From positions 64,001 to 119,346 of the IMG/VR virus record IMGVR_UViG_2645727811_000003: DNA of 55,346 nt. One strand, 5' to 3'. Made by a program: the position numbers and the translations under genes. This DNA is from a virus. Taxonomy: Duplodnaviria; Heunggongvirae; Uroviricota; Caudoviricetes. Positions 1-55,346 of the stretch are shown here, piece by piece. The notes beneath the pieces were generated by a model that made no database searches, was not told the origin of the DNA, and worked only from the letters and a program-made list of their open reading frames with translations. How positions within the stretch are numbered: the first letter of the stretch is position 1; each line of letters opens with the position of its first letter.

Positions 1-309
1 CAAGTACGTGTTTATACTGATGCCTTGAACTATTCATCTAGAGCTAAGACAGTTGATGTGAAAGCCGAACAGAACGGTAAATGCGGGACTATTTATTATG
101 AAATGTTTTTGTCTTGGAAAGGAAATTGGTCAATAGGAATGGGTGAAAACCTGCCAACAGGTTCGTTTACTTCCGTTACTCCTTTGAAATCTATAACTAT
201 CATACATCCGGAAGAAAAAACTGATGCTATTGTATATGTAGGCTTGAAAAAATCATCAAACGGAGATAATTTATATGAAGCTAGGTCGCAATGGTTAACT
301 ATAGAATAA
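1..309 (+). CDS. 3' part of a hypothetical protein (starts before the window)
   Basis: Frame 1 is open from base 1 (QVRVYTDALNYSSR...) to TAA at 307-309; a terminator follows. Confidence 0.7.
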   Translation, partial: QVRVYTDALNYSSRAKTVDVKAEQNGKCGTIYYEMFLSWKGNWSIGMGENLPTGSFTSVTPLKSITIIHPEEKTDAIVYVGLKKSSNGDNLYEARSQWLTIE

Positions 310-311
310 AT

Positions 312-345
312 AAAGAGGATCAGCTTAAGGGCTGATCCTCTTTTT
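312..345 (+). terminator. Rho-independent terminator
   Basis: AAAGAGGATCAGC-ttaagg-GCTGATCCTCTTTTT, perfect stem with U tract. Confidence 0.9.
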
Positions 346-1073
346 GTATAAGGATTATAATACATGTGTGTTAAATAAAAATAAGTCTTCGACTCGCCGC
401 CCGCTGTTATTCAAACGATTCTTTATAATAAAAGAGTGTGCTCCCTCATCTGATTACAGTTTCAATTTTTAAAAATTCTGTTGAAATGGTTGACTTTTTA
501 ATATTACGTTGTTCTCACTGTTTTTCTGAATCAAGATTCAATAAATCAAGTTATAACTACCCTTATAACCGTAAATGGATACCATATATTAGGCTATATA
601 GGGGGGGTATATTAACATCCAAAATAACAAAAAAGGGAACGAATATTCCCCTAGCACTTCCATTTCCACACCATGATTATTTTTTTGATTTCTCCTCCCA
701 ATCACCTAATTTCAATCGTAGTTGCTATCGTAAAATCCTTATAAGCTAACATTGTTCAATCTCTCCCCTCCCTCTAAATCATTCCTTATCCTACTCAAAT
801 AATAACTAATCCCTTCTCCCCCAATCATTTAACGATTAACAATGTTTCTTTTTCTCAATTTATTTAAAAAAATCCGCAATATTAACTTTTTTTAAATTTT
901 TGTGTGCTTATACGATAAATGAAAATAAAAAAAGACGATAAACAATTATCGTCTGTCATTCCTCTTCTAAAGCTAAAATCGGTTGGAAAAATAAAAAGTT
1001 TCATTACAAAAATAGAGACCGTCATTTCTGTCCATCTCTATTTATGATCCTGTCCCACATCATTTTCTTTCTA

Positions 1074-2060
1074 TTAAAACTTTCTGTTACGGCTTTTTCG
1101 AATAAAGAAGAAACAAGTTATTAAAGTTAAAAATCCAAAAACAATTCCTCCTGTTTTTAAATTTTTAAACCATCTTATTTTATTAGATTGATCTAAAGCG
1201 TTATTAATATCTAACACTCCATGGCCATATTCATATTTACTTCCAAGAGGTATAGCTGTTTGAGAGAGTATATTTTTAATCTCATCATTTGATAAACTCT
1301 TATTCTGTTCTATCATAAGAGCAACAACACCTGTCGCATATGCTGCAGAGATTGAAGTTCCACTTCTTTTTATATATTTTCCATTCAAAGAGTTACTTAA
1401 TATCTCTTCTCCTGGCGCCAAAAAATCAATGCCATTTCCTCGACTAGTCCTAAACCATCTTTTCTTATTTTTTCCTAGAGCTCCAACACCTAAGACCTCA
1501 TCATACTTAGCTGGGTATGTAACTGTATCATTTACAGAGAATCCATTATTCCCTACAGATGATATCACAACGATCCCTTTTTGGTGTGCTTCTTTTATAG
1601 CTTTATGTAAGCTTTCAGACTTTTTGTCACCTCCTAAACTCATAGAAATGATATCGACATTATTGGCAATTGCCCATTGAATACCTTTAATTAAATCATC
1701 ATAACTCCCTGAAAGTTTTTTGTCTAAAACCTTTACAGCATATATATCTGCCTTTGGAGCAATTGAATTAATAATCCCTGCTATATGTGTCCCATGCCCA
1801 TTTAAATCAACGTAATTATCCGTTTCTTTAAATGATATTCCCCCTTTGATAGTTATTTGGTTCTTTTTTTTACTAATGCCTGAATCAAGTAGAGCAATTG
1901 AGACTCCTTTTCCCTTTAGATTATATTTCTCTCTGATTGTTTTAACTTCTCTGTATTGATTTTTTAAATATTCTTCCTCGGATAATCCATATGTCTCAAA
2001 AATTGGACAAAACAAATAAATAACACAGCAAAATAATAATAGAATTAATACTTTTTTCAT
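1074..2060 (-). CDS. Subtilisin-family (S8) serine protease with signal peptide and C-terminal membrane anchor
   Basis: Catalytic triad motifs LLDSGI, NGHGTHIAG, SGTSISA; hydrophobic N-terminus; C-terminal hydrophobic helix plus basic tail; AGGAG RBS. Confidence 0.93.
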   Translation of the reverse strand: MKKVLILLLFCCVIYLFCPIFETYGLSEEEYLKNQYREVKTIREKYNLKGKGVSIALLDSGISKKKNQITIKGGISFKETDNYVDLNGHGTHIAGIINSIAPKADIYAVKVLDKKLSGSYDDLIKGIQWAIANNVDIISMSLGGDKKSESLHKAIKEAHQKGIVVISSVGNNGFSVNDTVTYPAKYDEVLGVGALGKNKKRWFRTSRGNGIDFLAPGEEILSNSLNGKYIKRSGTSISAAYATGVVALMIEQNKSLSNDEIKNILSQTAIPLGSKYEYGHGVLDINNALDQSNKIRWFKNLKTGGIVFGFLTLITCFFFIRKSRNRKF

Positions 2061-2109
2061 TTATTTCTCCTTTTTTTATGAAATTAAGAATAAAAATCCC
2101 TATTCACTA

Positions 2110-2137
2110 TTGAATAATAACCCAACCATGGTATAAT
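2110..2137 (+). promoter_or_regulatory. SigA-type promoter for the toxin-immunity pair
   Basis: TTGAAT-16 nt-TATAAT with extended TG; AGGAGG RBS before 2171. Confidence 0.6.
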
Positions 2138-2170
2138 AATCTAGAATTTTTTAATATTAGGAGGAGAAAA

Positions 2171-2869
2171 ATGCTTAAAAATTCAAAAAAGTTCATTTTC
2201 TTTTTAACCGCTCTGGTAATGTTCTTTAGTATTATTGGAACATCAGCTGCGCAAGCAATTGAGAGTAACACACCACCAGAAGAAATAACTCAACCTAAAA
2301 ACCTGACAAGTCTATCTGACAGAGAGTTGCTGAACCTTGATATTGATGACTTAATAAAAGATAAAAAATTAGTGTCTTACATAGAAAATGAAAACACTAA
2401 CCCAACGACTGAAGAAGTGAAAAAAGCTGAAAAGCTGATAGAGGATTTGTCAGAATCAGATATACTAATTGATGATGAAACTTTAGCCTATATAGACACT
2501 ATTAATCCAGATATAGACCAAGAGATTCTTGATCAGATGGATCAAGATATTGATGATGAACAATTAACTTATGAAGTTGAGGGACAATTTGCAGGATTAG
2601 CAGCTAGGGTCATACTTTCTCAAGTTAAATCTTTGTTAAAAAAATTTGGAATTAAAGCACTTAAACCTTCATTTCATTTGGTAGTACGCATGGTTCAACG
2701 AAATATTTCTCCTGGTGATGTGCTCGATGCCATTAGAAAAGGAAAAAAATATTATGATCCAAAATATAAATCAACAGTTTATTATTATAAAGGTGTTGCT
2801 GTAGCGAAAAAAGGGAACACTTTAACGACTACTTACCGTTCAAAAAAACCAAAAGCACGTTGGAAATAA
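2171..2869 (+). CDS. Secreted pre-pro-toxin with C-terminal DUF4258/colicin-E5-like RNase domain
   Basis: Signal peptide (…AAQA), acidic pro-region, amphipathic cationic helix, then basic domain HLVVRMVQRNISPGDVLDAIRKG..YYD resembling the DUF4258 pattern. Confidence 0.75.
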   Translation: MLKNSKKFIFFLTALVMFFSIIGTSAAQAIESNTPPEEITQPKNLTSLSDRELLNLDIDDLIKDKKLVSYIENENTNPTTEEVKKAEKLIEDLSESDILIDDETLAYIDTINPDIDQEILDQMDQDIDDEQLTYEVEGQFAGLAARVILSQVKSLLKKFGIKALKPSFHLVVRMVQRNISPGDVLDAIRKGKKYYDPKYKSTVYYYKGVAVAKKGNTLTTTYRSKKPKARWK

Positions 2870-2882
2870 TAAGGAGGTTCCA

Positions 2883-3293
2883 ATGAGATCTTTCATAACT
2901 TTTGATAAAGAAGCTGACTTAGGATATATATATGTTTTACCCCCTTCCAGGAAAATCAAAATTGAGTCTACAGATGAATTAGAGGTCAATGAGGATATCA
3001 TGCTTGATGTTGACGTGGAGGATAGAATTGTTGGAATAGAGTTATTTGGGGATTCTGCACATGCTTTGAAAGAATTGGCGGGCGCAAAAAAGATCTATTC
3101 CAAGTCTTTGAATGAAGATAATGAAAGTGTAGTTTATAGTCTCAGATTATCTGATAAAGAAGTGAATAAAACATTTAACGCTTTTGGCCTTTCTTTTTGT
3201 TTTAGTGATGATAAGTTTGAAGAGTTTGTCGGTTTTGATATTAATGATTTATCAAAGTATGATGAAAAATTATTAGACAAAATGGTAAAGTAA
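2883..3293 (+). CDS. DUF2283-like immunity/antitoxin protein
   Basis: Acidic; FDKEADLGYIY…LDVD..RIVGIELF matches the DUF2283 pattern; AGGAGG RBS directly after the toxin stop. Confidence 0.8.
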   Translation: MRSFITFDKEADLGYIYVLPPSRKIKIESTDELEVNEDIMLDVDVEDRIVGIELFGDSAHALKELAGAKKIYSKSLNEDNESVVYSLRLSDKEVNKTFNAFGLSFCFSDDKFEEFVGFDINDLSKYDEKLLDKMVK

Positions 3294-3308
3294 TAGATTG
3301 TTATTTGT

Positions 3309-3348
3309 AAGGGACTGATGCAGTAACTATTCTCAGTCCCTTATTTTT
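3309..3348 (+). terminator. Rho-independent terminator
   Basis: AAGGGACTGA…TCAGTCCCTT followed by ATTTTT. Confidence 0.75.
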
Positions 3349-3718
3349 GTTGCAATATCTTTGAGCATAAACATTTTGAAGTCGCCCCTTTTCTAACTTA
3401 GAATGTTTTCTAACACTGTCTCATCATTTAGGTTTAAAAAAGACGCTCTGTTCTGACCATCCCCTTTAAATTACTGTATGCATCTTTTCTGTTTCCTAAT
3501 AATGTCAGAACTTTAAGGATACATCTGTTTGTTGTTTAATTAACCACCTTCAAGCATTATTATAACTAACTTCTAACTCTCTGCTTTACCTAAGGAAAAG
3601 CACATAATAGTCCAATTCTTTTCCCTTCTCTTCCCCAAACAGACTTCTGTTTTGAATTGCGAGTTAACAGATCTATTTGATGTAATTGAGTTGGATGAAT
3701 AATTTAACTCAAAATATA

Positions 3719-3747
3719 TAGACAAACACTAATTAAAAGTATATAAT
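3719..3747 (+). promoter_or_regulatory. SigA-type promoter of the RNA polymerase operon
   Basis: TAGACA-17 nt-TATAAT. Confidence 0.7.
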
Positions 3748-3870
3748 AAACACAAATTAACAAGAGGGTGATGAAATGTAAGGGAATTTTCAGAAAGCTA
3801 AAGTCTAAAGAGATTACATAAACAGGAGTGATGTTAATGAAAAATAAACAGACAAACCAGGAGGAGCTTC

Positions 3871-4311
3871 ATGTTACTAAATAATACTCAAGGTTACACC
3901 TTGACAGAAGACGTAAAAGTGAATAATGACGGTGATACATACACTAGTCGAGTAGAAATTAACCGAGATTTGTCTATAGGGGAAGTAGCTTTTGTAGGGA
4001 ATACAAGAAACAAGATTAAAAGATTGAGTGAAAAAGAATTCATGTTTATTAGAAGAGAAGCAATCCTTAATAAAAATGATCGGATTTCAAGCAACCAATT
4101 AAACAAATTAAAAAGAGTCATTGAAAATGAATTTGGTGATGGTGTTTGCTTATCCCCTTCAGAAAAAGTAAAACACATTAAAGCAGTTTTAGAAAGGAAT
4201 CCTTGGATTGAAGACATAACCTTTTCGTCTTGTCCCTGTAATGCAACTGACGAGGATATTCATGCTTTACTGGATGAGCTTTCATTATACATAACTGATA
4301 TTAAAATATAA
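3871..4311 (+). CDS. Hypothetical phage protein
   Basis: 146-aa ORF with GGAGGAG RBS, first long ORF of the RNAP operon. Confidence 0.8.
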   Translation: MLLNNTQGYTLTEDVKVNNDGDTYTSRVEINRDLSIGEVAFVGNTRNKIKRLSEKEFMFIRREAILNKNDRISSNQLNKLKRVIENEFGDGVCLSPSEKVKHIKAVLERNPWIEDITFSSCPCNATDEDIHALLDELSLYITDIKI

Positions 4312-4344
4312 TAATAATTAAAAGCAAAAGAGGAGAATGCTTTA

Positions 4345-7119
4345 TTGGAGAATAAACAGTTTTATACATACAAGTTCAACTCTTCTAGACTTAAAGAGTT
4401 TGGCTATAACATATCATTATCCTTCGAAGAAGCTCAAGAGTACAACGAAGTTATTGCTTTATTTGATAATCAAATTTTAAGATCTATTAGGGACATAAAA
4501 AACAAGGAAGTTGACTACACATACCTTGAATCACTCAACAAAGAGAAGGAAACTTTACAAAGACTAAATCATTCACAGGATATTTCAAAGAAGTTGAAGG
4601 GTATTCAAAATGAAATTAACGAAATTCTGTTTATTCCAGAATACATAACAATTAAAATGGATCATCCTAGTCATTATAAAGATTTACATAAAAATGGACT
4701 CACTTTAAATAACAAAAAGTTTATTCGATTCTCGTCTTCTGCGGGGCAAGCAAGGGTTTCAACTGTTGTATTTATCGAAGAAGAGACATCCAAAAGACTT
4801 AATGAAATCCTGGATAACGGAAGAGATTTAAAGAAAGCCCTAGTACCTTCTAAGTTTAATGCTTATAAGGGATTGGCTGGCAGCGCCACTCAAGTAGTTA
4901 GTGCTCCTCGGTTTTGTTTAGTCCCTGATTATTATAGCGACACTAAAGTAAAAGTAAACTTTGTGACTGAAACAAATTATGAAGATGATGACATCATCGA
5001 AGTTAAAGATATTGTTGAATCATTTAATCGTTTTGATGGCCAAGGCTTGATAAGCTATGAAATGGCGAAAAAATGGGCAGATGAATTAGGCTTAGATTAT
5101 GTACCTGCACAATGGTGTATCAGACAGAACTTCATCAAAGGAATGCTAAACACCTTCCCTATTCATGAGTTTTGCGAAAAAGTAAACAATGGGAATTATA
5201 GAATCAGAACATCTTATAAAGACTCTGACGGGAACCCAAAAATTGTGGATTTGAGGGACATTGATGTTATCCTCACTGAAAGCCAATTTAAACTCTGGGA
5301 CAGCTTTCCCTCCATTGAGGTTTATGAAAATAACTGTGAAAAGAACAATTTGAAATGGGGAGTTTCACTACACAGCCCCAAAAAAGATAAAGACATTTTA
5401 AAAATGAACTATCAATTTTTGCAGACTCTGAATCTAAACCATGAAGACATTGAAAAAGTCTGTGAGAAATTCGTTAACTGGATAACCGGGGTCAATTCAG
5501 GCAACATCTATTACACCATCTTGTTTCTGCTGGGTACTGATGTCACAGACGAAAAAATTACGAATTACATGGAGAAATCTGATAATCATTGGGTTAAGTC
5601 TTTAATAGTTAACCCTGACTTAATCAACGACAAATACATAAAAAAGAAAATTTATGACTTAATGAAAAGGAAAATCCAACGCGGATGCCTTGGGGATATA
5701 ATCTTAGATGGTAACTTCCAGACTCTTGTTAGCGATCCCTATGCAATGATGCAGCACGTTTGTGGGCTAGAGGTAACAGGGCTTTTAGGTAAGCGTGAAT
5801 ACTACTCAAATTATTGGAATCAAAAAGGAATCAAATATGTTGACAGTATGCGCGCTCCCCTCACCTATCGCAGCGAACATTTGATTTTAAATCTAAAGCA
5901 AACTGAAGATATGGATTATTGGTACAGACATAATTACACAGGTATCATTGTGAATATTCACGGCTCTGAGACAATGAATTGGGCTGGTAGTGATTTCGAC
6001 TATGACATTATTGCAACAACTTCGGATAAAACAGTATTAAAGGGGGTTTATAAAAATGAGTTGCCAGTGGCTTACACCCCTCCCACTTCAACCAAAAAGG
6101 TTTTGACTGAGGAAGATTTATTTAATGCAGACCTTTTTTCATTTGGCTCGATTATTGGTTCAATCACTAATAAAAGCACGAGTGGCTACGCTCTTCTTTC
6201 TCAGCTTGATTCTGATTCTGAAGAGTATCTCACCACATTAAATCGAGTAAAAATGTGTACCAAATTGCAAAGTGCTCAAATTGATAAGGCCAAAATTGGA
6301 CGAGAAGTTAAAGGCATCCCTTCTCGCTGGATTAATTATCAAAAGATAAAAAAAGATGACACGGAGAATGTTAAGACGGCTAAGGAATTTTACAATAGAA
6401 TCTTATTGGATAAACACCCATACTTTTTTATTTATTTATACAAAGGAACTAAAAACAAATACAAAAAACATGTCAAAACCTATGATATCACTTGCAAGCA
6501 GAAATTTGGGGCTAGTCTTCAGGAGCTCAAGAAAGTAAAACGAAAGACAAAAGAGCAACATGAATTCCTTAAGCTATTTGAAAGGTTTAACCCTGTGATT
6601 GAGAGCGACTGTGTAATGAACAGACTCTGCAAGTACATTGAATCCGTTGACTTTGGTATTAGAAACATTGTTAACAAGGATGTCGATGATGAAGTTTACC
6701 AGTTTTATATGAATGATACCGTTGAATTTGATGAATCACGTTACAGGAATGTAGCAAAAGTATATCAAAAACATAAAAAAAGCATTAATCAATCTTTTTC
6801 ATTGGGAACAAATAGTAGCGGAGATAAAAATTTATATGATTCAGATCTCTGCAGCAATTTCTCTAATTCCCTAGAGTTATTCAAACAAAGAATCAATGAT
6901 ATTTGCTCCAATATTTACGAGGCAGTTAATTACCTTGTTCGCTTATTTTATGTTGATGAAAAGAGCTCAAATAAAGAGATTCTATGGCATCTCTATGGCA
7001 AATACATATTTGAAAACGTAAAAGCAAAACGTAAAAGCTTCAACATCCCTGTACTTGATCAAGAAGGTGATATTAACTACCTTAATAAACATTACTCATT
7101 AAGAAAGGTGTGTCTATGA
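4345..7119 (+). CDS. yonO: YonO-like single-subunit (double-psi beta-barrel) DNA-dependent RNA polymerase, divergent
   Basis: 924 aa; motifs FSSSAGQ, DGQG, LTESQFKLW, YQFLQTL, RAP and the acidic catalytic loop GSDFDYD; syntenic upstream of HU; TTG start with GAGGAG RBS. Confidence 0.88.
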   Translation: MENKQFYTYKFNSSRLKEFGYNISLSFEEAQEYNEVIALFDNQILRSIRDIKNKEVDYTYLESLNKEKETLQRLNHSQDISKKLKGIQNEINEILFIPEYITIKMDHPSHYKDLHKNGLTLNNKKFIRFSSSAGQARVSTVVFIEEETSKRLNEILDNGRDLKKALVPSKFNAYKGLAGSATQVVSAPRFCLVPDYYSDTKVKVNFVTETNYEDDDIIEVKDIVESFNRFDGQGLISYEMAKKWADELGLDYVPAQWCIRQNFIKGMLNTFPIHEFCEKVNNGNYRIRTSYKDSDGNPKIVDLRDIDVILTESQFKLWDSFPSIEVYENNCEKNNLKWGVSLHSPKKDKDILKMNYQFLQTLNLNHEDIEKVCEKFVNWITGVNSGNIYYTILFLLGTDVTDEKITNYMEKSDNHWVKSLIVNPDLINDKYIKKKIYDLMKRKIQRGCLGDIILDGNFQTLVSDPYAMMQHVCGLEVTGLLGKREYYSNYWNQKGIKYVDSMRAPLTYRSEHLILNLKQTEDMDYWYRHNYTGIIVNIHGSETMNWAGSDFDYDIIATTSDKTVLKGVYKNELPVAYTPPTSTKKVLTEEDLFNADLFSFGSIIGSITNKSTSGYALLSQLDSDSEEYLTTLNRVKMCTKLQSAQIDKAKIGREVKGIPSRWINYQKIKKDDTENVKTAKEFYNRILLDKHPYFFIYLYKGTKNKYKKHVKTYDITCKQKFGASLQELKKVKRKTKEQHEFLKLFERFNPVIESDCVMNRLCKYIESVDFGIRNIVNKDVDDEVYQFYMNDTVEFDESRYRNVAKVYQKHKKSINQSFSLGTNSSGDKNLYDSDLCSNFSNSLELFKQRINDICSNIYEAVNYLVRLFYVDEKSSNKEILWHLYGKYIFENVKAKRKSFNIPVLDQEGDINYLNKHYSLRKVCL

Positions 7120-7916
7120 TAGACAAATTCAAGTTCAAAGAGAAGGAATATGTGGAAGCAATTATTGAAAACGGGTTTATCTCAAAAAACCTCAATTATG
7201 AATTAAAGTTATTGGCTATGTATTATAAAGAATTAGGGCATAAGCCTAAAAAACGAGAAGAACTCCTTTATGATTTCTGTGAAAAAAACATAGAGAATTT
7301 TAGCCGGGTGCTATATTACAAAAAAATTAATTCAGTGCTCAATCATGCAAGAAAAAAAGAAAATATTTTAATCAATATAGATGAAATTGATATAACAGAG
7401 AATGAACTTCGATTTGTTGATCGTTTAGATATCAATCATCAACAAAAAAAGCTCTGCTTTACCCTTCTCGCCTTAGCAAAATTATATTCAACAGTTCACT
7501 ACATAAAACATGGTGAACATACGACAGAGCACTATTATGGTGGAAACAACAAAAGATACAAAGAACTTATAGATGCTTCTCATACTTCGCTAACTGCCAA
7601 CAAGCTGCATCAAAACATTGGAGAGTTGTCCACGAAAGACATAATTGAGATTCGAAATAAAGGATTCATTAAATTAAGTTTTATCTATGATATTGAACCC
7701 GGTGGAGAAACGGCTATTAAAATAAGATCGTTTGACAGTATCGGTCTCTATTACGATCTACACACTGGTCAAAAGAAAGTTAAATCATGCGTTAATTGCC
7801 AAACTCCATTTAGATTTAAAAGTAACAAATCTAAATACTGCCTACCTTGTGCAGCCGCAATAGCAAAAGAAAAAACAAGGACAAGAGTAAGAAAGCATCG
7901 AAATGTAACGCTTTAG
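7116..7916 (+). CDS. Hypothetical protein with C-terminal CxxC…CxxC zinc finger, translationally coupled to the RNAP
   Basis: ATG at 7116 overlaps the RNAP stop (ATGA), AAAGGTG RBS; ends CVNCQTPF…KYCLPC plus a basic helix. Confidence 0.85.
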   Translation: MIDKFKFKEKEYVEAIIENGFISKNLNYELKLLAMYYKELGHKPKKREELLYDFCEKNIENFSRVLYYKKINSVLNHARKKENILINIDEIDITENELRFVDRLDINHQQKKLCFTLLALAKLYSTVHYIKHGEHTTEHYYGGNNKRYKELIDASHTSLTANKLHQNIGELSTKDIIEIRNKGFIKLSFIYDIEPGGETAIKIRSFDSIGLYYDLHTGQKKVKSCVNCQTPFRFKSNKSKYCLPCAAAIAKEKTRTRVRKHRNVTL

Positions 7917-8021
7917 AAAAACGCTAAAACCCTTGGTATATAAGCGTTTTTGAACCATACATAAATTTTTATATTATGGTAGGAAACACAAATTCAAACT
8001 TAAATTTAGGAGGAAATAAGA

Positions 8022-8297
8022 ATGAATAAAAAAGAACTAATTGGCGCAGTTGCAGAGGCTACAGGAAAAACGAAGAAAGATGTGGAATTGGTTGTTGACT
8101 CAACATTTGATGTAATCACATCTGCTCTAAAAGATGGTGAAAAAGTTAAAGTGCACGGTTTTGGCAGTTTCGAAGTGCGAGAGCGTGCTGCACGCAAGGG
8201 GCGTAACATTCAAACGGGTGAAGAAATCACTATTCCAGCGTCTAAAGTAGCAAAGTTCAAGCCTGCAAAAACATTAAAAGATGTTGTAAATAACTAA
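8022..8297 (+). CDS. yonN: HU family DNA-binding protein
   Basis: MNKKELI…[32 protein letters not shown] signature. Confidence 0.96.
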
Positions 8298-8365
8298 TTA
8301 AAAGTAGTGGTTAGGAATGGATGGGTAAGCTCCATCCCCCACTCCTTATTAAAAGGAGTGAAGAA

Positions 8366-9316
8366 ATGCTAATTACAGAACAAGAAATATATGAAAAATT
8401 AAAACCCTACTCTCATGAACCTGTAGTTTTACAATGTGATTATTGCAGAAAAAAATTCACAAGACGCAAGGCAAATCATCTTGGAATCAAACGAAAAAGT
8501 TCTTTAAAAAAAGATGCCTGTAAATCTTGCGTCAAAATTAAAAATGCAGAAGAGTGCCTTGTTGATTGGAAATGTAAAAATACTCAAAGACTGATTAATT
8601 TTATGCTACTTAATAAATCAACTAAATTATCAGGTGTTTATGCACTAAGAAATATCCACGAAAACAAATCATACATAGGGTCTTCTAAAAATATAATAGA
8701 CAGGATTAAATCTCATTTAATTGAGATTGAGAATGAAACGCATCATTGTAAACCTTTGATAGAATGCGGCTCAGAAAACATTGAGGTTATCATACTTGAA
8801 CACGATTTAGATGAAGAATATCTAACTGATAAAGAATACATTTACATTAAATTATTCCACACTGGGAACCCCAAGTTCGGGTACAACAAAATGCAAGCTA
8901 AAAAAAATTCTCCACGAAGAAAAAAATATAAAGATATTGGATACAGACTTAAACGATCCAATCTAACCATTCAAGAAGTTGAATGTATAAAAAAAGCTTT
9001 ATATGAGGGCGTGAGAATCAAGACATTAGCTGAGCAGTTGGGCATTAATTACGCAACCATACATAGCATTAAGAGTTGTTCAACATGGGAAAATGTTTTA
9101 CCTCATCTAAATAAAAAGCTAAAAAATATGAAGTATTTAGGTATTAGTAGAGGAAGTAAAAACTCTTGTAGCAAATTAAATGAACAGCAGGTAAAAGAGA
9201 TAAAACATAAAATTAAAAGTAATGTGCCCATTGTTTCAATAGCTAAACAATATGAAGTTAGCTCCACTCTAATCGGACATATTAAAAGAGGTAAACTTTG
9301 GTCACATGTTTCTTGA
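8366..9316 (+). CDS. Free-standing GIY-YIG homing endonuclease-like protein
   Basis: GVYALRN..ENKSYIGSS…R..H motif; N-terminal Cys cluster; two C-terminal HTH-like repeats; AAGGAG RBS supports ATG 8366 rather than 8321. Confidence 0.85.
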   Translation: MLITEQEIYEKLKPYSHEPVVLQCDYCRKKFTRRKANHLGIKRKSSLKKDACKSCVKIKNAEECLVDWKCKNTQRLINFMLLNKSTKLSGVYALRNIHENKSYIGSSKNIIDRIKSHLIEIENETHHCKPLIECGSENIEVIILEHDLDEEYLTDKEYIYIKLFHTGNPKFGYNKMQAKKNSPRRKKYKDIGYRLKRSNLTIQEVECIKKALYEGVRIKTLAEQLGINYATIHSIKSCSTWENVLPHLNKKLKNMKYLGISRGSKNSCSKLNEQQVKEIKHKIKSNVPIVSIAKQYEVSSTLIGHIKRGKLWSHVS

Positions 9317-9504
9317 AAACAATAATTAAAAGGAGTTTGTTCATTTTCTTCAGTTTAGTTATGATGAACTGGAAAAGGTGATTTGGAAAATTGCACAGAA
9401 GCGCAACATTGCGATCACCAAGGAACAAATTGAACTTTTCTTCGATTCCGAGGAAGAGTATATGAGGAGTATTGGGTTAATTCTATCAGAGTAAGTTCCC
9501 CTCT

Positions 9505-10139
9505 CTCCTTCATCCCTTCTAAGGGGATATCTGATTCTAACGTGTAGGAGTGTTAGAAATCGAAAAGGGTTCATTTATAACAAATGGACACTTTCGGTTT
9601 AGTATGTAACCCCTTTAAACACCTTGGGTATTCTAAGTGCATCCGGCTTTATAATGCTGCTAAAGACCATAGCAGCAGGTCGGATAATAGTCATTTGCGA
9701 GGGATCGAGGTTAGCTCGGTCGTTTGTATCTTCAAAAGACAGGTAAGTGGCTATTATCGGACGAAAACTGTCAATAAGACCTTAGCTACTAACTACTTTG
9801 TAGGGTGAACCCATCACAGTCTTATTATGGGTGACAGTTTTGTCTTAAATTAATTGCGGTGTACAGCTTCGGCTTGCACTTAGATGAGGCGGATGCGTCT
9901 TCCTCATCTGAATACTGCCCTTCGACTATTCGAATGAGGCATAAAATTTTTCCGGGTTAGCGATTTTTCTATAATCGTAAAATAAGTGAATTGGCATTTG
10001 AGCGTTTGATCACCGCTCCCCTTTCACTGAAAAGGATTATTTTCGGTCTTGTCTTTTCAAAACTATTCTATTTGTGCTTGCGTTGCCTACGGGTCTTTCC
10101 GGAATGTGCTTCCGAGCCTTCCGGTGCGCAGGCGATCCT
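9505..10139 (+). ncRNA. Candidate structured non-coding RNA(s)
   Basis: Nested stems, e.g. 9683-9696/9745-9758 (14 bp) and 9760-9773/9832-9844, plus a UUCG hairpin; no credible ORF. Strand and ends are inferred. Confidence 0.5.
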
Positions 10140-10211
10140 AGGGGCGCATGTTCCTCGGTGGCGATGCGGTCTCCAAAACCGCGTGGGCAGGTTCGATCCC
10201 TATCGCCCCTG
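10140..10211 (+). tRNA. tRNA-Trp(CCA)-like element, degenerate D and T stems, no encoded CCA
   Basis: Acceptor AGGGGCG/CGCCCCT, anticodon arm GCGGT-CTCCAAA-ACCGC, T-loop TTCGATC, discriminator G. Confidence 0.8.
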
Positions 10212-10269
10212 TACAAAAGGGTCTTGCAAGATGCAAGTCGCCTTATTAACGAAAAAGGAGAAGATGTGA

Positions 10270-10785
10270 ATGTCAAAAATCGCACTATTTGAAGCTCTCC
10301 CTTTAAGAAATACTATTTCCAAACGTATTCAAGAACTCTTGCAAGAAAGAGATAGCGTTGCCTATGTTGAACACGACAAAGATGAACCATACACTAAACC
10401 AACAAAAACTATTGATAAAATCACAACAGAGTTGGAAGTTGCAAGGAAAGATTATCGTGACCTTGTAGTGTTGATGGCCGAAGCAAACCTATATGCTAAA
10501 GTTGTATGGGATGAAAAAGAGTTGTCTATAACGGAAGCTCTTGAGTTAGCTCAACAACTAAGAGGTGAAGCTAATAAACTTAAAAACTATGGACGTTCGA
10601 AACAAACTGAACGACTAGCATCATATTCTGATGTTGTGAGTTATCGTGAAGCCATGTTTGAGCCTGAGAAAATGAAATCTAAAGGATTAAAACTTGAAAG
10701 AATGGCGAATCGCTTATCAAATGCAATTGAAAAAGCAAATCATAACTATGAAATTGAGTTTGAGGCTGCTAATAAGTATCTATAA
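10270..10785 (+). CDS. DIP1984-like (DUF6847) helical protein
   Basis: N-terminal LFEALPLR…RI, central EAN…SITEAL and C-terminal L..AIEKAN match the recalled DIP1984 pattern; AAGGAG RBS. Confidence 0.65.
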   Translation: MSKIALFEALPLRNTISKRIQELLQERDSVAYVEHDKDEPYTKPTKTIDKITTELEVARKDYRDLVVLMAEANLYAKVVWDEKELSITEALELAQQLRGEANKLKNYGRSKQTERLASYSDVVSYREAMFEPEKMKSKGLKLERMANRLSNAIEKANHNYEIEFEAANKYL

Positions 10786-10786
10786 A

Positions 10787-11122
10787 TGCTGAGCTTTTGC
10801 CTTAGCTATGAGGGTGAAAATTATTTCACCTTCATAGCTGGTGTAAAAATCATCAGCTTGGAGCGTCAGAGAAGTAGAGAGCCGCCTTGGTTTGGAGCGT
10901 ATCCAAACTGCAATACCGATAAAATTACAATTTTTTTGTAGGATGGGAAACGGATAACGTTTAACAGCTTACGTTTCACGCTCTTTACAGTTTTACGGAC
11001 GTTAGATATTTTTATTTGGTCATATTTAGACGAAAAAATTTCACTCTGTTCTCTGCTGCTCCATTTTTAGCTCATCTACCATGTGTAGAAAGAGTTTCTG
11101 AAGACGTCTAAAAAGACGTCTT
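10787..11122 (+). ncRNA. Candidate structured RNA downstream of the DIP1984-like gene
   Basis: Hairpin 10804-10839; long-range stem 10859-10879/11044-11063 enclosing 7-nt periodic AC-core repeats; terminator-like hairpin 11101-11122. Confidence 0.55.
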
Positions 11123-11303
11123 TTGTTATTTGTAAATTCCTTCGGGTGTTTTCCCTCAACACCTATCCGATTTATTCATTTCTTATTTTTCCCCTCTATC
11201 TCCTCTTTTCGGATTGGCCGATGCTATCGGATCATCGGACTTCCGAAGGAATTTATTTTAGTTTTATATATTAATTAAAAGGATTATAAGGAGGAATACT
11301 TGT

Positions 11304-11495
11304 ATGGCAAGCAAAAAAGTTCATCAAGTTAATTTGAAAGGTTTTTTTGATATGGATGTAATGGAAATTACCGAACAAACCAAAGAAACTGAGTATACTT
11401 ATGATTTTAAAGAAATTCTTTCTGAGTTTAGTGGAAAAAACGTGTCAATCACAATCAAAGAAGAAAATGAACTTCCTGTTAAAGAAGATGAGTAG
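11304..11495 (+). CDS. yonK: YonK family protein
   Basis: 63 aa, GAGGA RBS, SPbeta position before yonJ. Confidence 0.85.
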   Translation: MASKKVHQVNLKGFFDMDVMEITEQTKETEYTYDFKEILSEFSGKNVSITIKEENELPVKEDE

Positions 11496-11507
11496 GATGG
11501 TGATTGA

Positions 11508-12701
11508 ATGACAGCAGTTTTGAACCCCGCTCTTCAACGTGATAAAGATGAATCATTTACTGATTACCACATTAGATTATTTAAAAATAAAGATACATAC
11601 AATATTGATACAAAAACTATTGCAGAGCTGCTGAACAAGGAACATGGCTCTCATTATGATGAGAGTAAGTGGCGTAAAGATTATAAGCAATACGAACGCT
11701 GGTATGCTTACATAATGTCTAAAAACATTGACAAAGATATTCAAGATAAATACCAAGAACTTTTTATTGAATCTGAAAAAGCTAAAGTTAGAAAACGGGA
11801 TCAAAATAGAGAATTTGCTAAAAAGATCCGTAATCAGGCTCGTTTTGAAAAGATTAAAGATGATGTAGTTGAAGCTATTTTAAACTTAGAATCAAAGCGG
11901 CCGCTCAATTTCACTTCCCCATCCCCTGTCGCAACTGAAAAGCATGGGCTTGCTCTTTTTAGTGACTGGCATTTTGGAATGGAGATTGATAACCGAATTA
12001 ACAAATTTAACAAAGAAATTTTCAATGAACGAGTGGAACATTTAACAAGTAAAGTCATTGAATATGGAAAGTTGAATCACATTTCTACGCTGCATATTGC
12101 AAACCTCGGCGATTTAATCGGTGGGCTCATTCATGTTTCAACGAGAGTGCAAGCAAACGAAGATGCTGTTGAACAAATAAAATACGTATCAGAAACTCTT
12201 GCTGAAGTGTTGGTAAAGTTTGCTTCAGAGTTCCAAGAGATTAGATTTTATAATGTTGCAGGAAATCATGGCCGCCTCTCCCCTTCTAAAAACGATGTTG
12301 GGATCAAGGAAAATTTCGAATACCTTATCAATTGGTATTTAGAAGCCAGGTTAAGAGACATTGAGAACATCTCTATTGAACCCGAACAAGATGGTTTTAT
12401 TCCAGCAAAAATCAATAATAGTGAAGTCGTTTTTGTTCACGGACACTATGATCGAGTTGATCAATGTGTAACACGCTTGCCTCAATTATTAGGCTATATC
12501 CCTTCATACATATTCGGTGGCCACATTCATCACAATTATGAAAAAGAATACGGCAGCACGACCGTAGTAGTAAACGGCTCTTTAGTTGGCGCTGATGATT
12601 ACGCAATGCAAGGACGTTTTGGCACAAGACCATCACAGAAATTTTTGGTTTTTGATGATGAGGGTATAGAGGCTACATACATAATTCGTTTTAAATCCTA
12701 G
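11508..12701 (+). CDS. yonJ: Calcineurin-like metallophosphoesterase
   Basis: DWHFG, GDLIGG, GNHGR, HGH, GHIHH motifs; synteny. Confidence 0.88.
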   Translation: MTAVLNPALQRDKDESFTDYHIRLFKNKDTYNIDTKTIAELLNKEHGSHYDESKWRKDYKQYERWYAYIMSKNIDKDIQDKYQELFIESEKAKVRKRDQNREFAKKIRNQARFEKIKDDVVEAILNLESKRPLNFTSPSPVATEKHGLALFSDWHFGMEIDNRINKFNKEIFNERVEHLTSKVIEYGKLNHISTLHIANLGDLIGGLIHVSTRVQANEDAVEQIKYVSETLAEVLVKFASEFQEIRFYNVAGNHGRLSPSKNDVGIKENFEYLINWYLEARLRDIENISIEPEQDGFIPAKINNSEVVFVHGHYDRVDQCVTRLPQLLGYIPSYIFGGHIHHNYEKEYGSTTVVVNGSLVGADDYAMQGRFGTRPSQKFLVFDDEGIEATYIIRFKS

Positions 12702-12865
12702 ATCTAAATAAATCTTTAATTTTATTCAAAAATCGATGATGAAGATGGATAAAACAGAAGAAATTGAATTGATGAACAGACATTTGGAACAACTTATTAA
12801 ATTGAAACAGTCCAGCAGCATTTGAAATAAAAAGGAACCCACCGTTAAGTGGATTCCAATAAGGG

Positions 12866-13048
12866 CTATTTCTTTTTAAAGATGATGTCCAGAGCTAACA
12901 GGATAATACAACCTACAAGAATGATGATTGAGATAACATTTGACCCGAAGCCAGTGTTCCAGTTTTTCCAAATTGAGTAGACTTGGAAAAGGAGCAAAAG
13001 GATAACTGCTAACCTAAATGGCAATGTAAATGATTTAATGGTTATCAC
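12866..13048 (-). CDS. Small two-TM protein, probable bacteriocin immunity
   Basis: 60 aa, two hydrophobic helices, basic tail; starts 8 nt after the bacteriocin-like gene. Confidence 0.7.
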   Translation of the reverse strand: MITIKSFTLPFRLAVILLLLFQVYSIWKNWNTGFGSNVISIIILVGCIILLALDIIFKKK

Positions 13049-13055
13049 CTATTCT

Positions 13056-13685
13056 CTATACGCATTGTCGTATTACGTTTGATATGTTGAAAAAATCAAG
13101 AAAAGCCTCTCCTACATCCTTTGGCAGGTTATTGGTTGTTCTTTTTACAGCTTCTTTCCAAGCGTCTACTGTTCTCCATCTTTGCTTTTTCAAGCTTTTG
13201 TACTTAGAGTAAATTCTGTCAACGGTTTTCTTTACGCCGCCGAGTAAGTTGATGGCTTTTTTCAATTTGACAATCTTAGAGAGTGGGAAGCCGACAGTCC
13301 CAATCATAAGACCAACAGCGATTACGCAGTCCCACGCTCCAGCAGGTTGAATTGCAGAACTGTCAGCAGATGTTTTAGATTCTTTTACATCTACATCAGA
13401 TAAAGACGGAACAACTAAATTATCACCGTTTGTAGTGACTTCAACCCCTGTTTTTTCTGTTAACCAACTAGCTACTTTTTCGGGACCTTGTTTTTCAACA
13501 CTAGCTGGCAACTGCTCAATACCTTCTAAGAATTTAACAAAATTACTGTCTGGTGAAAGAAGTTCACTCTCTAAACTTCCTGTTGGCGCATCAATTTCCC
13601 CCTCTTCCTTTGCTGATGCGAAGGACGGTGTGATGGTCGCAAAAGCTAGTAGAAAGGCTAAAAAGAATGGAAAATATTTTTTCAT
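13056..13685 (-). CDS. Secreted pre-pro-bacteriocin, closticin-574-like
   Basis: Signal peptide (…FASA), acidic pro-region, IQPA boundary, cationic mature part WDC…KIVKLKKAINLLGG…QCV with two Cys; GGGGGA RBS. Confidence 0.7.
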   Translation of the reverse strand: MKKYFPFFLAFLLAFATITPSFASAKEEGEIDAPTGSLESELLSPDSNFVKFLEGIEQLPASVEKQGPEKVASWLTEKTGVEVTTNGDNLVVPSLSDVDVKESKTSADSSAIQPAGAWDCVIAVGLMIGTVGFPLSKIVKLKKAINLLGGVKKTVDRIYSKYKSLKKQRWRTVDAWKEAVKRTTNNLPKDVGEAFLDFFNISNVIRQCV

Positions 13686-13965
13686 ATCGTTCCCCCCTTT
13701 GTTTTTAATATTTTTTAAGCCCTTTCACCGCAACTATATCATATTATCAAATACAAATAAACAATTTATACCATAATTAGTACTTAGTTACCACCCTCTC
13801 TGTATTTAACTAATCTTTATTAAATATAAATACTTAAATACAGAGAGGATAAAATAAAAACACCTTTTTAGAACGCCCAGTGATGATTGAGGCCTCTTCT
13901 CCTCTACCTCTTATTGCTGGGCGTTTTATAAAATGTGTTTTACTAACAATATTGGAGGTGAATCA

Positions 13966-14898
13966 ATGGCTACACAAAAACTTATGTGCTCCTGCTGTGG
14001 GAAAGCTCAAGCTATTTCTCAGTTTTATAAATCTGAATCCTTGTTTAACGCAGCTACAGGAAAACTAACAGTCTGTAAGATGTGTCTTCAAACTGAATAC
14101 AAGAAAGACCCTGAAAATTTAACACATGTACAAAACATTTTACGTATGATTGACCGCCCTTTTATTTATGATATTTGGATAGCTTCAATAGATGAAGCAA
14201 AAACAAAAGCTAAGAATGGCGATGCTAATGTTTTTGGTGTCTACATGAAAAATATCGGAATGAAAGATTTCATCTCCAAAAATTGGTCAGATAGCGAATA
14301 TGATTTTGAAGAAGAACAAGAACATACAAAGAAAATGTTGCTTGCTAAAAGCGATGAAAATGTGACACAGGAAGACATTGATGAATTCATTCAGTTTTGG
14401 GGACGCGGTCTATCTATTGAGGATTATTTATGGCTTCAGAATGAGTACATAGACTTTACAAATAGATATGAATGCGACTCTAAAGGAATGGAACTGCTTA
14501 TAAATCAAATTTGTCTAACAATGCTGGATATTCGTAAGCGTCGTGAAAATGGAGAGAAAGTCGACCAGCAGCAAAAAACACTCCAGGATTTATTGGGATC
14601 GAGTAATCTAAAACCAGTTCAAGAATCAGGCGCTAGCGGTGTTGAACAAGAGACCTTCGGTACATTGATAAAAAAATATGAAAACGAAAGGCCAATTCCA
14701 GAACCTGAACCTCGCTGGAAAGATCCTGATAAGATTGGTAAGTACATAAAAGTATTTTTCTTAGGCCACTTATCAAGGATGCTTGGTATTAAGAATGACT
14801 ATTCAAATGAATATTGGGACGAAATGAAAAAGCACACTGTTGAAGAGCCTGTAGATGAAGAAGATGACGAGGTAAACGAAAATGGCCTCATACAGTAA
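13966..14898 (+). CDS. yonG: YonG-like protein, candidate terminase small subunit
   Basis: GGAGGTG RBS supports ATG 13966; N-terminal CSCC…CKMC zinc motif; overlaps the terminase large subunit start. Confidence 0.8.
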
Positions 14899-16651
14899 CT
14901 TTACAACAGATCGAAAAAAACATAGTAGAGGGATTAATCTCTTCAATAAAGGCAAGAACTTCAACAAAAAATCTAAATCAGAAAGACTGATGGATGGCAT
15001 TGGTGCTTGGGCTTCTTTTTATCGAGCTAACCCCCATCGATTTGTAAAAGAATACTTAGGAATAACCCTTAAATTATTTCAATGCATTTTGATTTATATG
15101 ATGGTTCACAACCATTATTTCATGTATTTAGCTAGTCGCGGACAGGGTAAAACTTGGTTAACGTCGGTGTACTGCTGTGTTCAAGCCATACTATTTCCTG
15201 GTACAAAGATAGTCATTGCTTCAGGAACTAAAGGACAAGCAAGAGAAGTTATTGAAAAAATTGATGATTTGCGAAAAGAGTCCCCGAATTTAAAACGAGA
15301 AATTGAGGACTTAAAAACTTCAACTAATGACGCAAGGGTTGAATTCCATAATGGTAGTTGGATTAAAATTGTTGCATCAAACGACGGAGCTCGCTCAAAA
15401 CGTGCAAACCTTTTAATTGTGGACGAGTTCAGAATGGTCGATTTTGAGATCATTAGCAAAGTACTGAGAAAGTTTCTTACCGCTCCAAGGTCTCCAAAAT
15501 ATCTTGAAAAAGAAGAATATGCTCATTTAAAAGAACGAAACAAAGAAATTTACTTATCCTCCTGCTGGTATAAAGTTCACTGGTCATACGGCAGATTTGT
15601 AACCTATTTTAACGCAATGATGAAAGGATCAAAGTATTTTGTATGCGGTCTTCCTTATCAAATTGCTATTAGAGAAGGACTCCTCGATAAAGACCAAGTA
15701 AAGGACGAAATGTCTGAAGAAGACTTTGACCCCATTGGCTGGTCAATGGAAATGGAAGCATTGTGGTTCGGAGAATCTGAAAAAGCTTATTTTAAATTTG
15801 AAGACCTTGAAAAAAATCGAAAGCTCGCCTCTCCCCTATTCCCGCCTGATTACTATGACCTCATTAAAGATTCTAATTTTAAATTTGAAAACAAAAAACC
15901 TGGAGAATTAAGGTTAATTAGCAACGACATCGCTGGCATGGCAGGCAAAGACAATGACGCTAGTGTGTATACCGTTTTCAGATTAATTCCAAATTCTAAT
16001 GGTTATGATAGACACATTGTTTATATGGAGAGCATAGTTGGTGGACACACAGGTTCACAAGCAACTAGGATAAGACAATTATTCGAAGATTATGCATGTG
16101 ATTACATTGTGCTAGATACTCAAAGCATTGGTCTAGGTGTATATGATGCGCTTTGTCAGCCTCTATATGATAAAGAAAGAGCTAAAGAATATGAACCGCT
16201 CTCTTGTATCAATGACGAAAAAATGGCTGAACGTTGCACATATCAAAATGCTAAAAAACTCATTTACAGTATTAAAGGTAACGCTCAATTAAATAGTGAG
16301 ATTGCAGTTCTTCTTAAAGATGGATTTAAACGAGGAAAAATTAAAATCCCTATTAATGAAAATGAAGGGCGAGAATATTTGAAGCGATTCAAAGGATACG
16401 AAGCCTTACCGGAAGAAACCAAGGCCAAATTTATCTCATCTTATGTCCAAATCACCTTGTTAATCAATGAAATGATAAACCTTGAAGCTGAGTACAACGA
16501 TAATGGTCAAGTTAAGCTAAAAGAACCTAAGAGTAAACGGAAAGACAGATATAGTTCCGTGGCATACGGAAATTATGTAGCCACTCTTTTAGAACGGAAA
16601 CTCAACAAACAAACAGAATATGACACTGATGATGATCTTGTCTACTTTTAA
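14882..16651 (+). CDS. yonF: Terminase large subunit
   Basis: 589 aa; Walker A ASRGQGKT, Walker B LLIVDE, nuclease motifs DIAG and KDRYSS. Confidence 0.93.
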
Positions 16652-16668
16652 AAGAAATGAGGTGAAGT

Positions 16669-18189
16669 ATGACTGATATTAAAAAAATCGATATTGAATC
16701 GGAGGAGTACAAAAAGCTGCTGAACGATTACAGCACCTATGTGTCTACTTTTGCATCTGGCTTTGTTTCTAACTTATTTTCTCAAGGTATTATAAGCGAA
16801 GTAGATGCTAAGCAGTTAAAAGAATACTTTTCTGATCCTGATGAATTTCAGGAAGAGATAGAAGATCTTGCTCAATATTTCTATATTTCAACCGCTGAGA
16901 TTCATCAACTATTTGAGTTAATTGAAGCCCTCCCCACTTTGAATTATAAAATTGATTCCTTTACAAAAAGCAAGTCCTCTGATAAGCACATATCCCTTTT
17001 AAATAAAGCCCTCCATAAAGTAAAGCATAAAAGATTAACACGCGACTTGCTAAAACAAACTGCAGCAGCAGGAACACTCGTTGGAATTTGGCTAGGAGAC
17101 GATAAATCCCCCTACCCTTTTGTGTTCGACAGTGTTAAATATGTTTTTCCAGCTTTCAGAAGAAACGGTGATTGGGTTTGTTTAATCGATATGGAGTATT
17201 TTAGCAACATTAAAGAGGACTATAGAAAAGAGCTGCTAAACAGCTTTTCCCCTTTCATTAAGAGTTCCGATTATGAAAACTTCCTTCAAGATCGTGAGAA
17301 ATACAGATACAAGGAACTTCCTCAAGAACGGACATTTCCACTTCGAACTGGAACATTAAAAAGAAATCAGGGATTAGGTACATCATGGGTTACACCAGGA
17401 TTGTATGATGTTCTACATAAAAAGAAACTCAAAGATGTTGAAAGGGCAATTGCTAATAAAATCATTAATGCAGTTGCGGTTTTAACCATCGGGACTGATA
17501 AGGGAAAAGGTGAATACACAAACCTTAAACTTCCAAAGGCAGTAAAACAAAAAGTACACTCTGGAGTTAAAACTGCTTTAGAAAAAAACAATAAAGATGG
17601 GGTTACAGTTGTTTCGATCCCTGACTTTGCAAGTTTAGCATTCCCGGATGTGAAAGCAGATGGATTAGACGGAGCCAAGTTTGATCATATCAACAGTGAC
17701 ATACAATCCGCTTATGGTTTATCAGGTTCTCTGTTAAATGGTGAGGGTGGCAACTATGCAACGTCCTCATTAAACTTAGATACCTTTTACAAAAGAATTG
17801 GCGTCTTAATGGAGGAAGTTGAACAAGAAGTATATCAAAAACTCTTTAATCTTATCCTTCCTGCAGGTCAAAAAGATAATTATTACATGAACTATGACAA
17901 AGATAAGCCTTTAACTCTTAAAGAAAAGATGGACATTCTCATTAAGCTTAATGATAAAGGTTGGTCAATTAAACATGTAATCGACAATATTGCAGGCGTG
18001 TCATGGGAAAGTTATTTGGAACAAACTTTATATGAAACAGATGAATTGAATCTTCAAGATAAGATAAAGCCTTATCAAACATCCTATACATATACAGGCA
18101 ATGAAGCTGGATACCCTGTTGTAGATGAAAGTACTAATGAAAACACTATTAAATCTGCAACATCAAATGGAAACAGCTTACCAGACTAA
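16669..18189 (+). CDS. yonE: Portal protein
   Basis: 506 aa directly after the terminase; length and position as SPbeta YonE. Confidence 0.85.
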   Translation: MTDIKKIDIESEEYKKLLNDYSTYVSTFASGFVSNLFSQGIISEVDAKQLKEYFSDPDEFQEEIEDLAQYFYISTAEIHQLFELIEALPTLNYKIDSFTKSKSSDKHISLLNKALHKVKHKRLTRDLLKQTAAAGTLVGIWLGDDKSPYPFVFDSVKYVFPAFRRNGDWVCLIDMEYFSNIKEDYRKELLNSFSPFIKSSDYENFLQDREKYRYKELPQERTFPLRTGTLKRNQGLGTSWVTPGLYDVLHKKKLKDVERAIANKIINAVAVLTIGTDKGKGEYTNLKLPKAVKQKVHSGVKTALEKNNKDGVTVVSIPDFASLAFPDVKADGLDGAKFDHINSDIQSAYGLSGSLLNGEGGNYATSSLNLDTFYKRIGVLMEEVEQEVYQKLFNLILPAGQKDNYYMNYDKDKPLTLKEKMDILIKLNDKGWSIKHVIDNIAGVSWESYLEQTLYETDELNLQDKIKPYQTSYTYTGNEAGYPVVDESTNENTIKSATSNGNSLPD

Positions 18190-18222
18190 TTTGCAATGTT
18201 TTGAAAGGAGGTGAATAAACGT

Positions 18223-19641
18223 TTGGCCAAAGAGCAAAAGAAAAAAGTTTTTCAATTGCAGCTAAATGAGATAAAGAAAACAGATGATCCCACAAAGCTC
18301 CCCTGCACTTTTATCATTTTTGACTTTGAGACATCTCATAACAATACAGTGATTTCTAAGGAAGTTGCCTTGGACGCCTCCCCTACTATTATCAATAAGC
18401 CTATTGTTGCAAAATATCATGAGGTTGAAGGAATCAATACAGCTACTGACGCTCTCGGATCACATGAAGCATATTTAGGCACTGATAAACACGGTGAACT
18501 TGAAGTTAAGACAGATACCACCCCAATCGGAGTGTTTACTTCTGAGGGATACATTATTGAGATCGATACCGCAGAAGGGAAAAAAGAAGTTTTGGCTGCA
18601 GATGCAGTTTTATGGAGTTCGCGATTCAGTGATGCATGTGAACTTTTGTTGGAATGGTATTCGCGGGGCATCAATATAAACACAAGCTGTGAAATTCTAT
18701 ACTCAAATTACTCTGTTAAAGATGGAATAGAGTACATTGAAGCACCTATTTATTTAGAAGGTCATGCGATCTTGAATTCGGAGAAACGAGGAGAACACGA
18801 TATCGTCCTCCCTGCATATGATTCATCTCGCCTAGTGAGTTTTAATGAGATGCAAAAATTCGAGAAATTGGTTGCACAAGCTGCGAACCAAGAAAAACAA
18901 AAGGAAGGTGAAAAAGTGGATAAATTTAAAAAAGTCTTTGAGCTATCACATTCAGACATTAGGGCACTTATCTATAATCAGCTTGACCCAACTCTAGAAT
19001 CAAACGAGGAATCCTATATTGCTGATGTGTATGATACATACTTTATTGTAAACATTTATAGCTGGTCTGAAGATAATTCTTACGACAAATATTACAAAAT
19101 TAACTACGCCAAAAATGGGGATACTTTAACAATTGATTTTGACTCTAAAATAGAAGTCTTCTTAAAAAGAAACTGGGAAGAAGTTGTCCCTGAAGAAATT
19201 CAAAGTCAGTTAAATGAAAAAGACACAACAATTTCGAAGCTCTCTGAGCAATTTAATGAAATTAAGGAGAAATTTAATACAGCAAGCGAAAAACTCGTTC
19301 AATTAAATTCTGCTCTTGAAGAGCTAAAACCGTTCAAAGAACAACATGAAAAAGCTGAATTCGAAAAAAGAGTCCAAGAAAAGAAAGAATTCTACAAGTC
19401 TAAGTTTGAAGCTCTTAATGCTGAAGAGAAATTCGAAACAGAAGAAGTTCAAAATCTTATCTTGGCATCTGCAAAAGACAGCGAAGAAACTGACAAGGCA
19501 ATCCTTCAATTGAATTCAATGTTGGTTGATCTTGTAGACCACGAAGCTGATCAAGATGAAGTTTTTATTAGAGAGTTGTCAAGTAAACGTGAAAAATTAC
19601 TTAAAGAGGACGACTCATTTGAGTCACGCTATTCATCTTAA
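18223..19641 (+). CDS. yonD: YonD-like prohead protease/scaffold protein
   Basis: GGAGGTG RBS favours TTG 18223; globular N-terminus with coiled-coil C-terminus; lies between portal and capsid genes. Confidence 0.75.
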   Translation: MAKEQKKKVFQLQLNEIKKTDDPTKLPCTFIIFDFETSHNNTVISKEVALDASPTIINKPIVAKYHEVEGINTATDALGSHEAYLGTDKHGELEVKTDTTPIGVFTSEGYIIEIDTAEGKKEVLAADAVLWSSRFSDACELLLEWYSRGININTSCEILYSNYSVKDGIEYIEAPIYLEGHAILNSEKRGEHDIVLPAYDSSRLVSFNEMQKFEKLVAQAANQEKQKEGEKVDKFKKVFELSHSDIRALIYNQLDPTLESNEESYIADVYDTYFIVNIYSWSEDNSYDKYYKINYAKNGDTLTIDFDSKIEVFLKRNWEEVVPEEIQSQLNEKDTTISKLSEQFNEIKEKFNTASEKLVQLNSALEELKPFKEQHEKAEFEKRVQEKKEFYKSKFEALNAEEKFETEEVQNLILASAKDSEETDKAILQLNSMLVDLVDHEADQDEVFIRELSSKREKLLKEDDSFESRYSS

Positions 19642-19664
19642 AATATAAAATGGAGGATTTATAA

Positions 19665-20267
19665 ATGGCTACTAGACTACAAACTGCCCTCACAGAAGTA
19701 GGGAAACATACTACTGGTAACTTAAATTCATTAAAAATTAAAACACTTGCTCACGGTGCCAAGGTTTCAGGATCAGATATCGACAACTTTATGCTCGTGG
19801 AACTCGGTTTTGATGAAGAAGGAAACCGTATCGCAAAAAAACTTTCCAATAAAAAGCACAGAGCTTACTTAATTTCAGCTCCCGAAGTTCGTTATTTGGG
19901 CGAGTCTTTAACTGATTTCTATAACGCTAAAGGTGAACATGCTCGTATCGTTATTTTGGAACCAGGATACACACGTTTTGATGTTTCTGCTTTCTCTTTG
20001 AATGAAGGCGTCAAAGAAGTTAAACGAGGACAAGTGGCGCACTTTGATATTAAAACTGAAAAATATGTTTTAAGCGACCCTGCTTCACCTCATGCTGACT
20101 TTGCAGATTCTTCTGCTAAATTCCTTGTTGTAAACAGCGAAGATGATCTCCAGTACACAATGGGACAAAAGCTGGTACGTCTCGAAGTAATTACAGGATC
20201 AGAAACAGGCTTAGTACCTGGAACAAGTTCTGAGGCTCAAGCAAAAGCCGTAGACATTGGCGATTAA
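19665..20267 (+). CDS. yonC: YonC-like head structural/decoration protein
   Basis: 200 aa, GGAGG RBS, immediately before the major capsid gene. Confidence 0.75.
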   Translation: MATRLQTALTEVGKHTTGNLNSLKIKTLAHGAKVSGSDIDNFMLVELGFDEEGNRIAKKLSNKKHRAYLISAPEVRYLGESLTDFYNAKGEHARIVILEPGYTRFDVSAFSLNEGVKEVKRGQVAHFDIKTEKYVLSDPASPHADFADSSAKFLVVNSEDDLQYTMGQKLVRLEVITGSETGLVPGTSSEAQAKAVDIGD

Positions 20268-20307
20268 TAGAACTTTAATAAACACTTATTGAAAAGGAGT
20301 ACATTAT

Positions 20308-21324
20308 ATGAAACTTGACACTGTAAAAATTAAGGGCTTATTTAGCCGTGTGGTCAACAATAAGATGGAAGCCACAGATAAATCGGATATCGAAACTTAT
20401 ATTAAAAAAGTATTTGGTGATGGAACTGTTACTCCTGACCCTTCTATGTTGCACCAGTTTAATACGCTTGTTGTACAGCAAGCAGATGAAATTGCAAAAC
20501 CAATGGTTACAAATCTAATCACTCTATTTGCAAATCACGAACAAGAGAAACCAGGGAGTCTAAAATTAATCAAAATCCCTAAGAAAAACAAAGCAAAAGT
20601 GATTTGGTCTGCTAATGGATCAGGTGTAGATCTAGTCCGTGTTGAAGGTCGAGAAAATGTACCTGCTGTTCCATATACGCTATCCACTGGTTTTTATTAT
20701 GAGCCACTTGATCTTGTAACTGATTCTGTCGAATATTTCAACAAATTAGTTAATGACATTGCCAATGCAAAAGTTCGATTGTATTTGGATAAAATTCATC
20801 AATTAACGGCTGCTGCTATTGCTAAAGGAAAAATCCCACCAAAAAACGTGGCTGTTGGTTCAAACCTTACATTACAAAAATATAATGAAGTTGCTTCAGT
20901 TCTTCAGCGTTATGGAGGTAGGCCAGTATTTGTTGGAGACTCGCTTCTTATTGATTACTTTGCTTTTCAGCAAGCTACAGATTCTACATATAAAAACCTT
21001 CTAACTGATGGCATTAAAAATGAGCTTCTGACTGCTTTAAACCCTACTACAATTGGAAGAACTACTGCCGTAAACCTCACAAACCCATTCACTGATGAAA
21101 CTAACTCAAAAGTTGAGTTGCCTGTAAACAAAGGTTATATGTTTGCTGGTGGAGTGTCACAAAAACCATTCTCTATTGTTGAGTACGGTGGGCTTAAACA
21201 GTTAACTGAACAAGACATCGAGGATGAAAGAATTAAAATGAAAATCACTCAATCTGCTTCTGTTAACCTTCTGTTTGGTGAAGCGATTGGAATTATCGAG
21301 GAACAAGCAGCAGTATCTATCTAA
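20308..21324 (+). CDS. yonB: Major capsid protein
   Basis: 338 aa, synteny and length as SPbeta YonB. Confidence 0.82.
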   Translation: MKLDTVKIKGLFSRVVNNKMEATDKSDIETYIKKVFGDGTVTPDPSMLHQFNTLVVQQADEIAKPMVTNLITLFANHEQEKPGSLKLIKIPKKNKAKVIWSANGSGVDLVRVEGRENVPAVPYTLSTGFYYEPLDLVTDSVEYFNKLVNDIANAKVRLYLDKIHQLTAAAIAKGKIPPKNVAVGSNLTLQKYNEVASVLQRYGGRPVFVGDSLLIDYFAFQQATDSTYKNLLTDGIKNELLTALNPTTIGRTTAVNLTNPFTDETNSKVELPVNKGYMFAGGVSQKPFSIVEYGGLKQLTEQDIEDERIKMKITQSASVNLLFGEAIGIIEEQAAVSI

Positions 21325-21358
21325 GTATTTATTTTAAAGGATAAACTAGGAGGAAATT

Positions 21359-21829
21359 ATGTCTGATAAAGTTAAATTGGCTCGTTATAGAAACACTTCT
21401 TATTTTGTTGGGTACACCGGAGATGGTGGACTTAAACAATTCACTTGGTCAGGTAGTAAAAATGGTAAGGCTGAGATCAAGGAAGTACCTAGAGATGTTG
21501 TTGACTGGTTGACAATGAATAGTGTCTGCTTTGATAAAGGTGAATTAGTTATTGTTGATGAAGATGACTCAACAAAACAAATCAAAGAATCAATTGTTGA
21601 TGCGGAAGCATACACGAACAACACTCACACAAAAGAAGAAATTTCAAAGATGATTAAAACAGGTAACATTGCACAAATGAAAAATAAACTTGAAAAGATT
21701 ACAGTTGACTCAGAAAAACAGTTTGTTATTGATGTTGCTTCTGAATTCAGTGATGATATCCCTGCTGGAAAACTTAAAGCCTTAGCTGAATGGATGGGTG
21801 TCGAAGATCCTTCCCTGCTCTTTGACTAG
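21359..21829 (+). CDS. yonA: YonA-like virion protein
   Basis: 156 aa, AGGAGG RBS, synteny. Confidence 0.8.
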
Positions 21830-21840
21830 GAGGTTCAATA

Positions 21841-22239
21841 ATGACTTCTTATGATGAAATTTGGGAGTTTTTCTTGCTAAACTGTAAAACGTCTGATATC
21901 AATTTACCTACGGAAGAATCTTTAATTTATAAATCTATAAGGAACGCAGTCCTGCGATTCAATAATAGACTTCGCGACAAAAAATTGAAGTGTAACGATG
22001 AAACTGAAACAGTAGACAGAGTAATGAACGAGGATGAATTGTTAATTCTCGTTCATTATTTACGTCTAATTTTTTTAATTAATGAACAGACTTTTTTTCA
22101 GACTACATGGCAGCCATTTGCAAAAGACGTTGGTGTTACCAACTATGGTACACAAATCAATTCATTAACAAAGTCAATTGAGAAACAAACAGCAGATATT
22201 GACCGCCTCATTATGAATGCAGAGGTGGATTACTTATGA
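21841..22239 (+). CDS. yomZ: Probable head-tail adaptor
   Basis: 132 aa helical protein, synteny. Confidence 0.75.
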   Translation: MTSYDEIWEFFLLNCKTSDINLPTEESLIYKSIRNAVLRFNNRLRDKKLKCNDETETVDRVMNEDELLILVHYLRLIFLINEQTFFQTTWQPFAKDVGVTNYGTQINSLTKSIEKQTADIDRLIMNAEVDYL

Positions 22240-22466
22240 GAGAAAAATATATTAATGAAGGACAAGTCCCCTCCTCTTTACAAGAACACTGCATAAGACT
22301 AAGTAAGAAAAACAACTCTGTTCTTTATAAAGTAGAGCAATATTTAAATAAAAAAATGCTGTCTGATATAGAACTAGTTGAAATTCGTGAAATCATTTTG
22401 GACGTGAGTGCTGAAATCGTAAGATTAGGTCAATCCCTATCTGGTGATTTAGATGAAAGACTTTAA
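22236..22466 (+). CDS. yomY: Small virion-module protein
   Basis: ATGA overlap with the upstream gene; synteny. Confidence 0.7.
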   Translation: MREKYINEGQVPSSLQEHCIRLSKKNNSVLYKVEQYLNKKMLSDIELVEIREIILDVSAEIVRLGQSLSGDLDERL

Positions 22467-23112
22467 AAATTACCATCAGATCGACGTTAATAAAAAGATT
22501 GAACATGATGGGAAATTAATTTTTCAGGCTGGTTTGAAGGGTTTTCAGTCAGAGACTGTATCAATTGATGAAAAAGAATCAGTAACATGTTTGATTACTT
22601 CGAAGTTTTCAAATGGTGATGGAATGACTAAATACATTCTTGGACTGCCCGAAGATATTTATATTGGAGGAGTCGTCAACTGGGACAGTCAAAAGTGGCT
22701 AATCACTACTTTCCCAAGCTTTAATAAAATTTATAAAAAGGCTGAAATTAGGCTGTGTAACTCCTCAATAAAGATAACTACAAATGACAGATGGATTGAT
22801 TCAGACAAAATAAGCGAAGTTACTGGTAAACCAATCAAAACTAAAGTCCCTGGAGAAGTTATTGAAATCCCATGTGTTTTTGAGCGTTCAACATCTATAA
22901 ATGGGACTGATCTAGCCGTCAACCTTCCTGATGGACAAGCAAACATTACAATTCCAAACGTAAAAAATGACAAAATTAAAATTGGACTCGCTCTCTCATT
23001 TTTCGGTGAGGATTATCTTGTTAATGATATTGATTATTCTAAAGTTTATGAAGATCATGGCACAATAAAATTAATTGCCAAAAAGAAAGTCCGAGGTGAA
23101 GACAGTGCATGA
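22453..23112 (+). CDS. yomX: Probable head-closure/connector protein
   Basis: 219 aa, overlapping neighbours; synteny. Confidence 0.75.
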   Translation: MKDFKNYHQIDVNKKIEHDGKLIFQAGLKGFQSETVSIDEKESVTCLITSKFSNGDGMTKYILGLPEDIYIGGVVNWDSQKWLITTFPSFNKIYKKAEIRLCNSSIKITTNDRWIDSDKISEVTGKPIKTKVPGEVIEIPCVFERSTSINGTDLAVNLPDGQANITIPNVKNDKIKIGLALSFFGEDYLVNDIDYSKVYEDHGTIKLIAKKKVRGEDSA

Positions 23113-23639
23113 GTAACATGGTCGAACACATGACCAAGATTTTCAGAACATTGATTGACGATTCAGATCTCAACAGGCTTCTATATTATAAGGACACTCC
23201 CCTCTCCCCTGAACTCCCAGATGTTCAGGATTTAGAAGGATATTATGTTGAAACTACTGTTGAAGAGAATGGTAACTCCCGCATTGTCCCCCCTATTTTT
23301 AATACGATCTTCAAAAGAGCTCCGAAAACTGACGATATCACTGACACACCAATCTGCAGAGTCTGCATGTATCTGGGAAGTGGTTTATCAAGGCCCTCTA
23401 ATCAAAGCTATTTGCTTATGGATCAAGACCTTCACATTGATGTCTACACTCATATCGAGACATATGAAGAAAATGAATTCAGGTCATTGAAAATTTTGGA
23501 CAGATTATCTGCGCTTCTCTTCAATAAAAATATCGCTGGCTTCGGAAAGGCTTTAGCTCCGAAAAGAATGCTGATTGCAAACCCTCCTGCTGGTTATTTG
23601 GGTTATAAAATGATTTTCACATTTGGAGCAATGAAATGA
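23109..23639 (+). CDS. yomW: Probable tail completion/terminator protein
   Basis: 176 aa, coupled on both sides; synteny. Confidence 0.72.
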   Translation: MSNMVEHMTKIFRTLIDDSDLNRLLYYKDTPLSPELPDVQDLEGYYVETTVEENGNSRIVPPIFNTIFKRAPKTDDITDTPICRVCMYLGSGLSRPSNQSYLLMDQDLHIDVYTHIETYEENEFRSLKILDRLSALLFNKNIAGFGKALAPKRMLIANPPAGYLGYKMIFTFGAMK

Positions 23640-24346
23640 ATGATTTACGAGACTTTTACATATTAGGCTTACCAATTGAAACTTCGATTGGAGATTGTCA
23701 TTTCATTAAGATAAAGGATTATTACAAGTTCGCTCAATATCTTAACCTTGTCAGAATGAGTAGGGATGAAATCGCATATAGCCTGTTTTCCGCAAATCAA
23801 ACTGAGTCTTCCAAGGAAGTAAAGAAACTTACATTATTTGAAGTTGTTACGCAGCTCCCCTTATTTACAGAAGCCTATCATAAAGTATTAAGTAAAATGT
23901 TTAATGACGAAGGAATTCTTGAAAAAGTTACTCAGGACAATTTTACTGAAATACGAAAATTGATTTTAGATATGAATTTATTGAAAGAAGAAAAAATCAA
24001 CCCAAACCCCATTATCCAAAAGGCAATAGAACGAAGCAAGCGACTTAAAAGCCTAGAGTCCTCAGAGCTTAATTTGACAAACATGATCTCAAGCATCGTC
24101 GCTTTTGGTTCTAGTGATTATGAAAAGATTGTTAATTGGACTATTTATCAAGTTTACATGACTTTCTTAAGAATAGCTTTATTAAAGAAATATGACACCT
24201 CCACCCTTTTTGCAACTGTAGATCCCGATCACGCTAAAAACATAGAGGATTGGAGCAAAGACATAGAGATATTTGAAGATGATAACCACACTCTTTCTAA
24301 AAAAGAAGCAGAAAATATTTCTAAAATGATCTCAAGCAGCCACTAG
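23636..24346 (+). CDS. yomV: YomV-like protein
   Basis: 236 aa; synteny. Confidence 0.75.
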   Translation: MNDLRDFYILGLPIETSIGDCHFIKIKDYYKFAQYLNLVRMSRDEIAYSLFSANQTESSKEVKKLTLFEVVTQLPLFTEAYHKVLSKMFNDEGILEKVTQDNFTEIRKLILDMNLLKEEKINPNPIIQKAIERSKRLKSLESSELNLTNMISSIVAFGSSDYEKIVNWTIYQVYMTFLRIALLKKYDTSTLFATVDPDHAKNIEDWSKDIEIFEDDNHTLSKKEAENISKMISSSH

Positions 24347-24377
24347 GCTACTTTTTTTATTAGGAGGAATTTAATTA

Positions 24378-25211
24378 ATGAAAACAGTTATTAACGATAC
24401 GGCTGACGTTATTCTAAAAAGAAAACGTGATGGCCATTTGGTTGCTACTGCGGAAGCCCAAATTGCTGGATTTTCGCAAGCAGTTACCCAAGATAAGCTA
24501 AAGGGTGGTATTGGAAACAGAACAATTGCCATCCTTCGATCTGATAAAGAAATTACTCTGAATCTAAAAAATGCGCTGTTTGACCTTGAATGGTTGGCTA
24601 TGTCTCAAGGTGTTGAAATTGAAAAAGGAACATTTAACGTCTACAAAACTGATTATGATCTTATTGTTTCAGATATTGGTGAGGTTGCCGTGACAAGGGA
24701 GCCGATTGGATTAGTTACCCTTCAAGACGCTAAAGGAAATTCAATTACACTTGAAGCAGAGGACAAAACGGTTACAGTTCCAGAAGAGTTCGCGAAACCT
24801 GGTGATGAACTGCTTGCAATTTACAAAGAAGAAGTGAAAGGTCGCTCTATGGAAATTGCCTCTGATAAGTTCTCTGAGAAGTATGAAATTGAATACCGAA
24901 CAATTGAATACGATCCAGATACTAATCAAGTAATTAACTATTTATACTTTCAATTCGATAATGTTACCCCTTCAGGTGAGTTTGATATGTCACTTGAAAA
25001 CGGAACTGCTCTCACTCCTGAATTGAAGTTTGAAGCAACAGCGAAAAGAGGTTCGGGGAAAATGGGACGAGTCCTCCAAATTCCAGTCGATGAAGATGGA
25101 AATCCTATTGATGATACCCAACCTTCTCCCGAGCCTGAGCAACCAGAACCTACTCCAGATCCAGGATCAGACACAGGAACTCAAACAAAGTCTGTAGACA
25201 TTGGTGACTAA
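24378..25211 (+). CDS. yomU: Major tail tube protein
   Basis: 277 aa beta-rich protein, AGGAGG RBS, Pro/acidic C-terminal tail; synteny. Confidence 0.78.
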   Translation: MKTVINDTADVILKRKRDGHLVATAEAQIAGFSQAVTQDKLKGGIGNRTIAILRSDKEITLNLKNALFDLEWLAMSQGVEIEKGTFNVYKTDYDLIVSDIGEVAVTREPIGLVTLQDAKGNSITLEAEDKTVTVPEEFAKPGDELLAIYKEEVKGRSMEIASDKFSEKYEIEYRTIEYDPDTNQVINYLYFQFDNVTPSGEFDMSLENGTALTPELKFEATAKRGSGKMGRVLQIPVDEDGNPIDDTQPSPEPEQPEPTPDPGSDTGTQTKSVDIGD

Positions 25212-25250
25212 TAATCAAAATCTAAAACAAAAATAAGGAGAGATTCTATT

Positions 25251-25607
25251 ATGGCTGAACAATTTCTAAATGAAAGTAATGGAGTATTTACATCTGCAGA
25301 AAATGATGGCACAGGAAAACCAGTAACGGCTGTTTATTTAAAAAACAACAGTGAAGAGAACCCTTTATACATTAAAGGGATGCAAGGCGAGCCGGGACCA
25401 AAAGGTGATAAAGGTGACAAAGGCGATCCTGCTGTCATTGAAGAAAAAAGCATTACTCATGAAATGCTTGGTGACAATATCGTCAGAAGTAACAACATTG
25501 GAACCGGCAGCGTCTTGCTCGTTAACTTAAACAGCGAAGTTAAGGCTAAGTTCGATGATTTACAAAAACAAATTGATGAATTAAAAGGCAGCCAAGCATC
25601 CAGCTAA
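25251..25607 (+). CDS. Small protein with short collagen-like (Gly-X-Y) repeat
   Basis: GMQGEPGPKGDKGDKGDP, then a C-terminal coiled coil. Confidence 0.8.
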   Translation: MAEQFLNESNGVFTSAENDGTGKPVTAVYLKNNSEENPLYIKGMQGEPGPKGDKGDKGDPAVIEEKSITHEMLGDNIVRSNNIGTGSVLLVNLNSEVKAKFDDLQKQIDELKGSQASS

Positions 25608-25716
25608 CCAAAAATAATATCTAATAGATAAAGATTATGAGGGGGATTTCCCCTCTTCTTTTTTATACAAATAAAATGCGTGTTTTATTAAGAAAATTTA
25701 TGTAAGGAGGTTTCTG

Positions 25717-26082
25717 GTGTCAGTTTGCGATTATAAAACACTACCGCGAAAAGTCGAACCTCAAATCACCCCCTTCGTTTTCCATGATTCTGTAACTGAA
25801 CCTGGTGAAGGCGAAAAACTTATTGTGGGTGCTCATCGCACACTTACTGTTGAAATTACAGGCGACTGTACTTCAAGAGAAGTTAAATTTTATAGTGTTA
25901 CACAAGATGGCAAGAAAATTATTCTAGAAGGGATAAACTCCTCTAATCACATGTTTGGCGCAAGCACTCTTGGAATTGATGAAATATGGGAATTTGATGT
26001 CGCCGGGAAAACCGCAATTTTATTTGAAATAACCAAAATCAATGGTGGTTCACTTACCATTAAGGGAAATGCGGTGACATAG
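25717..26082 (+). CDS. yomS: YomS-like tail-associated protein
   Basis: 121 aa, AAGGAGG RBS, GTG start; synteny. Confidence 0.7.
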   Translation: MSVCDYKTLPRKVEPQITPFVFHDSVTEPGEGEKLIVGAHRTLTVEITGDCTSREVKFYSVTQDGKKIILEGINSSNHMFGASTLGIDEIWEFDVAGKTAILFEITKINGGSLTIKGNAVT

Positions 26083-27377
26083 TGATGGATAATCTCTCTA
26101 GAGCACAGAATAAAGAAAATGAAATAAAGATTGAAAATCTAAAAGACAGATTTGATTTTTTTGAAAAACATACCGTAGATAACAAAAAAGAAGTTGCCGA
26201 AAAAATCGAAGAGTTTTATGAGCTGCTTAATTCTCATGTGATTAATAATGAAAATCCTCATGGAGTAACATCTCAACAAGTAACCATAATTAAAGACCCA
26301 TCATCATACCAAGATGCATCTTATTCTGGAGATAATTATCCAATCGGCATCTCAACCTTTCCACTCTCACAGGGATCAGTTGGTTTCCCGAGTCAGTACG
26401 GAGAATGTTTAAACATAAAAACAACAAAATATCGATTCGCACAGCTTTTCTTCCATGCAGGAAATCGAGAAGATTCAAGAATCTATCTTCGTCATTGGTA
26501 CCCTTCCACTGGCTGGACAGAATTTATTACAGTCCCCTCCTCTTCTGATGTAGATGAAGCACTGAAATCAGCGAAAGCTTACACAGACGCTCATGCAAAT
26601 GATAAAGAAAATCCTCACTCTGTTACAAAAGAACAAGTTGGGTTATCAAAAGTTGATAACATTAAACAAGCAGCAAAGACCGAGTTTGATACGCATAACA
26701 GCGATAATACTCGGCATATAACTGCGGACGAGAGAGCGAAATGGAACACCGGGCAGCTTTATAAATTAACTGATGACAACGGAGGCAGAACGCTAATCCC
26801 TGATGGCACTGATTTATTAACTTTACCATCCGGTCTTTATTATGCTGTCAGCAATAAAATTATCAACTCTCCAGATCCGAAGGCGGTCGAATGGTTTCAT
26901 TACGATGTTTCAACTAATAATTCGCGAAAAACAATCGTTGTAACTGCTACGGCCAATCCTAGAAGGTGGTTCGGAACAATCCACACTGACGGTTCATTTA
27001 AAGGATGGCAAAGATTTATTACAGATGTCGACGCGGTCGTAACCTGGCAATCGCCTACTTTATTAAACGGATGGAAGCAGTATGGAACCCATAAGGTTCA
27101 GTTTAGCAAAAATGTGCTTGGTGAAGTTGAGATAATTGGCTCAATAACCGGAGGAACTATTGGTTTTGAGGTGCCAGCTTTTACGCTACCAGCAGGGTAT
27201 AGACCTTTGCAAATGACACATTTTATAGGCGTAGCTTCAAGTATTGGCACAGGTTCAGCCCCTCAATTTCATAGAACACATATTTCCACCGATGGAAATG
27301 TATATATACAAAGCTGCTCCAATACAGTCAATCCAAATGAATTTATCACTTTTGGATTTAAATTTAAGTCGGCTTAG
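26082..27377 (+). CDS. yomR: Tail fibre/receptor-binding protein
   Basis: Repeated H…ENPH.VT.QQV motif, LLNGW…G.V C-terminal fibre domain; synteny. Confidence 0.78.
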   Translation: MMDNLSRAQNKENEIKIENLKDRFDFFEKHTVDNKKEVAEKIEEFYELLNSHVINNENPHGVTSQQVTIIKDPSSYQDASYSGDNYPIGISTFPLSQGSVGFPSQYGECLNIKTTKYRFAQLFFHAGNREDSRIYLRHWYPSTGWTEFITVPSSSDVDEALKSAKAYTDAHANDKENPHSVTKEQVGLSKVDNIKQAAKTEFDTHNSDNTRHITADERAKWNTGQLYKLTDDNGGRTLIPDGTDLLTLPSGLYYAVSNKIINSPDPKAVEWFHYDVSTNNSRKTIVVTATANPRRWFGTIHTDGSFKGWQRFITDVDAVVTWQSPTLLNGWKQYGTHKVQFSKNVLGEVEIIGSITGGTIGFEVPAFTLPAGYRPLQMTHFIGVASSIGTGSAPQFHRTHISTDGNVYIQSCSNTVNPNEFITFGFKFKSA

Positions 27378-27388
27378 GAGGGATTAAA

Positions 27389-27703
27389 ATGAAATGGCTA
27401 TACAAATACGATGAAAATTTCAACTACTTGCCAGGGGAAGAATTACAGATCGAAGACGACGATAAAACTCCTGATTTTTATTGTGATGCAAGACCGCCTG
27501 ACGGTCTATATTTACCTAAATTTGATCCAAAGAAAAATAAATGGTTCGAATCGGCCGCACAGGAATATATCGATAGTTTGCAACCTCCGGAGCCAGAACC
27601 CAATCCCATAGATCTTTTAAAGAAACAGAATGCCCTACTGTCCTTACAGATAGCTCGCCTTCAATCAGAGGTTTCAGATTTAAAAGGCGGTTACACCTCA
27701 TGA
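27389..27703 (+). CDS. yomQ: Tail fibre-associated small protein
   Basis: YKYDENF.Y…PPDGLY.PKFD…W pattern; C-terminal coiled coil. Confidence 0.75.
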   Translation: MKWLYKYDENFNYLPGEELQIEDDDKTPDFYCDARPPDGLYLPKFDPKKNKWFESAAQEYIDSLQPPEPEPNPIDLLKKQNALLSLQIARLQSEVSDLKGGYTS

Positions 27704-27888
27704 GGTATCCTACTTTCCAAGATATAAAACAGTTTTATGATTGGGGATGCTATAACGACGAGGAAATGCGCGAGTACGTGAGGATAAATTGGATCACTCC
27801 TGCTGAGTATGAAGAAATAACAGGCAGAAGTTATGATAAACCATTCATTAATGTCAGTGTAGATTTAGGAATGTGCATAACACCTTAA
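27700..27888 (+). CDS. yomP: XkdX family protein
   Basis: IKQFYDWGCY…V…ITPAEYEEITG signature. Confidence 0.88.
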   Translation: MRYPTFQDIKQFYDWGCYNDEEMREYVRINWITPAEYEEITGRSYDKPFINVSVDLGMCITP

Positions 27889-27923
27889 TGGGTGTTTTTA
27901 TTTTGGATTTATAAGGAGGAAAT

Positions 27924-28409
27924 ATGATGGTAACACAAAAGTTAACGCTCAATCATATTAAAGAGGACAATAAGAGATACAATGAAAAGCAGAGAATTGA
28001 ATTGAATGAACAATATCATACTTACATTTACCCGAATTTCGACCCAACGAGGGTATCTAAGATGATCAAATCCTTAGTTGAAGACTATGTTGAAATCCAG
28101 ACCAAGAAAAAAATTAAAACTGATTTAAATGCCGGAGACCTAGCACATCTCTACATGATTATTGAATTTAGTGACATTGCTGATATGCCTAAAACTTTGA
28201 CAGCTAAAATTAAAATGCTTGAAGAAATTGTTAGGTCAGAACATATAAAAACAATTTACGAGGCTTTCCCGAAAGAAAGTTTAAAAAAAGTTGAAGACGC
28301 TGCTCTCGAATTTACAAAATTTATAACAAATGCGTCAAATAAAAATGCAGACAAGATCAATGAAGATATCTTAAGAAAAGTTGAAGAGCTTACTCAAGAG
28401 GACAGCTAA
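27924..28409 (+). CDS. yomO: YomO-like protein (possible tail assembly chaperone)
   Basis: 161 aa, AAGGAGG RBS; synteny. Confidence 0.72.
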   Translation: MMVTQKLTLNHIKEDNKRYNEKQRIELNEQYHTYIYPNFDPTRVSKMIKSLVEDYVEIQTKKKIKTDLNAGDLAHLYMIIEFSDIADMPKTLTAKIKMLEEIVRSEHIKTIYEAFPKESLKKVEDAALEFTKFITNASNKNADKINEDILRKVEELTQEDS

Positions 28410-28410
28410 A

Positions 28411-28830
28411 ATGGCGACTTATAAAGATCTCGCCGTTTTAGTGCAAACAGAAGCTTTAAAGGCCATCCAGCAATCAAATAGCAGTACTAAGCAAACGTTA
28501 ATCAAGACTGGGCAAGAACATGTTGAAACTGATGTTTACGACGTCTACAATCCCCTAGTTTATGAAAGAACACATGACCTGAAAAGCTCCTTTGTAACTG
28601 AAAATGAAGCTAACGGGCTCTCATTGGATAACATTCGAGAAGATGAAGGTCGCGATGTCGCAACTGTTGTTGAAACTGGTGAAGGTTATACATTCCCAGA
28701 CACATACGATTATGGCTATGGTAAACCAAGACCTTTCATGGCCAACACTGCTGAAGCTTTAAAGGATGGTCGCTTAATTGAAGCTGTGACCAAGGATATC
28801 AATAAACTTGGGCACAAGACAATTAAATAG
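28411..28830 (+). CDS. yomN: YomN-like protein
   Basis: ATG 28411 just after the upstream stop; synteny. Confidence 0.7.
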   Translation: MATYKDLAVLVQTEALKAIQQSNSSTKQTLIKTGQEHVETDVYDVYNPLVYERTHDLKSSFVTENEANGLSLDNIREDEGRDVATVVETGEGYTFPDTYDYGYGKPRPFMANTAEALKDGRLIEAVTKDINKLGHKTIK

Positions 28831-28843
28831 TGGTGGTGAATTA

Positions 28844-29845
28844 ATGGCGAAAGAAATAAAACAGAATATGATACGCCCCCGTGCAAAGAAGCTGCCTGAT
28901 GTTACTGATGAGATGTGGGTGCAGGTTGATGAGGAGCATAGAAATTTAACAGAAGAATTCTTGGATGCTCACTCATTCCGTGACAAAACGAGAAAGCAGT
29001 ATGCCTCTTCCCTTCGTCAATTCTTCTGGTGGGTGCACGATTCTCTAAATGGAAAGAAACTACACGAAATCACAAAACGCGACTTTATTAAATATCAAAG
29101 TTTTTTAAAAAACAGAGGCATGTCTTCCAGTGGTATCGCACTAAAAAAAGCTGGTGTTTCTTCTTTAAATAACTATATTGAAAACGTCGTGGCTGAAGAT
29201 GATGACAATTATAAAACATTCAGGAACTTTACCCGCGGCCTCCCTGCTATTCCTAAGACAATCACCTATGAAAAAGTAAAAATTACATATGAAGATTATC
29301 AAACAATGATGAAAGCACTTGAAGAAGATGAAAACTATTTAGGGATGGCCTGGCTTGCAACTGCTTTTAATGTAGGAGCTAGAAGAGCTGAAATCATTCA
29401 GTTTAAGACAGAAATCTTAGATTACCCTATCCCTGAAGGCCAGCAATATGTGTTATCGCATAAAGTATTTGGCAAAGGCAGTGGTGAAGGCAAGGTACTG
29501 GAATACATGATCAATACAGAAGCTCTAAAATATTTAAAGCTGTGGCATGAAAAACGCGGGTACGATCATGAATACCTCTTTACCACTACTTACGGTGGAC
29601 AACCAAAGCAAATGTCAGAAACATGGGCTGATTATTTTTGCTCCGATGTTTTGTCAGACATTCTTGGCCGCAGAATCAACCCTCACCTTTTTAAAGCCTC
29701 TTGTATCACCTACTTACTCGAAGTCAAGAAAATCAAGATTGAACTTGTTAGCAAATACATTGCTCAACACGAAGATGTCTCCACTACAATCAAACACTAT
29801 GATCTTCGCGATTTTAAAGAAGAGAAGAATCAAATATTTATGTAA
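28844..29845 (+). CDS. yomM: Tyrosine recombinase/integrase family protein
   Basis: SAM-like N-domain; catalytic R (GARRAE), HLFK in place of HxxR, QH…TTIKHY with Tyr nucleophile; GGTGGTG RBS supports ATG 28844. Confidence 0.88.
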   Translation: MAKEIKQNMIRPRAKKLPDVTDEMWVQVDEEHRNLTEEFLDAHSFRDKTRKQYASSLRQFFWWVHDSLNGKKLHEITKRDFIKYQSFLKNRGMSSSGIALKKAGVSSLNNYIENVVAEDDDNYKTFRNFTRGLPAIPKTITYEKVKITYEDYQTMMKALEEDENYLGMAWLATAFNVGARRAEIIQFKTEILDYPIPEGQQYVLSHKVFGKGSGEGKVLEYMINTEALKYLKLWHEKRGYDHEYLFTTTYGGQPKQMSETWADYFCSDVLSDILGRRINPHLFKASCITYLLEVKKIKIELVSKYIAQHEDVSTTIKHYDLRDFKEEKNQIFM

Positions 29846-29975
29846 AATCACTCTTTTATTCAAAATCAAGATCCCTTCCCTAAAGGGGTTTTGCTTTTGT
29901 GTGAAATTGAACTCTCTATTTTTCTTTTCCCCAGGTTTGATACATGGTATAATTTTCATAAAGGAGATGAGGGCT

Positions 29976-30146
29976 ATGGCAACTGATATGAGGGTTAAAC
30001 CAGTTGTGAGTGGAAAAGACGCAGAAAGATTCTTAGAAAGAGTCAAAAGAAATAACCAAAGAATCGAAGCTAGAAGAGCGAAAAGAAAAGCGATGATGAA
30101 TAGGGTATCAAATGGGAAACAAGAAAATCGACTTGTCAAAAATTAA
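29976..30146 (+). CDS. Small antitoxin-like protein (56 aa)
   Basis: AAGGAG RBS, extended -10 TGGTATAAT; MATDMRVKPVVSGKDAERFL; overlaps the GNAT gene. Confidence 0.72.
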   Translation: MATDMRVKPVVSGKDAERFLERVKRNNQRIEARRAKRKAMMNRVSNGKQENRLVKN

Positions 30147-30666
30147 GGTTCGCCTTATACAAGTAACAGATCATCAAATTATCCAAAATTTCAAATGCGG
30201 AAATTCCACCATAGAAAATTATTTAAAGCAAGATGCCTACTATGACACAATAGATTCTTTTTCGAGCACAAGCTTAGTCTTTTACAAAGAAGATGAAAAA
30301 GAAGACTTAGTAGGCTTTTTTACGTTAAAGAACGAACCTCTAAGAATTAGCATTCCTTCTGATGAGTTGTACCATAACAGCAGTTTAGAAATTGCCAGAA
30401 TAGCGGTAGATGAAAAGCATCAAGAGCATGGTTTTGGGACAGTAATGATAAATACGATTAAAACTCTAGCCCAAACAACGAATCAACGTTTTGTGACTCT
30501 TGATGCTTTAATTGAAAGATATGACTGGTATGTAAAACGAGGCTTTGAAGCTTTCATTGAAAATGAGGCAAAAAGGAGCAATAAAGATGGTTTAGTTTAT
30601 ATGTACTCTGACTTGCTTGATGAAAAGGCTATTAATGCATATCTAGAGGATGAGCAAATTGTCTAG
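30112..30666 (+). CDS. GNAT acetyltransferase, TacT/AtaT-like toxin candidate
   Basis: FKCGN..IENYL, IARIAVDEKHQEHGFG (acetyl-CoA motif), TLDAL, WYVKRGF. Confidence 0.85.
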   Translation: MGNKKIDLSKIKVRLIQVTDHQIIQNFKCGNSTIENYLKQDAYYDTIDSFSSTSLVFYKEDEKEDLVGFFTLKNEPLRISIPSDELYHNSSLEIARIAVDEKHQEHGFGTVMINTIKTLAQTTNQRFVTLDALIERYDWYVKRGFEAFIENEAKRSNKDGLVYMYSDLLDEKAINAYLEDEQIV

Positions 30667-30712
30667 TCATGTTTTTTCTTACCTCGCATAGACTACAGTG
30701 AGGTGATAAAAG

Positions 30713-30838
30713 ATGTGCACAAGCAATCGAAAATCAATTGTCACGGGTAAAGATGCAAAAAAATTTTTGGACAAAGCATTAAAAAAACAAAGATTAGCAG
30801 AAAATAGAAGAAAAAAAAGAAGGCAATCCAAAGACTAA
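30713..30838 (+). CDS. 41-aa paralog of the antitoxin-like protein (not in ORF track)
   Basis: GAGGTG RBS; MCTSNRKSIVTGKDAKKFLDKALKKQR… shares V.GKDA..FL with 29976-30146. Confidence 0.65.
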   Translation: MCTSNRKSIVTGKDAKKFLDKALKKQRLAENRRKKRRQSKD

Positions 30839-30921
30839 AGTGTTTAGTAGGCTTTGTCTTCCCTCTTCCTTCCAACCGAACTAAAGAACTACACTCCCCC
30901 ACTTTTCAGCGAGAGGATTTC

Positions 30922-31536
30922 TTATTTTTCTTGTTCAGAAGGCTTCATTATGAGTGATCCTGCTGCAATGGCTGTGGCATATGTTTCAACAAACTCCTGA
31001 AAGTTGATTCCAAGCACTGCTTCTCCTCCCCATTGAACATATATGCCTATTAACACAAAAAAGTGAATAAAGTGAAATACATAATATTTTGTATTTGGAT
31101 TAAGGGTATTTGCCTTTTTAACACTACTATTTATCTGTTCAGCAGTTATATTTTCATTTTCAAAGTCCTGAGCCTGAATAAATTCATCAGCTTCTTGAAT
31201 ATATTCTTCATTTTCAAGATCATTCAGATCATCAACTGCTATTTCATCTATGAAAGATAAGTTGAGTTTTTGTATATCAAGATTGCGAAAACTCATTTTG
31301 TTTAGGTTTTCTTGAATTCGTTGAACCGAGCTTATATGAGAAGTCAATAAAGAAGATATTTCTATTGGTTTATTGATAAGATGAGTCGGATATTTCTCTG
31401 AGATTAAGCTTAACAGCTTTTGAGATGGGTAACTTTGTTTAAGAACCATCTGTTGTAAGTTTTGATATTTCGCTATTTCTTTTTGAAGATGCTGAACAGG
31501 ACTTGCTATATTTGGTATTGACGTATTCGATTTCAT
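30922..31536 (-). CDS. Hypothetical protein with C-terminal membrane helices
   Basis: 204 aa, AAGGGGG RBS, hydrophobic C-terminus. Confidence 0.75.
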   Translation of the reverse strand: MKSNTSIPNIASPVQHLQKEIAKYQNLQQMVLKQSYPSQKLLSLISEKYPTHLINKPIEISSLLTSHISSVQRIQENLNKMSFRNLDIQKLNLSFIDEIAVDDLNDLENEEYIQEADEFIQAQDFENENITAEQINSSVKKANTLNPNTKYYVFHFIHFFVLIGIYVQWGGEAVLGINFQEFVETYATAIAAGSLIMKPSEQEK

Positions 31537-31625
31537 AATTGTCCCCCTTTATTTTAATAATTAAAGTATAGCATATTGCAACCACGAACAGGAACAAGCG
31601 TTCTCTTTTGTTGAATCATCTCCTC

Positions 31626-31654
31626 TTTAAAATTTTCCACATTTGCTCGATAAT
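31626..31654 (+). promoter_or_regulatory. SigA-type promoter, duplicated at 32186-32214
   Basis: TTTAAA-17 nt-GATAAT within a 46-nt block repeated with identical spacing to the GAGGTGA RBS. Confidence 0.6.
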
Positions 31655-31675
31655 AGGATCGAGGTGAATGATGGG

Positions 31676-32137
31676 ATGTTTAGATGGTGGATTAGGAAAA
31701 GGAATAAACTAAAAAAAGAACCTGAATATTTAGGAGAGGTATTGCTAACATGGCCTGATGAAGAAATACAGAAATACATTAGAGATTATTTTGGTTATAG
31801 TTCTAACAAAAACAAGAAAATTGAGTTACACCGAATTAGACGGCTTGATTTAGATACAATAATACTTGGCATCGCAAGGATGAAAGAAATCGAGGAGTCT
31901 TTCGACAATTCGAAGACGGTTCCCAGTTTCATAGCGGCAACTGTGTTTATGCTTACTCAAGTTTTCAATTTTTATACAGATGACGAAATGTATCGATTGT
32001 TCCTTATTCTGGTGTCTTACATTATTTTCTTCGTTTTTCTATTTGCTATTAAAAATGGTAGCGATCATCGATCAGGAGCAGCTCAATACAGGAGCTTGCT
32101 GGAACAGGTGAAGGCTGAAAAGGAGAAGACATCCTAA
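31676..32137 (+). CDS. Two-TM membrane protein (paralog 1)
   Basis: GAGGTG RBS supports ATG 31676; helical N-domain plus two TM helices. Confidence 0.78.
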   Translation: MFRWWIRKRNKLKKEPEYLGEVLLTWPDEEIQKYIRDYFGYSSNKNKKIELHRIRRLDLDTIILGIARMKEIEESFDNSKTVPSFIAATVFMLTQVFNFYTDDEMYRLFLILVSYIIFFVFLFAIKNGSDHRSGAAQYRSLLEQVKAEKEKTS

Positions 32138-32153
32138 ATGGGTGTCTTTTTTA
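32128..32153 (+). terminator. Rho-independent terminator
   Basis: AAGACATCC-taaat-GGGTGTCTTTTTT; related hairpins near 27881 and 32696. Confidence 0.8.
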
Positions 32154-32234
32154 TTTGGCATATATGGAGGTTTTCCCTCCCCCTCTTTAAAATTTTCCAT
32201 TTGTGTACGATAATCACCTTGAGGTGATTTGGAA

Positions 32235-32693
32235 ATGGATAGTGATGAATATTATAAAAAATATTTAGAAGAGAGTTTAATCAAGTTAAAAACTCGTGAC
32301 CTTATAGAGTTTATTAAAAGAGAATTTCCTGAAGAGGTCAACTATAACCATGAGATTCACCAAAAGAAAGTTGAAGCGTTGAAATCTCTATCAAAAACAG
32401 ACTTATCTGCGGCTATAGCCAGACTAGCTAGAATTCAACGAAAGTTTGATCATACTAAATTGTGGACTATTGGCGCGGTTTTTATTGGTACAGCTCTTGT
32501 TAATTTACAAATTTTATTTAAAGTTAACCTCACAAAAATTTCCGAGGAAAATTATATTAATTATTTAATGTATGGTATTACTGCCTTAACTGTGTGCTTT
32601 GTCTTATATAGGGCTATCAGAAAGGATAAGAAAATATCAGATACAGCAGCATATTTAAAGGATTTGATTGAACAAGTTAAATCAGATAAGTAA
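32235..32693 (+). CDS. Two-TM membrane protein (paralog 2)
   Basis: GAGGTG RBS; IAR..I..FD..K motif shared with paralog 1. Confidence 0.78.
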   Translation: MDSDEYYKKYLEESLIKLKTRDLIEFIKREFPEEVNYNHEIHQKKVEALKSLSKTDLSAAIARLARIQRKFDHTKLWTIGAVFIGTALVNLQILFKVNLTKISEENYINYLMYGITALTVCFVLYRAIRKDKKISDTAAYLKDLIEQVKSDK

Positions 32694-32858
32694 CAAAAGG
32701 CATCTCAATGGTGTCTTTTTATTTTGAATGCAGGTAAAAAACATTGCACCGGAAAAAGTCTGCTAAGATGGAACGACAAAAGCAGACCGCCCGGTCGAAT
32801 TTGACAAGATATTTGCTGATACAAAGCAATACAGATGATACTATAAAAAAGAAACAGA

Positions 32859-33599
32859 TTAATTCTTTTTTGGTGGTTTAATTTGTTGAGATTCGCAATA
32901 ATCATTTATATTAGTTACGATCTCTATAACCATGTTCAAATAAAATTCAAGAGTTTTAACTATAGGTTTACTACTACCTTCAAAGGAAAAGTATGAAGTG
33001 AATTCTCCTTCATACTGATTTATGTAAGGATGGTTATGTGGATTATCAGGATCAAAAGGAACATCATTCACTGTCAAAACCTGCCCTACTCCTTCAAACT
33101 TATTATTCAGCATAGTAATACCCTCTGGGAATGACAAATAATCCAATGTTCCAGAATAGAGCTTTTTGTTTCGTGTGAGTCTTACGTGTTTGGTTTCATT
33201 ACAATGTTTTTTAAAGTCAGTTAACCAGGATGAGCCGATTTCGAACTCTTGGGGCATCTTAAATACTTCATAAAGAAAATTATGGTCTTCCTTTAAGCCC
33301 ACAAAATGTTTATTAACCTGCTCTTCAAAAATTTTTTCTTTTTTATAGGCCGGAAAATATATTTTTCGTTTTATGTATTCAATATTGTCGTAAACTGCCG
33401 AGGCATTTTCAAGACAAAACACTTCAAAGATATAATATGCAGCGTAATCCAAAGAAGAGTTCAAAGCAGCCAAAAAATTTTTAATTTTAAAGGCTAAGGT
33501 ACGTTGCAAATCTTCAGAAGCTAGAGCCTTATGGTGTAATTTAGATATATCCTCTAAAGCCTGTTCTGCTTCATCAAGCAAATAGAGCGCATCCTGCAT
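32859..33599 (-). CDS. HEPN-like helical protein, candidate RNase/defence effector
   Basis: AAGGGGG RBS supports ATG 33599; KNFL.AL.SSLDY, IYFP and WL…CNETKH patterns recall HEPN-fold families. Confidence 0.6.
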   Translation of the reverse strand: MQDALYLLDEAEQALEDISKLHHKALASEDLQRTLAFKIKNFLAALNSSLDYAAYYIFEVFCLENASAVYDNIEYIKRKIYFPAYKKEKIFEEQVNKHFVGLKEDHNFLYEVFKMPQEFEIGSSWLTDFKKHCNETKHVRLTRNKKLYSGTLDYLSFPEGITMLNNKFEGVGQVLTVNDVPFDPDNPHNHPYINQYEGEFTSYFSFEGSSKPIVKTLEFYLNMVIEIVTNINDYCESQQIKPPKKN

Positions 33600-33660
33600 A
33601 GAATAAGTCCCCCTTTTTTCATGAACAAGAATAATATACCAAAGAATAGGTGAAAAGCCC

Positions 33661-33825
33661 ATGAAAAACTATTGTGAAGTTTTAGAAGTATTCGAAGAGG
33701 TTCTTGAAGAGTGGTTTTCAGCTGAATCGATTCTTATAAGCCAATGTGGTGATTGTACTGATGACCTTGAAAAGAGAAAAGAACTGTATAGGCAGCGTTT
33801 TGTTGAGACTTTGAGTGGGAATTGA
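33661..33825 (+). CDS. 54-aa acidic hypothetical protein (not in ORF track)
   Basis: AGGTG 9 nt upstream; MKNYCEVLEVFEEVLEEW…ETLSGN. Confidence 0.45.
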   Translation: MKNYCEVLEVFEEVLEEWFSAESILISQCGDCTDDLEKRKELYRQRFVETLSGN

Positions 33826-33838
33826 TGAACCTCTCCCC

Positions 33839-33859
33839 TTCCCTTATGCTCAAGATAAA
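33839..33859 (+). repeat. Direct repeat copy 1, TTCCCTTATGCTCAAGATAAA
   Basis: Recurs at 34438 and 35542. Confidence 0.85.
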
Positions 33860-33888
33860 TAAGAAGAGAATGATTCCACTCTCTTCAC

Positions 33889-34374
33889 TCAAACTTTTTC
33901 AACTTTTTCCAGATCAAGCCTAAATTGCTTAATTTCATTTTCCATAAGGTCAATGATATTCAAAAATTCAGTGCATACCTGTCGGTCATCAGTAATACCT
34001 GGGTGATCCAATGCAATATGTCTTAAATACAAGAAATCTTCTATGTTCTTGATCGCTTCAGCGACTTTATCTCCAAGCAGATGATAATTTTGATACAATA
34101 TAGGTTTTATTGAATCAAAAAAGATCCTGTCTTTAAAGTGACATGTTCCTTCCTCTGTATCAATGAATACAACATATTCTTTGTTTTGGATATTCAAAAT
34201 TTCATTATAAACGTTCATTCTTTTTAGCTTATATTCTCTTTTAGCCTTCATATTTTCCATTTTTGCTTGTTTTTTAATTTGGAAACTCTGAACAACGAGA
34301 GTCGAGAAAAAAGAAATGGCTCCTCCGACAACAGTACTAACCAAGATTGGTATAAATGATTGTACTTCTTCCAT
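33889..34374 (-). CDS. Hypothetical protein with N-terminal TM helix
   Basis: 161 aa, GGGG RBS, hydrophobic residues about 7-30. Confidence 0.78.
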   Translation of the reverse strand: MEEVQSFIPILVSTVVGGAISFFSTLVVQSFQIKKQAKMENMKAKREYKLKRMNVYNEILNIQNKEYVVFIDTEEGTCHFKDRIFFDSIKPILYQNYHLLGDKVAEAIKNIEDFLYLRHIALDHPGITDDRQVCTEFLNIIDLMENEIKQFRLDLEKVEKV

Positions 34375-34437
34375 AATAGACCCCCATTATTGTAATATGC
34401 AGTTAATTGTACCACGATTTGCTTCTATCAGTGTAAC

Positions 34438-34454
34438 TTCCCTTATGCTCAAGA
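34438..34454 (+). repeat. Direct repeat copy 2, TTCCCTTATGCTCAAGA
   Basis: 17/17 identity to copy 1. Confidence 0.85.
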
Positions 34455-34524
34455 ACATATTGCTATGCTGTGTTTATTCTTTCTCAGCGCACTATAAAGC
34501 TCCCTCACAGAGAGGGAGCCTAAA

Positions 34525-34797
34525 TTAGAGAGCTTTATTTAACTCATGTTTAATCCAAAGTTCGAAGTATTGAGTAGCCTCATCTTCACCTAAATCTTTA
34601 CTTGTTATCGAGAATATCTTACAACCGAAGGGAGCGATTTTTGAAAACTTCATAGGCGGCTCATCCATTGCATGATCCTGAAAGTTAAAATACACGTCCC
34701 AAACATCAACATCTAGTCTCTTTAATCCTACTGCTTCAAGATCTAATCCATTTTTATCGTAACTAATATGTAGATGTTGCGTTTCATCATAATTCAT
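34525..34797 (-). CDS. Probable immunity protein
   Basis: 90 aa acidic protein starting 15 nt after the toxin gene stop, with its own GGAGGG RBS. Confidence 0.7.
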   Translation of the reverse strand: MNYDETQHLHISYDKNGLDLEAVGLKRLDVDVWDVYFNFQDHAMDEPPMKFSKIAPFGCKIFSITSKDLGEDEATQYFELWIKHELNKAL

Positions 34798-34812
34798 TAG
34801 GAAACCCTCCCT

Positions 34813-35436
34813 TTAGAAAATGATATGATGCTTTTTCATGTTAGGCGGCACATGGTAATGAAGTTTATAGGGGCCTCCCGTCTTAACTGGATAATAATCT
34901 AATCTGAAAATTGGTTTTCCGGTAGATTTTAAACGAACTTGAATAATTCTGCCACCACCACCGGGGCCATCAATCTTGTATTTACTCGGCGCCTTTAAAG
35001 CTTTTTCAACATATGGTCTCGCGATTGCCCAGCCTTTTTTCATTCCAGACCTGCCAACTTTGCTAATTAAGACTCTTAAAGCTGTAGCAACAATTGGCAC
35101 CCACATCGGTTTTATTTCAGCGTCCTTAACTTCTTGTTCGGCAAGCACCTGTTCTAACTGCTGAAATACTGGGTCTTCTATTAAAAAATCAAACTCTTTT
35201 TCAAACTCTTCATTATCCAAACTTTGAATATCCGTTTTATTAATCGTTGAAATTGATGGTGTTTCATCAATGATGCTTTTTGGGAAAATCTCATTCAATG
35301 TATTAAGAGTTGAGTTGAAATCAATGCTTTCACCCTCTTTTCCCTCTTCAATTGCTTGAGATAATGGACTTAGAGCACTCATAACCAACACAAAGACCAA
35401 AAGTGAGACAATAGTTTTAATAAACTTTTTCGCCAT
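34813..35436 (-). CDS. Secreted pre-pro-toxin with basic, His-containing C-terminal domain
   Basis: Signal peptide (…LSQA), acidic pro-region, IKPMW boundary, amphipathic helix, then FRLDY…LHYH…HH domain. Confidence 0.72.
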   Translation of the reverse strand: MAKKFIKTIVSLLVFVLVMSALSPLSQAIEEGKEGESIDFNSTLNTLNEIFPKSIIDETPSISTINKTDIQSLDNEEFEKEFDFLIEDPVFQQLEQVLAEQEVKDAEIKPMWVPIVATALRVLISKVGRSGMKKGWAIARPYVEKALKAPSKYKIDGPGGGGRIIQVRLKSTGKPIFRLDYYPVKTGGPYKLHYHVPPNMKKHHIIF

Positions 35437-35541
35437 ATTTGACCTCCTAGTTAATTATTTTCATTCCAAATATATCAATATATGGTATGAAAATCAACAG
35501 TTGATTTTACTTTAAGTAGTCAAATATTACGTGGATGGTGT

Positions 35542-35562
35542 TTCCCTTCTGCTCAAGATAAA
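35542..35562 (+). repeat. Direct repeat copy 3, TTCCCTTCTGCTCAAGATAAA
   Basis: 20/21 identity to copy 1; just upstream of the yomJ -10 element. Confidence 0.85.
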
Positions 35563-35623
35563 CATTCCTGTAGATGAAAATTGTGGTATACTGTAGGCAT
35601 ATTGTTTGATGAGGTGGTTTGGT

Positions 35624-36262
35624 GTGTTTATCGCAATGTTAATTATTGCAGGGTTTATTGTTTTCTTTGGATATGCACTGTCTGAGGGTAAAAAGCAAGA
35701 AGAAAAACAAAAAGAGATTAAAAAAAGTGACCGAAAAAACCTTGATCAATATGATTTAGATTTTTCTCCGAACAAATCATATATAAACCCTGACGGAAAA
35801 ATGAAAATTGCCTTCAATTCAGAAAATGAGCTATTTAAAATATATAGAGTGTCCCCCAATGGGACGATTCATGAAGTTGCTATCCCCTTTGATAAAATTG
35901 TCGATTCAGAGATACTTATTGATGATACAACGGTTATGAAAGCCTCACGAGGTCAACAAGTAGCTGGAGCTTTAATTGGAGGTGCAATTGCTGGTGGAGT
36001 TGGAGCAATTATTGGTGGGAGTTCTCCAAATACCACAAGCTTAAACACTGTAAAAAGAATTCGTTTAAAGATCACAAATGAAGATTTTGAAAATCCAGTT
36101 TATTATATTGACTTCCTCCCTACCCGAGATAAATTAAACCGAAGAATTGATAAAGGCTGGAACAAAGAAGACTCTACAGTGTCTTATGCATTAAAGAAAG
36201 CTGAATATTGGCAAGGTGTTCTGGAATTGGCTATAAGAAAAACAAATCAAGTCGCTCATTAA
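35624..36262 (+). CDS. yomJ: YomJ-like membrane protein (putative immunity/exclusion)
   Basis: IPF…SEI, Gly zipper GALIGGAIAGGVGA, YIDFLPT and AEYW motifs as recalled for SPbeta YomJ; GAGGTG RBS favours GTG 35624. Confidence 0.8.
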   Translation: MFIAMLIIAGFIVFFGYALSEGKKQEEKQKEIKKSDRKNLDQYDLDFSPNKSYINPDGKMKIAFNSENELFKIYRVSPNGTIHEVAIPFDKIVDSEILIDDTTVMKASRGQQVAGALIGGAIAGGVGAIIGGSSPNTTSLNTVKRIRLKITNEDFENPVYYIDFLPTRDKLNRRIDKGWNKEDSTVSYALKKAEYWQGVLELAIRKTNQVAH

Positions 36263-36271
36263 CTGGGCGAC

Positions 36272-36493
36272 TTATTTGTTTTCTTCTTCCTCTTCAACTT
36301 CAAAAAGTTCTTCAATCGTGATCCCAAGAACTCGCGAGATAATAAATAAATGATTATCTAAGTGCTGTTTATTTCGATCAAAGCGATTAATTGCTGATTG
36401 GCTAATACCTGTAATTTGTGAAAGTTTTAATTGCGAAATACCTCTTTCATCTAAAATTTCGTTTAGCCGCGGTTTAGCATTAATAAATTTCAA
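36272..36493 (-). CDS. XRE/Cro family HTH regulator
   Basis: RLNEIL.ERGISQ..LS..TGISQSAINRF; GGAGAG RBS supports TTG 36493. Confidence 0.85.
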   Translation of the reverse strand: MKFINAKPRLNEILDERGISQLKLSQITGISQSAINRFDRNKQHLDNHLFIISRVLGITIEELFEVEEEEENK

Positions 36494-36653
36494 AACAATC
36501 TCTCCAATCGAAACAATAACTGTACATTGAATGTATATTATGTATACATTATGCCCTAACTTAATTTTCATGGCAAGCCAAAAAACATTATTGACTACCC
36601 ATTAATGATTAGTGTAATATGATTACAACAACCGAATGGGAGTTGATAATAAA

Positions 36654-36902
36654 ATGCTGAGCAAAAAAGTATATGGGACTATTATGCTTACAGTGTCGCG
36701 TCAAACAACGGCTTCTAGCAAATGTTTAGCAATACTTGATTCATACTATGCCATATCCGATGATCGAGTTGATTTGACTGAGTTGACTCTACTACACAAA
36801 AATGGAAAAGTTTTAGGGACGGTCAAAGTACATAATGTGAAAATTTCTTGGGATGGATTTAAAAAGGGAGAGAACATCATTGGCTCAAATATACACTCAT
36901 GA
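36654..36902 (+). CDS. Hypothetical protein
   Basis: GGGAG RBS supports ATG 36654; TTGACT…TAATAT promoter-like sequence upstream. Confidence 0.65.
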   Translation: MLSKKVYGTIMLTVSRQTTASSKCLAILDSYYAISDDRVDLTELTLLHKNGKVLGTVKVHNVKISWDGFKKGENIIGSNIHS

Positions 36903-39177
36903 ATTTGTGCGAGATTATTTCAAGAAACATGGATGTGAACTTATTTCAGAATTTAAAAACGTTAGGCAGATACTTTCTTACAGATGTGTTTGCGGAGAAA
37001 TAGGAACTACAAATTTTTATTCATTTAGAAACAGCCATCATAAAAAATGCAATAAATGTGTAAGAAAAAAAGCAAAGAAGCCGAATAAACTAGACTTTGA
37101 ATATGTGAAAAAATTTTTTAAAGAGAATAATTGTGAGCTCCTTGAATCCATGTATATTAATAGCTCTACTAAGATGGCTTATATCTGTTCGTGTGGGAAA
37201 AAAGATTATAAGACTTGGAATAAATTTAGAGCAGGACAAAGGTGTAAGGATTGTGCAATAAATCAGAGTGCTGAAAAACAGAGAGCAGATTCTTCATATG
37301 TTGAAAACTTTCTAAAAGAACATGGATTTTCAATAGCCGATGGGAAATATGTAAATACAAATTCAAAAATGTTGCTTATTTGCCAATGTGGAAAACCAAC
37401 TGAACGAACATGGAGTTCAGTTAAACAGAGTCCAAAATGCAACTGTTCAATTCATTACACAAAACCCTTAAAAAGAAAGTTTACAAAAGAGGATCTGATT
37501 AATTTTTATTGGAAATTAAAGAACGATCTTGGAAGATACCCTAGTTTAGAGGATTTAAAGAAAAATCCGTCTTCCCCTTCCCCATCTGTTTACGAACGAA
37601 AGTTTGGGGGATGGGTAAAGTTTTTAGAGAGTATTGGAGTAATGACTAGTGACAGATGGTATGTTGATGACATCGAAACCTTAAAGCGTATGTATGCTGA
37701 CTATTCTTATGAAGAAATAAACAATGCTCTTATTAAGAAAAGGAGTAAAAGCACCATACAGCATAAAGCCAATAGCCTTGGACTGAAAAGATCTTACAAG
37801 GCTAAATTTGGAAAGGAGAAATTCTCAAATGAGTATTTAATAACTTTTTTGAAGAATTTCTACGACAAATACAATCGAACCCCTGTTGCAAAAGATTTTG
37901 TGGGAAATGATTTAAACTATGATACTTTCACTAAACGTTTTGGCTCTTGGAATAATGCGCTAAAAAAAGCTGGTCTACCAATTAATAGAGAACGATCAAA
38001 AAATCTCTCTAATAATGAATTACTTAAAATGAAGGAAATGTATGAAGCAGGAGTTGATATGCAAGATATAGCAAAACACTTTAATTATACACATACTGCG
38101 CCTATTTATTATCATTTGAATAAGATGAATGTTAATCTAACACGTAATAATCGTTGGTCAGAAAAACAAATCCACTATTTGAAAGCTCACTATCCTAACG
38201 CAGAGTGGAAGGATTTACTTAAAAACCTTGCACCTTTTTCAAAAGAGAGTATTACTACAAAGGCTTATAAACTCGGCATAAAAAGAAACTCAAATTTTTA
38301 CACCGAAAAAGAAGAAAAGATTCTTCGAAAATTTTATGGAAAAGTGTCTTTTCATGAACTCCTTAAGATGTTGCCTAATAGAACGGAATCTTCTGTTGTT
38401 TCTAAAGTTAATCATATGGGTTTAAAAATTAGAGAATTTTGGAGCGAAGAAGATATTAACATGCTGAAAAAACATTATCAGACCTCTACTGATGAAGAAT
38501 TATTAAAAATGTTCAAAGATAGATCATGGTCTTCGATTCAAAGTATGGCAACAAAAAATTTGAATCTAAAGAGAACGAAGGAATATTACAAAAATAAAAA
38601 AGAAAAAATTAGAGATCATCTAATCAAAGAACTTATAGAGTACGCTCATGCTTTAGGAAGAACACCTACATCAGTAGAAGTTCAAAAGAACCGAAACCTA
38701 CAAGGAATTTCAACATATATTAGGTATTTTGATGGTTACAGAAATGCTTGTCTAAAAGCAGGTCTTGATCCTAATCAATCTATTTTTGGTAGGTCAATTC
38801 ACTGTATATCATTAAATGGGGATGTATGCCTTTCAAAAAAAGAGAAAGAAATAACCGACTTATTTATAAAAAATAACATAGCGTATGTAAAAGAGGTTCT
38901 TTATAAAGATATACTGGGCAAAAATAATATTCCAAATATAAAACTTGATTGGTTTGTTAACAACAGAGTCATTGTTGAGTATTTCGGAATGACAGATAAA
39001 GATTATTATAAAAAAAGAGCTAATTATAAAATAGAGTTTTGTAAGAAGTATGGCATTCCATTGATTCCGCTGTACCCTGATGATTTAACGAATAACTACA
39101 ACGGCTTAAAAGAAAAATTTAAAACTCATGGAATTAACTTTGGGAATGGAGATGAACAAAATGAAAAAATACGTTAA
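36880..39177 (+). CDS. Large free-standing endonuclease-like protein with repeated DNA-binding modules
   Basis: Three Y.N…C.CG zinc-ribbon repeats, three R.P…F/Y..FG.W…G homing-endonuclease-associated repeats, W(S/T)EE HTH-like repeats, C-terminal S..E…D…VEYFG PD-(D/E)XK-like domain; AAGGGAG RBS supports TTG 36880. Confidence 0.78.
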   Translation: MAQIYTHEFVRDYFKKHGCELISEFKNVRQILSYRCVCGEIGTTNFYSFRNSHHKKCNKCVRKKAKKPNKLDFEYVKKFFKENNCELLESMYINSSTKMAYICSCGKKDYKTWNKFRAGQRCKDCAINQSAEKQRADSSYVENFLKEHGFSIADGKYVNTNSKMLLICQCGKPTERTWSSVKQSPKCNCSIHYTKPLKRKFTKEDLINFYWKLKNDLGRYPSLEDLKKNPSSPSPSVYERKFGGWVKFLESIGVMTSDRWYVDDIETLKRMYADYSYEEINNALIKKRSKSTIQHKANSLGLKRSYKAKFGKEKFSNEYLITFLKNFYDKYNRTPVAKDFVGNDLNYDTFTKRFGSWNNALKKAGLPINRERSKNLSNNELLKMKEMYEAGVDMQDIAKHFNYTHTAPIYYHLNKMNVNLTRNNRWSEKQIHYLKAHYPNAEWKDLLKNLAPFSKESITTKAYKLGIKRNSNFYTEKEEKILRKFYGKVSFHELLKMLPNRTESSVVSKVNHMGLKIREFWSEEDINMLKKHYQTSTDEELLKMFKDRSWSSIQSMATKNLNLKRTKEYYKNKKEKIRDHLIKELIEYAHALGRTPTSVEVQKNRNLQGISTYIRYFDGYRNACLKAGLDPNQSIFGRSIHCISLNGDVCLSKKEKEITDLFIKNNIAYVKEVLYKDILGKNNIPNIKLDWFVNNRVIVEYFGMTDKDYYKKRANYKIEFCKKYGIPLIPLYPDDLTNNYNGLKEKFKTHGINFGNGDEQNEKIR

Positions 39178-39412
39178 TCACTTGACATTGACTATAGCCG
39201 CTTGTCAAACAACTCACGGCAACTCAGAAGATGAAGCTAAACGATTTACCGAATATGATTTATTGGATTTTGGAGAGTTTGAAGAACTTAAAGAAATAAC
39301 ATTAATAAATTTTGACGATGATAAAATAACCCTTCAAGCCTTTAATATGGGGCTTGAAATTGAGGACACCGAAGAAATCGATGAAGAAGATGAATTGCTA
39401 TACATAAAATAA
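39161..39412 (+). CDS. Acidic hypothetical protein
   Basis: GGAG RBS supports ATG 39161; terminator follows. Confidence 0.7.
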   Translation: MKKYVNHLTLTIAACQTTHGNSEDEAKRFTEYDLLDFGEFEELKEITLINFDDDKITLQAFNMGLEIEDTEEIDEEDELLYIK

Positions 39413-39424
39413 ATGATTTTCTTG

Positions 39425-39448
39425 ACTCTGCTAATGCAGAGTTTTTTT
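39425..39448 (+). terminator. Rho-independent terminator
   Basis: ACTCTGC-taat-GCAGAGT plus T tract. Confidence 0.8.
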
Positions 39449-39499
39449 ATTTTTGTCCACCTCTCCCCCACTCTTGGCTTTGAAAGGATGTGATTATTA

Positions 39500-40891
39500 T
39501 TGAGTCAACAGTTGAAAATTGTAGTTACTCCAGTTGCTGACACCTCCGCTCAATCAGTCGAGCAAATCAACAAACAGCTTAAAGTACTACAATCTAAGTT
39601 AAACTCCCTTCAACTCAAAACGAATATTGATGCTTCTGCTTTAAAAACCCTCAAAGAATTCTCTTCTGCAGTTGAAACATATCAAAAAAATCTCAAGAAT
39701 TACAACCAGACAGTTAAAGAAACACAAACCGTCATTAAGAATGCTGATGGGACAACTGAAAAAATCATTCAGCAGCACAAAAAGAATGGTGAAATACTTC
39801 AGCGAGAAATTAAGACGATTGATAATCGAAATCAAAAGATTCGTCAAGAAACTCAAGAAACAGCAAAATTAACCTCTGAAATTCAAAAGCTTGGACAAGC
39901 TCAAAAGATAATTGAACGTCAAAATGCTCAAGGTATCAAGACAGGCACTACTCACAAAAATCGTGATGGTTTTAAGGATATTACGTACAATCTCGACCAA
40001 AATGGGAATATTAAAAACTCAACCACTGTAACAAATCTTGATCAACAAAGAAAAGCAATCGAACAGCTTAGAGTAAGCTTACAAAGACTAAAAGAGCAAG
40101 GGCAACTGTCTGAAGTCACCCTCTCCTCTCTTGGAAGAAAAATTAATTTAGCTCAGTCTACAGAACAAATTGAAGCACTCAGAGTCAAGCTTAAGACTCT
40201 TGATGACAAATCAGCAGCAGTCGCAAAGACTAAAGAGCTTGAAAGGCAGTTAGAACTATATAGAAGACAAGCACAGGTAAATACTCAGAACCTGCAAAAC
40301 AGATACGGTAGCTCATTGAGCAATGCAAGTAATCAACAGCTTCAACAGTATTTGAATTCAGTTAATCAATTAACTGCAAGGACACCTAATCTAAGAAATC
40401 AGATGGCTAGTCTTAATATGCAGTTTAGGGAAATGTCCTCTAACATTGCTGCTACTACAAGGCAGACAATGGGTTTTGTTGAGCAATTAGGAGTCGCTGC
40501 CGCCCGCATACCGGTGTGGTTTGCTGGTATGACAATGTTCATGGGGCCAATTCGCGGGTTGCAGTCGATAGTTGATCAAGTTATTCAAATTGACACACTT
40601 ATGACTGAAATTCGCAGGGTCATGGATGAGCCTAATTATAAGTTCAATGATATGTTGCAAGAAGCAGTTGAGATGGGAGATCAGCTTTCCAATAAGATTT
40701 CAGATATTCTTCAGATGACAAGTTCATTTGGAAGAATGGGATTTGATGAAGCTGAACTAGGAAGCATTACTAAAACTGCAGAAGTTCTTCAAAACGTATC
40801 GAATCTGTCCGTAGATGAAACGGTCAATACTTTGACAAGTGCAATGTTAAACTTTAATGTTGCCGCACAAGACTCAATTTCAATTGCCGAT
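39500..40891 (+). CDS. cwlP: Tape measure protein, exon 1
   Basis: TTG start with AAAGGA RBS; coiled coil and TMP repeat region; ends …SIAD at an intron 5' site. Confidence 0.92.
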
Positions 40892-41166
40892 TAATTATAG
40901 TCGCCTTATACAGTAATGTATAAGTGTAAACCCAGTGAACCCTATTGCTCAGGGGTGTGTCCTCTTCTAAGGATGCTAACGGTGGAACTCTAAGGGAGAA
41001 ATCCTATGACAATACCGTGCCAAGCCTATTTTAGGAAGGTGTAACGACTAACTTTTGTGGTGTAGAGCAGATTTTGAGCTACTGTTCGAAGCGCTGGGCA
41101 TCCCAATGGGATGAAGATATAGTCTAGTCCCCTACTTAAGTATCGGGAAACCGAGGGTATTATTCG
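40892..41166 (+). mobile_element. Group I intron 1 (275 nt, ORF-less)
   Basis: Exon ends in U; P1 CGAU/GUCG with U.G pair; P3 CCCAGTG/CGCTGGG; GTAACGACTA and AAGATATAGTC (P7); terminal G; splicing gives IAD|KLNEVDNN. Confidence 0.95.
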
Positions 41167-41548
41167 AAATTAAATGAAGTCGACAACAACTATGCGGTTA
41201 CAACACAAGACCTGGCTAACTCCATAAGGAAGGCTGGCGCGACCGCTTCAACCTTCTCAGTGGATTTAAACGATTTAATCGGATATACCACTGCAGTGGC
41301 CAGTACCACTCGTGAATCCGGCAATATAGTGGGAAATGCATTAAAAACAATCTTCGCAAGGATCGGAAACAATGAAAGTTCTATAAAAGCTTTAGATCAA
41401 ATTGGGATCTCCGTCAAAAAAGCTGGAGGAGAAGCCAAAAGTTCAAGTGAACTAATCGAAGAGGTTGCCGATAAATGGAATTCATTAAGCGATGCTCAAA
41501 AACAAAACACAAGTATTGGTGTAGCAGGTATTTATCAGCTTTCTCGAT
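41167..41548 (+). CDS. cwlP: Tape measure protein, exon 2
   Basis: KLNEVDNNYAVTT…GIYQLSR continues the TMP repeat region. Confidence 0.92.
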
Positions 41549-41881
41549 TAATCAATAGTCGCCTAGTTAAGTAATTAGCTAGTGAAAAGTCAGTGAACCT
41601 AATTTAGGGTGTAATGTGATCGCTTAGATTTAAGTAGGAAATGACTTATTAATCATATTGCTAACAGGGAAAATCTAAGTCAGAGTTGATATGATGACCC
41701 TGTGCCAAGTATTTGCATCATGCTGCGAAGCACATGCAAATGAAGGTGCAACGACCATCCCTTTTGGGAGTAGTTTGCAGGTGAAATTCCTGCTTACGAA
41801 GCGCTGGCTGCCCTTTAGTTAAAAAAGAGGCAAAGATATGGTCTACTCCGTTTAAATATTCCGAAAGGAACGGTACAAAGG
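41549..41881 (+). mobile_element. Group I intron 2 (333 nt, ORF-less)
   Basis: Same CGAU|UAAU…UAGUCG P1; P3 GTCAGTG/CGCTGGC; GCAACGACCA and AAGATATGGTC (P7); terminal G; splicing gives SR-T|TT(F)-NALMNNF. Confidence 0.95.
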
Positions 41882-44800
41882 TTAACGCGTTAATGAACAA
41901 CTTCTCGATTGCCCAGGATTCGGCAACTACGGCTGCGGAATCAACCGGAAGCGCATGGAAAGAACAGGAAAAATATTCAGAAAGTCTCCAGGCAAGAATA
42001 AATCGATTATCAAACGCGTGGACAGAATTGAGTTTAGCCTCTGGGGATGCAGTAGTTTCAGATGGCATAGTTGCGCTTACAGAAACTCTAAAAGACGTTG
42101 TTCAAATCGGAACAGGTATAACAAAAACAATCGGACTCCTTCCTCAAGTTTTTGGCATTGCAACTACTGCGGTATTACTCTTTAACGCTTCACTTAGAAC
42201 CGGAGCCATAGCTAATGGGAACTTATTCTTAAGACTGCTTAACAACTTCCCTACATCGTTAACTGCCTTTTCCTCTTCCATGACTGGAGCAGCAATAAGA
42301 GCACGTTTTTTAAATATTACGTTAGCTACATTAAAAACAACCGCTCGAACAACAATGGCTTTTCTTGCAGGTGCTGTACTGCCTATGGCGGGGTTCATGG
42401 CTTTAGGCTTCGTAATCGAAAAACTTGTCTCTGCTTTTTCTGATGCTAAACAAGAACAAGAAAAGCTTGCAGAGTCACAAAAGAAAAGTGTTGAAGCAAT
42501 AACCACAAATAAAGAGCAGACAGATCAGTTAATCCAAAAATATAAAGAGCTGCAAAAAGCAAAAGATAACGGTTCCCTCTCCCCCGACAAGGAGCAAGAA
42601 TATCTACAGGTCACGCAACAATTAGCACAAATGTTCCCTAATTTGATTTCTGGCTATGACTCCCAAGGTAATGCCATCATTAAAAATAATGAAGCGTTAG
42701 AAGATGCCATAAAATACACCAAAGAATTAGCCGAATTAAACAAAAAAGACATTCAAACTGGTGCAAATAGCAACTTTAAAGAAACTCTGAGTGATATCAG
42801 TAATCTGACTGATGAAATGAAAGAGTATCAAAAAGTTGCAGACCATTATAAAAATAATGATCGGCCATTCTGGGATATCTTCGACAGCGACAGTGATTAT
42901 AAAAATTTTGGGATTAAAGCTGAACAACAAGCTCTTCAAGTCAATCAGAAGTTATCTAGTTCTCAAGCTAAACTTAGAGACCAGGTGCTGCAAACTGTTG
43001 ACGCTTATAACTCCCTTAAAATCAACCCTCAGTTAACCAAAGATATTAACGAAGCCTTCAATAAAATTGACTTTAGTAAGATGACTTCTGATGAATTAGA
43101 GTCGTTTTCCATTAATGTTTCAAAATACATGGATGACATTCAGAAAGCATTAGAATCAGGAAATAAAGTTGATTTCTCAAGAGCATCTCAAGCACTTCAG
43201 AATTTAATTAATCAACAAATCAAAGGTTCTGATGAAGCTGACAAACTTTCCTTATCATATGATGACCTAAAGAATGCTATAGACTCTACAAAAAATGCTG
43301 CTGATTCTGCAAAGGTCACTTGGGATGAAAATGGTGAAGGTGTAAACGAATTAACAGGAGAAGTTGAAGATTTAAGTCAAAAGCTCAAGGATGCAAAAGG
43401 CGATCTAGAGGCAATAAAAGCTGTAATGGACGATTTGGTGGCTTCTCAGCAAACAGAACTAGCTATTTCTGCCCTTCAAAATGAAGCATATGATTCTTTT
43501 GCTGACTCCATCTCCCCTCTCAATGAACTTCTTGAGAAAATGGCTGAAGGAAAAAGTATCTCAGCTGCTGAAGCAATGAAACTGGTTCAAAAAGAAAAAG
43601 ACTTGGCTGGAGCTATTACTGTTGAAAACGGCGTAGTTAAATTAAACCGAGATGCAATCATAAAACTACGTGATGCGAAACTTAAAGCATACAACGACAT
43701 GCAAAAGTCAGTTAAACAGGATTTAATCAACCAGGCAAACGCAACAGTAAAGAAAATAAAGAACTATGGTTTAGAGGTCAAATCAATCCAGACTGTTGCC
43801 GATGCGCAAGCCAACCTTTCCAAAATGAGAAAACAAGTAGACACTTTGATGGAAAGTGGCAATATCCAGATGGCAATGCCAATCATTAAAGAAATAAACG
43901 AGTTGAGCGACGTCACTGGACAGTTAGAAGATCTGGATAAAATGGCTGAATTGGCCAACTCATCTTTAAATGAAGTTGGTACGTCCCTTGAGAAATATTC
44001 TGATGAACAAGAGAAAGCCAGCAAAGAAACTGAGAAATCCAAATACGTCATTGATAAATATAAAGAAGCCCTTGAAAAAGTAAATGCAGAAATTGAGAAA
44101 TACAACAAGCAAACCAATGATTATCCTAAATGGTCACAAAAATACAGAGATGCAATCAATAAGGAAATCAAGGCATTAGAGCGTAAGAAAAAGCTAATGC
44201 AAGATCAGATTAAACTGCTGAAACAGCAAATTAAATCTGGTTATATTCCTCAAACTGGACTTGTTACCTCCGCTTCCTCTTCTGGTTCTTCATCAGGTTC
44301 ATATTCTTCTGGAGGATCGTATTCTGGTAAATATTCTTCTTACATTAATGCTGCGGCAAGTAAATATGGTGTTGATCCTGCCCTAATCGCGGCAATTATT
44401 AAACAAGAATCAAACTTCAATGTCAAAGCTCGTTCTGGCGCTGGAGCAATGGGCTTAATGCAACTCATGCCTGGTACTGCAAAAAGTCTCGGCGTAACAA
44501 ATGCATATGATCCATACCAAAACATTATGGGCGGTACAAAATATATTTCTCAGATGCTTAACAAGTTTGGCGGAAACATCGAGAAAGCTTTAGCTGCTTA
44601 CAACGCGGGGCCAGGAAACGTAATTAAATATGGTGGTACCCCTCCTTTTAAAGAAACGCAAAATTATGTTAAGAAAGTACTCTCCAACTACAATAAGAGC
44701 TTATCTACAGCCACCTCCAAGATCGCAAATTATTACACGAGCAGCAATGGATTTAGAGTAAGTTCAAAGTTTGGAGCGCAAGAAAGTGGTCTCCGCTCCT

Positions 44801-46800
44801 CCCCTCACAAAGGAACAGACTTCGCAGCCAAAGCTGGAACCCCTGTAAAAGCATTGAAAGCTGGTAAAGTCATAACCGCTACCTATTCAAAAACAGCAGG
44901 TAACTGGGTTGTCATTCAACAGGATGATGGAACAGTTGCAAAATATATGCACATGCAAAACGGCCTTAAAGTTAAGAAAGGTGATGTTGTATCTGCTGGC
45001 CAAACAATAGGTAAAGTAGGAAGCACTGGACACTCAACGGGAAACCACCTCCACCTACAAATTGAGCAAAATGGCAAACCAATTGACCCAGAAAAGTATA
45101 TGCAGGGCTTAACCTCAGATCTTTCTCAGTCTGAAGCTGAAAGACAACAAGCCCTTTCACAGGCAAAATCGGATTTAATCGGTTTGCAAGGTGATTTAGA
45201 TGCAGTTAATGATCAAATTCAAGACCTGCAATACGAATTGGTTCAATCCAAGCTTGATGAATTTGATAAACGGAAATCTGATCTAGAAGTCAAAATTGCT
45301 AAAAATGAGTCTTTAGCCAAACGTTACCTTTCTGACAGCAAGGAATTTCGCAAATATACAAATGAGCAGAAGAAAGCTGTTGATGAGCAACGCAAAATTC
45401 AACAGCAAAAAATTAACTGGATCAACAAAGAGTTAAAAACAAATAAAAAACTTAACTATGCTCAACGCGATCAATTAAGAGAAGAGCTGAAACAGGCTAA
45501 ATTAGATCTTATCTCCTTACAAGATCAAGTCAGAGAGCTCCAAGGGGAACTGATTCAGTCACAGGTTGACCAGACACTCAATAATATTGAGAAATCTGTT
45601 AAGAAAACTGAATCCAAACTTAAAGATGTTGATATCAAAATTCAAATGACTGAAGATGACAATCAAAAAGTCAAGTACTACAGTCAGCAAGTAAAATTGA
45701 TTCAACAGCAACAAGCTGAAGCAAAAAAGTACATTAAGCAACTTGAAGCACAGAAAAAGGCAGCTAAAGGTTTCCCTGATATCCAGAAACAAATCACAGA
45801 GGAAATTGAAAACTGGAAGGATAAACAGAAGGATTACAACCTAGAGCTTTATAACACCAAGAAGTCCATTAAAGATATCTATAAATCACTCGCAGATGAA
45901 GTTGTTTCAATTTATAAAGAAATGTACGAAAAAATGCGGGATATTGAGCTGGAAGCACATCGAAAAGCAACTCAAGATATAATCGATGAAATTGATAAAG
46001 AAGATGACGAAGCTAAGTTCCAGAAATCACTTAAAGAAAAACAAGATGCCATTCAAGAAACAAAAGACAAGATAAACAAACTGTCTCTCGATGATTCAGA
46101 TGAAGCAAAAGCAAAACTAAAAGATTTAGATAAGCAGCTCCAAGAACAGCAACAAGATCTTGATGAATTTTTAAAGGATCGTGAAAATTCCAAACGTAAA
46201 GAAGCATTACAGGATCAACTTGAAAAAGATGAGAAATCAATAAACACCAAGTATGATGATCTTGTCAACGACGAAAGAGCATTCAAAAAGCTTGAGGATA
46301 AGTTGATGGATGGAAAGATTACCGATATCGCCAAACAGCTCAATGAGTTTTCAAAGTTCATTAACAGCAATATGGAGTCTATTGGTAAGAGTATCTCCAA
46401 CAATCTAATTGATAAGCTTAAAGAAGCCTCCAAAGCTTTAAATGTTGTAGTCGCTGGAAACACCACAGGTAAGAAAGTTGCCTCTTTTGATGTGGGTGGC
46501 TATACAGGAACATGGGGCAGTTCGGGAAGACTTGCAATGCTCCATGAGCAAGAACTTGTTTTAAATAAAGCTGATACAAGCAATGTCTTGAAAATTGTTG
46601 AGCTCACCCGAAACATTTTTGGAGATATCCAAACAAAAGCTGCAATCCCTTCCCCTAATGCTACATCTAATCAAACGACAAGTAACCAAACATTTAATTT
46701 TAACTTTAATGTAGATAAGATGACTGGCTCTAAAGATGATGCAAATAAATTCTTAGGAGAAGCATTTAACATTGTATCAGCTAGAGGGGTTAAAATTTAG
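41882..46800 (+). CDS. cwlP: Tape measure protein, exon 3, with SLT lytic transglycosylase and M23 peptidase domains
   Basis: IKQESNF…GLMQLMP (SLT); HKGTD, YMHM, STGNHLH (M23); spliced product 2230 aa. Confidence 0.95.
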
Positions 46801-46830
46801 AGTCGGCAAGATGTCGACTCTTTCTATTTT
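46799..46830 (+). terminator. Terminator-like hairpin
   Basis: AGAGTCGGC-aagat-GTCGACTCT followed by a T-rich tract. Confidence 0.65.
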
Positions 46831-46854
46831 TGAAAGGATGGTGATATATCATCA

Positions 46855-47616
46855 ATGATAAGAGAGAGTCTGTACTTCATTTTCGGGAACGAAAAATCCA
46901 CAGATATGGGTGTTGAAAACGTCAATACTGATGGGGGGTTAGTTGAAGAAACATTCCTAGCTACCTCATCAATTAACGAAACCTCCATCAAAGGTAATGA
47001 TACCCCCTTCTATGAAGGGAAAAAACGTGACCCAAAGCAATTCAATCTTAATTTTTATATAAAGGATTACTGGAATCAAAAAAGGATCGCCAACATTAAA
47101 CGATGGCTGGATGTTGATACATACCAGCCTTTTTCTTTCAGTGACAATCTTGACATTGTTTATTATGCAATGCCTGTAGATGCAAATGATTTAGTTCACA
47201 ATGCGAGCAAGGAAGGCTATGTAAGGCTAACTATGAGGTGTGATTCCCCTTATGCCTACAGTAGGACTATAACTACTCCGTGGCACGATGCTTCTAAGGA
47301 AGACATTACAGTTGAGATTAACAATAAAGGTGAATGCACCGTTATTCCATCGTTTAAAATTCAAAAGATCGGTAAGGGAGATGTTAAAATTGAAAATTTA
47401 AGCTACTTCTCCTCCCCTTCTGAATTCACCGATCTTGAAGATGGCGAAACAATAACAGTTACTGGAGAAAAAGAAATTGTAGAATCATCAATATACGGCG
47501 ATGAACGTTACGACAATTTTAATGATGAATACCTTCTACTGGGCTATGGGATGAACCGAATTAGAGTTTCAGGAAGTTGTAGAATTCTTTTCAATTATAG
47601 ATTTAAATATCGTTAG
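46855..47616 (+). CDS. yomH: Distal tail (Dit-like) protein
   Basis: 253 aa directly after the TMP; C..PYAYS and G.N.I motifs typical of Dit. Confidence 0.82.
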   Translation: MIRESLYFIFGNEKSTDMGVENVNTDGGLVEETFLATSSINETSIKGNDTPFYEGKKRDPKQFNLNFYIKDYWNQKRIANIKRWLDVDTYQPFSFSDNLDIVYYAMPVDANDLVHNASKEGYVRLTMRCDSPYAYSRTITTPWHDASKEDITVEINNKGECTVIPSFKIQKIGKGDVKIENLSYFSSPSEFTDLEDGETITVTGEKEIVESSIYGDERYDNFNDEYLLLGYGMNRIRVSGSCRILFNYRFKYR

Positions 47617-47619
47617 GAG

Positions 47620-50259
47620 GTGCTTCTACTGCTTCAACAAGTAACGCGATCATTTAATTTAAGAAAGCCGAAACTTTCACTTGCTAAAGCTAATAAAAAG
47701 AAAATCGCAAATCTTGTCGATATCTCAAATGTAAATTTGACATTAAGACTAGGCGAAATCAATGAGTTGTCTTTCGCAGTGCCTTTAAAAATTGAAATAA
47801 ATAAAGAATGGGTTAAGAATCCTCATCTCAAACGCCTGAAATTACGAAGGCTCGTCAAGCTTTCTGCCTACAACTTCAAAGATGAATGGTTCATTATTAA
47901 AACAAAGCAAAAAACTGGCGCTGACAATGATTTGATGACATTCACGTGCATGTCGCTAGGACATCAATTGAGCTATCGAAAAGTTAGAAGATATGAAGTC
48001 ACTTCCTACAATATGCAGCAGGTTACAAATGACTGTTTTGCAAACACAAACTGGAAAGCTGGATACATAAATCCTCTATTCAATGAAAAATTCCGCAGTT
48101 TTGATATTACCTCTTCTACAAAGTTAGACTTTCTCTTTAAAATATGCGAGACATTCGAAGCTGTCCCTGTATTTGACACCATAGAAAAAAAGGTTCATTT
48201 CTATACTGAAGATGAAGTATCAAATTACATAGGGATGAGATTAAAATACGGTCAGTATTTGGATTCGATAGAAGACACTGAGGAACTTGAAGAAGTCTGT
48301 ACCAGACTCTATGTAACTGGGAAAGATGATCTCTCAATAAACGCTGCCAATCCAACTGGACAAGCTTATATAGAAGATTTTACATATTTTCTTTATCCAT
48401 TTGAGCGAGATAAAGATCGCAAGGTGATAACTCACAGTTACGAAATGAGTGATGAATTATGTCATGCCATTCTCGATTTCAATGAGTTCATCGATTCTCA
48501 AACTGAAACATTCTCTTCCCTTCTCTCTCGACAAACCGAGGAAGAAAAGAAACTTTCAACTCTTAACGCAGAAAAGGCAAAGCTTGATTTAGAATACAAA
48601 GTAATTTTAGATAAAATTGCAGTAGCAACAGAAGCGAAAGATCCAACTGCCGAGCTTATAAAAGAGCGAAAAGCTAAAGAGGCTGAAATTGATTCAAAAA
48701 AAAAGGAAATAGAAGAAAAAGAAAAACTGATTAAGGACATTCAGGATAAAATATCCCTTTTAAAGGGAAAATTGACGCTCGAAAGCCACCTTAATGATGA
48801 GCTTAAAGAAGAGTTGGCGGAATTTATAAATGAGCAAGAATGGGCTAACGACAATCTTTATGATGAAACTGATCTTTATGAAGCCGGACTTGAGGAAATG
48901 AAAAAGCGCAACACCCCTCCAATCAATATAACAATGAGCATAGTTAATTTTTTTGGAATTTTGAGTGAACATCAAAATTGGGACAGGCTATCTATCGGAG
49001 ATATTGTTCGAGTACAGCATGATCGCCTCGGTATTGATGTTAAAACAAAGGTAATTGAAATGACCTTTGACTTTGAGGCTAACAAGATTAATTTGACTGT
49101 CTCAAATTCAAAACGTGTTGAAACCGTTAAAGAAAAGATGGTCAAACTCGTTTATACAGTCAGTCATATAAACAACGACTATGCAATTAGAAAAATTGAC
49201 TGGATGAATACCGCTGAGAATTTTAAAATCCGGAATGATCGAATTTCCACCCCAGTTGCAGCTCCTACCGTTGCATCAGACGGAACCGCAATTACTCATG
49301 AACTGAATGACAATGGTTCAGTTGATGTTGTTTTAAAATGGGAATACCCAGATTCTGATGAGGATAGATACAACATTGATGGGTTTGAAGTTTATCTCTA
49401 CTCCAGTGAATCATCTGATGAATATGTGTTTGGTTCTAAAATGAGCCACGAGGAAATGGTTAATGTAAAGTATGACAAGCGTTCATATAAATTCACGGGA
49501 CTTGCCTCGAATAAATACTACACTCTGGGGGTTAGAGCCTACCGTAGAGTTGATGCAGATATTGAGAGAACTGGAATTATTCTTTCTGATATTGTTCAGT
49601 CAAAACATATTACTGAGAACCCTTACCTCCCTTCTGCTATTACAGAAGTCAAAGGAAGAGTGAATGGATTAATTCAAGCTGTTTCTGAAGAAAGACCAGA
49701 AAATCCAGATATCAATACTGTTTGGATCGATCCCAAAACTAATAAACAGGAACTTTACGATGGTGAAAAGTGGATTGAGCAAACTGTATCTTCAGCTGAT
49801 TCTTTAAATGGATATAGCGCTGAAATAGCATCTTCTCCTAACACAATAGCTGTTCGAGATGAAACAGGAACAATTGATGCTTCAATTACAGGAAGTGCAA
49901 CTCAATTGGGTGGCTATAATGCTTCTGAATATGTCCTTAAGTCTGATCTCCCCTCTCCCCCTCAATACGTATCAGGAGAATATATTGGTGATGGAAAACC
50001 AAGTAGATCAATCAGCCTTAACTTCATTCCTACTATGGTGAAGATTTATTCCACTTCCCCCACTGATTCAACGCTAATAATACAAAGTAGTTTAGGAGGT
50101 TACTCAATACAAAATGGAGAATCAGGGACATATCTTGAAGGAGGAGATAAAACATACGGCTCTTTGGATTTGAATTATTTTATTACTGGATCAGACAGCA
50201 ATACTCGTGGGAACAAACTAAATGTTACATATATTTGGGAAGCATTTAAACAAAATTAA
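47620..50259 (+). CDS. yomG: Baseplate hub/Tal-like protein with FN3 domain
   Basis: About 880 aa; TRLY..GK and L.IGD.VRV motifs, FN3-like L.W…GFEVY…YTLGVRAY; true start may be CTG 47629. Confidence 0.82.
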   Translation: MLLLLQQVTRSFNLRKPKLSLAKANKKKIANLVDISNVNLTLRLGEINELSFAVPLKIEINKEWVKNPHLKRLKLRRLVKLSAYNFKDEWFIIKTKQKTGADNDLMTFTCMSLGHQLSYRKVRRYEVTSYNMQQVTNDCFANTNWKAGYINPLFNEKFRSFDITSSTKLDFLFKICETFEAVPVFDTIEKKVHFYTEDEVSNYIGMRLKYGQYLDSIEDTEELEEVCTRLYVTGKDDLSINAANPTGQAYIEDFTYFLYPFERDKDRKVITHSYEMSDELCHAILDFNEFIDSQTETFSSLLSRQTEEEKKLSTLNAEKAKLDLEYKVILDKIAVATEAKDPTAELIKERKAKEAEIDSKKKEIEEKEKLIKDIQDKISLLKGKLTLESHLNDELKEELAEFINEQEWANDNLYDETDLYEAGLEEMKKRNTPPINITMSIVNFFGILSEHQNWDRLSIGDIVRVQHDRLGIDVKTKVIEMTFDFEANKINLTVSNSKRVETVKEKMVKLVYTVSHINNDYAIRKIDWMNTAENFKIRNDRISTPVAAPTVASDGTAITHELNDNGSVDVVLKWEYPDSDEDRYNIDGFEVYLYSSESSDEYVFGSKMSHEEMVNVKYDKRSYKFTGLASNKYYTLGVRAYRRVDADIERTGIILSDIVQSKHITENPYLPSAITEVKGRVNGLIQAVSEERPENPDINTVWIDPKTNKQELYDGEKWIEQTVSSADSLNGYSAEIASSPNTIAVRDETGTIDASITGSATQLGGYNASEYVLKSDLPSPPQYVSGEYIGDGKPSRSISLNFIPTMVKIYSTSPTDSTLIIQSSLGGYSIQNGESGTYLEGGDKTYGSLDLNYFITGSDSNTRGNKLNVTYIWEAFKQN

Positions 50260-50274
50260 TGTGGAGGTGATCCT

Positions 50275-51072
50275 TTGGAAGATACTCCAAAACTTTATAA
50301 CGACCCTATTCTATCCAAGAAGAGAAAAGGATCGATTGATGATCCTTACCAGCTTTACAATGAAACACAGGTGATTTATAACGGGAAGGCTCAATTAACA
50401 GAAATCCCAAACAGAGAAATGAGAATTGAAGTCTCTGGTGACGACAAGCTATGGAAAGAAATTGAAGATGGTGAATTACAAGACGACTACTTTAAGGTTG
50501 ATTATCTTAATGGAGTTGTCTTTTTTAATGCGTCAAATGAAGGAAAATCTCTTCAATTCAAATACAGCGGTGAAGGTGCTTATTATTTCCCTGGTTCTCG
50601 TATTTGGACAAAACGTGACGGAAATGAAGTCACTGAGACATTAGATTCACTAACCGAAAGAGCTCGTAAAGCTACTGAGGAATCGGAAAAAGCCACAGAA
50701 GAATCCAAAGAGATTACTAAGTGGACAAGAGCTGCAACATCGGATTATGAAAACGTGGTTGAAAACACAAGAAAAATATACCTCCCAATGGTTTACACAT
50801 ACAAAGATCTTTTAGATACCTATCCAAATCCTCAAATTGGCTGGACAGTCACCATCAGAGAAACAGGAATCGAGTATCGTTGGGACGGTTTTGATTGGAT
50901 CAACATTAGCATCTCTGATAAATTTGACGGCTATAACATTGTATCAAGCTATGTTGAGCCTTATAACATTCGGACTGTTTGGTTAAGAACCAATACATCA
51001 CCAAGTAAAAAAAGAGTTAAGCCATCAAAAGATGCCCCAGAAACTAATTTGATCTGGATTAGGAAAGAGTAA
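50275..51072 (+). CDS. yomF: YomF-like tail protein
   Basis: 265 aa, GGAGGTG RBS; synteny. Confidence 0.78.
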   Translation: MEDTPKLYNDPILSKKRKGSIDDPYQLYNETQVIYNGKAQLTEIPNREMRIEVSGDDKLWKEIEDGELQDDYFKVDYLNGVVFFNASNEGKSLQFKYSGEGAYYFPGSRIWTKRDGNEVTETLDSLTERARKATEESEKATEESKEITKWTRAATSDYENVVENTRKIYLPMVYTYKDLLDTYPNPQIGWTVTIRETGIEYRWDGFDWINISISDKFDGYNIVSSYVEPYNIRTVWLRTNTSPSKKRVKPSKDAPETNLIWIRKE

Positions 51073-51088
51073 AAAAAGGAGGAATGTT

Positions 51089-52993
51089 ATGTCAATCCCT
51101 GTAAACACAATGGGCTACTATGATGAAGATTCACAGAAATGGATTCCAATAGACGCCGTAGGATTAAAATCTGAAAACAATAGATATACTGCTGATGATA
51201 TTAAATCTTTAGATGATATAAAGATTGACAATGATAATCACGTTTACTCATCAGCTAAAGAAAGAATTGACTCTGACTTTCTCAAAATCAATGAGAAAGT
51301 GGATCAATTGGATAAAGGCGTTGATAATAAAATAACTAATCTGGAGAAAATAATTAATGAAAGCTCCAGCTCCCTAAATAAAAAAATTTATTTTAAAAAT
51401 GTTCTTAGTTATGGAGCAGATCCTACTGGGGAAAAACCTTCGGCCGGGGCTATTCAAAAAGCGCTGGATGAAATTCATAAAGAAGGCGGAGGACAACTCT
51501 TTATTCCCGGTGGCAAATATTTAATTGAAAAAAGAATGTTCGTCTATGAAAATACTCGGGTGACTATGGCTCACAATTGTATTCTGCTCAGAGGGTGGGC
51601 AGGAGGATTTTTTGCTAATGGAACGCCAACTGATAAATTCAAAGGTTATTCAGGAAGAGGAAACATAATCATTGAAGGCGGTATTTTAGATGGGAATTAT
51701 GCAAACATTGATAAGTACCCTACGAGCGCTATGGATTCCATAATCCTTGGACACGCCAAAAATATTTCAATAGACAATGTAACATTTAAAGATACAATAA
51801 GCGCCCATGCGATTGATGCTAATGGATGTGATAATCTTCGAATTACAAATAGCAAATTTACTGGTTTTATTGATCTTACTGGACAGAGAAATTATTCAGA
51901 GGCTATTCAGCTTGGAGAATTCATTGAAATAGGACTTAATCAATTTGGAGAATTCGATGGCACACCTAACACAAATGTTTATATTGCGCATAATTATTTT
52001 GGAAAATCCGATTTGTTAGGCGGTTGGGGCTGTGCTATAGGGAATCATTATGCTGTTTATAATATTTTTCAAAGTAATATCACCATTTTTAATAATGTTA
52101 TTGAGGACTGTGGGTTTGCTGGAGTTCGAACTTTTAAATGGAACAACGTTAAAATTACAAACAATGTGTTCATGCGTAATAAAGAGTGTGTGCGCATTTC
52201 ACAAGCTGCTGGCGGAATTGAAAGCTCTAAAGATGCAGACGGTGTACAGATGAATCGACCGCAAAATGGACAAAACGTGTTAATTGAAGGAAATGACTTC
52301 TACGATTATACATCCAGTGGAGTTGTTGCGTTTGGTCAAATTTATAATAAAGAAATAGCTTGGAACGATGAAATCCGCATATCGGGCAACTATTTCAAAT
52401 TAAAAGGAAAAGAGGTTGGTAAATATAATGATGAACAGGCAATAAAGCTAGTCTTTGCCAGAAACGTTTTCGTTAGCAATAATAAAATTTACGGTGGACG
52501 AAGAGGAATGTGGGTTGAAGGTTGCTTCAACACTTTTATTTCTGGCAATGGCGTATCAAATGTAGATACAGAAGCAGTATACCTTGCTAAGAGCAGAGAC
52601 ACGTCCTCCACTGTTACAAAGTCCTACCATGTTTCAATTGACAGGAATGAGATCAACACCACTGGCCGAAACGGTGTATTTGTTCAAAAATGTGACCATT
52701 TTGATGTTAGAGATAATAATGTATTAAATAATAATAAAGAACAGAGTAGCGAAAGAGGCCGTGGAGGAATCTATGTTGAGAACGGCTACGATGGAAGAAT
52801 AGAAGGAAATCGAATTAGAGGTGTTGAAAAAGAATTTGCTATTTTAGTAGAAGCTGAAGCTACCGAGGTAAATGTGGCCAACACCAAAGGAACTGGCCGT
52901 ATCATTGTTCTGGGGGAGTCCAATTTCAATGGCTACTACGGGACGAACAAAGATGATTACATTCGTAAAATAACTACTAAGAGTGAATCCTAA
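51089..52993 (+). CDS. yomE: Pectin-lyase-fold beta-helix tailspike/depolymerase
   Basis: NVLSYGADPTG…AIQKAL…G.LFIPGG.Y motif and parallel beta-helix repeats. Confidence 0.85.
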   Translation: MSIPVNTMGYYDEDSQKWIPIDAVGLKSENNRYTADDIKSLDDIKIDNDNHVYSSAKERIDSDFLKINEKVDQLDKGVDNKITNLEKIINESSSSLNKKIYFKNVLSYGADPTGEKPSAGAIQKALDEIHKEGGGQLFIPGGKYLIEKRMFVYENTRVTMAHNCILLRGWAGGFFANGTPTDKFKGYSGRGNIIIEGGILDGNYANIDKYPTSAMDSIILGHAKNISIDNVTFKDTISAHAIDANGCDNLRITNSKFTGFIDLTGQRNYSEAIQLGEFIEIGLNQFGEFDGTPNTNVYIAHNYFGKSDLLGGWGCAIGNHYAVYNIFQSNITIFNNVIEDCGFAGVRTFKWNNVKITNNVFMRNKECVRISQAAGGIESSKDADGVQMNRPQNGQNVLIEGNDFYDYTSSGVVAFGQIYNKEIAWNDEIRISGNYFKLKGKEVGKYNDEQAIKLVFARNVFVSNNKIYGGRRGMWVEGCFNTFISGNGVSNVDTEAVYLAKSRDTSSTVTKSYHVSIDRNEINTTGRNGVFVQKCDHFDVRDNNVLNNNKEQSSERGRGGIYVENGYDGRIEGNRIRGVEKEFAILVEAEATEVNVANTKGTGRIIVLGESNFNGYYGTNKDDYIRKITTKSES

Positions 52994-53087
52994 CTTTAGG
53001 GGGTGGTTAAATTCTGAATAAAATTTAGATTTCATTCAAATTACATATTAGTAAAACAGAGAAAACAAGAGCATATGTGAGAACGAG

Positions 53088-53117
53088 AGAGATTGGTAAT
53101 CCGCCAGTCTCTTTTTT
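53088..53117 (+). terminator. Rho-independent terminator upstream of the endolysin
   Basis: AGAGATTGG-taatccg-CCAGTCTCT plus TTTTT. Confidence 0.75.
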
Positions 53118-53148
53118 AATGCTCAAAAACAAACAGGAGTGATTTAAT

Positions 53149-54237
53149 TTGGTTAAAGTCGTAAAAAATTTTGTGAATGTCAATCAATACACTCGTCCAG
53201 GTCTAAAGCTTTCTGGCGTTAAAGGAATTGTAATGCACTGGACTGCAACTCCAGGAGCTACTGCGTTAAATGAGCGCAATTATTTCAATGGTACATGTAT
53301 TGCTGATAAACGATATGCTTCTGCTCATTACTTTGTAGATAGAAATGAAGCGCAATATATTGTTCCTGAAAATGAAATGGCTTATCATGCACACGATCAA
53401 AACCGCTGCTTTGTGAGCTTCCTAAAACCGAATGCGAACCAAACATCGATTTCCGTTGAAATGTGTGTAGAGAAAAACGGTACCATTCATGATGAAACTG
53501 TACAGAATGCTGCAGAATTGGTTGCTGATCTTTGTAAAAGATTCAAATTGTCTACAGATAAAATCGTCCGTCATTACGATGTAACAAACAAAAACTGTCC
53601 TGCCCCTTGGGTAAGTGACTCAAGCAAGCTGGCAGCATTTCGCAAAAAAGTTGATGGACTGCTCGGAAACAAAACTGTTTCAAATTCTACTGCTTCCTCT
53701 AGTAAAGGCTCTTCCTCTTCTAATGCTGCAAGTGGCTCCCTTAAATCTAAGGTTAACGGACTTCGTTTTTATGCTAAACCTTCCTGGGAAGACAAAGATG
53801 TCGTAGGTGCTGTAAACAAAGGTATTGGCTTCCCTACCGTTGTTGAAAAAATTAGAGTTGGCAGCGCTTATCAGTACAAAGTTAAAAACTCTAAAGGAGC
53901 AACATATTACATCACTGCTTCTGATAAATATGTCGAAGTTTCAGGAAATGTTAAGACTGCCTCCTCCCCTTCTAAATCAACAGCATCAAAATCCAGCTCT
54001 GGATCTTCCTCAATTAAATCTGTAGGAAAAATTAAAATTGTTGGAGTATCAAATGCTGCAATTGTTATGGACAAACCTGATCGTAACAATTCAAAGAATA
54101 TCGGAACAATTAAACTTGGCAGCAAAATTGACATTTCTGGATCAGTGAAAGGGAAAAATAACCCTAAAGGCTATTGGGAAGTCATTTACAATGGCAGACG
54201 CGGTTATGTTTCAGGTCAGTTTGGTACAAGAGTCTAA
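53149..54237 (+). CDS. blyA: N-acetylmuramoyl-L-alanine amidase (endolysin)
   Basis: Amidase_2 motifs IVMHWT, ASAHY, AYHA, SVE, RHYDV…KNCP; Ser-rich linkers and SH3-like wall-binding domains. Confidence 0.93.
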   Translation: MVKVVKNFVNVNQYTRPGLKLSGVKGIVMHWTATPGATALNERNYFNGTCIADKRYASAHYFVDRNEAQYIVPENEMAYHAHDQNRCFVSFLKPNANQTSISVEMCVEKNGTIHDETVQNAAELVADLCKRFKLSTDKIVRHYDVTNKNCPAPWVSDSSKLAAFRKKVDGLLGNKTVSNSTASSSKGSSSSNAASGSLKSKVNGLRFYAKPSWEDKDVVGAVNKGIGFPTVVEKIRVGSAYQYKVKNSKGATYYITASDKYVEVSGNVKTASSPSKSTASKSSSGSSSIKSVGKIKIVGVSNAAIVMDKPDRNNSKNIGTIKLGSKIDISGSVKGKNNPKGYWEVIYNGRRGYVSGQFGTRV

Positions 54238-54368
54238 TTGATCTTTAAATATCATTAAGGATATCTGTTGATTTCAATTGATCAGTGGATATCCTCTATT
54301 TCTATTGGAGGTGAACAACGTGGGATAACGTACACCTCCTTTATTATTGATAAAGGACGGTTGAATTT

Positions 54369-54755
54369 GTGGCTGAAGTAGATGTAAATACACGGTTAAG
54401 TGTCTTAGAAGAAAAAATGAAAAATCATCAAGAAAAAATTACAAATTTAGAAGCAAGAACTGAAGACATGAGTCGACTAACAACTCTTATGGAACAGCAA
54501 ATCGAAATAAACAAAGATGCCCAAAAACAATCACGCGAACAATTTGTCACATTAACTGAGATGAATAACAGCTTAAAAAATCTAAGCAAATCATATGAAA
54601 AACTCGATAATCGAGTGGGCATTCTGGAACAATCAGATTCCAATAGAAAAATTGATCCAAGTCAGTTTGGTAAAGACCTTATGTACAAGGTTTTACCTAC
54701 CGTAATCGCAACGCTAGTCGGTGCATGGTTGCTTATACATTTTGGACTTAAATAA
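54369..54755 (+). CDS. XhlA-like coiled-coil lysis accessory protein with C-terminal TM helix
   Basis: Heptad repeats then one TM helix; lies between endolysin and holin. Confidence 0.75.
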   Translation: MAEVDVNTRLSVLEEKMKNHQEKITNLEARTEDMSRLTTLMEQQIEINKDAQKQSREQFVTLTEMNNSLKNLSKSYEKLDNRVGILEQSDSNRKIDPSQFGKDLMYKVLPTVIATLVGAWLLIHFGLK

Positions 54756-54773
54756 GAAATGGAGATTGATATT

Positions 54774-55028
54774 ATGACTAAAATCAACTGGAAAGTAAGA
54801 CTGAAAAAGAAAACATTCCTTGTAACAATTTTCTCTGCAACACTTTTATTTGTTCAAACAATTGCTTCAGCTTTTGGATATGACATAACAGTATACAGTG
54901 CTGCGCTAACTGAAAAATTCAACGCTATATTAACATTGTTGGTTGCATTAGGCGTTGTAGTTGACCCCACAACTAAAGGCATCTCTGATAGCGATCAAGC
55001 AATGGAATATGAAGAACCAAGACAATAA
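54774..55028 (+). CDS. Holin, phi LC3 family
   Basis: INWKVRLK…GVVVDPTTKGISDS..A..Y signature; GGAG RBS supports ATG 54774. Confidence 0.9.
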   Translation: MTKINWKVRLKKKTFLVTIFSATLLFVQTIASAFGYDITVYSAALTEKFNAILTLLVALGVVVDPTTKGISDSDQAMEYEEPRQ

Positions 55029-55046
55029 TTGTAAAGGGTTGATTTA

Positions 55047-55346
55047 ATGAAAACGACTGTTACATACTCCCCCTATCCATCAAACTTTTCAGAAGTGCAT
55101 ATTAACACCGGAGAAGAAAAATCAATTAAGCTTAGTCTCGTTGCGTCTCCTCCTGATATCCCTCCTCAGAATGATTCAGAAGATACTGAAGAAAACGTTG
55201 TAGAGATTTCATCAGCCATATTGGCTGACCCTAGTTTAAGAATGGAAATCAATAATGGGATTTCGACTGAGGAATTGATGACATTAAACAAAGAGGATGC
55301 TAAGGTTTTAGTGCAGGTACTCAGAGACTTTCTTAAACAAATGTAA
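55047..55346 (+). CDS. Hypothetical protein
   Basis: 99 aa, AAGGG RBS, stop at the window end. Confidence 0.75.
   Translation: MKTTVTYSPYPSNFSEVHINTGEEKSIKLSLVASPPDIPPQNDSEDTEENVVEISSAILADPSLRMEINNGISTEELMTLNKEDAKVLVQVLRDFLKQM

What the first reader, a model, noticed from the sequence alone, without database searches (positions are those of the whole stretch)
28844..35623. Cassette array downstream of orphan tyrosine recombinase YomM, delimited by direct repeats (integron-like?)
Seen: TTCCCTT(A/C)TGCTCAAGA(TAAA) occurs at 33839, 34438 and 35542. The copies bracket two self-contained units: the 161-aa TM gene (578 bp between copies) and the toxin-immunity pair (1087 bp between copies). The last copy abuts the yomJ promoter. 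The roughly 5.7 kb between yomM and yomJ holds about 10 unrelated accessory genes in mixed orientation. Established: SPbeta integrates through the serine recombinase SprA, so YomM is not the prophage integrase and I know of no assigned substrate. Inference: repeated site-specific insertion at one site would regenerate such repeats, and YomM is the nearest candidate enzyme.
Basis: partly seen in the sequence, partly recalled or inferred. Interest (0 to 1): 0.7.

Follow-up and report, generated by a model that had tools for sequence, protein, structure and literature searches.

The report
Repeat-bounded accessory gene cassettes, SPbeta-like prophage
A short repeated sequence really does mark the joints where small self-contained accessory gene units have been gained, lost, swapped and re-ordered just upstream of the immunity gene of an SPbeta-like Bacillus prophage, but nothing ties this to the nearby YomM recombinase, and it looks more like the repeat-mediated gene shuffling already known from T4-type phages than like an integron.

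Summary
Observation confirmed and extended. The repeat R (TTCCCTTNTGCTCAAGA, mostly followed by TAAA) lies at 33839, 34438 and 35542. About 0.04 matches are expected by chance, and R occurs nowhere else in the 119-kb provirus.

In about 20 related proviruses of the B. licheniformis group, homology with the window breaks at R. Cassette c1 (161-aa membrane protein) and c2 (secreted toxin-like protein plus DUF3986 immunity) occur together, singly or not at all. Three further antisense cassettes (c3-c5) use the same joint. One close relative is about 99% identical up to R, only 84% across c1, and 97-98% again after R.

R is the upstream end of a strongly conserved island that runs to the yomJ ("immunity protein d") start codon.

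The integron/YomM reading is not supported:
- YomM is present in all SPbeta-like lineages, R in only one.
- R has no dyad symmetry and no fold.
- The duplicated length differs between cassettes (3 nt or fewer up to at least 45 nt).
- The cassettes carry their own promoters and terminators.
- R-c2-R persists in genomes without YomM.
- YomM has Lys at the second catalytic Arg.
- A different, dif-like palindrome overlaps its stop codon. Earlier notes of this scan reported that palindrome on other DNA.

Best reading: PeSL-like modular shuffling by homology-guided recombination.

The parts
28844..29845 (+). yomM homologue. A tyrosine-recombinase-fold protein with signature R..K..HxxK..H..Y and no assigned substrate.
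   Evidence: 84.6% aa identity to SPBc2 YomM. PHROG integrase E=9e-28. XerC model E=1e-12, far below its cut-off. Alignment with a host XerD shows Lys at the second catalytic Arg, invariant across the sampled family down to 58% identity.
29843..29858 (.). dif-like palindrome TAAAA-N6-TTTTA overlapping the yomM stop codon. Not part of the R array, but a rival candidate for the YomM site.
   Evidence: 27 copies in the provirus against 1 for the reversed control. The same address and centre TC(A/C)CTC recur in several lineages.
29867..29893 (+). Intrinsic terminator after yomM. It is the left edge of the variable interval: homology with close relatives ends at about 29907.
31622..31667 (+). Repeat D1, copy 1. 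Promoter (TTTAAA-17-GATAAT) plus RBS of a yomK-like gene. A second type of repeated joint in the interval.
32182..32227 (+). Repeat D1, copy 2. Promoter plus RBS of the paralogous yomK-like gene.
33661..33825 (+). g54, a small acidic ORF. It is the usual left anchor of the R array.
   Evidence: Conserved in most genomes of the lineage. Homologues come only from B. licheniformis, B. paralicheniformis and B. haynesii.
33839..33859 (+). R copy 1 (R plus TAAA), the joint between g54 and cassette c1.
33863..33886 (-). Terminator hairpin of c1. Its T-tract runs into the 3' part of R.
33889..34374 (-). Cassette c1 cargo: a 161-aa protein with an N-terminal membrane segment.
   Evidence: PHROG 37821, unknown function. 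Present in the window, L083 and L086.
34406..34414 (-). Predicted extended -10 (TGGTACAAT) of c1, 23 nt from R copy 2.
   Evidence: read from the sequence; inferred
34438..34454 (+). R copy 2, the joint between c1 and c2.
34500..34514 (-). Terminator hairpin of c2.
34525..34797 (-). c2 cargo: 90-aa DUF3986 protein, a presumed immunity protein.
   Evidence: Pfam PF13143, E=2.5e-36
34813..35436 (-). c2 cargo: 207-aa protein with a signal peptide, a presumed secreted toxin.
   Evidence: No family hit. Homologues paired with DUF3986-like genes occur in other Bacillaceae genomes without R.
35469..35497 (-). Predicted promoter of c2 (TTGATT-17-TATATT, with TG).
35542..35562 (+). R copy 3, the leftmost part of the yomJ regulatory island.
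35542..35626 (+). Conserved island: R, a spacer, the extended -10 TGTGGTATACT (35582-35592), the 5'UTR, the RBS GAGGTGG and the GTG start of yomJ.
   Evidence: 92-99% identical across the lineage although the DNA on both sides is unrelated or only 34-49% identical at protein level.
35624..36262 (+). yomJ homologue (SPbeta 'immunity protein d'). A membrane protein, hypervariable between phages.
   Evidence: The Pfam family PH_gly_zipper is recorded on its homologues in related loci.

Best explanation
The stretch between the small gene g54 and the immunity gene yomJ is a hyperplastic spot. It holds a variable array of antisense 'morons' (independent accessory gene units), each with its own terminator, cargo and promoter. 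R is a 17-33 nt intergenic box. Its native copy forms the upstream end of the conserved promoter/5'UTR island of yomJ, and further copies sit at the joints between units. Because R is often the only sequence shared between differently loaded phages, or between neighbouring joints in one phage, crossovers fall in it. Unequal crossovers add or remove a unit, double crossovers swap alleles, and R x R exchange within one genome deletes a unit or could release it as a circle. I think the enzyme is the general or phage recombination machinery working on short homology, as shown for the PeSL motifs of T4-type phages, and not a dedicated site-specific recombinase. What is shown: the repeats, the units, the coincidence of breakpoints with R, the discordant divergence of c1, the re-ordering, and the restriction of R to one lineage. 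What is inferred: the recombination pathway, and any role of R in transcription.
For: 1. R is real and confined to this spot. It is absent above control level from a host genome. Among GTDB species representatives, the only related sequence with an exact 21-nt R match is a B. glycinifermentans prophage; the two other hits show no similarity to the window.
2. Every combination occurs with a clean joint: c1+c2 (window), c1 only (L083, L086), c2 only (L087/L120) and neither (L085, L124, L130, L167-L174).
3. Five unrelated cargos use the joint, all antisense. They include the arrangements c5-R-c2, c5-R-c4 and, in a remnant, c2-R-c1, the reverse of the window's order.
4. Window against L083: identity is about 99% over 32801-33860, 84% across c1, and 97-98% from the island onward. 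The switch falls within R plus 9 nt.
5. The duplicated segment differs by cassette: 21 nt for c1, 17 to at least 45 nt for c2, about 14 nt not including the 5' part of R for c4, an 11-nt 3' part for c5, and 3 nt or fewer for c3. A junction of R with the inside of c1 in G049 rests on 3-4 nt of microhomology. This fits homology- or microhomology-guided events.
6. A second repeat in the same interval (D1) is plainly a promoter plus RBS of paralogous genes, and it also coincides with breakpoints.
7. The core yomJ promoter is conserved in all SPbeta-like lineages. R is a lineage-specific upstream extension of it.
8. There is a precedent: PeSL motifs mediate modular shuffling and form mini-circles in T4-type phages (PMC2839356).
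Against: 17-33 nt is short for RecA-type recombination, and I did not look for a short-homology recombinase in this phage. Uniform orientation of all R copies and all cassettes, one R per unit and variable order are equally what a site-specific system would give. How the first R-flanked unit arose is not explained. No function of R in transcription is shown, and one phage (L067) has a yomJ island that lacks the 5' 13 nt of R.
Confidence: 0.55

Rival explanations
1. R is the core site of a dedicated site-specific recombination system, a phage 'mini-integron'. Circular cassettes carrying one R integrate at the R upstream of yomJ and are excised by R x R recombination. The catalyst would be YomM or another phage or host recombinase.
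For: R sits at every joint in a single orientation. Cassettes are independently present or absent, and their order can differ. An allele swap has its switch point at R. All junction types share the short segment AAGATAAA, which could be a common crossover region. YomM keeps five of the six catalytic residues and is under strong purifying selection. In SPbeta, integration is assigned to SprA rather than YomM (PMC10516654).
Against: YomM is found in all lineages, including a Geobacillus phage and staphylococcal SPbeta-like phages, while R occurs in only one sublineage. Other lineages vary at the same hotspot without flanking repeats. R has no inverted arms and no ssDNA fold (z between -0.13 and +1.3). 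c3 and c5 lack a full left R, and c4 lacks a full right R. R-c2-R and g54-c5-R persist in chromosomes with no YomM homologue. yomM lies 4 kb from the first R with variable genes between. It has HxxK in place of HxxR. A dif-like palindrome, not R, overlaps its stop codon.
Confidence: 0.17
2. R is first of all a cis-acting regulatory element: an operator or activator site for the divergent, lysogenically expressed promoters, or a C-rich, G-poor Rho-loading tract that stops + strand read-through into antisense units. On this view each unit keeps a copy because it needs one, and the coincidence with breakpoints is only a by-product of its conservation.
For: The native copy lies at about -57 to -41 of the yomJ promoter, which has an extended -10 but no recognisable -35. 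In c1-only phages R lies midway between the divergent c1 and yomJ -10 elements, 23 and 24 nt away. The island containing R is 92-99% conserved where neighbouring DNA is not. With its C-rich leader, R directly follows stop codons of + strand genes. A C-rich tract lies upstream of the yomJ promoter in most other lineages too.
Against: No regulator gene co-occurs with R: the neighbouring HTH gene is found only in the window and L083. R is absent elsewhere in the phage and in the host. R is not symmetric. Copy 1 has no nearby promoter. L067 has a yomJ promoter without most of R. Upstream copies diverge at about the same rate as their surroundings. The SPBRE/MrpR operator sites of SPbeta map to other promoters (PMC10516654).
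Confidence: 0.2
3. The three copies are inert scars of one old duplication, and all differences between genomes are deletions from an ancestor that carried every cassette.
For: c1 and c2 diverge between distant lineages by about as much as the neighbouring yomM DNA (84-93%). Deletion between short direct repeats is common.
Against: c1 is discordant: 84% identity in a 97-99% background. Five different cargos occur in different orders, and c2 has at least four different left neighbours. Together these require gains and exchanges, not only losses.
Confidence: 0.05

Closest known systems
PeSL (promoter-early stem-loop) regulatory cassettes of T4-type phages (Arbiol et al. 2010, PMC2839356; Comeau et al. 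2014, PMC4122927)
   Same: A short repeated intergenic motif lies between non-essential genes in a hyperplastic region. Insertions, deletions and replacements between related phages break at the motif. Exchange between neighbouring copies can delete a gene or release it as a circle.
   Different: PeSLs are themselves a promoter plus a terminator, are about 50 nt or longer, and occur many times per genome in virulent myoviruses. R is a 17-33 nt non-palindromic box lying between one unit's terminator and the next unit's promoter. It is confined to one spot of a temperate Bacillus siphovirus. Mini-circles have not been looked for.
Integrons (IntI, attI, attC cassettes)
   Same: An ordered array of independently gained and lost cassettes, with one repeated site per cassette in one orientation, near a tyrosine recombinase gene.
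   Different: There is no IntI-type integrase and no attI next to the enzyme. The sites are identical in sequence and unstructured, rather than variable in sequence with a conserved hairpin.
pdif / Xer modules of Acinetobacter plasmids
   Same: Accessory gene modules bounded by short recombination sites, which allows modular exchange.
   Different: pdif sites are 11-6-11 imperfect palindromes in alternating orientation. R has no arms and is always direct. The dif-like palindromes of this provirus (TAAAA-N6-TTTTA) are a different element and do not bracket c1 or c2.
Morons and mosaic boundary sequences of lambdoid phages
   Same: Independent promoter-gene-terminator units lie between conserved phage genes and are often expressed from the prophage. 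Mosaic joints fall at short conserved sequences.
   Different: Here several morons are stacked in tandem at one joint, and the same box is regenerated between them.
SPBRE, the operator of the MrpR (YopR) master repressor of SPbeta (PMC10516654)
   Same: A short repeated intergenic element of an SPbeta-type phage. Its binding protein has a tyrosine-recombinase fold without recombinase activity, which is a precedent for a non-catalytic YomM.
   Different: SPBRE sites lie at about ten early-region promoters (yorE, aimR, yonT and others), not between yomM and yomJ. R occurs only at this one spot.

Membership tests
Integron | IntI-type integrase encoded next to attI | tested here: not met
   YomM scores 37 bits on the XerA/integron-integrase model, whose cut-off is 220. 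The gene lies 4 kb from the first R with about 8 variable genes between.
Integron | attC sites: variable sequence with a conserved imperfect hairpin of 57-141 nt | tested here: not met
   R copies are nearly identical in sequence. R with 20 nt on each side does not fold as ssDNA on either strand (z between -0.13 and +1.3).
Integron | Promoterless cassettes co-oriented behind a common promoter Pc | tested here: not met
   c1 and c2 have predicted promoters and terminators of their own and lie antisense to the flanking operon. These are predictions only.
Integron | Cassettes independently present or absent and re-ordered between relatives, breaking at the site | tested here: met
Tyrosine recombinase (catalytically competent) | Catalytic residues R-K-H-R-H/W-Y | tested here: inconclusive
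   Alignment with a host XerD shows R193, the GKG lysine, H293, H321 and Y331 present (Tyr shifted by one residue). The second Arg is Lys296, invariant in homologues down to 58% identity. From memory, Lys at this position lowers but need not abolish activity in type IB topoisomerases. I did not check this.
Xer/dif-type (pdif) module | Site made of two inverted binding arms around a 6-8 nt spacer | tested here: not met
   Reading R directly, the best arms (TTCCCTT / AAGATAA) match at 5 of 7 positions only when the following TAA is included, and the 17-mer alone has no dyad. The provirus has true 5-6-5 palindromes elsewhere.
PeSL-like regulatory cassette shuffling | Repeated intergenic motif at the boundaries of indels and replacements between close relatives | tested here: met
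PeSL-like regulatory cassette shuffling | The motif is itself a functional promoter plus terminator | tested here: not met
   R contains no sigma-A promoter match. It only adjoins a terminator tail on one side and a promoter region on the other.
PeSL-like regulatory cassette shuffling | Circular products of exchange between neighbouring motifs | not testable with these tools
   This needs PCR or long reads from lysogens and lysates.
Moron | Autonomous promoter-gene-terminator unit between conserved phage genes, absent from close relatives | tested here: met
   Units c1 and c2. They are absent from L085, L124 and L167-L174. Expression was not tested.
SPBRE / MrpR operator | Dispersed copies at early-region promoters bound by the master repressor | tested here: not met
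   R occurs only three times, all at this spot. The published SPBRE targets do not include yomJ-yomM (PMC10516654). The SPBRE sequence itself was not available to compare.

The most novel reading that the evidence does not exclude
R, or its shared segment AAGATAAA, is a genuine recombinase target. On this reading SPbeta-like phages of the B. licheniformis group carry a small, enzyme-driven cassette platform that stacks and swaps toxin, immunity and exclusion genes in front of the superinfection-immunity gene. The enzyme could be the conserved but unassigned YomM recombinase, with its unusual HxxK active site, acting on R as well as on the dif-like palindromes scattered through the genome.
Probability: 0.12. 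Interest if true: 0.75.

Novelty: new member of a known kind. Interest (0 to 1): 0.45.

Why it matters
It gives a clean natural example, in a model phage family, of how prophages assemble and exchange lysogenic-conversion genes (a toxin-immunity pair, membrane proteins, a possible defence gene) at one address next to the superinfection-immunity gene. The full series of empty, single, double and re-ordered states makes the mechanism directly testable. It also removes R as a likely substrate for YomM, whose function is still unknown. Instead it points to the palindrome at the yomM stop codon as the site to test.

Tried and rejected
1. SPBRE/MrpR operator. The published binding sites are at other promoters, and R is not dispersed.
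2. A promoter for the phage RNA polymerase YonO. Only one start site, upstream of yonK, is known, and no consensus exists to compare with.
3. A host regulatory motif. R is no more frequent than the reversed control in a host genome. The genome and metagenome scans gave only a prophage and, as far as checked, chance hits.
4. An attC-like fold. None was found.
5. Palindromes bracketing the cassettes. The TAAAA-N6-TTTTA family is real, but only the copy at the yomM stop lies in the interval.
6. A whole-island duplication beside c2. This is supported only for L087/L120 (62% identity over about 60 nt, against 59% or less in 200 shuffles) and is not significant for the window copy. I therefore do not claim that R is selectively preserved within a decayed duplicate.
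7. An apparent breakpoint inside c1 at 34080. This was an artefact of locus ends. The real switch is at R.
8. A profile search of solved structures with the YomM alignment found nothing at E 0.01 or better.
9. Literature searches for yomM found nothing usable.
10. No c1 homologues were found with this query in 91 Bacillaceae species genomes.
11. The near-identity search of the phage collection returned only Geobacillus virus E3, because close records are withheld.
12. No structure prediction of YomM was run. The sequence alignment was judged sufficient for the active-site question.

Full report
**1. The observation**

The 17-mer TTCCCTTMTGCTCAAGA matches exactly at 33839, 34438 and 35542 on the + strand. 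Shuffled sequence gives 0.04 matches on average. Copies 1 and 3 continue with TAAA. The window is the last 55 kb of a 119-kb IMG/VR provirus. Even with 3 mismatches the whole record has only these three copies plus two control-level hits.

Between the copies lie two complete minus-strand units:
- c1: terminator 33863-33886, a 161-aa membrane protein gene at 33889-34374, and an extended -10 at 34406-34414.
- c2: terminator at about 34500-34514, a DUF3986 gene at 34525-34797, a 207-aa signal-peptide protein at 34813-35436, and a promoter at 35469-35497.

Copy 3 ends 24 nt before the extended -10 motif TGTGGTATACT of the next + strand gene.

The recombinase at 28844-29845 is 84.6% identical to SPBc2 YomM. 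SPBc2 has the order yomM, yomL (antisense), yomK, yomJ ("immunity protein d"), yomI.

**2. What R belongs to**

I anchored all SPbeta-like loci on the yomJ -10 element. The core promoter is conserved in every lineage: TGnTATAAT, then GTAGG, an RBS and the start codon. Upstream of about -38 the B. subtilis clades differ from one another.

In one sublineage the conserved block extends further upstream by GATAAAC and R. This gives an island from 35542 to the GTG start at 35624. The island is 92-99% identical between phages, although their yomJ proteins are only 34-49% identical and their upstream DNA is unrelated. R is thus the left end of the yomJ promoter/5'UTR island of this sublineage.

The hosts of the sublineage are B. 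licheniformis, B. paralicheniformis, B. haynesii and B. glycinifermentans. R is not a host motif. It is not the SPBRE operator either, because the published SPBRE sites lie at other promoters (PMC10516654).

**3.

They do. Architectures found among 48 yomM-containing viral loci and the loci recovered through g54 homologues:

| Architecture | Genomes |
|---|---|
| g54-R-c1-R-c2-R-P | window |
| g54-R-c1-R-P | L083 |
| other left context-R'-c1-R-P | L086 |
| g54-...-R-c2-R'-P | L087, L120 |
| g54-c5-R-c2-R-P | L179 |
| g54-c5-R-c4-P | L173 |
| g54-R-c4-P | L067 |
| g54-c3-R-P | L084, L109, L123, L180-L182 |
| g54-R-P ("empty") | L085, L124, L130, L167-L174 |

P is the yomJ promoter. All five cargos are antisense, with the terminator on the left and the promoter on the right:
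- c1: membrane protein
- c2: toxin-like protein plus DUF3986
- c3: a 311-aa protein with a weak DUF4062 match
- c4: a 285-346-aa protein
- c5: a 220-aa protein

In L083 the segment 34455-35541 is missing precisely, leaving one hybrid R. In the empty genomes everything between copies 1 and 3 is missing.

The most telling comparison is window against L083. Identity is about 99% from 32801 to 33860, 84% across c1, and 97-98% from the island onward. The change falls within R plus 9 nt. This is an allelic replacement of one cassette, not a deletion.

Two chromosomes without any YomM homologue carry remnants:
- G029 has R'-c2-R-P next to glnA.
- G049 has R-c2-R followed by an internal piece of c1, lying between tRNA fragments. 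That is the order c2-c1, the reverse of the window's.

**4. Why not an integron run by YomM**

(a) Distribution. YomM is present in all SPbeta-like phages examined, in Geobacillus virus E3 and in staphylococcal SPbeta-like phages. R is present in one sublineage only. In the B. subtilis clades the same interval varies in content, with no sequence of the yomJ upstream region repeated inside it.

(b) Site anatomy. R has no inverted arms and does not fold as single-stranded DNA.

(c) The duplicated segment is not constant:

| Cassette | Duplicated segment |
|---|---|
| c1 | 21 nt |
| c2 | 17 nt (window), at least 45 nt (L087) |
| c4 | about 14 nt (AAGATAAACATTYC), without the 5' part of R |
| c5 | only CTCAAAGATAAA on its left |
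| c3 | 3 nt or fewer, plus TAAA |

The junction of R with the inside of c1 in G049 rests on 3-4 nt of microhomology.

(d) The cassettes are complete transcription units.

(e) A second repeat in the interval, D1 (31622-31667 and 32182-32227), is plainly the promoter and RBS of two paralogous yomK-like genes. It also coincides with breakpoints. Repeated regulatory DNA in general acts as a joint here.

(f) YomM aligns with a host XerD over the whole catalytic domain. It keeps R, K, H, H and Y but has Lys at the second Arg, and this is invariant in homologues down to 58% identity.

(g) I followed a lead from earlier notes of this scan. The provirus carries 27 copies of TAAAA-N6-TTTTA, against 1 for the reversed control. 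One copy overlaps the yomM stop codon (29843-29858). The same address and centre recur in several lineages. If YomM has a DNA site, this dif-like palindrome is the better candidate. It does not bracket c1 or c2.

**5. What remains open**

Uniform orientation, one R per unit and variable order fit a site-specific system as well as homology-guided exchange. In addition, all junction types share AAGATAAA. I therefore keep 17% on a dedicated recombinase (about half of that on YomM itself).

I keep 20% on R being mainly a regulatory element. Two observations favour this: its position at -57 to -41 of a promoter without a -35, and the C-rich, G-poor tract that directly follows stop codons. Against it, no regulator co-occurs with R, and one phage has a yomJ island lacking most of R.

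I could not show that R is preserved better than its surroundings.

**6. Comparison and verdict**

The closest described system is the PeSL motif of T4-type phages. There, repeated regulatory cassettes in hyperplastic regions mediate insertion, deletion and replacement of non-essential genes and form mini-circles (PMC2839356). The present case is the same kind of process in a temperate Bacillus siphovirus. It uses a shorter box that is not itself a promoter-terminator, and it is concentrated at one address next to the immunity gene.

The finding is of moderate interest and is directly testable by circle PCR and by YomM and recA genetics.

Noticed in passing
window 29843-29858; also 13855, 25672, 48747; provirus G000 4-57 kb (outside the window): The palindrome TAAAA-N6-TTTTA occurs 27 times in the provirus, against 1 for the reversed control, mostly in the early region. 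One copy overlaps the yomM stop codon. Related phages keep address-specific 6-nt centres, for example TC(A/C)CTC at the yomM stop and TAAAATACAAGTTTTA about 1-3.5 kb upstream.
   Followed up: partly
window 35624-36262 and island 35542-35626: The yomJ (immunity protein d) coding sequence is hypervariable: 34-49% protein identity even between close phages. Its promoter, 5'UTR and start codon are 92-99% conserved, so yomJ alleles appear to be swapped right after the start codon.
   Followed up: partly
L117 14290-14480, L118 13790-13960, L119 12770-12860, L087 15510-15530: Two to three copies of a perfect operator-like palindrome (core TCATTTTAAATGA) sit in a 200-300 nt non-coding insert just upstream of the yomJ promoter in another lineage. 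The insert is flanked by a 13-14 nt direct repeat, TCCCCTGCCCT(G/T)TT. The palindrome is absent from the window.
   Followed up: partly
L159 (G049:C1:468000-486000), reverse-complement positions 7300-9100: A decayed c2 unit (toxin gene broken, immunity gene intact) with both R copies and a 63-nt piece of c1 lies between two tRNA-like 3' fragments in a chromosome with no YomM homologue. This looks like a remnant retained for its immunity gene.
   Followed up: partly
L173 3958-4318: An orphan DUF3986 immunity gene, preceded by R and the c2-type left junction but without the toxin gene, lies to the left of g54 in a B. haynesii prophage.
   Followed up: no
L175-L178 (B. haynesii chromosomes): The segment g54-c5-R is fixed beside PTS and mannose-6-phosphate isomerase genes in at least 8 assemblies, with no phage genes in the 5 kb fetched on either side. 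This is another domesticated fragment of the array.
   Followed up: no
upstream of the yomJ promoter in most lineages: A C-rich, G-poor tract (CTCCCC followed by T's) lies at the left edge of the conserved promoter block in several otherwise unrelated upstream contexts, directly after the stop codon of the preceding + strand gene. Its function is unknown. It could be a Rho-loading site.
   Followed up: no
window 36853-39177: A 774-aa protein with three HNH_repeat (homing-endonuclease-associated) domains lies between yomJ and the tape-measure gene. It is present only in some relatives (L083, L085/L130, L173).
   Followed up: no
L167, L168, L174 (B. licheniformis prophages): IS605/IS200-type genes (OrfB/TnpB, and in L174 also a Y1 transposase) are inserted between the yomJ region and the tape-measure gene.
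   Followed up: no

Follow-up and report, generated by a model that had tools for sequence, protein, structure and literature searches.

The tape-measure protein (TMP) gene of an SPbeta-type provirus is truly split by two ORF-less group I introns, as our sequence analysis confirms. The window, that is, the whole stretch of 55,346 nt analysed here, represents the right-hand 55 kb of a 119-kb IMG/VR provirus rated 93% complete, whose closest relative at the species level is a Bacillus glycinifermentans GO-13 prophage. We consider it likely that the two introns, I1 and I2, were acquired separately and have been spreading as DNA. The gene is laid out as follows:

39500..40891, + strand: TMP exon 1, 464 codons, ending ...ATT GCC GAT
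40892..41166, + strand: intron I1, group I, 275 nt, ORF-less, phase 0
41167..41548, + strand: TMP exon 2, 382 nt, ending ...CTCGAT
41549..41881, + strand: intron I2, group I, 333 nt, ORF-less, phase 1 (T·TT, Phe)
41882..46800, + strand: TMP exon 3, stop codon included

The ORF list divides the gene into three pieces in the same direction (39500-40894, an internal one ending at 41574, and 41893-46800). Removal of 40892-41166 and 41549-41881, as proposed in the initial annotation, joins 39500-40891, 41167-41548 and 41882-46800 into one frame of 6693 nt and 2230 aa with a single terminal stop. The spliced product shares 62% identity with SPbeta YomI and 68% with the phi3T TMP, both of which are intron-less, and in alignment with these two proteins both joints (IAD·KLNEV and SRF·NALM, the dot marking the joint) are free of gaps, reading SISIAD·KLNEVDNNYAVTT and GIYQLSRF·NA(L/M)MNNFSI. 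All SPbeta-type phages of the phage collection match the TMP region in three pieces, with a phage span 608 nt below the query span (608 = 275 + 333). Shifting either boundary by one base causes the encoded residue to depart from its homologues and breaks the rule of U(-1) and a terminal G, the latter lying at 41166 in I1 and at 41881 in I2. The first codon of I1 is an in-frame TAA; I2 splits a Phe codon between its bases 1 and 2, and the exon 2 frame meets a stop eight codons into this intron (41572-41574). Within the TMP domain, conservation is greatest in exon 2, and the SLT transglycosylase and M23 peptidase domains sit in exon 3.

Both inserts match the group I model RF00028 over its full length, carry covarying P1-P9 helices and contain no + strand ORF longer than 43 aa, in agreement with their earlier description as ORF-less group I introns. 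Each follows a CGAT exon end and begins with TAAT...TAGTCGCC, a likeness of the 5' ends that is present just as first described. P1 is formed in I1 by exon positions 40888-40891 with 40892-40893 paired to 40898-40903, and in I2 by exon positions 41545-41548 paired to the guide at 41558-41561, with the exon end CGAU pairing with the guide GUCG in both introns. P7 joins 41046-41050 to 41120-41124 in I1 (GACTA/TAGTC) and 41753-41757 to 41839-41843 in I2 (GACCA/TGGTC), and the compensatory nature of these pairs, already pointed out, comes down to a U-A in I1 against a C-G in I2. At the gathering score of 50 bits, Rfam returned no match in the whole window. A permissive RF00028 search, the kind of model search that the initial annotation had suggested, recovers both inserts over the full model length, though below the gathering score: 45.7 bits (E 4.9e-10) for I1 and 35.1 bits (E 7.3e-07) for I2, the E-values being computed on a 1.6-kb search. 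Given such E-values over the full model, we take the cut-off to be conservative here rather than the fold to be absent. The expectation that automated annotation would miss such introns is thus borne out by the blank Rfam result, and also by the homologues in Geobacillus virus E3 and phi3T, which are annotated as split CDSs.

Covariation was assessed on an alignment of I1, I2, their counterparts in L009, GO-13 and L075, the E3 TMP intron, the intron of the Psychrobacillus phage Perkons and half of the phi3T yonO intron; the endonuclease-bearing intron of Enterococcus phage EH93P1 was left out of pair counting because its 5' half misaligned. RNAalifold recovered P1, P2, a long-range P3, P4, P5, P6, P8 and P9 together with a hairpin after P7, and this structure, before P7 was added, contains compensatory changes in 29 of 49 pairs. 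With the P7 pseudoknot included, pairing extends to 98.7% of cells (32-42% in slid controls), compensatory change affects 30 of 54 pairs against 4-7 in the controls, and none of 500 shuffles equalled the observed pairing values, a contrast that is somewhat inflated by the derivation of the structure from the same sequences. The U.G pair at the splice site in P1 is invariant in all eight family members, and single-sequence folds yield the same helices (z = -2.6 for I1 and -3.7 for I2). The 5' strand of P3 is CAGUG, with its partner CGCUG immediately before P8, and hairpins are present between P7 and P3' in both introns. Two further hairpins separate CAGUG from J3/4-P4, and the second of them is greatly enlarged in I2. 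We know of no such double hairpin in the td or Twort introns, and because the arrangement is unusual for introns of this type, helix names around P3-J3/4 are provisional. An alternative P3 (GGAUGC/GCAUCC in I1, beside J3/4) was considered and dropped, since the sequences of I2, yonO and EH93P1 do not allow it, whereas CAGUG/CGCUG shows covariation in every member. From these features we infer that I1 and I2 are spliced from the TMP transcript: each would fold into a P1-P9 core, the guide GUCG would pair with the exon end CGAU to place a U.G wobble at the 5' splice site, and self-excision at the terminal G would restore the TMP frame.

A survey of SPbeta-like TMP genes, which had been recommended at the outset, identified 93 loci bearing exon 2, mostly intron-less. 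Both I1 and I2 are present in L009, L010, L011/L012 (= GO-13, L089) and L074, and all six intron-bearing alleles that we found have both; the TMP gene of L075 has three introns, with an intron of a second, compact family lying between I1 and I2. Two exon-2-bearing records stand apart by their source, L092 (a Streptomyces sp. NPDC058103 contig) and L093 (a Candidatus Paracaedibacteraceae MAG contig), where an SPbeta-type TMP has an exon 2 87% identical to that of the window; these are probably Bacillus or phage contamination of the respective assemblies. Further introns and intron sites in the TMP gene are:

18 nt after the I1 site: TMP intron site, occupied in E3 and L196
L004:3979-4282 (Geobacillus virus E3, NC_029073.1): E3 TMP intron, 304 nt, after NEVD
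L099:2200-2453 (Bacillus paralicheniformis KJ-16): TMP intron near codon 500, after CTGGGAT, RF00028 92.9 bits, 3' end provisional
After G520: compact second-family TMP intron, L075:~2287-2500, with L096 and L078-L084 at the same site
15 nt before the I2 site: TMP intron site, occupied in L076
Exactly at the I2 site: TMP intron site, occupied in L073 by a second-family intron with a 390-aa ORF

In E3, GP42 (N-terminal) and GP43 (C-terminal) are one TMP gene split by an intron related to I1. The L099 intron belongs to another lineage than I1 and I2. Members of the compact family measure ~215-225 nt, have a P7 of GACUG/CAGUC and end in GTAACAGAAT(T/C)G; the intron at G520, which RF00028 does not match even at E <= 1, shows 92% identity between hosts that have a protein-level exon identity of 54-64%. 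Long forms of this family (L100, L101, L073 and L076) carry ORFs of 296-390 aa, one of which has weak matches to the DUF559/MTES_1575 nucleases. In the SPbeta-like TMP core, a stretch of about 130 codons thus has six or more insertion sites, occupied by at least two intron families.

Comparison of intron-bearing alleles indicates how I2 may have travelled. Nucleotide identity between the GO-13 allele and the window is 83% in exon 1, 87.6% in I1, 95% in exon 2, 98.8% in I2 and 71% in exon 3; for the L074 allele the corresponding values are 91%, 94.9%, 99.5%, 100% and 91%. The copies of I2 in L009, L010 and L074 are 100% identical to that of the window. In 150-nt windows, identity peaks on I2, dropping gradually upstream and sharply downstream, and the synonymous difference from GO-13 amounts to 0.59, 0.21 and 0.72 in exons 1, 2 and 3, respectively, with a difference of 0.012 within I2. 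Overall, I2 retains 98.8-100% identity in alleles that differ at 24-72% of their flanking synonymous sites. Such a peak over diverged flanks points to a recent DNA-level transfer, or homing, of I2 with co-conversion of the adjoining exon. Reverse splicing leaves no co-conversion tract (as summarised in PMC2504315), and the steep peak fits gene conversion at the DNA level rather than the intragenic spread by reverse splicing that had been put forward for these introns.

An additional element upstream of the TMP gene may bear on the mobility of I2:

36853..39177, + strand: gene for a 774-aa protein, free-standing and separate from both introns, with three homing-endonuclease-associated repeats

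Between the end of this gene and the TMP start lie 323 nt; the I1 site is 1.7 kb away from it and the I2 site 2.4 kb. The gene product matches Pfam HNH_repeat (2.8e-36) and PHROG HNH/endonuclease families. Over residues 397-745 it shares 44% identity (E 7e-87) with the ORF of the L076 TMP intron (L076:1040-2164), an intron inserted 15 nt upstream of the I2 site, and this likeness ties the 774-aa gene to the same TMP target region. As a tentative addition to the explanation that we favour, collaborative or trans homing could be envisaged, in which the 774-aa protein cuts intron-less TMP genes near the I2 site. Such cutting might then drive the ORF-less intron, and sometimes the 774-aa gene as well, into intron-less alleles, a step that we hold to be equally doubtful. 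The pathway itself is established in T4 and cyanophages (PMC2790892); the proximity of the HNH_repeat modules to the TMP start, the kinship of the C-terminal 350 aa with an intron-encoded ORF so close to the I2 site, and the trough in synonymous difference that accompanies the identity peak on I2 are all in keeping with it. However, neither Pfam nor a PDB sequence search identified a nuclease catalytic domain in the C-terminus of the 774-aa protein, and the L076 intron belongs to a different intron family. Moreover, the gene occurs in the window, in L009 and in L010 only; the whole GO-13 genome lacks it, as do the records of L074 and L075, leaving gene and introns together in just three of the six intron-bearing relatives. 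If true, this would be a case of collaborative homing in a temperate Firmicute phage.

The provirus harbours two more group I introns beyond the TMP gene:

G000:C1:12119-13130 (= L106:1620-2631), outside the window, - strand: fourth intron of the same family, 1012 nt, in a DnaE-like DNA polymerase gene
G000:C1:2582-2794 (L001:1501-1713), - strand: ORF-less intron in an nrdE-like gene downstream of nrdI, RF00028 96.5 bits

The DnaE-gene intron follows TTTGGGT, carries in its P8 loop a gene for a 256-aa HNH_3/NUMOD4/NUMOD1 (I-HmuI-like) protein, and occurs also in the L009 provirus; it was not found in GO-13. It is a mosaic: over ~77 nt of P4-P6 it departs from I1 at a single position, and its P7.1/7.2 segment is 84% identical to that of I2. 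The nrdE-like gene intron has only a distant relationship to I1 and I2; the exon next to it contains a LAGLIDADG intein. One could speculate, with little confidence, that the TMP core is a battleground in which a domesticated TMP-intron endonuclease encoded upstream keeps I2 mobile, and in which gene conversion transfers segments between introns of one genome.

It had also been suggested that the need for two splicing events could time or limit tail assembly and thereby serve as a control point for virion production. An unspliced transcript would indeed stop at the first codon of I1, or eight codons into I2. We nevertheless find such a regulatory checkpoint unlikely: most close relatives, among them SPbeta, phi3T and most of the 93 exon-2 loci, do without any intron, and the presence pattern, the mosaicism and the co-conversion are those of selfish elements.

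The initial annotation regarded I1 and I2 as sister copies, one having reverse-spliced into a second P1-compatible CGAT site of the same gene, which we now consider very unlikely. What the two share is the CGAT exon end, the 5' end described above and 71% identity within the short P1-P2 segment. Furthermore, members of the family occupy many sites that have in common only the 4-6 nt matched by P1, and for this reason ectopic moves must have happened somewhere in the family. However, the overall identity of I1 and I2 (60-62%) is below that which either shows to introns of other genes and phages. For I1, identity is 72-74% to the E3 TMP intron, 70% to the terminase (terL) intron of EH93P1 and 75% to the DnaE-gene intron of its own provirus, whereas I2 is 70-72% identical to the yonO intron of phi3T, Goe11, SPR and others, reaching 82% in the P7-P3' segment. 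The copies examined for the latter are:

L006:2289-2688 (phi3T, KY030782.1) and L007:1398-2688 (SPbetaL5): yonO intron, group I, in an RNA-polymerase gene

This intron is unannotated, the records giving the split yonO gene as two or three separate CDSs; the intron carries a 300-aa GIY-YIG/NUMOD3 gene in SPbetaL5 and a remnant of it in phi3T, and is cleanly ORF-less in L137 and L163. Our literature search found nothing relevant on an intron in either E3 or yonO.

I2, the yonO intron and the Perkons intron, which belongs among the I2 relatives, have in common a large post-P3 domain, a P6 extension and a GGUGAAAUUCC element, all absent from I1, and they form a clade with support of 94/98 in a 10-row maximum-likelihood tree. 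This small tree was used as an unrooted split only, rooting on the L099 intron being a long-branch artefact. A clade of I1 and I2 is rejected by the AU test (delta lnL 42-47 across trees), both with 10 rows (delta lnL 47, p = 4e-6) and with 39 rows in which all orthologues were held together (delta lnL 42, p = 0.0026), the larger tree drawing its added relatives from an IMG/VR core-motif scan that returned at least 114 stretches and is a sample rather than a census. The intron phylogeny, by which the duplication idea was to be judged, therefore places I1 and I2 in different clades. Their histories within the gene differ as well, I1 having diverged with its host gene (87.6% in GO-13) and I2 being near-identical across alleles. 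Nor does the shared CGAT/TAGTCG mark a duplication, because it is a P1 trait found across the family: the yonO intron follows an exon ending ...ATCGAT and starts with TAAATTTATAGTCGCG, and the L196 TMP intron follows GTCGAT and has the same guide as I1 and I2, while relatives with other guides are preceded by exons ending in GGAT or GGGT. An intron with the guide GUCG can splice only after CGAU, however it arrived.

The nearest relatives of each intron illustrate this separation. The yonO intron resembles I2 in its CGAT exon end, TAGTCG guide, P7 (GACCA/TGGTC) and extra post-P3 domain, and differs in its location in an RNA-polymerase gene, its phase 0 and the GIY-YIG/NUMOD3 gene of the SPbetaL5 copy. 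The E3 TMP intron, the nearest relative of I1 outside its orthologues, is likewise ORF-less and interrupts the same conserved domain of the same gene, but its site lies 18 nt (6 codons) further downstream and follows GTGGAT; it has the guide GUCC and retains the P6 extension that I1 lacks. I1 and I2 would accordingly be cousins from different branches of one large family and not copies of each other, and since their kin lie on different branches we consider them two separate acquisitions. Because the family is mosaic, a single tree is an imperfect description of intron history.

The favoured explanation, that of separate acquisition and spread as DNA, can be set out as follows. I1 and I2 would be group I introns of the phage td/Twort-like (IA) type that interrupt a yomI-homologous TMP gene. 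The branch of I1 would comprise the Geobacillus E3 TMP intron and the GIY-YIG-bearing Enterococcus phage terminase intron, and that of I2 the yonO introns of phi3T-like SPbeta phages, one of which carries a GIY-YIG gene. In these relatives, GIY-YIG/NUMOD3 genes sit in the same P5 loop (300 aa in SPbetaL5 yonO, 201 aa in EH93P1 terL), the flanks of which are almost unchanged in I1, so both TMP introns can be seen as versions without the endonuclease gene. Each would have been acquired separately and would have spread between phage genomes as DNA, by recombination or by homing, with the flanking exon sequence co-converted; I2 would be the most recent to spread, possibly aided in trans by an endonuclease.

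Selection on the exons argues for a functional gene. Between the window and the GO-13 allele, each of which has both introns, dS is 1.18 and dN/dS 0.044 in exon 1, dS is 0.24 and dN/dS 0.014 in exon 2, and in exon 3 dS is ~2.5 (saturated) and dN/dS 0.083 (range 0.03-0.24); no internal stop occurs in any TMP exon of this comparison. As the exons are under strong purifying selection, the TMP gene is in use, and a TMP gene broken by non-splicing inserts would not stay conserved in this way. That the inserts are dead relics and the TMP gene a pseudogene of a decaying prophage, as the RF00028 scores below the cut-off might be taken to suggest, is hardly credible when all three exons of the intron-bearing alleles remain in frame under strong purifying selection despite saturated synonymous change, the helices keep their pairing through compensatory changes and the provirus is rated 93% complete.

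The case has practical consequences for annotation: an essential tail gene would be recorded as three fragments or a pseudogene, and the default Rfam cut-off misses both introns. The same gap exists in public records for yonO of phi3T-like phages and for the Geobacillus E3 TMP. Beyond annotation, the TMP genes form a natural series in which the same gene has none, one, two or three introns at six or more sites and from two intron families. This series is suited to three questions, namely the mobility of ORF-less introns, the limits that P1 sets on landing sites, and recombination between introns of the same genome.

With respect to known introns, the core motifs of I1 and I2 (P4, P6, J6/7-P7 and J8/7-P7') resemble what we take to be those of the T4 td and Twort orf142 introns (IA2), and the hairpin domain between P7 and P3' presumably also has its equivalent there. 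Unlike td and orf142, I1 and I2 have two extra P3-J3/4 hairpins and are without an endonuclease gene. In the SPbeta lineage, to our knowledge, only nrd introns have been described. Spliced introns in tail genes are on record from mycobacteriophages (PMC3706429). The situation of I2 recalls the trans homing of the T4 nrdB intron by mobE (PMC2790892), in that an endonuclease-less intron lies beside a free-standing homing-endonuclease-like gene and identity gradients around the intron resemble co-conversion; unlike mobE/nrdB, the candidate 774-aa gene is missing in half of the intron-bearing relatives. The closest precedent is found in the TMP genes of B. cereus-group prophages, where group I introns, nearly all of them endonuclease-less, occur at three sites (Tourasse and Kolsto 2008, PMC2504315), which bears out the earlier remark that TMP introns are known from other Bacillus prophages. 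Some of those strains have two introns per TMP gene; kindred introns were found at more than one site, with P1 adapted, and one site can be occupied by different introns (PMC2504315). Like TMP-IVS1, IVS2 and IVS3 of that study, the introns described here are mostly ORF-less, probably of IA type and distributed over several TMP sites, with some relatives carrying GIY-YIG or HNH genes. They differ in that the phages concerned were of a lambda01-like lineage there and are SPbeta-like here, and in that IVS1 and IVS2 are 80% identical with a different P1, whereas I1 and I2 are ~60% identical with the same guide. The arrangement of several introns in one TMP gene was thus already known in Bacillus prophages, and the present case, which involves no new kind of element, adds the SPbeta family to a pattern reported from the B. 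cereus group in 2008.
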